A DNA stretch of 64,000 bases from positions 75,826,001 to 75,890,000 of the forward strand of contig OZ024747.1 of the NCBI GenBank assembly GCA_964016885.1, read 5' to 3'. Shown here in pieces: positions 1 through 64,000 of the stretch; the stretch's first letter is position 1; every line of letters starts with the position of its first letter. The position numbers were made by a program, and so were the translations under genes. Source of the stretch: Eledone cirrhosa (lineage: Eukaryota). The notes beneath the pieces were generated by a model that saw only the letters and a list, made by a program, of their open reading frames with translations, had not been told where the DNA came from and made no database searches.

Positions 1-700
1 GCCCAGCTTCTCAAGATTTGTATTGAGGCAGTTACTAACATACCCCAGTGCCCCAATAATTACAGGCATAAATCTGAAGGTGTAATCAGGGTGGAGTATC
101 TGCAGATTTCTCATCAGTTCTGCATAAATATTCTCCTTTTCGTTAATCTTTGATATTATATTGGCATCTGCTGGGCAGCTAATTTCCACTACTGTGCATG
201 CTTTCTTCTCCCTGTCCCATATCATAATATCTGGTCTGTTATGCCTGCATTTTATTGGGGATTTTACTGGAACATTCCACCAGTACTCTTTCATATTATG
301 TACATTGATGTCTTTCACATTGTTGTAGCTTTTAATGTGTTTATTATCGGGTCTATCTTTTTTACGAACTGCATTGTACAGTGTTTTGGCCACGACATCA
401 TGGCTCATAGGTAGATAGTACCGCGATGACATCTTTGGACAGCTGCTGATGAAATGGGTGATATCCTCGATGTTAGTTCTGCAGAGTCTCATATCTAGAT
501 GTTTTGTCTGCATCCCTATGTCTTTTGTGAATCAGGTATTTCGTGTTAATCACCTGTTCTTGGATTGCAAAAGCGTATCCTTCAAAGTGGGAGCCAATAC
601 AGCGGTTGTTGGTCCAAGGTAGACTACTTTCCTTATCTATATTACTCTCACTCTGGAGCTTCCTGGCAACATATCCATGCATGATTTTTTGCTGATAATA
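1..700 (-). mobile_element. 5'-truncated, frameshifted R4/Dong-like non-LTR retrotransposon fragment (zinc knuckle + RLE endonuclease); continues beyond the window start
   Basis: Minus-strand translation gives KIMHGY..SHFEGYAFAIQEQ (ORF 473-754), HFISSCPKMSSRYYLPMSHD and NRPDIMIWDREKKACTVVEISCP..PVIIGALG. These are colinear with, but clearly diverged from, the C-terminus of the 9599-13108 protein. Confidence 0.9.
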
Positions 701-915
701 TCTCTTTCTCTTAATTTCGAGTATATTTTTGACCTGCCACCGTCCTGGTAGCAAGGTTGTAAAAGAAAAGAAATTGTCATCCCTTGAATCGCAAGAATGT
801 TTTGCAAATTTTGAAAGTGCCAGCTATCGCAGCCATTTGTAGACTATGAATTACGGAGCTGTGCTCGTTGTCTGCAAATCCAAGTTTAGTTATACATTGG
901 TCCAAGCGGGTTGGA
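701..915 (-). mobile_element. 3'-terminal ~215 bp copy of the R4/Dong-like element at 9519-13740
   Basis: Highly similar to 9521-9735: encodes PTRLDQ..LQMAAIAGTFKICKTFLRFKG* plus the same 3' UTR. Its 5' end abuts (TATG)n. Confidence 0.93.
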
Positions 916-919
916 CCAA

Positions 920-1270
920 TGTATGTATGTATGTATGTATGTATGTATGTATGTATGTATGTATGTATGTATGTATGTATGTATGTATGTATGTATGTAT
1001 GCATGTATGCATGTATGTATCTATGTATGTATATATGTATATATGTATATATGTATGTATGTATGTTTGTATGTATGTATGTATGTATGAATGTATGTTT
1101 ACATGTATGAATGTATGTTTGTATGTATGTATGTTTGTATGAATGTATATATGTATGTCTGTATGTATGTAAGTATGTATGTATGTATGTATGAATGTAT
1201 GTTTACATGTATGAATGTATGTTTGTATGTATGTATGTTTGTATGTATGTTTGTATGTATGTATATATGT
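920..1270. repeat. (TATG)n compound microsatellite
   Basis: Direct reading; source of the spurious YVCM/IHTY ORFs. Confidence 0.97.
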
Positions 1271-1690
1271 AAGTTGCCAGTTTAGTCGCCAACGACCCGA
1301 CCATGAGACACGTTGTACTAGGATACATGTTACCAGTAGCACCAACTGGTGACCTGACATACCCTGATGGTATCCAATGATATTGACTTGTACTTGTTTT
1401 TGGTAAATATCATCTTCGTTAAGAGAGTGGGACTAGCTTTGTGCAGGGCCTTTGCTCACTATAAAAGCTTCACGGCACAGGCATTGCTTTATATCTGGAG
1501 ATCTCTTTGCCCTTGTCGTCACATGGTACCATGGGCCCAGCACTATGTGTCAATAATTGTCACAAGTGTAGTGTTTGTACCAGAGTTTTCAAGTCGTTGG
1601 CTGGACTAAAAAGTCACACTCGTTCAGGGCATCGGTAGGGTTTCTCCTACATGGATATAAAGTAGTGGCCGTACTCGAAAACGAGTTGGC
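1271..1690 (+). mobile_element. Short element ending in an RTE-like 3' end (non-autonomous derivative or SINE-like)
   Basis: 1513-1690 encodes CHKCSVCTRVFKSLAGLKSHTRSGHR*, a C2H2-type motif typical of RTE-clade ORF ends, and matches 9110-9287. Flanked by TATG repeats. Confidence 0.6.
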
Positions 1691-2198
1691 ATATATGTAA
1701 GTATTTACGTATGAATGTATGTATGTATGTTTGAATGTATATATGTATGTATGTTTGTATGTATATATGTATGTATGTATGTTTGTATGTATATCTATAT
1801 ATATATGTATGTATGAATGTATATATGTATGCATGTATGTCTGTATATATGTATTTCTCCATCTTTAGTCTGTCTATTTGTTATTCCCTGCCTCTCTAAA
1901 TATATACATCATAATTTTGTAGGTGTTTAACATACAAACACAAACACATATATTAGTACATATATACATATGAATAATACGTTGTATCTAGCCACATATA
2001 TATATATATATACACCAGACCATTGTTGTTTATCATCTTTATTACCTCTGATGATGAAACAGTATTTTACGATACTTGGTTATGTAATATAAATATTCGT
2101 TAATTTATTTGCATCGAAACATATAGGAAATATTAAATTATTTAAGAAATCTATTGTATTATCCGAATCTGTTATACATACATATAAGTATGTATATG

Positions 2199-2237
<39 letters not shown>

Positions 2238-2306
2238 TATGAAGAGAGAAGAAACATTTAGATATAATTAGTAATAAAATGTATCGTACCTAAACTGCTC
2301 CTAAAT

Positions 2307-2396
2307 TCCTCGACTACGTAGTTTCGTGGCATAAACAAAAACAATATATCATAAAGATATAGAGTCCTTGCGAGGTCTGCCGACTTATCAAGAGGA
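2307..2396 (-). ncRNA. Type I hammerhead ribozyme motif (U3-A8 core variant)
   Basis: Reverse complement of the 3365-3454 motif. Confidence 0.8.
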
Positions 2397-2901
2397 TACC
2401 TCATTTTACTAGTCTCAAGAACGCGTCTACACGACGTGAGAAAGAATCCCAAAAGGCGGAGGGGGAGATAGTCACGCGATATAACGGTCGAGAAACAGAG
2501 CTAAGCCTCTTATAACCCCGAAGAAAATACCACGGAGGCGGAGGGGGTATTTATATCGAGGCCGTAGAAGAGGTGGTGAAGAAGGCGAGAAGTATGAGTA
2601 ATGGAAGCTTTCCAGCTGTCCCCACACTTCAAAGATTGCTCGACCAGAGGGAGTTATTAACAATATATTCAGAAACACACAGATACATGCGGACACACAC
2701 ATATATACATGAATGCATCCGCACCCAACTGTGAGTTAAGGGTGCCAACTTCACCGATGTTGCTCAATGAATGACTGGGACAGACCAATTCAGTTGAACT
2801 AGACTGAACCAGTATCAGAGTTAAAAATACATTATGAAGAGAGAAGAAACATTTAGATATAATTAGTAATAAAATGTATCATACCTAAACTGCTCCTAAA
2901 T

Positions 2902-2991
2902 TCCTCGACTACGTAGTTTCGTGGCATAAACAAAAACAATATATCATAAAGATATAGAGTCCTTGCGAGGTCTGCCGACTTATCAAGAGGA
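2902..2991 (-). ncRNA. Type I hammerhead ribozyme motif (U3-A8 core variant)
   Basis: Second tandem copy, 595 bp from 2307-2396. Confidence 0.8.
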
Positions 2992-3364
2992 TACCTCATT
3001 TTACTAGTCTCAAGAACGCGTCTACACGACGTGAGGGTGCGGATGCATTCATGTATATATGTGTGTGTCCGCATGTATCTGTGTGTTTCTAAATATATTG
3101 TTAATAACTCCCTCTGGTCGAGCAATCTTTGAAGTGTGGGGACAGCTGGAAAGCTTCCATTACTCATACTTCTCGCCTTCTTCACCACCTCTTCTACGGC
3201 CTCGATATAAATACCCCCTCCGCCTCCGTGGTATTTTCTTCGGGGTTATAAGAGGCTTAGCTCTGTTTCTCGACCGTTATATCGCGTGACTATCTCCCCC
3301 TCCGCCTTTTGGGATTCTTTCTCACGTCGTGTAGACGCGTTCTTGAGACTAGTAAAATGAGGTA

Positions 3365-3454
3365 TCCTCTTGATAAGTCGGCAGACCTCGCAAGGACTCT
3401 ATATCTTTATGATATATTGTTTTTGTTTATGCCACGAAACTACGTAGTCGAGGA
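3365..3454 (+). ncRNA. Type I hammerhead ribozyme motif (U3-A8 core variant)
   Basis: Stem I UCCUC/GAGGA; core UUGAUAA; stem II GU(C)GGCA...UGCCAC; GAAA; palindromic stem III ACUACGUAGU; GUC cleavage triplet at 3447-3449. Confidence 0.8.
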
Positions 3455-3695
3455 ATTTAGGAGCAGTTTAGGTATGATACATTTTATTACTAATTATATC
3501 TAAATGTTTCTTCTCTCTTCATAATGTATTTTTAACTCTGATACTGGTTCAGTCTAGTTCAACTGAATTGGTCTGTCCCAGTCATTCATTGAGCAACATC
3601 GGTGAAGTTGGCACCCTTAACTCACAGTTGGGTGCGGATGCATTCATGTATATATGTGTGTGTCCGCATGTATCTGTGTGTTTCTAAATATATTG

Positions 3696-3762
<67 letters not shown>

Positions 3763-3781
3763 CATATACATATATATATAC

Positions 3782-3823
<42 letters not shown>

Positions 3824-4183
3824 ACAAAGATATTATTTCATGTAATAATTCCATTTTATATGATATGACATTTTTTTTACTAGATGTAATGAATTATAAT
3901 AATAAAAAATATAGAATATAAATGAAACAAACTTAAATATGGTCATAAATAAAGTAAACACTTTTTGGCAAATTCAGTTCTTGAGAAAATTAATAAAGTA
4001 TATTTGGAAAGCTCAAGAGATATAGTTTGAAAATTTTAATGGATAAATCCGATCTGCCAGCTGTGACTTCCTAGGTTTTGAATCGAAAGAATGGAACGAC
4101 ACCTTAATATTTTCTCAAGTACTTCTATTTTAAGACAAAATTGTAAATTGAAAAATTTATATCTAATATATATATATATGTAA

Positions 4184-4266
<83 letters not shown>

Positions 4267-6450
4267 TAACTATATATATATATTCCGGACATTGTAAAAG
4301 GCAAACAACACAGTGTTGAGTTTCCATTGAGTTAATGAAAGGAAACACCACCAAAGGGAAACCCGTAGGGAAAATATTAGAAGTAATTGTAATAAATGGT
4401 CATAATATCAATATCAAATATTAATAATATCATAATATCAATATGAAATATCAATAAGTATCAGTTTTAGGGAAATTGGTGTCTTTCCTCCTACTTAGGA
4501 ATCATAGTCAGAGTCGATCTATTTTCATCCTTTCATAAAACACACTAGAACTCAGCACGCCCCACTCTTCCCTCCCTTGAAGAAGTTGATGAGGGCTTCG
4601 TCGGAGTTGAAGATTTCAGTCTTCAAAATCCATAGCCCTGTCGACTATACAAATTATTTCGCCATAGCTTCCAGATAGGCGAAGACCTTTCACGTTTACT
4701 TTTTAAAGGAAGATGGCGATTAAATTTACTCTATGGACCCGGCTGATAGCCGTATCTGTCCTTCAAGTGATGTCAGCTGTTTAATATAAGCCCACAAGTC
4801 TGAAAATCACGCGGGCACTATGCGATATAATGCAGGACGGTTTAGGGTGGGTAGAGGTGGGGGGCATTGTCCATAATCACAGATCTGAAAGTTCACGTAA
4901 GAGTCTGCTTAGAGAATAATCACTCAGAACGTCAACTGACCATTTTTAGAAAACAAGTGACATTCCGTGACACAGCAGTGGATACACAAACATTTTAAGG
5001 CGTCGGATATTTCACGTTTATAGTTCTTAATATTGACTACTGACTGAAACTTTCATTGATGGTCAAGGGTAAGAACCGACCCGAGACCTCAATTGATAAT
5101 GAATAATGCAATCGATGAATACGACATGATGATTAGTGGAATGGAATAATCGGTAAAGTGAAATAAGGAATACATTTCGGGTGTTTTTGTTAAGTTTAGA
5201 AATCAACATCAATCGTAGTAAAAATTTGCCGTTCCTTATTATTATATTGGTGAAGAACTGAAGTCGAAATAATCGGCAAGGCTTGTCCCAAAATTTGAAG
5301 TTGTGAGACTATGGTAGAAATCTTTACTTTAATGTTAAAAATAAATGGTATTTTTATTTTAAATTCATTTTGAAGATCCGTTTGTTTTAAATTAAAAGTT
5401 CAAGATTTTCATCACCAGTGGGAGTATAATATTCTTGCATATTTTCTCTTTTCAATTGTCTTGAGAACCATCACTTTAGTATAAAAATTCTATATATTCC
5501 AGTGTAACGCCCTCAATAATGTAAAATTGCCTACTTCCGGTAACACTTACGTGAAACAGATGCAGAGGCGGTGGTTGCTAGAAAGTAGGTGGTACCAGTG
5601 AAGGCTGTGACAATATAAATTGCACTATAGGAAGGTCACCGAAAATGACTGCTTTAATTATGATTATGGCAGCAATAGCAAAAACTGGGATAATGACAGC
5701 AACAGCAGTTGTATTGGCACCAAAGGTTATTCGAGAATAGGGAAAGGAACAGCAACGAAATCACCACAATTTAAAAGAAAATAGCAATTAATCACCAATG
5801 GAAGAATTATGGTTGACCTGCTAGAAAACACAGTAAAAATCCCCCTGGAATTCTCGTCGCAACAGCTTGGCACATTTCACATCAGAAATGTTACACATTT
5901 CGGTTACAAAAGCTTGAAATATTTCACATTACAACATACGCCCCTTACTTCACGTTACAACGAATGTTCCACACTTCACTTTATACCATATACTCCACAT
6001 GTCACGTCACAACAAGTGTTACACACCTTATGTAACCACTACTAAAATAAACTTCACATTACAAGAGTTCTACAACGTTCACCCCACAACAGCTACTACA
6101 ACAATTACCGAAGAAAACCTAGCTCTACATTCCCAACACAGGGACTTTTAAAGCAGGCATTAAAGTGTTAGATATCTTTGTTTGATCAGACGATCCGCTG
6201 ATTTGGGATAGAATTGTACACATAAATAACCAGAACTAAGAATGGAAACCCAGAATTAGATTTTACTGGGGAGCGATTGCTTCACTACTGTAATGGTTGT
6301 TCATTGGATATTTGTCTCTAAATAGGGACAAGAAAAGTGATGTTGTGATATTCCCAAAAAGCATCAACAACACAACTAATATACAATTGTGTCAAATCAT
6401 GACAAATGGAACAAAACAAACGAGTGATCAGAGATTTCAGAGTCTTATTC

Positions 6451-6550
<100 letters not shown>

Positions 6551-6560
6551 CATATACATA

Positions 6561-6634
<74 letters not shown>

Positions 6635-6639
6635 TATGT

Positions 6640-7276
6640 AGGAACATTGCTGTTTTATCCAATTCGATATCAATAATTACTACTCCTCCATCACCTTACC
6701 ACTTCTTAGAGCTATCAATTTCGCTAAAACGCTCACGGTGGTTAAGGATTTCGAAGTTGATGTCATCCTCAATGCCCATATGTCGGTGATTAATTTCGAC
6801 GACTCTATTTGGATTTAAAAAAATCTAATAGTACCCCATTCGACGTGAGTATGGGCGCCAGCGTTTCTGCGGAGGTTACACTAAATGCGGAGGTTATTCT
6901 AAATAGAATATTAGTCCACGACTTCATTTATACCATAAACGTGGTTTTGTCTTTGCGTGTAATTGTTCTCACCGCTCCAAATAATGACGTATTATCTTCG
7001 TTTTTTTTCGTTCATTGCCAGGGAACGTCTCCACGAACCAAAGTATCGTCTTCTTGTCTTCCTTCGGTTGCAACGTTTTTCGAAATATTTACTTCTGCGT
7101 TCACAGATTGATTTTTTTAGTTTCAGAAGATTCCGTTAAGGGTTAAAGCAGCGATTCTTTGCTTAAACTTTAATCTGTTATTTTAATAAATAGTTGGTCT
7201 ACACTTCTTATATATTTGATATATATTTATCCTTATCGAGCCCTCTTTGGATTTTATTATTCAAATTTATTATTAT

Positions 7277-7280
<4 letters not shown>
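6640..7280 (+). mobile_element. Internally deleted Penelope-like copy (RT fragment fused to pLTR/3' end)
   Basis: 6640-6880 matches 62840-63065 (FIQFDINNYYSSIT..PFDVSMGA). 6910-7280 matches the pLTR seen inverted at 59680-60050 and 61615-61895. (TA)n on both sides; degraded hammerhead at 7119-7169. Confidence 0.88.
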
Positions 7281-7328
<48 letters not shown>

Positions 7329-8029
7329 TATATCTAAGAGCGAATCTGCAATGGATTTGTTCGATATAAATCAGTGATTTGAAGTAATTTACCGACCCAG
7401 GAGTCGATCTTTTCAAAACTGAACACAGAACGCCATGACATGTTATCAACTGCACTAAATAACTGTAACAAAATTAATAATGTCATAGGCAACTGATTCC
7501 AACATTCTGCCTCCACCCTCATCTTTCTCATATTAACAGATGGTAAACAATATGTGCAGGCGTTAGTCGACCGAATTGGCACGTTTCTAGTACATCTCTG
7601 TTACATAAGTTATCGACCCAACGCCGGAAGGGGGTCGAGAAAAAAAAAAACGACGCAGATATTCTGTAGAAATGTTACCCAGAACGAATTACATTAAATG
7701 TAGAAACAAAGTATTTATTCCGTTACTCTATCGCTTCAGTAAATTTTATACATTTACACTTAAGAAAAATATTGATTTATCTGTCTGGTACAAAATCAGA
7801 AATTGAAGCTACTTTGAAGCTTCTCTTTAACACTGTCTGATATTCGCCATATTCGCCATGTTTATATTAGACGTAATATTATTAATACTCATAGCTTTCT
7901 CTTATAATTATATCAATACTCAGCATAGTTGCTATTTCTAACAATGCACTGATATGCACTTTTAAACTAAGTCCCCCACGGCTAGTTTAATATTTATAGG
8001 ACATTTCATTTCCAACGTAGACATTAACA

Positions 8030-8251
8030 CGGCTTGTGTGTGTGTTTGTGTAGCAGTGCGTGTATAGAGTTGTGTATGTGTGTGTGTGTGTATCAGTACA
8101 TGTATATAGTTGTGTATGTGTGTCTGTGTGTGTGTGTATATATATATATATCAGTGCATGTATATAGTTGTGTGTGCGTGTGTGTGTGTGTATGTATATG
8201 GTTGTGTGTGTGTGTATTTGTATAGTTGTGTGCATCAGTGCATGCATATAG

Positions 8252-8332
<81 letters not shown>

Positions 8333-8333
8333 C

Positions 8334-8365
<32 letters not shown>

Positions 8366-8420
8366 ATGTATATAGTTTTGTGTGTATGTGTGTATGTGTG
8401 TGAGTATCAGTGCATACATA
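8030..8420. repeat. (TG)n-rich degenerate higher-order repeat
   Basis: Recurrent TATCAGTGCATGTATATAGTTGTGTG separated by TG tracts. Confidence 0.85.
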
Positions 8421-8849
8421 TATAGTTTTCTGTATATTCTAGCTTGGCTTTGATATATTTCATAAAGTGAGTTTATATGAAGACATTTTTATGAGTAAAT
8501 GTGGTTACCATCTGTTTGTGAAAATTGAAGTTTATATCTGGTGAGAGTTGATGAGGTTACTAAGGAGCACTAAATTGAACTAGTATGTCTCAGTAGTCAA
8601 ATTATAACCATAACCATAACCGTAACTTGCCTAAGGATAATCTAATTCAGAGGAACGCTTGTTCAATTAAGACAGAACGGTGAGACAGAATGATGAAAGC
8701 AAGCCAGTATTTCGCTCATAAAATCAAATATTTTAATACCAAATATTCATATTGTATTCGTCTATATTATATGTCTGCCTACTAATCATTGCTTAAGACT
8801 GTCTCCTTTATTATTTGTAGTTCTTGATATGTCTATACATGTATATAGT

Positions 8850-9518
8850 TATGTATGTATGTATGTATGTATGTATGTATGTATGTATGTATGTATGTAT
8901 GTATGTATGTATGTATGTATGTATGTATGTATGTACGTATTTATGTATGTAAGTATTTATGTATGTGTTTATGTATATATGTATGCGTGTATATATGTAT
9001 GTATGTATATATGTATGTATATATGCATTTATGTATATATGCATTTATGTATATATGCATTTATGTATGTATGTATGTATGTATATATGTATGTATATAT
9101 GTATGTATATTGTCGTCACATGGTACCATGGGCCCAGCACTATGTGTCAATAATTGTCACAAGTGTAGTGTTTGTACCAGAGTTTTCAAGTCGCTGGCTG
9201 GACTAAAAAGTCACACTCGTTCAGTGCATCGGTAGGGGTTCTCCTACATGGATATAAAGTAGTGGCCGTACTCGAAAACGAGTTGGCAGCCACCATATAT
9301 GCATTTATGTATGTATGTATTTATGTGTGTATCTATGTATGTATGTATATGTGTGTGTATGTAGTTATATATGTATGTATGTAATTATGTATGTATGTAG
9401 TTATGCATTTATGTATGTATGTATGTATGTATGTATGTATGTACGTATTTATGTATGTGTTTATGTATGTATGTATGTATGCGTGTATATATGTATGTAT
9501 GTATGTATATATGTATGT
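8850..9518. repeat. (TATG)n compound array, left of the R4/Dong element
   Basis: Direct reading; interrupted by the RTE-like fragment at 9110-9296. Confidence 0.95.
9110..9296 (+). mobile_element. RTE-like 3' end fragment
   Basis: Encodes CHKCSVCTRVFKSLAGLKSHTRSVHR* plus a short 3' UTR; near-identical to 1513-1690. Confidence 0.65.
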
Positions 9519-9598
9519 TTTCTCTTTCTCTTAATTTCGAGTATATTTTTTTGACCGGCCACCTTCCTGGTGGCAAGGTTGTAAAAGAAAAGAAATTG

Positions 9599-12500
9599 TC
9601 ATCCCTTGAATCGCAAGAATGTTTTGCATATTTTGAAGGTGCCAGCTATCGCAGCCATTTGTAGACTATGAATTAGGGAGCTGCGCTTTTTGTCCGCAAA
9701 TCCAAGTTCGGTCATACTTTGGTCCAAGCGGGTTGGTATATAACCCGTAGCACCAATAATGATGGGTATGAAGCTAAAGGTGTATCTTGGATACTGGATT
9801 TGTAAGCTCCTCATCAATGGTCCGTAGATGTCCTCCTTCTCCTGTATTTTTCTGACAACGTTTACATCAAGTGGGCAGCTGATCTCCACAACAGAACACG
9901 TTTTCAATGTGTGGTCCCAAACTACAATATCAGGCCGGTTGTGCTTTAATTTGGTGGCAGTTTTTATTTTCAGGTTCCACCAGTATTCCTTAGTGCCATC
10001 TGTCTCAATATATTCTTCCTCGTTTGTTGTTAATTTTGTTTTCCGAAGTGCGTTCCAGATAGTTCTAGCTATCCCATCGTGTCTCATGGGGAGGTAGTAG
10101 CGAGATGACATTCTTTCGCAGCTGGCAACAATGTGGCTTACATCCTCGATCTTTGTTTTACATAGCCTACATTTATTGTCAGCTGCTGGCCCTCCTCTTT
10201 TGTGCAGCAGATATTTGGTAGGGAGTTCTTGTTCCTGTATTGCATAGAGATATCCCTCAAGGTGTGATGTCATAAACTTGTCGGAACTCCATGCCAGGCT
10301 TTTTGAGTGGTTTATCCCCTCTATGGTCTGTGTTTTACGCCTCAAGTATCCATGCACAACTTTCTCTGTAAATTGGTCAATTTTTTTTTCTTGTTTGAAC
10401 ATTGAATAGGATCTTCCGATTTCTCTGGGTGAGAGATTTATATCAGGCTTTATTCCATATCTCTCCTCCAGATCAGTCGCTATTCTAATGATATTTCTTT
10501 TTTCGTGCTCATAAACCTGAGCAAGATGGTCGCCAACCTTTTTCCTCTGTTGAAGGTGTTGCTTCAGTGTTACTATCCGGGTCTCATATGTTGTTAATAT
10601 TGATTTTAGACCCCGGCCACCTTCCTTGCGTGAGAAGTATAGCCTATCCACATCACCATTGATGTTAAAGTTCCCAGTAACACTGAGAAGTTTACGAGTT
10701 CTAACATCCATCTCACTTAGTTCTTGCAATGACCAGTTCAGTAGGCCAAATGTTGGCGTTATAATTGGCACAGCATAGGTATTGTGGGCAATGTATTTGT
10801 TGTATGCTGACAGTTCTGATGACCATATTTTTTTTACTCTTCTGAGGTATTCAGTTCTGGTTCTCTCCTTATTTATGGGTCCATCATATCTGACATTCTC
10901 ATCCTGTCCAAGATATCTGTAGTTGTCACCTGACTGCAGAGGTTGTATTGTCAGGCCGTTCATATCTAGATTTCTAGAGGAGGGCACAGCTCTTCCACGT
11001 TTTACTGCCAAATATGCACACTTGGACTCACCAAATTTCATTTTGATGTCGGTTGAAAATTGTGTAATGAGGTCCAATTGTTTCTTGATGTCATTGATAT
11101 TTGGCCCATACAACTTCAGGTCATCAACAAAGAAAAGATGGGAGATACTTCTGGGCCCACTTCTTTGTCCACCTTGTTTCCTGAGTAGGTAAGATAGTGG
11201 ATTCAGTGAGAGAACGAAGAGTAGTACTGACAAGCTATCACCCTGAAAGATGCCCTTCTGGTAATGTATCCTATCAGTCTTAACCTGCTCCTTCTCACCT
11301 CTAAGGATCAAATTGGTGTACCAGTTCTTGGTCAGGCGTTCAACAGCAGCTACTAATGGTTGTGGGACTTTAGCTAACTGTAAAGCCTTAATAATCCACC
11401 CATGAGGTACACTATCAAATGCTTTTTGATAGTCCAGCCACACGACAGTCATGTTTCTGCGATTCTTTGTTGTTTTTTCCTGAATCATTTTGTTAGTTAG
11501 TAGGTGATCTATGCAACCCCACACCTCCCTCTTTCCACCAGCTTGCTCAGGTGTTATGATGTTGTTGGTAGCACAGTGATCCTGTAAGAACAGGTTAAGG
11601 CACCCAGTATATAATTTATACATGATGTTTTGGCAGGCAATTGGGCGGTAATTTTTAGCAAGGGTGGTTTGGCTATTTTTGGGAATGAGGAGAGTAGTGG
11701 CAGTTGATAACCATCTGGGCAGTTCTTGTGTGCCCTTAATGGTTTCTGTAAACAGCCGTATGAGATCTTGCCGATAGAAAGTGAAATTCTTCAACCAGTA
11801 TCCTGTAATGAGGTCTGGGCCTGGCGATTTCCTATTCGACATTTTCTGTAGAGCTGTTTCCAGTATTGACCCATCTATGTCATATTGTTTTGTCTGGACA
11901 TGTTGGCAGTAGTCCTGTTCCAGTTGTTTTAGCCAATTAGCTTGTCTGTTGAATCCGTCATCCGTTTCCCATACAGATCTCCAGTAGTTCTCAACCTGTT
12001 CTTTTGAAGGGGTGTCGTTTACAGGGATTGAGCTTTTGCCACCGAAGCTGCGATAAACTGATTTAGGATCTCTGGCAAACAATCTATTTAGCACTTGTCG
12101 TTTATGGGCTGTTGACTTATATTTTAGTCTTTCTGTTGTAGCTGTGAGTTGTTGTTTCAACTGGTGTAATTTGGAGTTCAAAGTTTTAAATTTGGTATCT
12201 CCAAATCGTCTCTCTAACTTTTTCTTTAGGTCTTCCTGGTGTCGTGTGAAGTTTCTCTCTATGTTGCATTTCATAACGACTGCGATGTGTGAGATACTTC
12301 GTCTCAGGGACAAAATTTTGGTTTTTAAATTTCGCATCCACGCTGGTTCAGGCTTTCTGTTTGTATCTTGATTGCGTGGTTTTAGATGTGTGTTATATGA
12401 TAGCAATGTGACAGCTGAAACATATAACAAAACATTGAGCGTTTCAAATGTCGTTTCTACACCTTTAGATCGTATAGCCTTCAGATAATTGCCAGCTATT

Positions 12501-13108
12501 TCGTTCACCGCTTCCAATTCCAATTTAGTGGGTTCTTTACTGACTCTAGTGTTGTATGGTCTGTCACTCACATTAAGGCTGTGTATCTCTTGAAACATAT
12601 CGTTCCATATCACTTGTAGGGTGCCCACAAGTTTTTGGTGCTCTGTTTGTTCAGTAGAGTCATGAATTGCAGCCTCGTTGTTGATGTGGTGACAATTACT
12701 ACTAGAGTCAGCTGACCTTTCTCGCTGTTCTTCAGTGGAAGTGGGATGGATTTCAGCAAAATTGTTGGTGAGCTGTTCACTGTTAGATTTAGCCGGCCAT
12801 TCTCTTTGTCTGTCAGTGGAGGTGGGGTGGTTGTCTACAAGGGCTGTATTTGTAGTATCACTCGATTCCGTTAGATGTATCAATTTACATCTAATGATAC
12901 GTTTTGCCTGTTCATTTAGATGCTTTGGAGAAAAGTCTAATTCTGGGTGTTTGGAGTTCCATAAAGTTTTTAGCCTTTGCATAAAACCGAACTTTTGGGG
13001 TTCAGATTGTTTGTATGCTTCATATAATTCTTTGTTAAGCTCGTAGCTCCACTGTATACAACGGTTGTAATTGCGATTTGGTCGAAGGAGACTTGTACTT
13101 TTTGCCAT
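9599..13108 (-). CDS. Reverse transcriptase + CCHC knuckle + restriction-like endonuclease polyprotein (1169 aa)
   Basis: RT motifs KSPGPD, YRPIAC, WLDYQKAFDSVPH, GIFQGDSLS, HLFFVDD, YRYLG; GGRGL; CRLC..HIVASC; RHD; RLE motif NRPDIVVWD..VVEISCP..K. Confidence 0.97.
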   Translation of the reverse strand: MAKSTSLLRPNRNYNRCIQWSYELNKELYEAYKQSEPQKFGFMQRLKTLWNSKHPELDFSPKHLNEQAKRIIRCKLIHLTESSDTTNTALVDNHPTSTDRQREWPAKSNSEQLTNNFAEIHPTSTEEQRERSADSSSNCHHINNEAAIHDSTEQTEHQKLVGTLQVIWNDMFQEIHSLNVSDRPYNTRVSKEPTKLELEAVNEIAGNYLKAIRSKGVETTFETLNVLLYVSAVTLLSYNTHLKPRNQDTNRKPEPAWMRNLKTKILSLRRSISHIAVVMKCNIERNFTRHQEDLKKKLERRFGDTKFKTLNSKLHQLKQQLTATTERLKYKSTAHKRQVLNRLFARDPKSVYRSFGGKSSIPVNDTPSKEQVENYWRSVWETDDGFNRQANWLKQLEQDYCQHVQTKQYDIDGSILETALQKMSNRKSPGPDLITGYWLKNFTFYRQDLIRLFTETIKGTQELPRWLSTATTLLIPKNSQTTLAKNYRPIACQNIMYKLYTGCLNLFLQDHCATNNIITPEQAGGKREVWGCIDHLLTNKMIQEKTTKNRRNMTVVWLDYQKAFDSVPHGWIIKALQLAKVPQPLVAAVERLTKNWYTNLILRGEKEQVKTDRIHYQKGIFQGDSLSVLLFVLSLNPLSYLLRKQGGQRSGPRSISHLFFVDDLKLYGPNINDIKKQLDLITQFSTDIKMKFGESKCAYLAVKRGRAVPSSRNLDMNGLTIQPLQSGDNYRYLGQDENVRYDGPINKERTRTEYLRRVKKIWSSELSAYNKYIAHNTYAVPIITPTFGLLNWSLQELSEMDVRTRKLLSVTGNFNINGDVDRLYFSRKEGGRGLKSILTTYETRIVTLKQHLQQRKKVGDHLAQVYEHEKRNIIRIATDLEERYGIKPDINLSPREIGRSYSMFKQEKKIDQFTEKVVHGYLRRKTQTIEGINHSKSLAWSSDKFMTSHLEGYLYAIQEQELPTKYLLHKRGGPAADNKCRLCKTKIEDVSHIVASCERMSSRYYLPMRHDGIARTIWNALRKTKLTTNEEEYIETDGTKEYWWNLKIKTATKLKHNRPDIVVWDHTLKTCSVVEISCPLDVNVVRKIQEKEDIYGPLMRSLQIQYPRYTFSFIPIIIGATGYIPTRLDQSMTELGFADKKRSSLIHSLQMAAIAGTFKICKTFLRFKG

Positions 13109-13292
13109 GATGAGTTCGTCTATTCACTAATATTTTGTATTTATTTTTTTTAAATAGTCGATGATCTTCTTTAAAAGTTACGACAAAGTTCTGTCAGAAT
13201 CAAATTTAAAGTTATTCACAGCTTGGGTAATATTTCTTTTCAGTTAGTTTTTAATTCTACAACTGTGTTTTAAACGTTGTTCTTGAATCGTT

Positions 13293-13612
13293 TGAATCGA
13301 GAACAAAAAGAACCGTTACTTAGTATATTCCTTTACGAATGTAATATAATATAACAATGCTGTATTTATATGTTAAAGTTTATGTATCATTCATATAAAT
13401 AGGTGTTCTACAACATATTCACAACATTCACAGTTCAAACACTTATATTTTTGTTTCTGAATCGAAAACGTTACTTTTATATTTCTTTATAAATGTAATA
13501 TAACAACGTTGCATTTATATGTTAAAGTGTATGTATCGTTCATATATCATAAGTGTATGTATCGTTCATATAAATAGGTGTTTTACAACACACTTACAGT
13601 TCAAACACTTAT
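13293..13612. repeat. Imperfect ~165-bp tandem duplication in the element's 5' UTR
   Basis: TGAATCGA...CAGTTCAAACACTTAT occurs at 13293-13446 and 13458-13612. Confidence 0.8.
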
Positions 13613-13740
13613 GTAGAATTATTGTATGTAATCTTACCGCGTAATGTAGCTCAACTTTTTCCAATATATGGTATGTTGCCTTCATGTAAGCCGTAATTAC
13701 ACACGTCCAATTATCGGACACTGACCACAACGGTCGCCAT

Positions 13741-14097
13741 TGTATGTATGTATGTATGTATGTTTGTATGTATGTATGTATGTATGTATGTATGTATGTA
13801 TGTATGTATGTATGTATGAATGTATGTACGTATTTATGTATGTGTTGATGTATGTATGCATGTATATATGTATGTATGTATGTATGTATATATGTTTGTA
13901 TGTATATATGCATTTATGTATGTATGTATATATGTATGTATGTATGTTTATATGCATTTATGTATGTATATATGTATGTATGTATATATGCATTTAGGTA
14001 TGTATGTATTTATGTGTGTATCTATGTATGTATATTTGTATGCATGTATGTATGTATGTATGTATGTATGTATGTATGTAGTTATGTATGTATGTAA
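13741..14097. repeat. (TATG)n compound array, right of the R4/Dong element
   Basis: Direct reading. Confidence 0.95.
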
Positions 14098-14297
14098 ATG
14101 TTGGCCAATAGAGAGAGAGAGTGTCGGTTTGTAGCATAGTTACAACACTCTCTCATTGGAATCAAGATCCACTCGGTAGATATGTATGTCTACATGTATG
14201 TAGATATGGAGGTTATTGTATGTGTGCATGTGCATATGTTTTGTACAAGTGTATATGCAGTTATTAGATACAGAATTTTTGGAATGTATGTATGTAT

Positions 14298-14485
14298 GTG
14301 GATTGGCAGTATCGGTAGAGAGTCGGACACCATGCCTTGAAGCATAGAGTTACGTCCCTTTATGATCTGAGTTCAAATCCCGCCGAGGTTAACTTTGCCT
14401 TTCATCCTTACGGGATCGATAAAATAAAGTACCAGTAATGTACTGAGTAATTGCTGGCCCTGTCCCTAAAATAGAAACAATTATA
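14298..14485 (+). mobile_element. SINE family A copy
   Basis: tRNA-like head (TGGCAGTATCGG..GAGTTCAAATCC), central GCCTTTCATCCTTACGGGATCGATAAAATAAAGTACCAG, ATT-type tail. About 10 related copies or fragments in the window. Confidence 0.88.
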
Positions 14486-14550
14486 ACATTATAGTTTTAC
14501 TCTATTACTGGGGAGAATGGTATGTCTTCAAGGACTATCAATTGCGACAT

Positions 14551-14737
14551 GGTGGATTGGCAGTATCGGTAGAGGGTCGGACGCCATGCTTTGATGCATA
14601 GTTACGGCCCTTGCCATTCTGAATTCAGATCCTGCCGAGGTTAACTTCGCCTTTCATCCTTACGGGGTCGATAAAATAAAGTACCAGTAATGCACTAGGT
14701 AATTGCTGGCCTTGTGCCTAAAGTAGAAACAATTATT
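14551..14737 (+). mobile_element. SINE family A copy
   Basis: Same structure as 14298-14485. Confidence 0.88.
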
Positions 14738-15369
14738 TCAACGACCTTGGAGTGTTGAAAGTTATCAGCAATGGGAAGACTAATGGAAATATTGTTTCCT
14801 TGGCCCTATTTGACGAGTTTCACCCCACTTGGTGAACAAAAGAAGTCTGGGATCTTGTCGATTAATTCGATTCCTTGTATTTTATATATTTATTATGTGT
14901 CAATATTTTCACCAAGGTATACTTCAGAAGTCATACTTACAAAGGCATTGAACTCAAATAAATGTAGTTATATTGATATTGTCATCGTGTGCAGATTTCA
15001 TAAATTCATAAATATAATCAGATGACATTTTAAACGGGATGTCTGGCTTGCGCACAATTCCAGTTACAGTAATTAGAAAGGCGATGATGCATTTACAACA
15101 TTTAATCCTATTATATCTATGTATTTAATCGTTCTATCTGAAAGTAAATCAGTGATTTTAATTGTCTTAGTATTAGCATTTAGCTTTGAACTTATTACTA
15201 AATATGCTAGAAATGTTATAAAGCATTATTAAATAAGATAGACGTCATTAATCAGTCGAAGAATAATGGTTGGCAGAACGAGTAACAAATAATAATATTA
15301 ATAATAATTGTTTCTACTTTAGGCACAAGGCCAGCAATTTGAAGGGGAGGGGAAAGTCGATTAATTAAT

Positions 15370-15870
15370 GCTCCAAATTAGCTTAAAGAGAATACAAGTG
15401 TAGACTTGATAAAGTTGCTATGATTATCCATTGAAAGCTCTGTGGGAAATATCATCTGGAACGAAATGGACTGTGGTATAAACATCATCTAGAAGTAGGT
15501 GAGAATGATGATGTAAAGTTATTTAGGACATGACTATACAGTGTGATATAATAAACTACAAGGTGACCTGACATAGGTGGGGTATAAAAAAGAGAGAAGA
15601 TATGTGGGATTATTGATGTCACCATTCTCAGAAATGAGGGGATCCACACAAAAGAAAGTTGACAAATACCAGGATCTTAGAATTAAGGCCCAAAGAATAT
15701 GAAACATGAGAAAGGTAGAAGTCAAACCATTAGTGATAGATGATTTTAGTTGTGTGATAAAGAACTTAGTAAAATGGAGATAAAACATTGAAATCTAAGC
15801 AACGGTGGTAAACAACACTCCTAGGAACCGCTAGAATTTTGAGAAGGGTGATGGGAACTTAAACCTAGGA
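15370..15870 (+). mobile_element. Degenerate R4-like RLE 3' fragment
   Basis: Eroded PDI..IDV..KVDKYQDL..VKPLVI motifs; similar to the reverse complement of 21820-22310. Confidence 0.6.
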
Positions 15871-16608
15871 GAATATTGATGGTGTTGGAGGTGTTGGTGG
15901 TGTTGGAGGTGTTGATGGTTTTGGAGGTGATAACAATATATGTGTTGATGGCGATGATCCTGCTGATGGTGATGATGTTGGAGGTGACAATACACTTCAT
16001 GATGTAGAACGTTTGATGAATGTGATGATGATGGAGATAAAGATTGACTGGGTATGTTGATTAATACTGATGTTGTTGTTGTTGGGGTGATACTGAATAT
16101 AGCAAATGTGAGGGGGGGGGTACTGATGTAGTTGTAACTTATCACGAGTGGATTGAAGAATCTACCATTAAATCACTGAAGAAATCGCTTTTAAATTGCA
16201 ACGTTGTAGGAGGCCAACTATATCCGAGTTGTAAATGTCATTGCACCATCTCGAAAATATTATCTTCACGTTCTATCACCAATTCCCAATGTAGCCTCCT
16301 GTTCTTCGAGAGTTCTCCAAAGCGAACATTAATATAAACACCAACATCATCATCACCATTAACAATAGGAAGAACACTAGGTACATCGTTAATAACGACA
16401 ACCTGGAAAATTTCTTACTTGTCTCACACTGATATGAATAGAGCAAACCAGTTAACATGGATGTATTAGAAAATTTAGAATATATTATCGCCTTGAGATA
16501 TAAACTATCATCCAGTTGAATTAAGACAAGATTGGAAATAGTCCAAGTATTAGGCAAGAACCTCAACACTTCAACTATTTTACTGAGGTACACTGAATGG
16601 TGTACAGA

Positions 16609-16659
16609 GAAGAAGAAGAAGAAGAAGAAGAAGAAGAAGAAGAAGGCGAAGAGGAAGGA

Positions 16660-16698
<39 letters not shown>

Positions 16699-16950
16699 GA
16701 AGAAGAAGAAGAAGAAAAAGAAGGAGGAGGAGGAGGTGGAGAAGAAGAAGAAGAATAATAATAAGAAGAAGAAGGAGGAGGAGGAGGAGGAGAAGAGCGA
16801 AAGAAAACGATTCCATATCTCAACACTTACACCTCAATACATATATTTCCTAGAGCTGTTGACAACAACAACAACAGCAACAACAATAGCAACAGCAACA
16901 ACATCAACAACAGCAGCAGCAACAACAACAACAACAACATCAACAGCAAC
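16609..16950. repeat. Compound (GAA)/(AAT)/(GAG)/(CAA) trinucleotide microsatellites
   Basis: Direct reading. Confidence 0.95.
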
Positions 16951-17298
16951 ACGGATCAGAAGAAAAGAGTCGAAGAACGCATGGGGAATATTTATTAAGT
17001 CTAAGTTGCGAATTGCTCTTTTGAGAAATTTCTTTGAAGTTATTATATTTAGTGAAAATATATTATATATACTCCGGAATGATTTTTGATAGACTATTGG
17101 GAACGTGATTACACCGGTTTGACACCACGGTGTATCCAACAGAATATATAGGTATTTTGCATTGAATTCATTATATTTACAGGTATGTGTTGTATCCATG
17201 CGCATATAAGTAACCCATCATATATATATATTCACATAGAACTCACAACATTAAGTTCTTATGTAGATATGTCACTATCTGTAAACCAATCTTTGTAT

Positions 17299-17353
17299 TT
17301 TATCTGATGAGTGCGTCCCAAAATACTGGTATCCTTGAAATATATATAATAAA
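17299..17353 (+). ncRNA. Minimal type I hammerhead motif in a short (TA)n-flanked pLTR fragment (17230-17400)
   Basis: UUUAU-CUGAUGA-...-GAAA-UAUAUAUA-AUAAA. Homologous motifs with shared downstream sequence at 40252 and 57588. Confidence 0.7.
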
Positions 17354-17397
17354 CTAAATATGGTTTTATAAAGATAGTTTCCATTTATTAATATTAT

Positions 17398-17436
<39 letters not shown>

Positions 17437-17492
17437 AACGGAAAAATGAAACGAAATTTCATTTTCCACTCTTAGTACGGCTGTTACTTAAT

Positions 17493-17988
17493 TATAAGTA
17501 TGTATACGTACATACATATATGTATACAGACGTACAGTAGTATGTATATATATATACATACATGCACACATATATATATGTACGTATGGATTCACCAAAC
17601 ATTTATTATAATGTTCGGTGTGTTTGTAAACAAACATCCCGTATTAAGCCGTAGTGTCCAGCAACCATCGTTGCTCGTTTGTTCAACACAGACAAAGAAA
17701 CGCTGTACTAGTTTCAAGCTTGTTAGCTATCGTCAGCAACGTATACCTTCCTGCCAGATAGTTGAAACTAGTACAGCGTTCCTTTGTCAGTGTTGAATAA
17801 ACGAGCAACGGTGGTTGCTAGACACTACGGCTTAATACAGGATGTTTGTATACAAACACACCGAGCATTATAATAACTGTTTGGTGAATCCATACGTACA
17901 TATATATATATGTGTGCATGTATGTATATATATATACATACTACTGTACGTCTGTATACATATATGTATGTACGTATACATACTTATA
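17493..17988. repeat. Inverted repeat (~225-bp arms, 44-bp spacer), head-to-head ribozyme-bearing element
   Basis: 17493-17717 is the reverse complement of 17762-17988, with scattered mismatches. Confidence 0.92.
17701..17741 (-). ncRNA. Minimal type I hammerhead motif
   Basis: CGUUG-CUGACGA-UAGC UAACAA GCUU-GAAAC UA GUA-CAGCG. Confidence 0.75.
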
Positions 17989-18395
17989 TATATATATATA
18001 TATATGAATAGTCTGATGTGCTGAGATCACTAATCATGGGAGTACTCGATGCATGTGGAGATGCAGATTACATATAGAGATATGTAAAATCCCAAACGCT
18101 TGGCACCGCGGTCAGGATTTTAAATCTGCCCGCTCCCCCTCTCTCCCTCTCTCTCTTTATATATATATGTATGTATGTATAGCAGTGATGATATCATTCT
18201 CAGTTACTACTCTGAGATTCAAGTAGTACATGCCAACTTTCTCCCTATAGTATAAAAACTTAGGGAATTCAAAACGTAAATTGAATTCTGCCCACACAGG
18301 CCCTAATCTTCATGGATTCTGGTTTTACCTATAAATATGAATAGGTAACGTATCAGGCCCTTCTGGGAATTGTTAATAATTGACTACGTCTTCCA

Positions 18396-18512
18396 GGTAC
18401 GTGGCTTAGTGGTTAGAGAATTGGATTCACAATCGTGAGTTTGCGAGTTCGATTCCTTGACTTCGCAATGCGTTATTTTCTTGAGCAAGACACGTTATGT
18501 CACGTTGCTTTT
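18396..18512 (+). mobile_element. SINE family B copy (tRNA-derived)
   Basis: A box TGGCTTAGTGG, B box GAGTTCGATTCC, then CCTTGAGCAAGACAC. Relatives at 58273 and 60779. Confidence 0.8.
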
Positions 18513-18528
18513 CTGCCAGGAGTTGCGA

Positions 18529-18578
<50 letters not shown>

Positions 18579-18654
18579 GTGTGTGTGTGAATGAAGTAAT
18601 TCAGTCGGAAAGGTCTAGGAAAAAAGAGTGCTCAATGTAAGTTACAGAGCTTAT

Positions 18655-18726
18655 TAGTTATGTAATAAACAACATAAGATAATTATTTTAAATGAAATAA
18701 TTATCTTATGTTGTTTATTACATAAC

Positions 18727-18728
<2 letters not shown>
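18655..18728. repeat. Perfect 34-bp-arm inverted repeat next to (TA)n
   Basis: TAGTTATGTAATAAACAACATAAGATAATTATTT and its complement; the same sequence recurs once at 42885-42922. Confidence 0.88.
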
Positions 18729-18784
<56 letters not shown>

Positions 18785-21118
18785 TATACATATATATATA
18801 TACGTCTAGGTGTGTATGTGAGTGTACTCTCATATCTAAGTATGAATGAGTGTATGGATGGGTATCGGATACTTTTGCCTGAATTAAGATTTTCTTTAAT
18901 ATTTTTAAGCACACCGGTGCAAGATGGAGGAAAATAACCTTACTTAAGTGTAATTAAATATATGGTTTTTGGCATAACCTCTTAAAAATACAGACACATC
19001 ATCCACGTAAAATAAGTATATTTCCTACTTAATCACTAAATTAGAGCTTGAGTATATCATTAGATAAAATATTTTTAGAAACAATTTCGTATTACAAAGA
19101 TCTATTGAAGAGCATTGCTATCTATTTAAAGTTAGACAAAATTTCATGACAGTTTGTAGTACAAACCCCTTATAATCGACATTGACTGAACAATACAAGA
19201 CTACATTCTTCTATTGTTCTGCTTATTTAGCCTCCCGTTGGCCTTCACTACTTTTATTTTATTTTAATTAATTTATCTTTTTTAATTTTAATTTTAATTT
19301 CTGAATTGACTTTTCTCTGTCTATCTTGTTTTTTCTTTTGTGTCTCAACTAAGTACTAGATATTTCCTCGAATCTGTCAGGGCTTACTAGCTCTATACTG
19401 ACGTTTAAATTAATGAAATATTAAATAAGTAAGAAACTTTGTTAAACTAAGCTAGAACCAGCAGCTAAATATTGTGAAAATTAGTTACGTTACTAAACCC
19501 TTTCAAATTGTTCAATTCTTATCGTTACTCTATTATTGAAATCATTTTCTTTGTGTTTCTCTGAAGGTTTCCTTTAAGAGATCTCAAGATTAACTTTGCT
19601 ATATATAAGAATAAGAGATAACGTGGATATTCAGATATAGCTGGTTCATTCCTGGTTCTCTTACTAATCACCGAGTCTCAGATGTATGTTCACCTTATAT
19701 CTGAGCTACTTATTACCATTATATATATTTACATCTATCTCCCCTTCTCACTCACTTTCTTACACTCTAACTCTCTCCCAATTTCTCTGATCTTCTTGAT
19801 AGTATCTGCCTCTCAGCTTTTCTCTAGACATTTATCATATACAGTCGTATTATATCCTATCAATATCTTAATATGTTGTGGCTTATTCTTAATACATGTC
19901 TAATTCACTGATTTACCAGTTGAAAGTATATAACTTTCTGGTCAATCATTCCATCTTTATCTAACACATCTGACACCATTTTGTATTACTTTGCTTTTTC
20001 TTGAGATTATCGTTGATTCATTTTGGTCTGAATCTTTGAATTATCTTCAACTTCTTCCAAGCCCATTTCTAAAATACGCTTTATTTCATAAACAGGTACA
20101 CAACCTCATCAATACGAATTCACAACGTCTTGGGCATAACAAACAGCGAGTGGATTCTCACTATCTTTTGCTTTACCTCTGAAGGTTTATATCTTGAGTT
20201 ACACGACACATGCATGATTTAAAGTGAATAGTCGTCCACGCTTTGAGATAGCACGTCGGATCAAATCATGGAAATGTGAAGTATAAACAAAATTATAAAT
20301 ATAATTGATATATAATGAAGGATCTAACGACATGAAACTACTATAATATTTACAAAGATCTACGTTCCGCGTTCAATATACTACTGAGCTAATATGTACT
20401 TTCATTTATTTCTACCATGTTAATTAGCTCTATGCGTGTGTCTGCGAGTATGCAGTTAAGTGTGTGTGTGTATGTCTGTGTGTATATGTGTGTTTGAGAT
20501 AGAGACAGATACGAAGGCTGAATGAATAGATAGAAGAAAAACAAGACAGCGAGGGAGAAAAATGTGAAGAGACAAGAGGAAGCGTTTTTGTGTTGAAGAA
20601 AGTGTATGGAAGAGAAATAGTTATTAAACGACTAGATAAATATATAATGAAAGAGTAAACTAGACATAGGTAGAAAGATATGTATAATCCCAATGGAAGA
20701 GGAACCCCTATCTAAACAGAAGCCAAAGAAAAGATTTACATCCGTGATAATGTTTTACATGCAGAGAAGCTTGTGTGCTGCTGAGTTAAAGGAAGTACGT
20801 CTCTGAATTGCAAAATGCATGAAATAAAAGTATTTTTAGATACGTAGAAACATGTACAAAGGAATGTTAGGGAATATACTCAGTTGTCGACGTATGTATG
20901 TATGTATGTATGTATGTATGTATGTATGTATGTATGTATGTATGTATGTATGTATGTATGTATGTATGTATGTATTTGTGTATGTTTGTATGTATATGTA
21001 TGTATGTATGTATATGTATGTATATGTAAGTATGTGTGTATATATGTATGTATGTTTGTTTGTATGTATGTATCTCTATATCTAAATATGCACTTAATCG
21101 TGTAAGCTTATATGTGTA

Positions 21119-21177
<59 letters not shown>

Positions 21178-21819
21178 ATACATTTGTGTGTGTGTGTATA
21201 CATTTGTGTGTGTGTGTCTGTGTATATATATACATGTATACGGGTGTGTGAACACATGTATGTAGTATCTATGTGTTTATGTATGTACGTATACGTAGTT
21301 CTCTATGTATGTAAGAATCTCTAGATATATGTCTGCAGGCGTCTATAGATGTAACTTTATGTATGAACGTATGTATGATTGTCTTTCCCTTTTTTTAATT
21401 CTTTGAATGCTTTGCATAAAGAAGGAACTGGAATCAAAGAAACACCCCCACCATCACTGGAATTTAGATAACAATTTTAGAGGTTTACGTCATAAATCTT
21501 AAGACAGCCTCACATATCTCCAATATTTGTGGAGAGGGAATTTGCCGAATATAAGTGAGATCTAATATTACTTCACCTGAATATCATAGGTATTATTGAA
21601 GTATTTGTTCAGGGTCTCCGTTCTCAGAGCCTAAATAAAGCCCGCCGGCGTGAAATCTGGTTTTCATTAATTTGGGAATTGGTGGAACGTCGGACTTTCA
21701 AGACTATTCCGGGATCTTTGCATAATCAGTTCAAATCCTGCGTTAGCCAATATCGGTTAATTTCGTAAACACTATTATTATTTTTTTCTTAGGCAGTTCC
21801 TTTATCGCATTACCAAACC

Positions 21820-22310
21820 AAGAGGACAAGTAACAACTACTGACTCAGGAACATTTGGTTTCTTTTTACTGGGGTCATTATTCCCATCACCCAACTCCAA
21901 ATTCTACCCGTTCCTAGGCCTGTGGTTTTCTGGAGGAATACTAACTTTACTTGAATCCGAGGTTTTTCTATCCATTTTTCTAACTTCTTAGTCACGACCA
22001 AAAGCAACTATCACTATTGGCATTACCTCAATCTTTTTCATGTTCCATATTATTTGGACTTCAGTTCTAAGGTTCTTTTGGGTAAATCCTCTCCTACCCG
22101 GGAATGGTGACATCTATATTTCTCTTTTTTATACCACACCTATGTCAGGTGTACTTGTTATTATTATATTATCACACTGTATAGTCATGTCCTAAATACC
22201 GTTACATCATCTTTCTCACCTACTCCTTCAGGTTGATGATGATTCCACAGTTCATTTCTCTACAAGTGATATTTCCCACAGAGCTTTGAATGGATAATCA
22301 TAGCAACTTA
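21820..22310 (-). mobile_element. Degenerate R4-like RLE 3' fragment
   Basis: Minus strand shows eroded WDMTIQCDNII...PDI, then RTEVQIIWNMKK.EVMPIVIVAFG. Confidence 0.6.
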
Positions 22311-22471
22311 ATCGTGTATATACATATAAAACAAAGAGGGTGTGGTAAGATACCAGGTGGACAATAATGCACCAGAGTACTCAAGACTTAGGGTAGTATA
22401 GTGGGTAATCTAGCTGCTGTGGAAACGACTGGAGCTCAGCCGTCGGGGTCCTGACTCTTTTCCTATATATA

Positions 22472-22506
<35 letters not shown>

Positions 22507-22510
<4 letters not shown>

Positions 22511-23131
22511 ATAAATTATCGAGATACGCATTTCGGCCCACGAAATAACGAAAAACGACCTCCGAGATGTGCGGCAAGTGCTCAATGATTCAGATGAACC
22601 AGAGCTATAAGAAACGTTGAAGGCCAAACACACTGAGATGATGGTTAAACAATCATTCGCATAGCCCCTCAAAAAAACAATCAAGTAATTCGGGTATTGA
22701 AAATTTACCCGGACCCCTGGAAGGTTGGTAAAATCCAGTATATGGGTTTCTGCGGCTCCTAAATCAAGTACCGTCCGCTTACATAAATAATGTCAGGCTT
22801 CTGGTAAGATGATTGAACAAGGAAGCCATTTTCTCAACAGGTTTTAGTTCAATGTTAATACAAGGACTGACTATTGCTGACCCCACGTGGGAATCGGCAA
22901 GGGAGGCAACCCCTATATCAGGCGAATGAATTCAGTTGTGTATATTTTTGCAAGAATGCAAAAACATCACAAATCGAATAGAGTTCTCAACAGAAGGGTT
23001 AAAATTAACATAAGCTATTCATCAGTCAATAGAATCAACTCTAAAATCAAGAAAATTAACTGGTCAATAGCTAGAGTCTGGAGAATAATACAAACATAAA
23101 TTATCGAGATTCGCATTTCGGCGCACGAAAT
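22507..23131. mobile_element. 585-bp non-coding unit with ~40-bp terminal direct redundancy, in (TA)n
   Basis: AAACATAAATTATCGAGAT.CGCATTTCGGC.CACGAAATA at 22507 and 23092; TA repeats at both ends. Confidence 0.7.
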
Positions 23132-23658
23132 ATATATATATATTTGCATATACATATATATCTACTCACATCTATATACAGGTATAACGACCTGTATATA
23201 TGCAAGTCTATGTATAACTATACGGTACATCATTGTACGGCATGCACATTTCTGTTTATTTTTAATTTTTATATTGTTTAATTCTGATTTTATTTAGAAA
23301 CGCTTTCAGCGAAGATAAATAACCGTACGTGTGTTTTCCTCTGTTTTCCTAAACAGTGGAAAACACACGTAATAGAATATGTAACCATTCTTAGATCTTT
23401 TAAAATATACGGAAACTCAATTTTTTTTCGATGACTGTGTGGGAAGTCATAGCCGGATAAATTGAAACTTGTATTTGATTTATACAGATTTATCGATTCT
23501 CCCCACCTCATGAAATAATAAAATGCGATGCCCCCAAAGGATTGCGCCAATTCACCCCTTAATGGTTGCTGTAAGTCATGATTCTGACGACGACCACCAC
23601 GACAACAATATTGAAGATGATGCTGAGAATGTATGTATACATGTTACATGTAGGTATG

Positions 23659-23737
<79 letters not shown>

Positions 23738-23752
23738 TCTCTCTCTCTCTAT

Positions 23753-23786
<34 letters not shown>

Positions 23787-23958
23787 TTAATACATTAACA
23801 GAGAAAGCTTTTAGCGATACTCCGACCAACTCCATCTCACTCAACAAACATTAGGATATACCTAAGTATAATCCCAATTATGCGTTTGGGGTGCTAACTA
23901 TATTGTATTTCGTGGATAGTTGGCTGTATTATTTTATATGAGACACATATATATATAT

Positions 23959-24378
23959 ATTTAATGTATAATAAACAATACAATATAATTACCCTATTAC
24001 CAGATGTTTCCCGAATAAGACGGATACAAGAAACGTCCGCATTCATTCGTCAAACAAGGCAATTTAAACATTTTTTTCACTATACACATGCAGTTGTACA
24101 TACACACACATGTACATATGTACATATGTATGTGCATATACACACATTTACACACATCCCCTTACTATATTTCTTTATTTTTATTTTTTATACATTTCTT
24201 GTATTATTACTTTTATTTATTTTTTGCCCGTTAAACTTTTAGCCTTTCTTGAGGAGATTTTTCAAATATCTCACTATGTTTAAATTGCCTTATATGACGA
24301 ATGAATGCGGACGTTTCTTATTCGGGAAACCTCTGGTAATGAGGTAATTATATTGTATTGTTTATTGTACATTAAATA
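23959..24378. repeat. Diverged inverted repeat (~110-bp arms)
   Basis: 23959-24071 versus the reverse complement of 24276-24378. Confidence 0.85.
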
Positions 24379-24578
24379 TTTAGCTCTGTATCTTAGATAA
24401 AGCACTCTTCATTCCTCTGATTTTTTCAACGGAAACTTCAACACTTATATATATATATATATAGACATGTTTTTATCCATGTAGGTGTGTAGGAATGTAT
24501 GTATATAGGTATCTGTATATAAAAGATGGACGTATCTGTATCTATATGTATATCTGTGTATCTATTTGTGTAGGCCTA

Positions 24579-24662
<84 letters not shown>

Positions 24663-24674
24663 ATATATATGTAT

Positions 24675-24705
<31 letters not shown>

Positions 24706-24712
<7 letters not shown>

Positions 24713-25120
24713 ACTAGAAATTGATTGACATATATATATCTAAAATAAACACATGAAACAATCACAGGGGATAATTTGTAAAGTGTGTAATCACACATAG
24801 CTGGTAGGTAACTAATTAAAGTTTAACTAGAGCTTCAAATATTACCTTTTAAAAAATGATTAATCCTCCCCCTCGCTGAAGATCCGAGATTTGACTACTG
24901 TGATTTTACGAATTAATCGTGAAATATATTTCTTTAATGAAATATATACAAGGAGGATTAATCATTTTTTAAAAGGTAATATTTGAAGCTCTAGTTAAAC
25001 TTTAATTAGTTCCCTACCTAGCTATGTGTGATTACACACTTTACAAATTATCCCCTGTGATTGTTTCATGTGTTTATTTTAGATATATATATATATGTCA
25101 ATCAATTTCTAGTTGATATA
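24706..25120. repeat. Inverted repeat (~165-bp arms) with a hammerhead-like motif in the spacer
   Basis: Arms 24706-24869 and 24952-25120; CCUCG-CUGAAGA...GAAAUAUAUA-CAAGG at 24871-24953 (+). Confidence 0.88.
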
Positions 25121-25223
25121 AAATGTTCGGATCTATTCATTGGAATCTTTGAGCTTATTCTACGGTGGATATGGCGCATGTCTCGGACATGACACCCTTA
25201 ATTTAATTTAATTTAATTAATTT

Positions 25224-25272
<49 letters not shown>

Positions 25273-25278
<6 letters not shown>

Positions 25279-25797
25279 ATGCTTTGGGAGGGTCATGTTG
25301 CCAATAAGAAACACACGCACCAGTTGCTTTCACTTCAATTTATTATAAATTAAATTTATAAATTTAGGAATTTATAAATTTCCGGTTGGTTGGTTGGTTC
25401 CTCAACCAGACGATTGTTCATATATTGTCAAAGTTCTTTCGTCACACATTATGTGACCTCTTCAGTGATAGGGGATTCTTTTCTTTGTTTTTGTGTCTCT
25501 CCTTTGTTCTGTCCTACGCCATCTTGTTTTTCTTGTGTGCTTAGTTTGCGCATGTGTTACATCCGGGTGTCTGTGTGTGTTTATATTTGTTTATTTATTT
25601 GTTTATTTACATGTTACTGGTTGGTTGTTTGTTCTATGTGTGTGTGTGTTTTCATTTTGTCTTTAATTGTAAGTTGTGATGTTGCTATTCCATTCATGTT
25701 TTCTATTTAATTTACATTTCTATTTAAAAAAGCATAACAATATCGGTTTCAACACACGTTTTCAGATAAAGAATCTTGCTAAACAAATTCAGAAACG

Positions 25798-25800
<3 letters not shown>
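25273..25800. mobile_element. Hammerhead-bearing pLTR-like element with inverted 3' piece
   Basis: Matches 27030-27300. Minus-strand motif UAUCA-CUGAAGA-G GUCACA UAAUG UGUGAC-GAAAGAACUU-UGACA at 25426-25470. 25728-25800 is in the opposite orientation. (TA)n flanks. Confidence 0.78.
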
Positions 25801-25868
<68 letters not shown>

Positions 25869-26363
25869 CGTATGTATATCTTATACATCTATATTTTATG
25901 TGTGCTTGTGTATGTGTCCGTGTGTGTGTGCGTACGTCTGTGTGTATGACATACCCAAGGATAGAGAGTGAAGAAACAAGAACTAATGAGAATGGCTAAG
26001 TTCGAATGATTATTTTAAAATCTGACATTAAAGTGTCAGTTTCAAATTATTTGACAACTCTCAGTCAAGCGAGACAGATGCAACGTGTGGGTGTAATTGG
26101 TGGTGTTTAGTATGATGTCAGCAAGTATATAGGATGGAGCTGGTTTTTATAGTTGCACTTGGAACGAGGCTGAGATGACATATTCCTGATGTTAGGCCAG
26201 TGTTTGTATAGAGTTGAAGAGATGAAGGATTGTCTGTCAAACATCTGGCTTTTTCAGGAAGTGCGCATAGTGTGCGTGTAATTTCAATACGGTTATAGCA
26301 CTACCGATTAAGAAACACTAATATTGTTATTACAGACGTGTGTGGTGAATATATATATATATA

Positions 26364-26432
<69 letters not shown>

Positions 26433-26495
26433 GTAGAACACTGGAAGGTAATATCCGTAGTGGTAGAGCACTCAGTCCATGGGACGAGTTTGGTA

Positions 26496-26635
26496 GAAGT
26501 ACTAACACAACAGTTAATTCACCATACCGAGAGTAATTGTTTCACCTTATGCGGATCTTCAGCCCGGACCTGAAGATCCGCATAGGGTGAAACAATTGTT
26601 CTTGGTATGGTGAACTAACTGTTGTGTTACTACTT
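26496..26635. repeat. Inverted repeat of two hammerhead-like motifs
   Basis: Arms 26496-26562 and 26570-26635, each reading outward CUGAAGA-UCCGCAUA(A/G)GGU-GAAACAAUU(GUU/ACU)-CU(U/C)GG. Confidence 0.82.
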
Positions 26636-26636
26636 A

Positions 26637-26686
<50 letters not shown>

Positions 26687-26689
26687 TAG

Positions 26690-26955
26690 TAATAATAATA
26701 ATGATAATAATAATAATAATAAATTTGAAAACTAAAATCCAAAGAGAGCTCGATAAGGATAAATATATATCAAATATATAAGAACGGTAGAGCAAATATT
26801 TATTAAAATAACAGATTAAAGTTTAACCCTCCTCCAGTTGCAACGTTTTTTGTAATATTCACTTCTGCGTTCACAGATTGACTTTGTTAGTTTCAGAAGA
26901 TCCCGTTAAGGGTGAAAGCAGCGATTCTTTGCTTAAACTTTAATTTGTTATTTTA

Positions 26956-26960
<5 letters not shown>
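26690..26960. mobile_element. Inverted pair of Penelope pLTR fragments (family of 61615-64000)
   Basis: 26690-26826 is minus sense and 26830-26960 plus sense; both match 7065-7280. Confidence 0.85.
26889..26939 (+). ncRNA. Type I hammerhead-fold motif with non-canonical CAGAAGA core
   Basis: AGUUU-CAGAAGA-U CCC GUUAA GGG U-GAA-AGCAG CGAUUCU UUGCU-U-AAACU; CUU triplet. Confidence 0.65.
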
Positions 26961-27029
<69 letters not shown>

Positions 27030-27086
27030 TTCGTTTCTGAATTTGTTTAGCAAGATTCTTTATCTGAAATCGTGTGTTGAAACCGA

Positions 27087-27505
27087 TATTGTTATACTTT
27101 GGGAGGGTCATGTTGCCAATAAGAAACACACGCACCAGTTGCTTTCACTTCAATTTATTATATATTTATAAATTTATAAATTTACAAATTTACAAATTTA
27201 CAAACTTATAAATTTCTGGTTGGTTGGTTGGTTCCACAACCAGATAGTTGTTTATATATATAGTCATAGTCCTTTCGTCACACACTCTGTGACCTCTTCA
27301 CAGAGGTCACAGAGTGTGTGACGAAAGGACTATGACTATATATATAAACAACTATCTGGTTGTGGAACCAACCAACCAACCAGAAATTTATAAGTTTGTA
27401 AATTTGTAAATTTGTAAATTTATAAATTTATAAATATATAATAAATTGAAGTGAAAGCAACTGGTGCGTGTGTTTCTTATTGGCAACATGACCCTCCCAA
27501 AGTAT

Positions 27506-27512
<7 letters not shown>
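27087..27512. repeat. Near-perfect palindrome (211-bp arms, 4-bp spacer)
   Basis: 27087-27297 versus 27302-27512; the junction truncates the hammerhead core seen intact at 25426-25470. Confidence 0.93.
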
Positions 27513-27550
<38 letters not shown>

Positions 27551-27553
<3 letters not shown>

Positions 27554-27680
27554 CGAAGGAAATGTGGTAAGGAACTAGATGGACCAAACGCACCAACGTA
27601 CTCAATACTTATGGTAGTAGAGTGGGTAATAGGAACAAGTATGAGCTCTGCCGTCGGGGTCATACTTGTTCCTATTATTT
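27551..27680. mobile_element. pLTR-like fragment family (GAAACGGC..GCCGUC type) with inversion
   Basis: Homologous to 22330-22465, 42961-43100, 57856-58048 and 61121-61322; (TA)n flanks. Confidence 0.75.
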
Positions 27681-27804
27681 ATATATATATATATAGAGAG
27701 AGAGATTCCTAACTCTATTTTCTAATGATTCCTACTAATTCAAACGTTAAACTAATATATTTCTTCCATGTACTGTGCTGTTTGTTTTGTTAGTTCTGTT
27801 TACC

Positions 27805-27937
<133 letters not shown>

Positions 27938-28128
27938 GGAAAAGAGTCACTCAGGATCTATCTCCTTCTCTCTCTCTCTCTCTCTCTTACACACACACAT
28001 ATATACATACATATATATACATATATGTACATATATATATGTTTATCCCGAGTTTAATAGGAGGTAATCACATGAGAACAGTACTCAATACATAGCAGAG
28101 CATAACTATTTAATATTACCCAATCTAC

Positions 28129-28197
<69 letters not shown>

Positions 28198-28494
28198 CAT
28201 GGCTAGCTAACTGGCACGCTGGTTTAGTGGCTGGATGGTTTGTGGGTTCCAATATTCACGTTATAAAGTACGAGTATCTCTGCTTCGTTAGAACCTTATG
28301 CCAGAAACGATTTTCATTCCGATTATGCAACATTAACTTCCTGGTAGATAAAGTTTTATCATTTCCACTTGAAATCACACATCCTGTTCTATAGTATTCA
28401 TTTCCCCGCCATGTCCACAAACATCACTAGCACTAGCACTAGCTCCCACACCAACTCATCCGCCAGTACTAACATCAAAACTTCCTCTACGCTC

Positions 28495-28688
28495 TTATTA
28501 TTATTATTACTATTATTATTATTAATAGTAGTAGTAGCAGGAGCCGCAGCAGCAGCTCTAGCAGCAGTAGCAGCATCAGCAGAAGTTGTAGTAGTAGTAT
28601 AAATAGTAGTAGTAGTAGTAGTAGTAGTAGTAATAACAACAGCAGCAGCAATAATAGCAGTAATAGTAGCAGCAGCAGCATCAGTAGC

Positions 28689-28744
<56 letters not shown>

Positions 28745-28745
28745 A
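28495..28745. repeat. (TTA)/(AGT)/(AGC) compound microsatellite
   Basis: Direct reading. Confidence 0.95.
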
Positions 28746-28769
28746 AACTCTGTACTCAATTCTAGAAAT

Positions 28770-29140
28770 CTAATATAATATGTACTAATATGCTGGCCAC
28801 ACCAATCATAATCTCCAGCTTAAATGTAATAAACCAGAAACTAACTAAGCTGAAATTTTAAACAGTAAAACTAGGAAAGAACTGACAAACTACGGAAGCC
28901 ACCCTAAAGTCTACACAGGCAGAATGTACCTAATCTCCACACGAGGAGGTGGGGGGTCTGTCATACATAGAAAACTAATACAGAATGACAACATCTGGAC
29001 TAGAAAAGCACTTAGGAGTAAATTGAGGAATGCTGAAAAATGTGATAAAGTATAACGAAACTGTATCTTTTCTCTTCATATAAAGTTACATGAGAGTACA
29101 GATACTGGAAATACATTGAAGCAATAAAGTTAGATAACAG
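28770..29140 (+). mobile_element. Degenerate R4-like LINE fragment, apparently continuing at ~30900 and 32317-32530
   Basis: Eroded KTRKELT..HPK...RMYL..GG.GL; the downstream piece has AAQD and IISGCPAL. Confidence 0.55.
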
Positions 29141-30704
29141 CTACGGACGGTCTGCCAAGACCTTCAATCGGTGATTCCTGCCCTGGCGGGAATCGGCCTC
29201 CAGGTCAACTCGGTCAAGTCGGAGGTGGTGAACGTCAGCTTCGATGCTGCGAGCTTTGCAGCCTCCGTCTTGGACGTGCGGTCCATGCTCCGCCAGGTTC
29301 AGGTGACCCCCAAAGAGGATGTCCTCATCCTCAGGTCACCGATCCACATGCCGTCCATCCGCTCCACCATCAGGTCCAGGCTTCAACAGCTCCAGACTCT
29401 CACGAGCCGACTGGGCTTGATTGACGGTCACCCAGCTCTCTTTCTGCTGAGGAACTGCTTCGCCATGCCGAAGCTCCTCTATACACTCCGCAGCGCTCCA
29501 TGCTACACCCAGACATCTCTCCTCGCTGACCTCGATAATTGTATCCGAGCAGCAGCCGAGGGGATATGCAATGTCAAGTTTGACGACATAGGGTGGCAAC
29601 AGGCCACTTTACCGCTCAGGTATGGCGGCCTTGGCCTCCGGTCCCCGATCTCAGTAGCTTTGCCGGCGTATCCTTAGTCGGTAACCTCGTGCCTCGTCCT
29701 CGTCAGCACGGTTCTTCAAAGTACAACAAGACACTCTGTGTTCAGAGAACGTGAGGCCGCCTGTGAGACGTGGGACCGGCTGGGACTTAGCCCAGTAGAC
29801 GTCCCTCCTCCTTCTCCCCCTGTTGACGTCAAGTCCCCCCAACGCACTTGGGATGCCATCCAGTGCAGCCTGGCCTCAGACAGGTTCACGCGCCAGCTCG
29901 ACCATCACCACCTTGCTTGTTTTCGTTCGGCCTCCAAACCCCACAGTGGTACCTGGCTCCATGCCCTGGCCTCCTTCTCCACTGGCACGCAGCTAGACAA
30001 ACATATCCTGCGAATCGGCGTTTCCCTGAGGCTCAGCCTCCGGATCTGCCAGCCACACCAATGTCGCTGCGGTTCCACCGTGGACTCTTTCGGCCTCCAC
30101 CCGCTTTCCTGTCGCAACAGTGTCGGCCACATTCCACGCCATGCTGCCTTCAACGAGGTCATTAAGCATGGCTTGGACGCTACAGGCTTCCCTTCCCAGC
30201 TCGAGCCGGTGGGGCTGGATCGAGGGGACGGCAAAAGGCCAGATGGCATGACCATCTTCCCGTTCCGCGGTGGTAAACCTCTCGTCTGGGATGCTACTTG
30301 CACCGACACTTTCTGCAGCCGCAACTGGTGCAGTCTGCGACTGACCCAGGTTCTTCTGCACGTCGGGCTGAGGGGGCCAAACTCCTCAAATACCGGTCGC
30401 TCTCCGACAGGTTTGCGGTCGTCCCCCTGGCAGTGGAGACTTCTGGTGTCCTCGGCTCCAGGGCTACCTCCTTACTCACCACCATGGGCGCCGAGCTGGC
30501 CAGCCGCAGGTGTGAGCCCCGCGAGTTGGAGTGGCTTTTCCAGCGCGTCTCCCTTGCCGTCCTCCAGGGAAACGCCTTCTCCATTCTGTGCGCCGGGGCT
30601 GTGGGTGGGCCCCATCACGTACCAATACATTGGTTCAATACCATTCTTTCATCTCATACAACACAATAAAGACTAATGTAATAACACAATTAAAAAAAAA
30701 AAAA
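29141..30704 (+). mobile_element. 5'-truncated CRE-like (RLE) non-LTR retrotransposon, pseudogenised
   Basis: GC-rich island encoding QATLPLRYGGLGLRS, CRCG..DSFGLHPLSC, RH..FN, KRPDGMT..GKPLVWDATCTDT, VPLAVETSG..QRVSLAVLQGNA across a stop (29675) and frameshifts. AATAAA at 30665 and poly(A) at 30692-30704. Confidence 0.88.
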
Positions 30705-30928
30705 ATTGTTCAAGAAATAAAACGACGAATATTGTATATACGTAGTCGATCTGTTGGACTTTTACGAAGCGTTGAGGAGATAAAGTTGATATAAGGAGTG
30801 GAATGCTCGTGCGCGGAGATATGCTATGAAATAGTTTATAGAATATGGTAAATATCCTTGGCATCGGCTGCCCTATTTTATGAGTTATGTTATTGCAAAC
30901 ATATTAAAGAACAAGTGAAGAGAAAAAT

Positions 30929-32317
30929 CAGTACCACAACCAGTACTCATAATAGAAAAGTACACAGTACCACAACCAGTACTCATAATAGAAAAGTACA
31001 CAGTACCACAACCAGTACTCATAATAGAAAAGTACACAGTACCACAACCAGTACTCATAATAGAAAAGTACACAGTACCACAACCAATAATCATAATAGA
31101 AAAGTACACAGTACCACAACCAGTACTCATAATAGAAAAGTACACAGTACCACAACCAGTACTCATAATGGAAAAGTACACAGTACCACAACCAATAATC
31201 ATAATAGAAAAGTACACAGTACCACAGCCAGTACTCATAATAGAAAAGTACACAGTACCACAACCAATAATCATAATAGAAAAGTACACAGTACCACAAC
31301 CAGTACTCATAATAGAAAAGTACACAGTACCACAACCAGTACTCATAATAGAAAAGTACACAGTACCACAGCCAGTACTCATAGTAGAAAAGTACACAGT
31401 ACCACAACCAATAATCATAATAGAAAAGTACACATTACCACAACCAGTACTCATAATAGAAAAGTACACAGTACCACAACCAGTACTCATAGTAGAAAAG
31501 TACACAGTACCACAACCAGTACTCAGTAGAAAAGTACACAGTACCACAACTAATAATCATAATAGAAAAGTACACAGTACCACAACCAGTACTCATAATA
31601 GAAAAGTACACAGTACCACAACCAGTACTCATAATAGAAAAGTACACAGTACCACAACCAGTACTCATAGTAGAAAAGTACACAGTACCACAGCCAGTAC
31701 TCATAATAGAAAAGTACACAGTACCACAACCAGTACTCATAGTAGAAAAGTACACAGTACCACAACCAGTACTCATAATAGAAAAGTACACAGTACCACA
31801 GCCAGTACTCATAGTAGAAAAGTACACAGTACCACAACCAGTACTCATAGTAGAAAAGTACACAGTACCACAACCAGTACTCATAATAGAAAAGTACACA
31901 GTACCACAACCAGTACTCATAATAGAAAAGTACACAGTACTACAACCAGTACTCATAATAAAAAAGTACACAGTACCACAGCCAGTACTCATAGTAGAAA
32001 AGTACACAGTACTACAGCCAATACTCATAGTAGAAAAGTACACAGTACCACAGCCAATACTCATAGTAGAAAAGTACACAGTACCACAGCCAGTACTCAT
32101 AGTAGAAAAGTACACAGTACCACAGCCAATACTCATAGTAGAAAAGTACACAGTACCACAGCCAGTACTCATAGTAGAAAAGTACACAGTACTACAGCCA
32201 ATACTCATAGTAGAAAAGTACACAGTACCACAGCCAATACTCATAGTAGAAAAGTACACAGTACCACAGCCAGTACTCATAGTAGAAAAGTACACAGTAC
32301 CACAGCCAGTACTCATA
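30929..32317. repeat. 36-bp minisatellite, ~38 copies
   Basis: Unit CAGTACCACAACCAGTACTCATAATAGAAAAGTACA, head-to-tail with no spacers. Confidence 0.97.
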
Positions 32318-32542
32318 AACCTCGATAGAAAAGAAGTAAGCCAAGTGAAAGTAAACTATAGTACAGAAGCTTATGTAGGAGAGTACTGGTTCCCGCAGCC
32401 CAAGATTAATGTCTTGGTACAAACAACTATAAGAACAGAATAATGTAGAAGGTGCAGCCAGGGCACTATGAGTGATAGACGTATTATCTCCGGCTGCCCA
32501 GCCCTTACCCAATCTGAACATATGCAGATTGGTGATCAGATA

Positions 32543-32731
32543 TACGAGGGTTGATCGAAAGGGTCATAGGCTGACTATGAAAGAATGACGCTAGAGCTGT
32601 GAACTCTTGCTTGCATTAATTGCAATTCTTCTTATTAATAACTGCATTGTTTCTGACTATGTTGAAAAATAAACCTCATTTGAACAACCTTTGACATTTT
32701 CAGGCTATGAACTTTTCAACGGATCCTCATA
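32543..32731. mobile_element. Mariner-type MITE
   Basis: TA-CGAGGG...TCATAGGCTG terminus with a degenerate complementary end; relatives at 51521 and 54242. Confidence 0.7.
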
Positions 32732-32880
32732 TTTTATTTGGAAAAAGTGATATGATTAGTTTAAACGTCTTTGGCCAATAGGCTTACTTGATAATAGCTG
32801 ATATGGGGCTAAACAATACATCCACCGACAAGCTCACTGCGAACAACTTCATCCCTACTGCCAACAAACTATTGAAAGAT

Positions 32881-32962
32881 CTTCTTCTTCTTCTTCTTCT
32901 TCTTCTTCTTCTTCTTCTTCTTCTTCTTCTTCTTCTTCTTCTTCTTCTTCTTCTTCTTCTTC

Positions 32963-33020
<58 letters not shown>
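32881..33020. repeat. (CTT)n(CAA)n microsatellite
   Basis: Direct reading. Confidence 0.97.
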
Positions 33021-33021
<1 letters not shown>

Positions 33022-33080
33022 AGCCATCGACTGACCATCCATAGAATTTTGGGTATCGTCAATCGCCTTATTTTAATGAC

Positions 33081-33197
<117 letters not shown>

Positions 33198-34574
33198 TAC
33201 ACTAATTCACACATATATATATATAAGAGATATACATGTATATACATATACGTGAGGGTGTCTATAGTGTACGTGTTTGCGTGTTAACTGATAGATCAAA
33301 ATATGCCAAGCCGAGCCGATGAAAGATTTTGAAATTAGCATATTTAATATGAAATTCTTTTATCGTTTTATTGCTTTTAGTTAGTTCGGGTGTGACCATG
33401 CAGTAGCGCCACCAACAAAACTTCGCTTTTAAAAAGATTTTATTGAATGATAATAAACCATTATACTCCTAATCATTTTCTTCCAAAAGGATAAAAATAA
33501 AGAAAAATCTATGATACCGGAGAGAAATATCCCATTTAGATTCTCCTATAATAACTCTTAAATATTTATATTTCATATTTATATTTAAATATTTTATATT
33601 TATAGAGATTTTCATGGAATAGAAATTTAGAATTTTGCAAGAAATGTTATCTTAAATGTCTCACAAATTCAATAGAATGTGTCAGTTTTTTTTTTCTTGA
33701 TTAGGATATCGTATGCCCTACATTACAAAGAAAGGGGAAAAATAAAAGAATAATAGAATTGTTCGAGGGAATTATTATTATTAGTATTATTATTGTTGTT
33801 GTTGTTGTTGTTGTCGTCGTCGTCATCATGATCATCATGATCATCATTATCACCATTATTTTATTTTGAATCAATATTGTGATAAGAAGGTAAATACTAA
33901 AGAAACAAGAAAGAATGTCTTTCCTGTTTGGGTGAGAGTGGAAGCCAGTGGGAAAACCAATTGATGTTCTAATGTGAATAACACACATCTATTGTAGATA
34001 ATTTCATTTATTATGCCATTCTTAAATCTACCATTTCAACAGACAAACAACACAACATGGTTTATATACAGTGTTGGGTGTTTTTCTCTCCGTTTATATT
34101 TCCTTTTCTTTTCTTCTCTTTTCTCTCTGGTTTATCACTGGTGCATCATTATTCAACATCAGTTCAGCTATACAACACATACCAGGCACAAAGACATAAA
34201 CAGTTTAGGGTCGTAAATATGCAGCTAAATTACTAAAAGGCTGTATATAGCTGGTATTTATTTTATCGAACTCGGATGAATAATTCAGCAGGATTAGAAC
34301 TTTTGACTGAGGACGGAAAGGGACATAACTAAATAGATTCTACCATTAAACCCATTATCATAATAGTAATGAGCTTTCAAAAGGGACAAAAGGACAAGAT
34401 CAAAACCATCGGCGGAGTAATTTGACATTTATATTGCCCCTACTACATCACTGGTATTAATATAATCTGCAACGGAAGGATGAATGGCAAAGTTCACATC
34501 GGTGTGATTTGCACTCAGTTGGTAACTACATATTACCATGATTTTTCCGATGTTTTAATGATTCAGCCATCTAC

Positions 34575-34766
34575 AGCCCTCCCTCCCAGCTCTAACATAT
34601 ATCCCCTCTACCAACCCTTCCACAGACAGCCCTCTCCCAGCTCTAACATACACCCCCCTCTACCAACCCTTCCACAGACAGCTGTCCTCTAACTCTAACA
34701 TACACCCCCTCTACCAACCCTTCCACAGACAGCTATCTCCTAACTCTAACATACACCCCCTCTACT
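34575..34766. repeat. ~51-bp tandem repeat, ~3.5 copies
   Basis: CTCTAACATACACCCCCTCTACCAACCCTTCCACAGACAGC starts at about 34590, 34641, 34693 and 34744. Confidence 0.85.
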
Positions 34767-35745
34767 AAATCTTACGAAAACATCACTCTACCAACACTAC
34801 CATTCACAGCATCCTACCCAACCTAGTATTTCATCCTTCTATCAACTCTGCCATCCTACTATACCACTTAATCTAGCATAAACACCGCTCTACAAATTCT
34901 ACGATCAATACATTTATACCAACTCTACCGATGACATCATCCACAGTCCTTTACCAACCCTACCATCCACGGCTTTTTCAACTCTGCCATGCAATCCCAT
35001 ACTACACAGATTGTCACGGACAGTCCTCTACTTACTCTGCTAACCACGGCAACTAATATTGTAAACAATTTTTCCCAATTGATGCTCTCAACTCCCAGGG
35101 GTTCTCTTCCTGAAAATGCTAGTTCAGGTTATCAAACATATCGCCCTTAACATCTAAAGATAGCCTACAAGAATTATGGTTATGAACCCCTATTTCCTTG
35201 GATCAACTGACATCAGCTATCATCAACAATTTACCTATTTGTCACTAAATATTTTTCATTTATTTTCTTATTCCAGACAAACACGCACATCCCAGCCACC
35301 CCTCCACATATAAACATATGGAATAAAGGAGACGAGGGGAAGAGAGAGAGAGAGAGAGAGAGAGTGAGATGGAATAAAATTTAGACGAATGATAAACATA
35401 ATAGATACGTATGAATTATGATTTATTCTGTTATTGCTTTCTATTAAATATATTAAATTTCTTTGATGCTTATTTGAGACGTTTGATACACCCAACTTGA
35501 TATATCTTATTCTAATATAACAAAGCAGGGAACTGTTTTTACAATACCAGACTATAATTATTGTTAAATAAATACGCGTCATTGTAACAAAGCGAATACA
35601 ATTGTCTGGTCTTTTGTAACGTGTTAGCAGTAATAAGGATAATAATATTTTTTTCTTTTATTGAACACAATAAGCCCAGACAGTGAGAACAACACGAATG
35701 CAAATTACACACACACACACACACACAGACACACACACACGCGCG

Positions 35746-35819
<74 letters not shown>

Positions 35820-36498
35820 TAAAAACCAAATCAAACAGTAAAAAGAAATAGTGAGAGAATTACATGGAGTAAAATGGTGAGATTCAAAATAACGATATGA
35901 ACACATTAATAAATGGAGAGCAAAGGAGAGCAATAGAAATACATATAACAAAAACATCCCAAATAAGGACGAAATGAGATAAGCTACTTGGAGGAACCCA
36001 TACTCTACCTCGGATTACTTTGACCCAACAAAGGCAAGAGCTGTCACAGTTCCTACCATCATGCTGTAACTACAGAGTTATACTGGACTCTTAGATACGG
36101 CAAATTCCACCCTTTACAAGCCAGATGTGTAATGGTAAGTGTATATATATATATGTTAATGTATGAGTAAGTCAAATGTTTTATTTTAAAATGCGAATTC
36201 AAATATGTTGTATTATTCCAAGGTAAATTAAACTGAAATGACACTGGTGTAGAACTCTTTGTTTATGAAGTTTTCTTTCATTGTAAGATCACTTCTATCA
36301 GTGTTACCTTTCATTTCATATACAAAATATATTTTCAGTTGTTGTTGAGATCATAATTGTTTGCCAAATATATAATTGGATTGTAAGTCCTCACATGTTC
36401 AACCATATTAGTTTCCATAATAAAGAGGCGCATGAGACAAAAACCGTTATATGCCCCTACATTTTGTGAATAAAAAACATACCAGGTTCCTATATAAA

Positions 36499-36680
36499 AT
36501 AATTGTTTCTACTTTTGGGCACAAGGCCAGCAATTACCCACTACATTACTGGTACTTTATTTTATCGACCCCGTAAGGATGAAAGGCAAAGTTAACCTCG
36601 ACGGGATTTGAACTCAGACCGTAAAGGGACGTATCTATGCTAGAAAGCATGGCATCCAACCCTCTACCGATATTGCCAAA
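36499..36680 (-). mobile_element. SINE family A copy
   Basis: Reverse complement of the 14298-type sequence. Confidence 0.88.
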
Positions 36681-37246
36681 TAAAATAATATCATTTCAAA
36701 ATGTTTTCTTAAAAGTTGTGTTGAAGTTTTTTAAAAGTTGTGTTGAATTTTGTGTAATTCGTCATCACCAACGTTCCATAAACTACTTTAATCTTCAAGT
36801 GGAGAAGTTGTTTGTTGTTTAACCTAAGAAGGAAGGCTCTGTCCTGAAATATGTCCACTCAAGTGGCTTTGTCATAGACATGAAAAGGAGATGTCTGCCA
36901 ATTGTTCTTTTCCAAAGGAAGCCATGTCGGCTGTTCATTGAAAATAAAAAAATGAAAACTCGACAGATAGATAGACGGACTGAGACCGGAATAGGCCCTT
37001 AACTTTTAACACATCCATTCCAGTCAACATTCAATTTATAGTCTATACATACATTTTAATCTACTGAGATTAACGGAGTTATCTTCCGTCTACATATATA
37101 TATATATATATATATAGATAAATCTACCAAAAATTTACGGTAGTGTCTAATCCGTATGAAGAACTCAATGTAATCCGGATATCATGAAAAGAGAAGATAC
37201 ATTCAAAAACTATTTTCGGTGAAAATTAACGGAAAACAGAGTCAAG

Positions 37247-37729
<483 letters not shown>

Positions 37730-37859
37730 TGATCAAAATGAAATTATTTCAATCATATTATACTGATCATGATGTACATATGTATGTTTGTATATATATA
37801 TATATATATAAAACTCCAGCCTGCATACTGAGGTGTTGGTATACAACCAACATATACTC

Positions 37860-37961
<102 letters not shown>

Positions 37962-37985
37962 TATATGCATGTATATATATATATG

Positions 37986-38069
<84 letters not shown>

Positions 38070-38101
38070 TATATACACATATATATATATATATTTATTT
38101 T

Positions 38102-38719
38102 TCAAAATTATTTTTCAAAGCTCTTGATAATCGCTTCCCTAGAACACATAGGTATCACTCAATCTTCAATAGGCATACAATTAAATTAACCTACTCATCC
38201 ACCAAAAATTTAGCACAAAATATTAATAGAATAAATAATAGGAACTTAAAACCTACTGATAATAGCATAAATAATATACAAGTTAACAAATGTAACTGTA
38301 GAGATAGATCTAAATGTCCGTTAAATAACAACTGCTTAGTTAAAAATATAGTATACAATTGTAATGTTAATACTGACTCTAATTCTTTTAACTACGTCGG
38401 TTCCACATCGACGGAATTTAAACTTCGCTATAATAACCACAAGAATTCTTTCACAGATCCAAATAAAAAATCTTCAACGGCACTATCAGGGGTACTCTGG
38501 CAACTTAAGCTAGATAACGTTAGATATTCGACGGCTTGGAATATAGTCTCAAGAGGGATTCCTTTTAATTCATCCTCTGAGACATGTGACCTCTGTGCAG
38601 AGGAGATATTCTTTATACTAAAATCTAAAAACTCCCTTAACCTACGGACAAATTTATTCAGTTGTTGCAAACATAGATTAAACTCAACGTTTAAATATAA
38701 ATTTAAATTTAAAATGTAG
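38102..38719 (+). pseudogene. Penelope-like ORF 3' end (Cys linker + GIY-YIG endonuclease), 5'-truncated; absent from the ORF track
   Basis: Uninterrupted frame [100 protein letters not shown], ending in TAG at 38717. Homologous to 63600-64000. Confidence 0.9.
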
Positions 38720-40251
38720 TATATTTAGTTTGATTTATATTTATATGAGAACTAGCCGATAAATCTTTTGATTCCTAAATCTTTGATTCCCTCGTTTTAC
38801 TCTTTTTATTGTTTATTTTATTTTATTTATTTTTATTTTTATCTAAACATTCCTCATGAAAAATTAAGCTACCCTAAAAGCCGATGCTCCAAATTTTTTG
38901 AATTAACCTTACACTAGATAAACATCTATATTAAACATAGGAACATATGTAGACATAATTGGACATCATAATCTTTTTTACGATATTCTTTGCTAGATGT
39001 GATTTGATAGATAATTTTTGGCTTTGTCTTGTAGTGAACGTGGCAATATATTGTCAATTAACTTTGAAGGGTTGTTTTTTTGTGGTTTATTTTTATTTTC
39101 AGTTTTATTTTTATTTTTATTTTTATTTTTACTTTTATTCTTTTAGTATTGTAGTATTCTATAATATTTTTATTTCTATTTTATTTATTTTTTTAAATAT
39201 TTTTATATATTTTTATATATTTTTATATGTAAATTTTTATATGTAAATTTTTATATGTATATTTTTATATGTAAATTTTTATATGTAAATCTTTAATACG
39301 TAATATTTTTTAATACGTAGTATTTTTAATATGCAATATTTTTATTATGTAATATTCTTTCGTAATATTTTTTTAGTTTTCTATTCTATATTTTTACTTA
39401 TTATTATGTTTATAATATAATATATATTTTCGATTAGTATATTGAAATCTGCTCTCTATTTCTGCTTGATAGATAATCTTGTAGAGTAATCGCAAGAATA
39501 ATAATACGCTCAAATTTTTATACCACATTGAGAATGTTTTCCGATAACTTAGAGTTTGCGGAGTGAATCAGTTGGATTCACATTGAGATTTGTAGCTGTC
39601 ACATAGACATATGAATTTTTAAAACTAAACATAAGATAATGAATTTTCACACATTGTGAATACTTGTTTCATTCAGGAATACTGATATTTACAGTGTAGT
39701 GTAAGTTTTATAAATACTAATACATTAAAACATAGGGTTTTCTACGCCTCGAATATGTCTGGATATTTTTAAATTTTTTTTTTTTTTTTTTTTTTTCTCT
39801 CTCTATATCTCTCTATATCTCTCTATATATCTCCCTTACATTAATACTTGAGCTAAATAAATAAATAAATAAATAAATAAATGTATCATTGATACACTTA
39901 CTCAAAATGACCTCCCACTACCTAATTTTCTATATATATATATATGTATCTATCTCTATTTCCTCTCTCTCTCTATATATATATATCTTTCTGTCTCTTT
40001 ACATGAAGCTCTTCACTTTATCTATTTTTCCATCTCTCTATTTTGTTCCATGCATTTCTTCTTTTTCTTTTTCTTCTTTTTCTTCTTTTTCTTCCTTCTC
40101 TTCGTTTTGTCTTTCTTTCTTTCGTTTTTCCCTCTTTTCTTTCTCTCTTTCTTTCTCTCTGTATTTTCACTGCTAAAGTAAACCTCTTCAAATGAAGTTG
40201 ATGTTTATTACGGTATGTCGAATATATTTATCTATAAAACTGTTTATATTG

Positions 40252-40317
40252 TATTTTGTCTGATGAAGGCATAGCATATTGTTAATATGATATCCCCGAA
40301 ATATATATAATGAAATA
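40252..40317 (+). ncRNA. Minimal hammerhead motif, probably in the 3' pLTR of the 38102 Penelope
   Basis: UAUUUUGU-CUGAUGA-AGG...CCCC-GAAA-UAUAUAUA-AUGAAAUA. Confidence 0.7.
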
Positions 40318-40445
40318 AATATGGTTTTATAAATATAGTTTTCCATTTATTTAATATTGTAAATATACTCCAAATATTTGTCGAGTGCTTTTATATCAGT
40401 TATAAATATTTACTAGTTGTAACCCAACAATTTTAAATATAACTT

Positions 40446-41240
<795 letters not shown>

Positions 41241-42916
41241 GATACATAACTACTTACATATATAGATAACAAGGCATTTGCATATTGAATTGAAAATGTA
41301 TGTTTATCAACATGCAATTCAGGATAATGTAAATTTATTATTCGACTTTCTTTCAGTACTTGTGTATTTTGTTTCCATACGTGTAGACGTGTGACATTGA
41401 TGTTAAATTAAATGAATGAGTGCTTTTACATACACACACGCATACACACATACATACACACACACGTACACACACACGTACACACACACGCACACACACA
41501 CACACATATACACACACATACACACACATACACACACGCACACACACATGCACACACGTATGTACACAAACACTTATATACTCTCAGTTTATGGATATTG
41601 AATCATTTGATTACAAAAAGTGGTTTTTTGTTTCTTCATTTCAATATCATACTTTCGTTCGTCATTCCAGTATCGTAGACAAAAGTGAAAAACTTTCTCC
41701 ATTGTATAAATAACATCAGAGTTTTTCTTTCTAAAGAAATTCTTTATGTGACAGCACTTACATTTTCTTCTAACAGCATAACTATTGAAATCTTGTAATG
41801 TGTTGTTGTTTTTTGCAACATAATATGCAATGGATTTTCTTCTTACGGAATACTTATCTATTGTATGCAAAAAATTACAATTTTGGATCAATGTAAAATA
41901 TTTCAGAAAATAGAAACAACTTAAGGATTTATGTTTTGTTAGAAATATATTATTATATGCTGTTTCAATTGTTTTTGATTGGCAATGTTCGAATGTATTA
42001 CAGTGGCCTCAGATGTTTGTCTATTCTGTTGCAAGCATCTTAAAATCAGACTTGCAATACTATCCTCACTCATGGTACGTTTCTTGGCATAAGCTGCATT
42101 TCTCTGGTACTTTTTTATCGACCTCGAATGGATGAAAGGCAAAGTTGATCACAGTGAGCAGAGACCCGAAACAAGTACCGCAAAGCGTACTAACTGACGC
42201 TCTAACTATTCTGCCAATTCATCTCCTAACTTGTTTTATATACAGCCCCTCCCCCCCTCAAAAAATGAGTAATCTTGGGCATAACTGAAAAATAATTTCC
42301 ATAGAATTACTTGAGTGAGAGAAATAACAATGAACACGTTGTGTAGGTGTTTGAAAAATATAATTCCTGGTCACCTTCCCTCTCACCATTCAGAAAAACT
42401 AACAATTGTAAAATAGCCTGCCAGCCAGCTTCTGATTTCCTTAATAAGAGATTAAATTGCAAATTATTGCTTTGTTATATCAGATACCTCTGCAGTATAC
42501 TAAGACAGGGGTATGGTTAAGAGGGAGAAGTTTGTAGAGAGGTAGAGAGAATGAAAGAGAGAGTGGGGAAAGAGAGGGTTAACAAGAACGAATTGTTTGT
42601 ATTAACACTAATGTTTTGCAAGGAAATGCTATGTCTTTTTGATACGATGGTGTATGTGAGAGGTAATTCTTGAAGAATATTATGAATAATTACTAAGTCA
42701 TATTCTAACATTGATGTTCTACTTGCTTGATATTAAGTATATATTTGTAAACAACTTTTCTCTCTTTCCACCTCACTCTTCCCTATCTCTCTCTCTCCCT
42801 ATCTCTGTATCAATGCAATTATATCTATGGTATGTATATATGTATATATGTATATAAATATCTGTCTTCAAGAAACCACTGGTAAATGAAATAATTATCT
42901 TATGTTGTTTATTACA

Positions 42917-42960
<44 letters not shown>

Positions 42961-42964
<4 letters not shown>

Positions 42965-43093
42965 AAAAGAGTCAGGACCTCGATGGCCGATGTTCAGTCG
43001 TCGGGGTCCTGACTCGTCTCCTATTACCCACTCTATTACCCTAAGTATTGAGTACACTGGTATTATGGTTCACCTGGTATCTTACCACACCTT

Positions 43094-43100
<7 letters not shown>
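42961..43100. mobile_element. pLTR-like fragment with short inversion (family of 61121-61322)
   Basis: Arms 42961-42990 and 42994-43024; (TA)n on both sides. Confidence 0.75.
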
Positions 43101-43177
<77 letters not shown>

Positions 43178-43711
43178 ATATATATGCGTACATACCATAT
43201 ATATATATATATATAATTTTCATTGATACACCGTTAGAAGTATAAAGATATATCTTAATGCAGCAAGCTCAAGCCAGAAGAACTTTTATTTCCAATTGCT
43301 TTAACATGAAACATTAAATCTTAAATTAGTAAATTAGTAGATTCTAAGCAACAGACCCACTCCACGATACCGACAAACACACACACGAGTGTATACACAT
43401 ATAAATCCAGGCATACAGACTAATACCAACCGATGAAGTAATATTCATGTAATGGCAAATATAAAATGACTCAAAATATTTAAAACAAATGCGCAGAATT
43501 TGAAATGTTTTGCACCGACAGAATCATGTATGTATGTATGTATGTATGTGTGTATGTGTGTATGTATGTATGTATGTATGTATGTATGTATGTATGTATG
43601 TATGTATGTATGTATGTATCTCTCTCTCTATATATATATATATATATGTATAATGTTTTCGTTCTGTTTTTGTTTTTCTTTGACTTCTCTTTGTCAATTA
43701 TCCTAATTTTA

Positions 43712-43774
<63 letters not shown>

Positions 43775-43928
43775 ATCAAAAGATGGTTAAAAGAGTTCCA
43801 TGTATTTTATTATGTGCATTTCAAAAACAAATATCATCATGCAATAACATTTGTGTTTTCATCAGATAAAATAGGAAGACATGATATCAAGGTTAAAAAA
43901 CACCTGTGAATAGTGCAGTTTTAAATCA

Positions 43929-43978
<50 letters not shown>

Positions 43979-44201
43979 GTATATATATGTATATATATAT
44001 ATATATATATGTTTAGTGTACACACATAACATGTATATATAAATATGTGTGCGACTATTCGGTTGTGTTTATCCATTACAATATAAAATGGTTTTAAACA
44101 ACCATTTATTTAAATATATATATGTTTATACCTTCCAGCAAAATAACGTCTCTTTTTATAATGTTTACATTTCCCTATTACCATAATTCTTCTCGCCGCC
44201 A

Positions 44202-44905
<704 letters not shown>

Positions 44906-47202
44906 AGCTATCTTATTTATATCACATTCGCTTTCTCTTTCTCGTTCTTTTCACTATTCAGTCTTTCTCGAAATAGCATCATGTTGTTAGTGTATATATA
45001 TAACACTTCCGTTGCACTATATGGAGATGAATTGGCAAAATAAAATTTGCTAATAGATCAATAAACAACAACAACAGCAATAACCACAACAACAACAACA
45101 ACAACAATAACCACAAATACAACAACAATAATATGAACTATAACTGTAACAATATCAACAGCAGTAAATACAATAACAAAAATAATAAAAGAAATAAAAT
45201 AAAATAAAATAAAAAGACGGAAAATAAAGTGTGAAACGGAGAAAGCGGGTGGTAGGGTCTGATATAGATGCAAAGTTCTTGATCTGGAAATAAACCAAAG
45301 AAAAACAATGAAACATTTTGAAAATATTGTAGATGTGTTGACAAACTTCAGGATGTATCAGCTACGTGCTTCCTCTTACAGAACGGAAAACCATTTGTGT
45401 TGTGGATAAAGAACACAAATTAAACTCTCCAAGAGGAAATATAGTCATAAGAATGCAAAGAATATCATATAATTTCATACTAATTCAACTAGAATGAATA
45501 TTTGAAAGTTTACAGTTCCAAATCAGTTACTGATCTGTTGGGCAGAGATATGTCGTACATCGCAAAAGAGCAGCAACAGTTTTGTTACTGGGGAAAGGAA
45601 AGGATGATGGGTTGATAGAATTAGTAGAATGATGAAAACAAAACGCATTGCGGCATTTACAATCTGAGTTCGGATCCTTTTGCAGTTGATTTGGCCTTTC
45701 AGCATTTTGAGGGCAATAAAATAAGTACCGGTGAAGTGAGGTGACAGAGTTTTTCTGAGTTCAATGGTTATCAAAGTCAGTTTCGAATTTTGGCATATGC
45801 AGTCGTTAAAATATGAACCATTTTTGTTGTTGTTGTTGATTAAAAGACCTTCCAGGCTTTACATAATTTATAGAGGACGATATTATATAATTTACCTTCC
45901 TTTTATAAGACAGTATTCTGTGAATTGATGTAGATTGGGCTGTTCTCATAGAAAATTAGCTAACCCTAAGAGACACATACTTTGTTATGAATATCAATCA
46001 ATAATACAAGTGTGGTTTAATCGATTGTAACCCTTATTCTTTATTATTAGCACTGTCACATTTTTAGATGTTTAGCTGACATTCATGACAATATTGTTGC
46101 TTCCTCATGGGTCGCAACAATAGAGTTTTCTTTTTTTAATTAATGCCAAAATAACAAAGTAAACATTGCAACGTGAAAGATGTCAAAAATTGCCCCCAAC
46201 CACACTTCCTAATTGAAACAAATCAATATTCTAACTATCGGAGAAACATTGCTCTATGTTTTGGTGAGTTGATAGAAACTGTAGATAATAGGAGGTATAT
46301 AATGGGATATATATATATATTGAATATAAGTGCTGAACCAGGTTAAAGATTAGGTTTCCCACCGAAATTAAATATATTATCCAGGATAGAACATACAGTG
46401 TGTCCCTCAAAATGTATACACACTTTTATGGTAATAAAAACAATGTTTATTAAAGTTTTTGCTATAAAAAAAAAGAGTAGACAGGCTTAGAATGTTTTGA
46501 GTTATCTCCAGGCCTAAATACAGCAGATTTCATACAGAGAAGGGTAGAGTTAGTGAGAGAAAGGAAATGAGAAAGAGATATACAGGAAGAATTGACTCCA
46601 GCACTATATTGGTACTTGTTTTTATCGAACTTAAGTAGATGAAAGGTAAAGTTGACCCCATGTAAAATGTGCAAAGTTGGGAGACTGATTGACGGTCTAA
46701 GGGATACAAGTAGATTTCAATTCCAGATTGCAGCTGTACCCCAAGACAATTTTCAAGTCTCCTGTCTTTAGAAAAACACAGCCTTATGCCTATATAAGAA
46801 ATCGATAACATACACAAGTTCAATTCAGAAAATTATATCATATATATCAGGTAGATTTCTGCTAATCAATATATCATTGAACGTCTCCTATTGATGCAGT
46901 AATAGACAAATGTTATTGTTAAACAAGTAATTATTCATTGAACTCTCAACCTCACCCTTTGTATATATATTTTTGCTTTTATTATCGCTAACACAAAGAC
47001 TGAGTGAAACTGTAGTTTCGTTTACTGTACACCGCAGAATATTTAACTTCCCCAGTCTACGTTTTCTCTGCAAACACAGCTGAGTCTCAATTTTGACTTT
47101 CATCTCTATGTGATCGATAATATAAGTATCTGAAATATTCTGGGATCGATTTGAAAGCAACCTATAACAAACATATGAAGAACTATCATTATTATTACTT
47201 GG

Positions 47203-48000
47203 CAGTCGGTGGATTGGCAGTGTCGGTAGAGGGTCGGACGCCATGCTTTCCAGCATAGAGTTACGTCCCTTTACGATCTGAGTTCAAATCCCGCCGAGGT
47301 TGACTTTGCCTTTCATCCTTACGGGGTCGATAAAATAAAGTACCAGTAATGCACTGGGTAATTGCTGGCCTTGTGCCTAAAGTAGAAACAATTATTATTA
47401 CTTGGCAGTGTCGGTAGAGGGTCGGACGCCATGCTTTCCAGCATAGAGTTACGTCCCTTTACGATCTGAGTTCAAATCCCGCCGAGGTTGACTTTGCCTT
47501 TCATCCTTATGAGGTCGATAAAATAAAGTACCAGTAATGCACTGGGTATTTGCTGGCCTTGTGCCTAAAGTTGAAACAATTATTATTACTAATGCTCTTT
47601 ATTACCACTAATATTATTATTACTACTACTATTACGAAGAGCGGTGGATTTGCAGTGTCGGCAGAGCGTTGGAGAACGTGCTTTGCGGCATAGAGTTACG
47701 TCCTGTTACGTTACGAATTCAAATCCCGCCGTGGTTAGCTTTGCCGTTCATCATCACAAGGTCGATAAAATTAAGTAACAGTCACGCACTGGCGTCCATT
47801 TAATCGACTTTCTCCTCCCCTTCAATAGCTAAAAGTAGAAACTATTATACTTTTACGCATAGAGTTACGGCCCTTGCCATTCTGAGTTCAAATCCCGCCG
47901 AGGTTAACTTTGCCTTTCATCCTTACGGGGTCGATAAAATAAAGTACCAGTAATGTACTGGGTAATTGCTGGCCTTGTGCCAAAAGTAGAAACAATTATT
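47203..48000 (+). mobile_element. Cluster of four head-to-tail SINE family A copies
   Basis: Copies at about 47203-47400, 47402-47590, 47641-47848 (diverged, longer) and 47857-48000 (5'-truncated). Confidence 0.9.
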
Positions 48001-51000
48001 ACGTCACTTTCAATCAGTAAAATATTCAAACTTCATATATACATTTCTATTTCATTTTCCTTCTCTTCGATTTCGTTTTTTTTTCTTATGTCACTGAAAA
48101 CTAGGCAACGAAATATAACATCCTAAAGAACCGAAACGCGGAAATTTTGACCGAGTTGGTAATCGAGAGGTTAGTTAAAATATTTCACCTTCACTGATTC
48201 AGTCTATGGACATATAACTATTCACATTAATTGCTTTAGAATAATGCAATCAATGATTGCCTTGTATAATTATCGAGTGCCCAGTTCCAGTTTGTCCGCA
48301 ATGCATTTTAAATCGGTAGTTTTATCTTCAACAGCAAAAAACGCTCAAACATTACTATAGCAATAGCAAGAATAATAAAAATATAGATAATAACTGACTG
48401 ATATGTTTTATAAAAGCTGATAAAATGCGGTAGAAAATATGAAGGGCGATGATGAAACAAAACAAAACTAAATAATGTTTTACCCAGTGTATTTTAGTAT
48501 GATATTTCAGGGTTGTTACCATCATTATCATCTTAAAAAATACTGGGTAAAACATTATTTGGTTTTGTTTCATTTACCCTCATTTGTCCTTCGTATTCTT
48601 TGCCGCTTTGTACCGACTTTTATATAACGTGTTGGCCATTTGCTACACATCTCAGAATGTTTCGTTTTAACTACACTACTCTAAAAATAATAACATCAAT
48701 AGCATTAACAACAATAGCAACAAACATCGTTATTAGTTCTTCATAGTTATTTCCTCGAAATGGTGTTTAATGTCTGCAAGCTGTTTGTATTTTATATTTT
48801 ATGTTATTTCTCTGATGAAACCTCAAGCGTATATATCATTTCAGTTTTGAAGTTTTACAAATCAAAGTAACACGCAATACACTCAGTTTTTCATATTTCA
48901 GAAGTGAGTAATGTTATGGAATCATAGGCAGCTAAAAGGCTGACGTCATAGGTTTAATGAAACCTCTAGTTGTCAAAGTACAAACTATATATTCTAATTG
49001 TTAGTTTCATTTTATGGCAGTAATAATTCTGTGATGTCGTGTATTTGAGAGATCTTTAAACTTACATAAATGCCAGTTACTAATGTTGGCAGCATAACAC
49101 GTTAGGTCAACTTTTAAAACAGCAAATGTCTATAAAATATTAATCACGGCAATGGGAGATTAAATAAATTCATGTAGAATGAGAATTAATAGAGTTTATA
49201 GACCTAATGTTTAATAATTCTTCAGGCATAATATTTAATGGCGGCAACGACATTTATCAGAAGAGAATTTATCTCACCCTACATATTAGAGTAAACTCGA
49301 CATTATCTGAGGCGATAAAGAACCGGCTACCTTGTATGATATGACAGTATTGTACTAGCTTTATTCCACCATTAATGTGGTGAAGATGATCATAATTTTC
49401 CATGTACAAGTCAACCAGCTTGTTAAAATATTTCTGTAATTTTCTGTGGATCAGCTGCTCTCGTTTCGTGTTAAAAGCAAATAGAAATATCTAAAATATA
49501 TGGATGTAATCAAATCATAAATTCGAGGATTTATGGAGCCAACGCCTCTTTAAACAATATGTGTATCTATATATTTAATCATTTACTGTATGTGAATCTT
49601 TTGTTTTGTAAAATCAATCCATTATTTTATTTCTCCTTATGTGAAATGTACTAGAAAACAACCAAGCTAACAACGTTACCTTTTTGATTGTTAACGCTAA
49701 ATTTCAATATGTTAATATTTTTTCTTTAAATTTTCTGTTGTATAGTGTCTTCTTAAACAATAAGTTACAATATAATTTGTATTGGAGTCCCCTTACTTTA
49801 ATTTCTCAATATGATTTTGAAGTATTATATTTTTTACAACCACATAAAATAGTTATTAGAGACTGTACACCTTTACTGGGTTTAAAGAACATCTCAGGTG
49901 AACAGATCTTATTTCGATATATTTATCAAGACAACAGGTACTATACACAGGATATCAATATCAGCTAAGTAGGTTTATGAATTAATTAGCAGATAGGAGG
50001 TTTACGTCAGATTCTTATTAGTCTGCAGCTGTTAATATGAGATTTTTATTCATTTAATCTGTTGTTTATAAGCAGAAATAAGTACATAATTGTTAAATCT
50101 TTCGTGGGTTTTAATTAATGAAATAACCGCTTCCTCAGCCTTAATAATGGAGAGAGTAACAAAAATAATCCTAATGTACTAATCTTCACAGCGCTTCCAC
50201 TTTCACATCTTTCCATTATCACATTTATTGTACATTTTCTGGTATATTCTTCCGAGTCAAATGAATGCGAAACAGTTGAGTATTTCTTATATGGTTCTAC
50301 TTTCTGTCAGTTACAATTGTCTATTACAAGTTTCCTAATTGAAATCACATGCTTCGAGTATTCCCTAGAATGGTTGCTCTCTGATCGAGCATGCATTTCA
50401 ACATACATCTGTTTACTGACGTATTTCTTAGCGGAATTATTTAAACAATGTCTGTTCCCAACCGATTTCAGCTGAAGCATCTCTACCGACTCCTGGATAA
50501 TTATTAAGTTACACGCGTTAGCAACACACTAGAGTAGAATTGGAAAAGGCGGGGAGAAGAAAATAGGAGAAGAGGGCACCAAAAGAAGAAGAAGTGAACA
50601 TCTGGTATTAGGTGGCATTGGTAGAAAAACAATAACGGATGATAACCTTCGTTAAATCTCCTCACCACTGAAGGCATTTGAAATCTTCAACATATCCAGC
50701 CGAAAGATGTTACTGATCTCCTTGATTTTGCTAAATTGAGTGTAAGATAATAACACGAACAAATGTAGGGGACATACTTGTAATATCTACAAACAAAATG
50801 TCGCTTTAATTCCTTTCATTTATAAGATTTAATTAACATAAATGTCACTCGATTCCAGTTAACAAGAACAAGAACAAGACTATGTTTTTCACCTAGATTC
50901 TTAAGCTGATCTATGATACAGGAACGACATTTAGTGTCTGAATAGAAAAGACATTAACATCCCACTTTTAGAAGGCAAAGGTTTGAAGGAGTTTAACACA

Positions 51001-51520
51001 GCTGAAATCGATATCTTAGTCAAGAAGAAAAAGGGAAGATGGTTATATTTGCATTCATGTTAGTCGTACAGATGAATGGTTTTCCCTATATATTGATTAT
51101 TTTCTTTGATACATCGATATACTTTCATAATCTAGTGTATTTGATATTCATACTTTCTCGTGTACATAAATGTGTAAATTCATTAAAACTACTCCCACCT
51201 CACACGGAAATCTCGTCAACAACTTGTTTACGTCTATAGATATCTCTTAACATTTTAACATAATATTTGTTGTTAGTTTCGCTTCATGGGAATTTGTTTA
51301 CAACAGTGAAAATAAGCAGATTTGTAGGGTCTCCGAGACGGCGAGAGATTGAAAAGAAGTGGTTACATATGTATGAGTTATCGCAATAGGAACAACACAG
51401 TACAATAACGAGTAATTAATCCTCAGGCACGAGACATGGATAGCTTGAATACTTACAACAGAATGGGCTTCACTAAAGCCCAACAGTTTTGTGGAATTAA
51501 ATCGGGCAACAAGTTAAGTA

Positions 51521-51705
51521 TACCACGGTCAGCTAAAACGTTCAAAAGCTGACAGAGATACTCTCATGGAATGACCAAATGATGTTCCTAGAAAGAAACA
51601 ATGCAGTTATTAATAAGAAGAGTTGAAATTAATGCATGCAAGATTTCACAGCTCTAACATCATTCCTTCATAGTCGGCCTATGAACTTTTGCGTCGACAC
51701 TCGTA
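51521..51705. mobile_element. Mariner-type MITE
   Basis: Homologous to 32543-32731 (opposite orientation) and 54242-54443; ends CTCGTA. Confidence 0.7.
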
Positions 51706-52374
51706 TACTATGCAAGAACATATATAGTCAAATAAACTGCATCTGCACAGTTACCGTGTATCCTATTTCAATGAAATTGTTTAGATTGACCCATGGCTAT
51801 GTGAGAAAAACATTAATTTAAAATAATTACATAGTAAGCTCAAACACAACACCAAGTGATTGCGAAATAAGCTTATTAACTATAGAGCTACAGGGATATA
51901 TGCCGGGTGCAACTGGATATTTACTGCATATGAAAATATGACAAATAAGAATAAATAAATAAAATAATAACACATGATATACAAACCGAGAGAGATTTTT
52001 GTTATTAGAATTGTTCCCATAAATCTAGTGGTGGCAATCTGACTCACTTATGATAAATGTTTGCTCAGAGTAATTGTATGAAACATGAAGTATATCTTTG
52101 GGAATGAACTACCCAATAATGTTGACATGAAAGTAAAAGGACGGCTCACGAGTATCAAGATATCTAATGTATACCTAGCTACCTATGTATCTATCTATCT
52201 CTGTATGTCTGTTTGTCTGTCCCTCTCCCCACCCCTCTCTCTCTATACACACACATACATACACATATACAAACACAGATACACACACTTATTTATATAA
52301 ATATATATATACATATATATATATATATGCTTCTATGTTTTTGTGAACGTGAAACCTTACGTTCTTAAAGCATA

Positions 52375-52453
<79 letters not shown>

Positions 52454-52520
52454 TAAGAACAAAAGATGGTTAAAGGAGTTCCATGTATTTTATTATGCGC
52501 ATTTCACCTCCTACACACAC

Positions 52521-52552
<32 letters not shown>

Positions 52553-52637
52553 AAAAGGTAAACAGAAATAACAATACAATCGGTACAGTATATGGAAGGT
52601 ATATATTAGGTTAACGCTTGATATAGCAGGAAGAGGG

Positions 52638-52673
52638 TCTTAACGTTTCGGACGCTAGTCCTTCATCGGAAGA
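52638..52673 (-). ncRNA. Minimal hammerhead motif (CCGAUGA core) in a pLTR-like fragment
   Basis: UCUU-CCGAUGA-A GGAC UAGC GUCC-GAAAC GUU-AAGA; downstream sequence matches 27740-27810. Confidence 0.7.
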
Positions 52674-52933
52674 AAGAATGAGAAATAAAATATATTTAGG
52701 GGACGGGCGGGATGGAATTGGAAAAAATGTCTTTAGATAAAAATAACAGGTCCATTCATGTTGACATCTCTTGCAAAACTGTTGGTGTGTGCTGGCGTTT
52801 TGTGTAATATTTATTTTTCAGAAAAGTGGATGATGGCGCGCGTCTACCTGAATGGAAAAAAAAACGTTTTGTAAAAAGAACTATACTTGAGCACGTACGT
52901 AAGTATGTATATAAATCTATCTATCTATCTATC

Positions 52934-53630
52934 AAGCTCTACAGACATGGGCGCCCGGGCAGGGACCCTTCGAAAAAGATCTGTCCGAGATGCGTGCGAG
53001 ACGAAGAAACCGTCGCGCACGCATTCATACACTGCCCGGGCGTTACCAACCTGTGGGGCTATATAGAACGACTATTGTCGCGGGTGGGACCAATCCAGTT
53101 GACCACTGAGTCTATTGTCATGATGAAACCGCCACCCTCCTTCAAAAACGAGGGAGAGGCGGTTTTCCTTTGTGTGATAGCTATGGCGAAAGAGGTTGTA
53201 TGGTGGACGACGTTAAAAGGGCTGAGTCAGACACCTTTCTCTCCGGCCAACAACTGATTCTTTTTTCAAATACCACTTTGGAAGAAGAGTCAGGATGGAG
53301 AGAGAGGTGCTGTACCCCAGCAAGTTTTATGAAAGGTGGGTCAAAGTGGCGAGAATGGCCCGAGTGAATGGGCTTCTCTCTATATCAGCCTGTAGGTTGA
53401 GGAAAAAAGGAAGAGAGGAAAGGGGTACAAACTCTTCGTACTCCTGGAGATGAGGGTTGCACATTTTTCTCGGGGGTATGTGCTACCCATATGAACTGTC
53501 TCCCCTTATTGGGGAAAATCGATTAACCTCTAATTTACAATTGTGATAACATTTTACACGTTTTTATTGTATGTAAACTCCCCCCTTTGTAATTGTCTCC
53601 TTCTTTTGTGCCCCTGTGACTAATAAAGAA
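52934..53630 (+). mobile_element. 5'-truncated L1/Tx1-like LINE 3' end in a (CTAT)n microsatellite
   Basis: CPRCVRDEETVAHAFIHCPGVTNLW (CCHC motif), AKEVVW; 3' UTR ending AATAAAGAA; CTAT repeats on both sides. Confidence 0.8.
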
Positions 53631-53633
53631 ACA

Positions 53634-53718
<85 letters not shown>

Positions 53719-53735
53719 CTCTCTCTCTATCTCTC

Positions 53736-53772
<37 letters not shown>

Positions 53773-54241
53773 ACGTGTGTGTGTACGTGTGTGTGTGTGT
53801 GTCTGTCTCCGTGTGCATAGTTGTACTAACGATAGAAATGATTTCTAAACGTATGTCGTGATGCTTCAATGTTTGTAGAAATAGTGGTGAACAAGCTGTT
53901 AGAGAATAACATGCTTAACCTATCCAAAAAAGACCCACCACACAAATCAGTTTTCTCAATCATTTCTATTAACAGGATTAGTCAACTTCCTCCACAATCA
54001 AATAAGCTATCAGTTCTAATCTAATCAATAAAACCTGAAACCCATAACCAATATATAAATCTAAGTTTGTTACAAACCTCATCAGGCCGCAGCCGCCATC
54101 AGTATGCAGTTTCCTCCGCCAAAACATGAACTCATACACGACACTGTAATGATCTCGTGAGTACAACCTGACATTTTACTGTCACTTACTCATTTGTGGT
54201 AAACAAGCAAGGACTAAAAATAGAATATATCAACATACAAA

Positions 54242-54443
54242 TAAGGGGCTCAGATGAAAGGTTCATAGGCCGACCAAGATACTCCCATGGAATTACCAAA
54301 TAAGGTTTATTTTTCAACATAGTTCCTAGAAAGAAACAATGCAGTTATAAATAACAACAGTCTAAATAACTGCCTGCAAGATTTCACAGCTTTAGCATCA
54401 CTCCTCCATAGTCCTCGTATGAACTTGTCAGCTGACCCTCGTA
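54242..54443. mobile_element. Mariner-type MITE
   Basis: Degenerate TIRs GGGGCTCAGATGAAAGGTTCATA / TATGAACTTGTCAGCTGACCCTCG, with TA flanks. Confidence 0.72.
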
Positions 54444-56348
54444 TATCTACAACTGAGAGATGATTTTGCAAATGTTTTTCAAATTGTTTCTCTGGCTCAT
54501 TCCTATTGTTTTGAACCCCAATACCTGAGCTAACTTTTCCTTCTTCCCAAGAGATTCAGCACTCTGTATGTCACTGTGCACCCTTATTTCCTCCCGTTAA
54601 AGTAGTATAGAACCTTACTAATCACACCATTAATGAAGGGGTAGCGATGGTCATATGCACAAAATTTACGGTAGACTAACCCTGCAAAGTTATGAGGTAA
54701 AATGCATATACTCTTATCTTGCTAGAAAAACCTAAGGGACTTCTACACGGAGTTTAAGTTTAACGTATGCTTTATTTACCTGTAACAATTATATATTTAA
54801 ATATTCTGAAATAGGACTACTGACTATTTTTATTCTGCCTCATTGCAATTTCAAAAGATTAAGTAATTTATAAGACATTCCCTGTAGTCATCGTTAGCAT
54901 TATTTGTTTGTAACTGTTTTCGAAAGGTTTACCAAAATTACATTGTCTAAATACATTTGGGAATACATCAGATGTAGAAGCTATTAGAGAAAGGAAATTC
55001 TGAAAAGAAAGCAGTTGTTACATTAGTCTGTGCTGCAGATAGTAGGAAGCTGCAGCATATGATTTCAACGATACTCACCATGATGTAAATTCAAATCTAA
55101 TGCATCATGCAATAAGGCTTCTATCGAAGAATCTATTATGATACACACACAGACACACACACAATCACACACAAAATACACATACATACACACACACAAA
55201 CATGCATATATATATATATGTATGTATATGTATATATATATAAATATAACAATGAAATAGAATCCACGAGGTTAGAAATTTGCCTCATAACAATCGCTGT
55301 TATGATTATTTTGATAGTAACTATTATGTAACAGTTAAGATCTCATCAGACTGCTATTGCATGGACAGAAAATTACACGAGTAAAAATAACATAAATGAC
55401 ATGAACAAAAATCCGGTGAGGTCCCGAAATATTGGACGGAAGAAAGGACAGCAACAACAAAAGGCAAAACAAAGATTACCAGCTAACTTACTTTTTCATT
55501 ACCTCATCTTACAGTCCATTTAGCACTGTTTAGTCTTCTATCTCTTTCCACGTTATGTAAGTATATATATATATATATAGTGTATGGGATTCAGTGAATT
55601 GTAGCACAGGCAGAGTGTATATATTCAGAAAAATTATATATTCAGAAAAATGATGAAATTCCGTTCACATTTAGTTAGTTTTTTAGTTAGTTTGTATATT
55701 GTCAGAAGCCATCGTCTCCAATAGCTCCTGTTGCAACCCAAAGCGAGTCCAGTGAGAATCCCCATTCCTACATATGCACCCTTCTCTGGCACCACATCTG
55801 AATAGTGGACTTTCTAGCCTCCATTACAATCTACAGAACCAGAGCAACTTTGTTCAGAGAACCAGAACAAGAGACAAATAGAAGCTGACTCCTGCAATTG
55901 GTTTGGTTGTAAATTTGTTTAATAAAGTTGGCCTCGTGACAAATAACATCACTACTAATTAATGGTGGGAAATATAAAGTAGCATTGTGAATACTTTGAA
56001 GAAATTAATTACGCAGCTTTATGTTTGAGATTGTCTCTAGTGTCAGTATTATATTTGTCTTTTCTTTTTACTGGTACTTAACGAAATTAGGAATGTTGGT
56101 GAGACCATCAACCTGCAAGGTACCATATCAAAACAACATTAACGACAACTAAACCGATCAGCAGAAAAACAACAATAAGTACAACAACAACAACTGCAGC
56201 AGCAACAACAACAACCACAGCAACAACAACATAACAACTAGAAAGCATAGAGCAAACAATTAAATAATAAAACAATAAGAATGAAACAATAAAAACTCCA
56301 ACTGCAACTATAGTGAGGGTTACTAATATAGTAACATTCATCACAAGA

Positions 56349-56530
56349 GTTTCTACTTTTGGCACAAGGCCAGCAATTATCCCAGTGTATTACTGGTACT
56401 TTATTTTATCGACCCCGTGAGGATGAAAGGCAAAGTTAACCTCGGTGGATTTGAACTCAGATCATAAAGGGCCGTGACTCTTTGCTGCAAAGCATGGCGT
56501 CCAACCCTCTACCGATACTGTCAATCCACA
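56349..56530 (-). mobile_element. SINE family A copy
   Basis: Reverse complement of the family A sequence. Confidence 0.88.
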
Positions 56531-56917
56531 ACAATTAAAAAATAATGCACACAAACACAACAATTAGTACAACAATCTTATTCCTGAATTAAGTAATGTT
56601 ATGTTGATGAAGTGGGCAAAAGAAAGCCACAATAACTTACGAACTAGATAGGTGAGAGTGGCAGCGAATGCGGCCTCTCGAATGTATTTAGAGAAAGATA
56701 TAAAGGTCTCCAAAGATTCTGGCGTAAGAGCAAGCAGTATCTACCTTTTCTGTGGTGCATATATACCCGTATTACAGATGGGTTTCATGGGTACACAAGG
56801 ACAGAGATCAGACTGGAAGCAAGAAAATCTCAGTTAATTAAATATGGATATGGTAGCTATCAACCAGCATGATCCTTATACAACTTCCCACTCAAGTTGC
56901 AACACAGTCACATACAA

Positions 56918-57019
<102 letters not shown>

Positions 57020-57157
57020 GAGTCGGAGCCCGACGGCTGAGCTCTTGCCATTTCAACAGCTCGTTACCAACTCTACTATCACGAGAACCAAGTAATCTGT
57101 TGATATATATGTGATCTGGTATAACTAATTTAAAACTTGTTTAATCTTTATATATAT

Positions 57158-57306
<149 letters not shown>

Positions 57307-57587
57307 TATATTAATATATATAGGGGAGGGGTGTGCTATGGCGAGTGCGTGTGTGTGTATGCTGATTGTCAGAAATGCAGGCAGATATCGGTTAAATAGA
57401 TTGCGGTAGTCTATTTAAAATATTATGACATAACTTGTGTCTACGCACACACCTGTGTTTATGGTATTGCCAGTGTGTGCGGGTGTGTTTGTGTGTTAGT
57501 GCTTTTAAATAAATCACTATCCAAACTGAACCTGAATCGATAAGATCTGCTTTCTTGGGCATGTCAACATTTATAAAACAAATTTTG

Positions 57588-57648
57588 TATTTTATCTGAT
57601 GAGTGCGTACCAACATTTTGATACCCTTGAAATATATATAATAAAATA
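57588..57648 (+). ncRNA. Minimal hammerhead motif in a pLTR fragment (57320-57692)
   Basis: Perfect 8-bp stem I UAUUUUAU/AUAAAAUA, CUGAUGA, GAAAUAUAUAUA. Confidence 0.72.
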
Positions 57649-57703
57649 AATATGGTTTTATAAATAGAGTTTCCATTTATTAATATCATTGATACACACA
57701 CAG

Positions 57704-58048
<345 letters not shown>

Positions 58049-58154
58049 TATATATATATATATATATAATATAATTATAATGTATATATACATATATACA
58101 ATGTATATATCTATATATATACAATGTATATATCTATATATATACAATGTATAT

Positions 58155-58203
<49 letters not shown>

Positions 58204-58272
58204 GTATATATATATATGTATAAATATATATATGTATATATATATATATATATATAATATATATATATATGA

Positions 58273-58390
58273 AGGCGTGTGGCTGAGTGGTTAGAGAATT
58301 GGATTCACAATCTTGAGGTTGTGAGTTCGAGTCCTGGACAAGTCGATGCGTTATGTCCTTGAGCAAGACATTTTATTTCACGTTGCTCCT
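58273..58390 (+). mobile_element. SINE family B copy
   Basis: A box TGGCTGAGTGG, B box GAGTTCGAGTCC, then GTCCTTGAGCAAGACA. Confidence 0.82.
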
Positions 58391-58711
58391 TCTACCTGGA
58401 GTCACGACCGATAGATAGTATTAGCAACTGGAAAGACCAATGGAAACATTGTTTCCTCGGTCCGATTTGACGAAAGTCGATCGAATAAAAAAAATATATA
58501 TATATATAAATGTGTGTGTGTGTATGTGTGTATGATTGTAGAATAGTCTGTGATTCTCCATCGATTCACGACCGTTCTCCTACAAATTAACATTCGCAGG
58601 AGACTTGTAAGTGTTTTGCTCTACACATGCTGATAAATCAATATGTTTTCTAGCTATATGCATATTTTACACTATCTATTCTCATCGATTGTCACTTAGT
58701 TTTCTTGCATG

Positions 58712-59255
58712 TACACACGCACACACGTACACACAATACCACACACACAGAAACACAAAGACACACACACGCACACACGTACACACAATATCACACACAC
58801 ACAGACACACAAAGACACGCACGCACACACGTACACACAATATCACACGCACACAGACACACAAAGACACACACACATGCACACACGTACACAAAATATC
58901 ACACACACAAACACACAAACACACACAGACACACACACATGCACACACATACATACAATATCACACACACACACATACACACAGAGACAGACACACACAC
59001 GCACACACAATATCACACACACACAGACACACAGACACACATACAATATCACACACACACAGACGCACAAAGACACACATACATGCACACACAATACCAC
59101 ACACACAGAAACACAAAGACACCCACACACGCACACACGTACGCACAATATCACAGACAGACACACAAAGACACGCACGCACACACGTACGCACAATATC
59201 ACAGGCACACAGGCACACAAAGACACACAAAGACATACACACAAATAGATACACA
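58712..59255. repeat. (CA)-rich higher-order degenerate tandem repeat (~45-bp unit)
   Basis: Recurrent CACACGTACACACAATATCACAC...CACAAAGA. Confidence 0.88.
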
Positions 59256-59632
59256 TTGATAAATGCCCATATTATTTACGGTTGCAGCAATACAGTTCTA
59301 TATATGGAGATGTGAGAAAGGTTTCTGTGTTGATGTTGTATTCAATCTTTTGAAAACCTCAGCCTTGTACCAAATTGTTCAGGTCTTCATGTCTACCTGT
59401 ATGACATGCACCTCTTACTACAAACCTGCACATTTTATAAACACACACACACACACGCATATGTATATATATATATATATATATATATTTGATTTGCAAA
59501 GCTGTCTAAACATAATGTTATAACTCTGGAGTAATATTCGCCATTGAGTGCTTAGATGCACACCGAAACTGCATTCGTTAGCTTGGCTGCTACCAAAAGC
59601 TTCGTTGATGCTGTACTAAAATTTGTATATAT

Positions 59633-59676
<44 letters not shown>

Positions 59677-59679
<3 letters not shown>

Positions 59680-60050
59680 ATAATAATAATAAATTTGAAG
59701 ACTAAAATCCAAAGAGGGCTCGATAAGGATAAATATATATCACATATATAAGAACCGTAGGGCAAATATTTATTAAAATAACAGATTAAAGTTTAAGCAA
59801 AGAATCGCTGCTTTCACACTTAACGGGATCTTCTGAAACTAACAAAGTCAATCTGTGAACGCAGAAGTAAATATTTCAAAAAACGTTGCAACCGGAGGAA
59901 GACAGGAAGTCGATACTTTGGTTCGTGGAAACGTTCCCTGGCAAAGAACGGGAAAAAACGAAGATAATACGTCATTAATAGGAGCGGTGAAAAACAATTA
60001 CACGCAAAGACAAAACCACGTTTATGGTATAAAAGAAGTCGTAGACTAAT
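59677..60050 (-). mobile_element. Solo Penelope pLTR fragment with CAGAAGA hammerhead-fold (59790-59840)
   Basis: Reverse complement of 6910-7280; (TA)n flanks. Confidence 0.87.
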
Positions 60051-60158
60051 ATACATATTCATATATATATATAATTAGGATGCGAAACCAGTTGAATAGA
60101 TCGGACACACGCACACACACACACACAGAGACACACATACACACACATTATATATATA

Positions 60159-60323
60159 CAGTGAAATTCCGTTATAACGCAATTTAAAAAAAATCGTTAT
60201 AACGAAAAATTCTTTATAACGAGATCAACCTAACACATCGACCGTGTAGTCGGGGATTGAAACATTTTTCGTTATACTGAAAAATTGGTTATAATGGTAT
60301 TCGTTATAACGGAATTTTACCTG
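60159..60323. mobile_element. pogo/Tigger-type MITE
   Basis: TIRs CAGTGAAATTCCGTTATAACG / CGTTATAACGGAATTTTACCTG; TA flanks; internal CGTTATAAC repeats. Confidence 0.85.
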
Positions 60324-60343
60324 TATATATATATATATATGTT

Positions 60344-60421
<78 letters not shown>

Positions 60422-60778
60422 AAACACACACACACACACACCTAACTGTGAATGTATTTAAATGCCTGTGCGTGTGTATATAGTTGACATGTGTCTTTGC
60501 ATGTGAATATATATTTATGAGCGTGTTGGTGAAAGTCACTAAATAAGTTATATTCTCAGTTATTCCACTGAAAAATATTGATGTATATCGATATGAGCAT
60601 CAAATATACTTACAATGATTTATATTTGCATATTTACATGTAACTAGGAAAACTTGGAAGAAAAACACAAACACACAAACACACACACACACACGTATAT
60701 ACATATATATATAAAGGTTAACACAAACAACAAAAGAAACGACACAGTATAATGAAGAAACATACATGTATACATACA

Positions 60779-60895
60779 TGCGCATGGCTAAGTGGTTAGA
60801 GCGTTGGTCTAGCAATTGGGAGGTTGTGAGTTCGATACTAGGATCGGGAGATTCATTGTTTCCATGAGCTTCACGTTTCTCCAGTTACTCAGCTG
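60779..60895 (+). mobile_element. SINE family B-like copy
   Basis: TGGCTAAGTGGTTAGAGCG..GAGTTCGATAC head. Confidence 0.7.
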
Positions 60896-61120
60896 GGAAA
60901 CATTGCTGGCGTAGAGACGGGAAACTACTATACATGGGTGGCTACGGGTTTCCACAAACAAATCAGTTCTTCCACGGAGGGATTCTTCTTGTGCAAAACC
61001 ATGGTCATTAGTAACCGATGGGGGACTTTAGAAATATATATATATATATATATATATATTGTTATACTTTGGGAGGGTCATGCTAAACAAATTCAGAAAC
61101 GATATATATATATATATATA

Positions 61121-61322
61121 TAACGAAGGAAATGTGGTAAGGAACCAGGTGGACCATAACGCACCAAAGTACTCAATACTTGAGGTAGTAGAGTGGGTAA
61201 TAGGAACCAGTAAGACCCCGACAGCTGAGCTCAAGCCGTTTCGACGGCTAATTCTGGACTCAGTCCAGAATTAGCCGTCGAAACGGCTTGAGCTCAGCTG
61301 TCGGGGTCTTACTGGTTCCTAT
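61121..61322. mobile_element. pLTR-like element with perfect palindrome (61200-61322, 1-bp spacer)
   Basis: Arms read outward GTC-GAAACGGCTTGAGCTCAGCTGTC-GGGGTC; (TA)n flanks. Confidence 0.88.
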
Positions 61323-61348
61323 ATATATATATATATATATATGTATAT

Positions 61349-61565
61349 TAACAGATTAAAGTTTAAGCAAAGAATCGCTGCTTTCACCCTTAACGGGATC
61401 TTCTGAAACTCAGAAGATCCCGTTAAGGATGAAAGCAGCAATTCTTTGCTTAAACTTTAATCTGTTATTTTAATAAATATTTGCTCTACGGTTCTTATAT
61501 ATTTGATATATATTTATCCTTATCGAGCCCTCTTCGGATTTTAGTCTTCACATTTATTATTATTG

Positions 61566-61567
<2 letters not shown>
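61349..61567. mobile_element. Inverted pair of Penelope pLTR ends joined at the hammerhead core
   Basis: Arms 61349-61406 and 61410-61467, meeting at TTCTGA-AAC-TCAGAA. Confidence 0.88.
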
Positions 61568-61606
<39 letters not shown>

Positions 61607-61614
61607 TATATATT

Positions 61615-64000
61615 TATTAAAATAACAGATTAAAGTTTAAGCAAGGAATCGCTGCTTTCACCCTTAACGGGATCTTCTGAAACTAACAAAGTCAATCTGT
61701 AAACGCAGAACTGGATATTTAAAAAAACGTTGCAACCGGAGGAAGACAGGAAGACGATACTTTGGTTCGTGGAAATGTTCGCTGGCAAACAACTGGAAAA
61801 AACGAATAATACGTCATTAATAGGAGCGGTGAAAAACAATTACGCGCAAAGACAGAACCACGTTTATGGTATAAAAGAGGTCGTAGACTAATGTTCTCTT
61901 AGGTGGTTCATAGAGACGTTCTCTGGCAATGAACGAAAAAAACGAAGATAATATGTCATATGTGGAGCGTGGAGAACAATAGCACGCAAAGACAAAACCA
62001 CGTAAATGGTATAGCAGAAGTCGTAGACTAAAATTCTAACTAGGAGACCAAATGAATCTCCGCTACAGAGTTACGAACAAGTAAATAAATACAATACAGA
62101 AGTAATAGAAATAAATAAATACATACACGCAAACAAATACGTACATACACAAGCATACGGAAAACCTTACCATAGGTATACAAAACCACGCACATATAAA
62201 TATGTGTGTGTGTGTATGCGTGTATACAAATAAATAAATAATTATATAAACGTATATAAATAAATAAATACGTATATAACAAGCGCACACACATACCCAC
62301 ATATAATAACCCCCGTGGAACCCAGCATTGCTACCTTTCGAAAATGATGTCTTGGAACACATTCGGAGCATCAAATTTCGGAATAGGAGCAATTCCTTCC
62401 AGCAAGACCTGAAGAATAGAATTCGTTCTATTAAGGATTCTAACGCCGTGCACGTCCATTCCGACAAAACTGGCAACCTATATCAAGTGGAGCGCAGTAC
62501 TTACCATCAACAACTACATAATGCTGTAACTAAGGATTACCGTAAAACTAATCGGTGCGTCATCAATGAAATCAACGATGCTGGGTTTAAAATCACATCT
62601 GATCTCAACATCCTGGACCGGACCGAACCTTTGGACCCTATTTCTCCCCACTTTACCCTGAAGGATCACAAATCCATTTTTTCCGAACAACCCCTCTATT
62701 CGGCTTATTAACCCTACGAAGTCCGATTTAGGTAGACTTAGTAAAACGATTCTTGATAGAATTATACCTGAACTTAGAAATTTGGCCCCTCTTGCACTGT
62801 GGAACAATTCTTTGATTGGTTGAAAGGCATATGTAACAAGGAAAATTGCCGTTTTATCCAATTCGACATCAACAATTACTACTCCTCCATCACTTTACCA
62901 CTATCAATTTCGCTAAAACACTCACAGTGGTTAAGGATTTCGAAGTCGATGTCATCCTCAATGCCCGAAAGTCGGTGATTAATTTCGACGACTCTATTTG
63001 GATTAAAAAATCCAATAGTACCCCATTCGACGTAAGTATGGGCGCCAGTGACTCTGCGGAGGTTACTGATCTTATTGGCCTTTTCCTTCTTTTCTCTATC
63101 AAGGACGAATTCCCCAACGTGGGCGGTGGTTTGTACCGTGACGATGGTCTTTTGACCATGACTAAGTGCGGACTTCGTGCTTGCGACAGGTTCAGAAAAG
63201 AACTCACAGCCTTCTTTAAAGGCTTCAACCTCTCTATACAAGTTGAGGCCAATCTCTCGGTCGTTATTTACCTCGACATTACCCTCAATTTATTGAATGG
63301 GTTGTATTACCCGTATAGAAAGCCGAATGATACGCTTAATTACATAAGTAAAAATTCCAACCATCCTGCCAGCATAACCAAGAACCTGGTAAGAAACGTT
63401 TCGTTGAGGCTTTCCCGTCTTTCCACCAACGAGCGTATTTTCAACGACCATTCCACTTATTACAATGAAGCTCTTGATCGAAGTGGATTTAACGATAAGG
63501 TAGCTTATACTGAGTACGAATATAGACCTAGAAGAAATAGATCCCGTCGCATTTGTTGGTATAACCCACCATATAATATGGAGGTGGCCACACCATTAGC
63601 TAAGATCTTTCTTTCCCTTATTACGAAGCATTTTCCCCCTACACATAAATATAGTAAAATTTTTAATAGAAATACTATTAAAATTTCTTACTTTACGACT
63701 CCTAACCTTGCACATAACATCACAGCTTCAAATTTAGCTAAACTGCCTAGCCGTAGTAACACGTGCAACCCTGTAGTTAGTACTAACTGTAATTGTAGGA
63801 ATCGGGCTGATTGCCCCATATCCGGGAAATGCCTCTCTAGTATCATTGTCTACAAATGTAAGGTTGTAACACCCACGTCCCGTAGGGCATACATAGGGTT
63901 AACCGCCAATAGTTTCAAGCAGCGACTTTACATGCATACCCATTCTTTTCGTTACCCTCTAATAAGGAATATGACGTCACTTTCAGCTTATATCTGGAGT
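61615..64000 (+). mobile_element. Penelope-like element with inverted 5' pLTR; runs off the window
   Basis: Inverted pLTR at ~61615-62305 (hammerhead-fold 61634-61684, minus strand), followed by coding sequence on +. Confidence 0.92.
62310..64000 (+). pseudogene. Penelope-like RT + GIY-YIG polyprotein, 5'-truncated with frameshifts (~62685, ~62812, ~62900)
   Basis: SDKTGNLY, TLKDHK, RLINPTKS, FIQFDINNYYSSI, FDVSMGASDSAEV, GLYRDDGL, YLDITL, SNHP, WYNPPY, CNCRNRADCPISGKC, IVYKC..YIGLTANSFKQR. Confidence 0.93.

Follow-up and report, generated by a model that had tools for sequence, protein, structure and literature searches.

A non-coding 595-bp hammerhead repeat family of Eledone cirrhosa whose head-to-head arms end 3' at two fixed sites, very probably mobilised by a Penelope-like element

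Metazoan non-LTR retrozymes are described, in the portions of the sources available here, as non-coding tandem units of 170–400 nt with one type I hammerhead per unit, a GC content under 50% and a strongly self-paired monomer, in genomes that hold Penelope-like elements (PLEs), and a model in which they are copied from RNA circles comes from Cervera & de la Pena 2020 (PMC7229834). A later account gives a unit range of 51–972 bp, argues for an origin from PLEs, favours local amplification and reports that one of nine Xenopus retrozyme dimers was cleaved in vitro (Li, Clavereau & Pollet 2026, bioRxiv 10.64898/2026.07.22.740005). The 595-bp unit studied here lies in a 64,000-nt stretch of the Eledone cirrhosa genome (contig OZ024747.1, positions 75,826,001 to 75,890,000; hereafter the window). 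It resembles these retrozymes in its non-coding tandem organisation, with one type I hammerhead per unit and PLEs in the same genome, in its GC content (42%), in its strong self-pairing (64% of bases in the fold predicted for a circle) and in falling within the 51–972 bp range. It differs from them in exceeding 170–400 nt, in carrying a ribozyme of the PLE type instead of the canonical one, in forming dispersed short arrays at (TA)n, whose arms stand head-to-head and have their 3' ends at two fixed sites, and in having no pseudo-LTR (pLTR) homologue in the PLEs examined.

The hammerheads of PLEs have U3-A8 cores and palindromic helices III among their known features, show low activity in vitro and likely act as dimers, according to the parts of Cervera & de la Pena 2014 that we draw on (PMC4209133). 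The motif of the present unit shares with these minimal ribozymes (Schistosoma Cercyon U3-A8, D. virilis variants) the U3-A8 core, a short helix I, a long bulged helix II, the palindromic helix III and opposite-strand motifs 100–700 bp apart, and differs in sitting within a highly uniform, multi-unit non-coding family. With regard to insertion, the Poseidon protein cleaves AT-rich DNA on both strands in vitro and extends each of them, and reverse transcription starts at two internal sites whose interval forms the tail, with no strand difference in the portion of the report available; insertion did not need ribozyme cutting (Frangieh et al. 2024, PMC11167929). A tail of 30–40 nt on one of two inverted PLE ends had already been described (PMC8557442, PMC3846280). 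Like the EN+ PLE insertions (Poseidon PAc, Adineta Penelope, Naiad/Hydra/Neptune; PMC11167929, PMC3846280, PMC8557442), the present family has two internal start sites, a tail at one end, 5' truncation, microhomology joints and AT-rich/(TA)n targets, and the first start site lies ~80 nt past the cut here and ~85–92 nt past it in PAc (computed from figures of PMC11167929). Unlike those elements it has no ORF, its tail measures ~165 nt against 30–40 (PMC8557442), and its pairing of one site per arm is strict, whereas PAc shows no such difference between strands in vitro (PMC11167929). Non-autonomous Chlamys elements such as MRC1 are also comparable, being non-autonomous PLE derivatives with multicopy head-to-tail insertions (PMC8557442, as far as covered).

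Unit positions were numbered from the predicted cut GUC^G, with +1 at window position 3450. A sequence-only reading of the window had described ~1.35 and ~1.1 nearly identical copies of a non-coding unit on opposite strands, joined head-to-head, with both 3' ends merging into (TA)n, and both descriptions were confirmed; the repeat period is 595 bp and the two arms differ at two internal sites (Table 1). No sense ORF of 120 aa was found inside the unit, and no ORF inside the arrays examined. The unit likewise has no LTR/PBS/PPT organisation (PBS and PPT being assessed from tandem anatomy only), and the copies examined lack the RT and GIY-YIG ORF between pLTRs that marks an autonomous PLE. No promoter was found, and a TATA-like motif at 3206–3213 was set aside because a common allele disrupts it (24 of 71 loci).

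Table 1. Features of the 595-bp element at the window locus, in window coordinates.
Feature	Position	Strand	Remarks
(TA)n-rich tract, target, left arm 3' end	2173..2234	.	
Left arm	2232..3035	-	804 nt = 1.35 units; 5' end +467, 3' end site A (+80)
Third hammerhead motif	2307..2396	-	predicted cut 2312/2311
Complete 595-nt monomer, predicted cleavage site to predicted cleavage site	2312..2906	-	
Second hammerhead motif	2902..2991	-	predicted cut 2907/2906
Head-to-head joint	3035..3035	.	arms overlap by 1 nt
Right arm	3035..3698	+	664 nt = 1.12 units; 5' end +181, 3' end site B (+249)
Type I hammerhead motif, U3-A8 variant	3365..3454	+	predicted cut 3449/3450
Predicted hairpin +1..+71, directly 5' of site A	3450..3520	+	fold prediction
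~165-nt 'tail', site A to site B	3530..3698	+	mapped ends
(TA)n tract, target, right arm 3' end	3697..3820	.	

Between 3429 and 3520 the unit holds an ATG in helix II, a donor-like AG/GTATGA (3471/3472, +22/+23) and a TACTAAT motif, which possibly survive from the first exon and intron of a PLE; G/GTAT is retained in all three subfamilies, and the ATG is missing from the oldest. Two contigs of run X5 (run type unspecified) leave the unit just after 3471, at this AG/GT, a weak hint of splicing; the 30-nt consensus beyond 3471 (agreement 0.63, probably a mix of two) was not found in the genome. Elsewhere in the window, an uninterrupted ORF of 1,174 aa on the minus strand (9599–13123) matches RVT_1 and zf-RVT and belongs to an element that we take to be R4/Dong-like. 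The 3' end of a second copy of it occupies 1–900, and both copies end at (TATG)n tracts. A 36-bp minisatellite of 38.7 copies (30929–32318) is open in several frames, and a 188-bp tRNA-like repeat, presumably of SINE type, forms a tandem pair at 47214–47590.

The family is large and young. A 24-mer from the ribozyme has 7,444 exact copies in the 3.0-Gb genome and its reversed control none, so chance occurrence is excluded; the junctions of +80 and of ~+245 with (TA)n gave 1,858 and 1,190 exact matches genome-wide, respectively, with controls of 0 in each case. The best matches are 99–100% identical to the unit (39 of 1,213 candidates scored), and the window locus is one of thousands of young insertions. 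Arrays reach ~5 units per arm, two or more neighbouring units of a tandem each bear a type I hammerhead, and two older subfamilies, ~82% and 72–77% identical, retain the same anatomy and both 3' ends. Three motifs ~6.3 kb apart on C2, met in the search for a mobiliser, turned out to be a local duplication.

A relaxed hammerhead motif scan returned four matches in the window, three of them inside the 595-bp element, and 81 of 83 intervals between neighbouring motifs measure 585–596 bp. The claim of a well-formed type I hammerhead in each unit therefore stands as regards number, with three motifs and one per full unit, but not as regards canonical form, the core being UUGAUAA, that is U3-A8, against the C3-G8 of the canonical core. 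Helix I comprises 5 bp, the bulged helix II carries a long extension, and helix III, the palindrome CUACGUAG, is weak. Among the 150 listed of 162 Rfam matches at E<=1 there was no hammerhead family, those listed being of the microsatellite-driven miRNA type only. With neither the C3-G8 core nor a hammerhead family among the Rfam matches listed, the ribozyme is a non-canonical, Penelope-type variant. Folding of the 131-nt hammerhead region is no better than that of shuffled sequences (z -0.40). The core does not vary among 13 diverged copies, in all of which helices I and III are 100% paired, and it remains unchanged between subfamilies 20–28% apart; in the same copies, the covariation test gave no compensatory double change and did not exceed column shuffles. 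The active fold of the 90-nt motif lies 1.1 kcal/mol above the minimum. From these traits taken together, self-cleavage is plausible.

The ends of the copies were mapped at 78 loci, 38 from a DNA search, which is length-biased, and 40 from the list of +80 junctions on C1; at L076 and L088 the second copies, products of local duplication, were left out, as were arms of the old subfamily at L073 and L099. The 3' ends of 134 mapped segments fall at site A (+70..86) in 66 cases, at site B (+225..255) in 59 and elsewhere in 9, of which 7 are short or internal pieces. Per locus, the end classes were A+B at 47, A only at 17, B only at 12, A+A at one, neither at one and B+B at none. The C1 set had been picked on its A end and its informative end is the partner arm, which was B in 26/26 of the two-arm loci chosen by the A junction. 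Furthermore, at least 24 distinct divergent A-B pairs within 6 kb occur among the chromosome-1 matches listed (25 were listed, one being a cross-pair between duplicated loci), with no A-A pair among 100 A matches and no B-B pair among 100 B matches listed on that chromosome.

The 5' ends are spread out and are not significantly enriched at the cut site (8/125 in +1..+25, p 0.16). Paired arms are uncorrelated in length (rho -0.13), and in 38 of 43 A+B pairs their 5' ends are unrelated. The joints of the 47 two-arm loci overlap by 1–8 nt in 32, are blunt in 8 and contain extra bases in 7, short inverted pieces being present at some; at one-arm loci the 5' end is usually fused to (TA)n. The circular permutation of start and end points, predicted from the two arms of the window locus, was therefore not borne out when copies were mapped onto the circular unit: with 3' ends at A or B and 5' ends scattered, there are two fixed start sites and random truncation, and no free permutation. 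The two fixed ends bear the signature of the Penelope 'tail', which measures ~165 nt here, and the family combines the tail on one of two inverted ends with 5' truncation, head-to-head joints and an AT-rich/(TA)n target. In L095, an 11-nt stretch of the unit is repeated ~6 times near the joint (about 3400–3470), which suggests slippage of the reverse transcriptase.

The complete 595-nt monomer folds at z -7.95 (against 100 shuffles), with strong folding mostly in +1..+250 (z -7.2, 60 shuffles). The hairpin predicted at +1..+71, and another at +174..+237 that lies inside the tail directly 5' of site B, were both predicted in 5/5 aligned monomers; according to the model, the former would tie up the 3' strand of helix I of the hammerhead. 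By eye, a similar motif, UAUCU-nnn-UGUUUCU, ends both hairpins (3497–3511 and 3671–3685) and is a candidate protein-binding signal.

We compared 321 segments from the 78 loci for variants shared within insertions. Divergence is 0.39% within an arm and 0.44% across the arms of one locus, compared with 1.78% between loci. Locus-private alleles in at least 2 copies number 34; of these, 29 are carried by all copies that cover the site and the other 5 by part of them (L038, L039, L041, L052 and L107; in-register across the arms in L041 and common to adjacent units in L052 and L107). Rare alleles at sites with at least 3 copies comprise 84 singletons, 16 in all copies and 6 partial, and subfamily-diagnostic sites are uniform in 1,533 of 1,552 cases. 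A haplotype of L095 defined by two alleles was found 8 times in the 3.0 Gb of the genome, always in L095 (5 in one arm, 3 in the other), and a loop deletion occurs twice genome-wide, both within one tandem with a normal A end. The simplest reading of these patterns would be that all units of one insertion were copied from a single monomer. Since the units share private variants, a single monomeric and likely circular template is favoured, and since the cleavage-site junction is free of indels in 167/167 cases, a covalent circle is favoured over template jumping; on this evidence we consider a circular monomer template probable. The five partly shared alleles are unexplained by a single monomer and fit a long homogeneous parent or local conversion better. 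As for the claim that inserts longer than one unit arise by reverse transcription around a circle, the variants supply sequence evidence for a monomeric template, but length alone cannot separate a circle from a linear multimer. In one of four contig sets (run type again unspecified), a single contig of 620 nt loops back by 592 nt, as a tandem array or a circle would give equally.

The Penelope elements of the window, named in the sequence-only reading as candidate mobiliser, bear no sequence similarity to the unit. In 177 stretches, a few of which overlap, no unit was found as the terminal repeat of an ORF and no arm continues upstream into a PLE ORF; PLE-like matches occur in 39 of them. No autonomous PLE with a pLTR related in sequence to the unit was seen among the window PLEs, six other stretches and these 177, and a search for an autonomous partner among older subfamilies, lone or variant ribozyme matches and short-loop variants returned only non-coding copies. 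The broader view of a non-coding, tandem, hammerhead-bearing, Penelope-mobilised, retrozyme-like family is nevertheless supported, its ends arguing for the mobilisation: the family is a new member of the non-LTR retrozymes and non-autonomous Penelope-like elements, and it is very probably PLE-mobilised as well as non-coding. In L033 and L066, the arm's 3' side is joined close to a mid-ORF position without a TA tract. At L066 (2848–5577) a Neptune-like arm is linked through 45 nt of the unit and 2-nt microhomology, head-to-head, to a B arm of 2.07 units; the Neptune-like arm lacks its own tail, and its pairing with a B arm fits the A/B rule. Because the Neptune-like copy (94% identical to the nearest of 39 other scored candidates) and the unit arm (99.4% to its relatives) differ in age, the join is at least as likely to come from a deletion reaching an older neighbour as from a true chimera.

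One-sided tails also occur in the coding PLEs of this genome, at ~45–55 nt in the Neptune-like family and ~110 nt in the Hydra-like element of the window. These clade names are presumptive and were assigned by visual comparison with motifs given in PMC8557442. The Hydra-like element (61620–64000, and L169 1–1320) is frameshifted near its start and has an inverted 5' repeat without and a 3' repeat with the tail. A 5'-truncated Hydra-like fragment with the GIY-YIG end follows a (TA)n tract at 38099–38719. Short palindromic insertions between (TA)n tracts at 61121–61321 and 61335–61570 have one-sided extensions of ~105–110 nt, so that these families too have the one-sided tail anatomy. A Neptune-like PLE that is nearly complete, has direct terminal repeats and contains an asparagine-rich insert (L097 1908–6501) lies within the same TA tract as a unit insertion. 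A second hammerhead family, with a CUGACGA core, long helix II and palindromic helix III, was noted in L039 (2330–2910), L042, L111, L141 and L241; its tandem in L039 has a ~481-bp period and a TA end ~76 nt past the predicted cut.

On balance, the sequences favour a young insertion in which paired arms with two fixed ends were likely put in place by a Penelope-like enzyme, with a circular RNA monomer as the likely template. An array with at least 2 ribozymes would be transcribed, and by analogy its hammerheads would cut, probably as dimers or helped by protein, after which the 595-nt monomer would be ligated to a circle that the +1..+71 hairpin would protect from re-cutting. A Penelope-like RT/GIY-YIG protein may then open a (TA)n tract on both strands, with priming at +80 from one of the DNA ends and at +245 from its partner; a long hairpin is predicted immediately 5' of either site. 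Each cDNA would extend around the putative circle over a random distance that reaches up to ~5 units, and both would be joined 5'-to-5' through microhomology.

The most serious competitor, to which we give a minor though appreciable probability, dispenses with the circle: the same non-autonomous PLE would be copied from linear multimeric RNA that stays uncut and is transcribed from a small number of long, homogeneous source arrays, with the ribozyme as a passenger. The dominant in vitro substrate of the Poseidon protein was indeed unprocessed RNA (PMC11167929, in the portion available), and the private alleles partly shared at five loci, with L041 in-register across arms, point the same way; the lack of 5'-end enrichment at the cut also agrees with it, but is equally expected for a circle. 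Against it, the assembly has no source array for the L095 haplotype, no arm-to-arm register is clearly closer (0.34–0.55% at well-sampled offsets), arrays cannot lengthen by linear copying, yet many variants fill whole arrays, and the ribozyme core is invariant over such distant subfamilies. An unlikely extension of the circular template is that the 595-nt circle varies, and perhaps replicates like a viroid, while still RNA, before a dimeric Penelope enzyme rolls round it from the two fixed sites; fully fixed haplotypes would then lack a DNA parent in the assembly, having arisen in the RNA pool. Growth in place, in which short inserts are amplified and homogenised like a satellite by unequal exchange and gene conversion (proposed in bioRxiv 10.64898/2026.07.22.740005), is more doubtful still. 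Gene conversion is possible between inverted and between tandem repeats, both of which are present, and adjacent units share private alleles in L052 and L107; however, rare alleles in all copies outnumber partial ones while singletons persist, arms of several units still have intact A/B ends and random 5' ends, and variant sharing reaches across inverted arms.

Two further readings are, in our view, highly improbable. The arms could be truncated pseudo-LTRs of a coding PLE whose full-length copies were missed, given that the 177 stretches sample only part of several thousand loci, that ends and ribozyme are typical of pLTRs, and that the helix II ATG and donor-like site recall a PLE 5' end. 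Yet arms run from unit to unit for up to ~5 periods with no coding insert, 0/177 stretches lead upstream into a PLE ORF, the near contacts in L033 and L066 lie on the arm's 3' side, and the oldest subfamily is devoid of the ATG. Equally remote is the formation of head-to-head pairs from one linear RNA, by fold-back/antisense self-priming (PMC3846280) or L1-type twin priming. It would account for the short inverted pieces at joints and for the 5/43 A+B pairs whose 5' ends coincide within 15 nt (expected 2.2, p 0.07), but is at odds with the unrelated 5' ends of the others and the uncorrelated arm lengths, and an arm stops near the other's start site in just 3/43 and 1/43 cases. The A/B rule and the locus-wide sharing of variants favour double-ended priming on a monomeric template over both self-priming and satellite-like growth.

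The present family bears on how PLEs come to insert in tandem and inverted form, on what role the hammerhead has, and on whether retrozymes are copied from circles. It offers thousands of near-identical young insertions that obey two rules open to measurement: each arm has one priming site, and private variants are shared throughout a locus. Neither rule was found stated in the open-access literature searched. A defined RNA region of 250 nt with two start sites can be tested in vitro, and the strict A/B rule together with the haplotype evidence makes the mechanism of PLEs and retrozymes directly testable.
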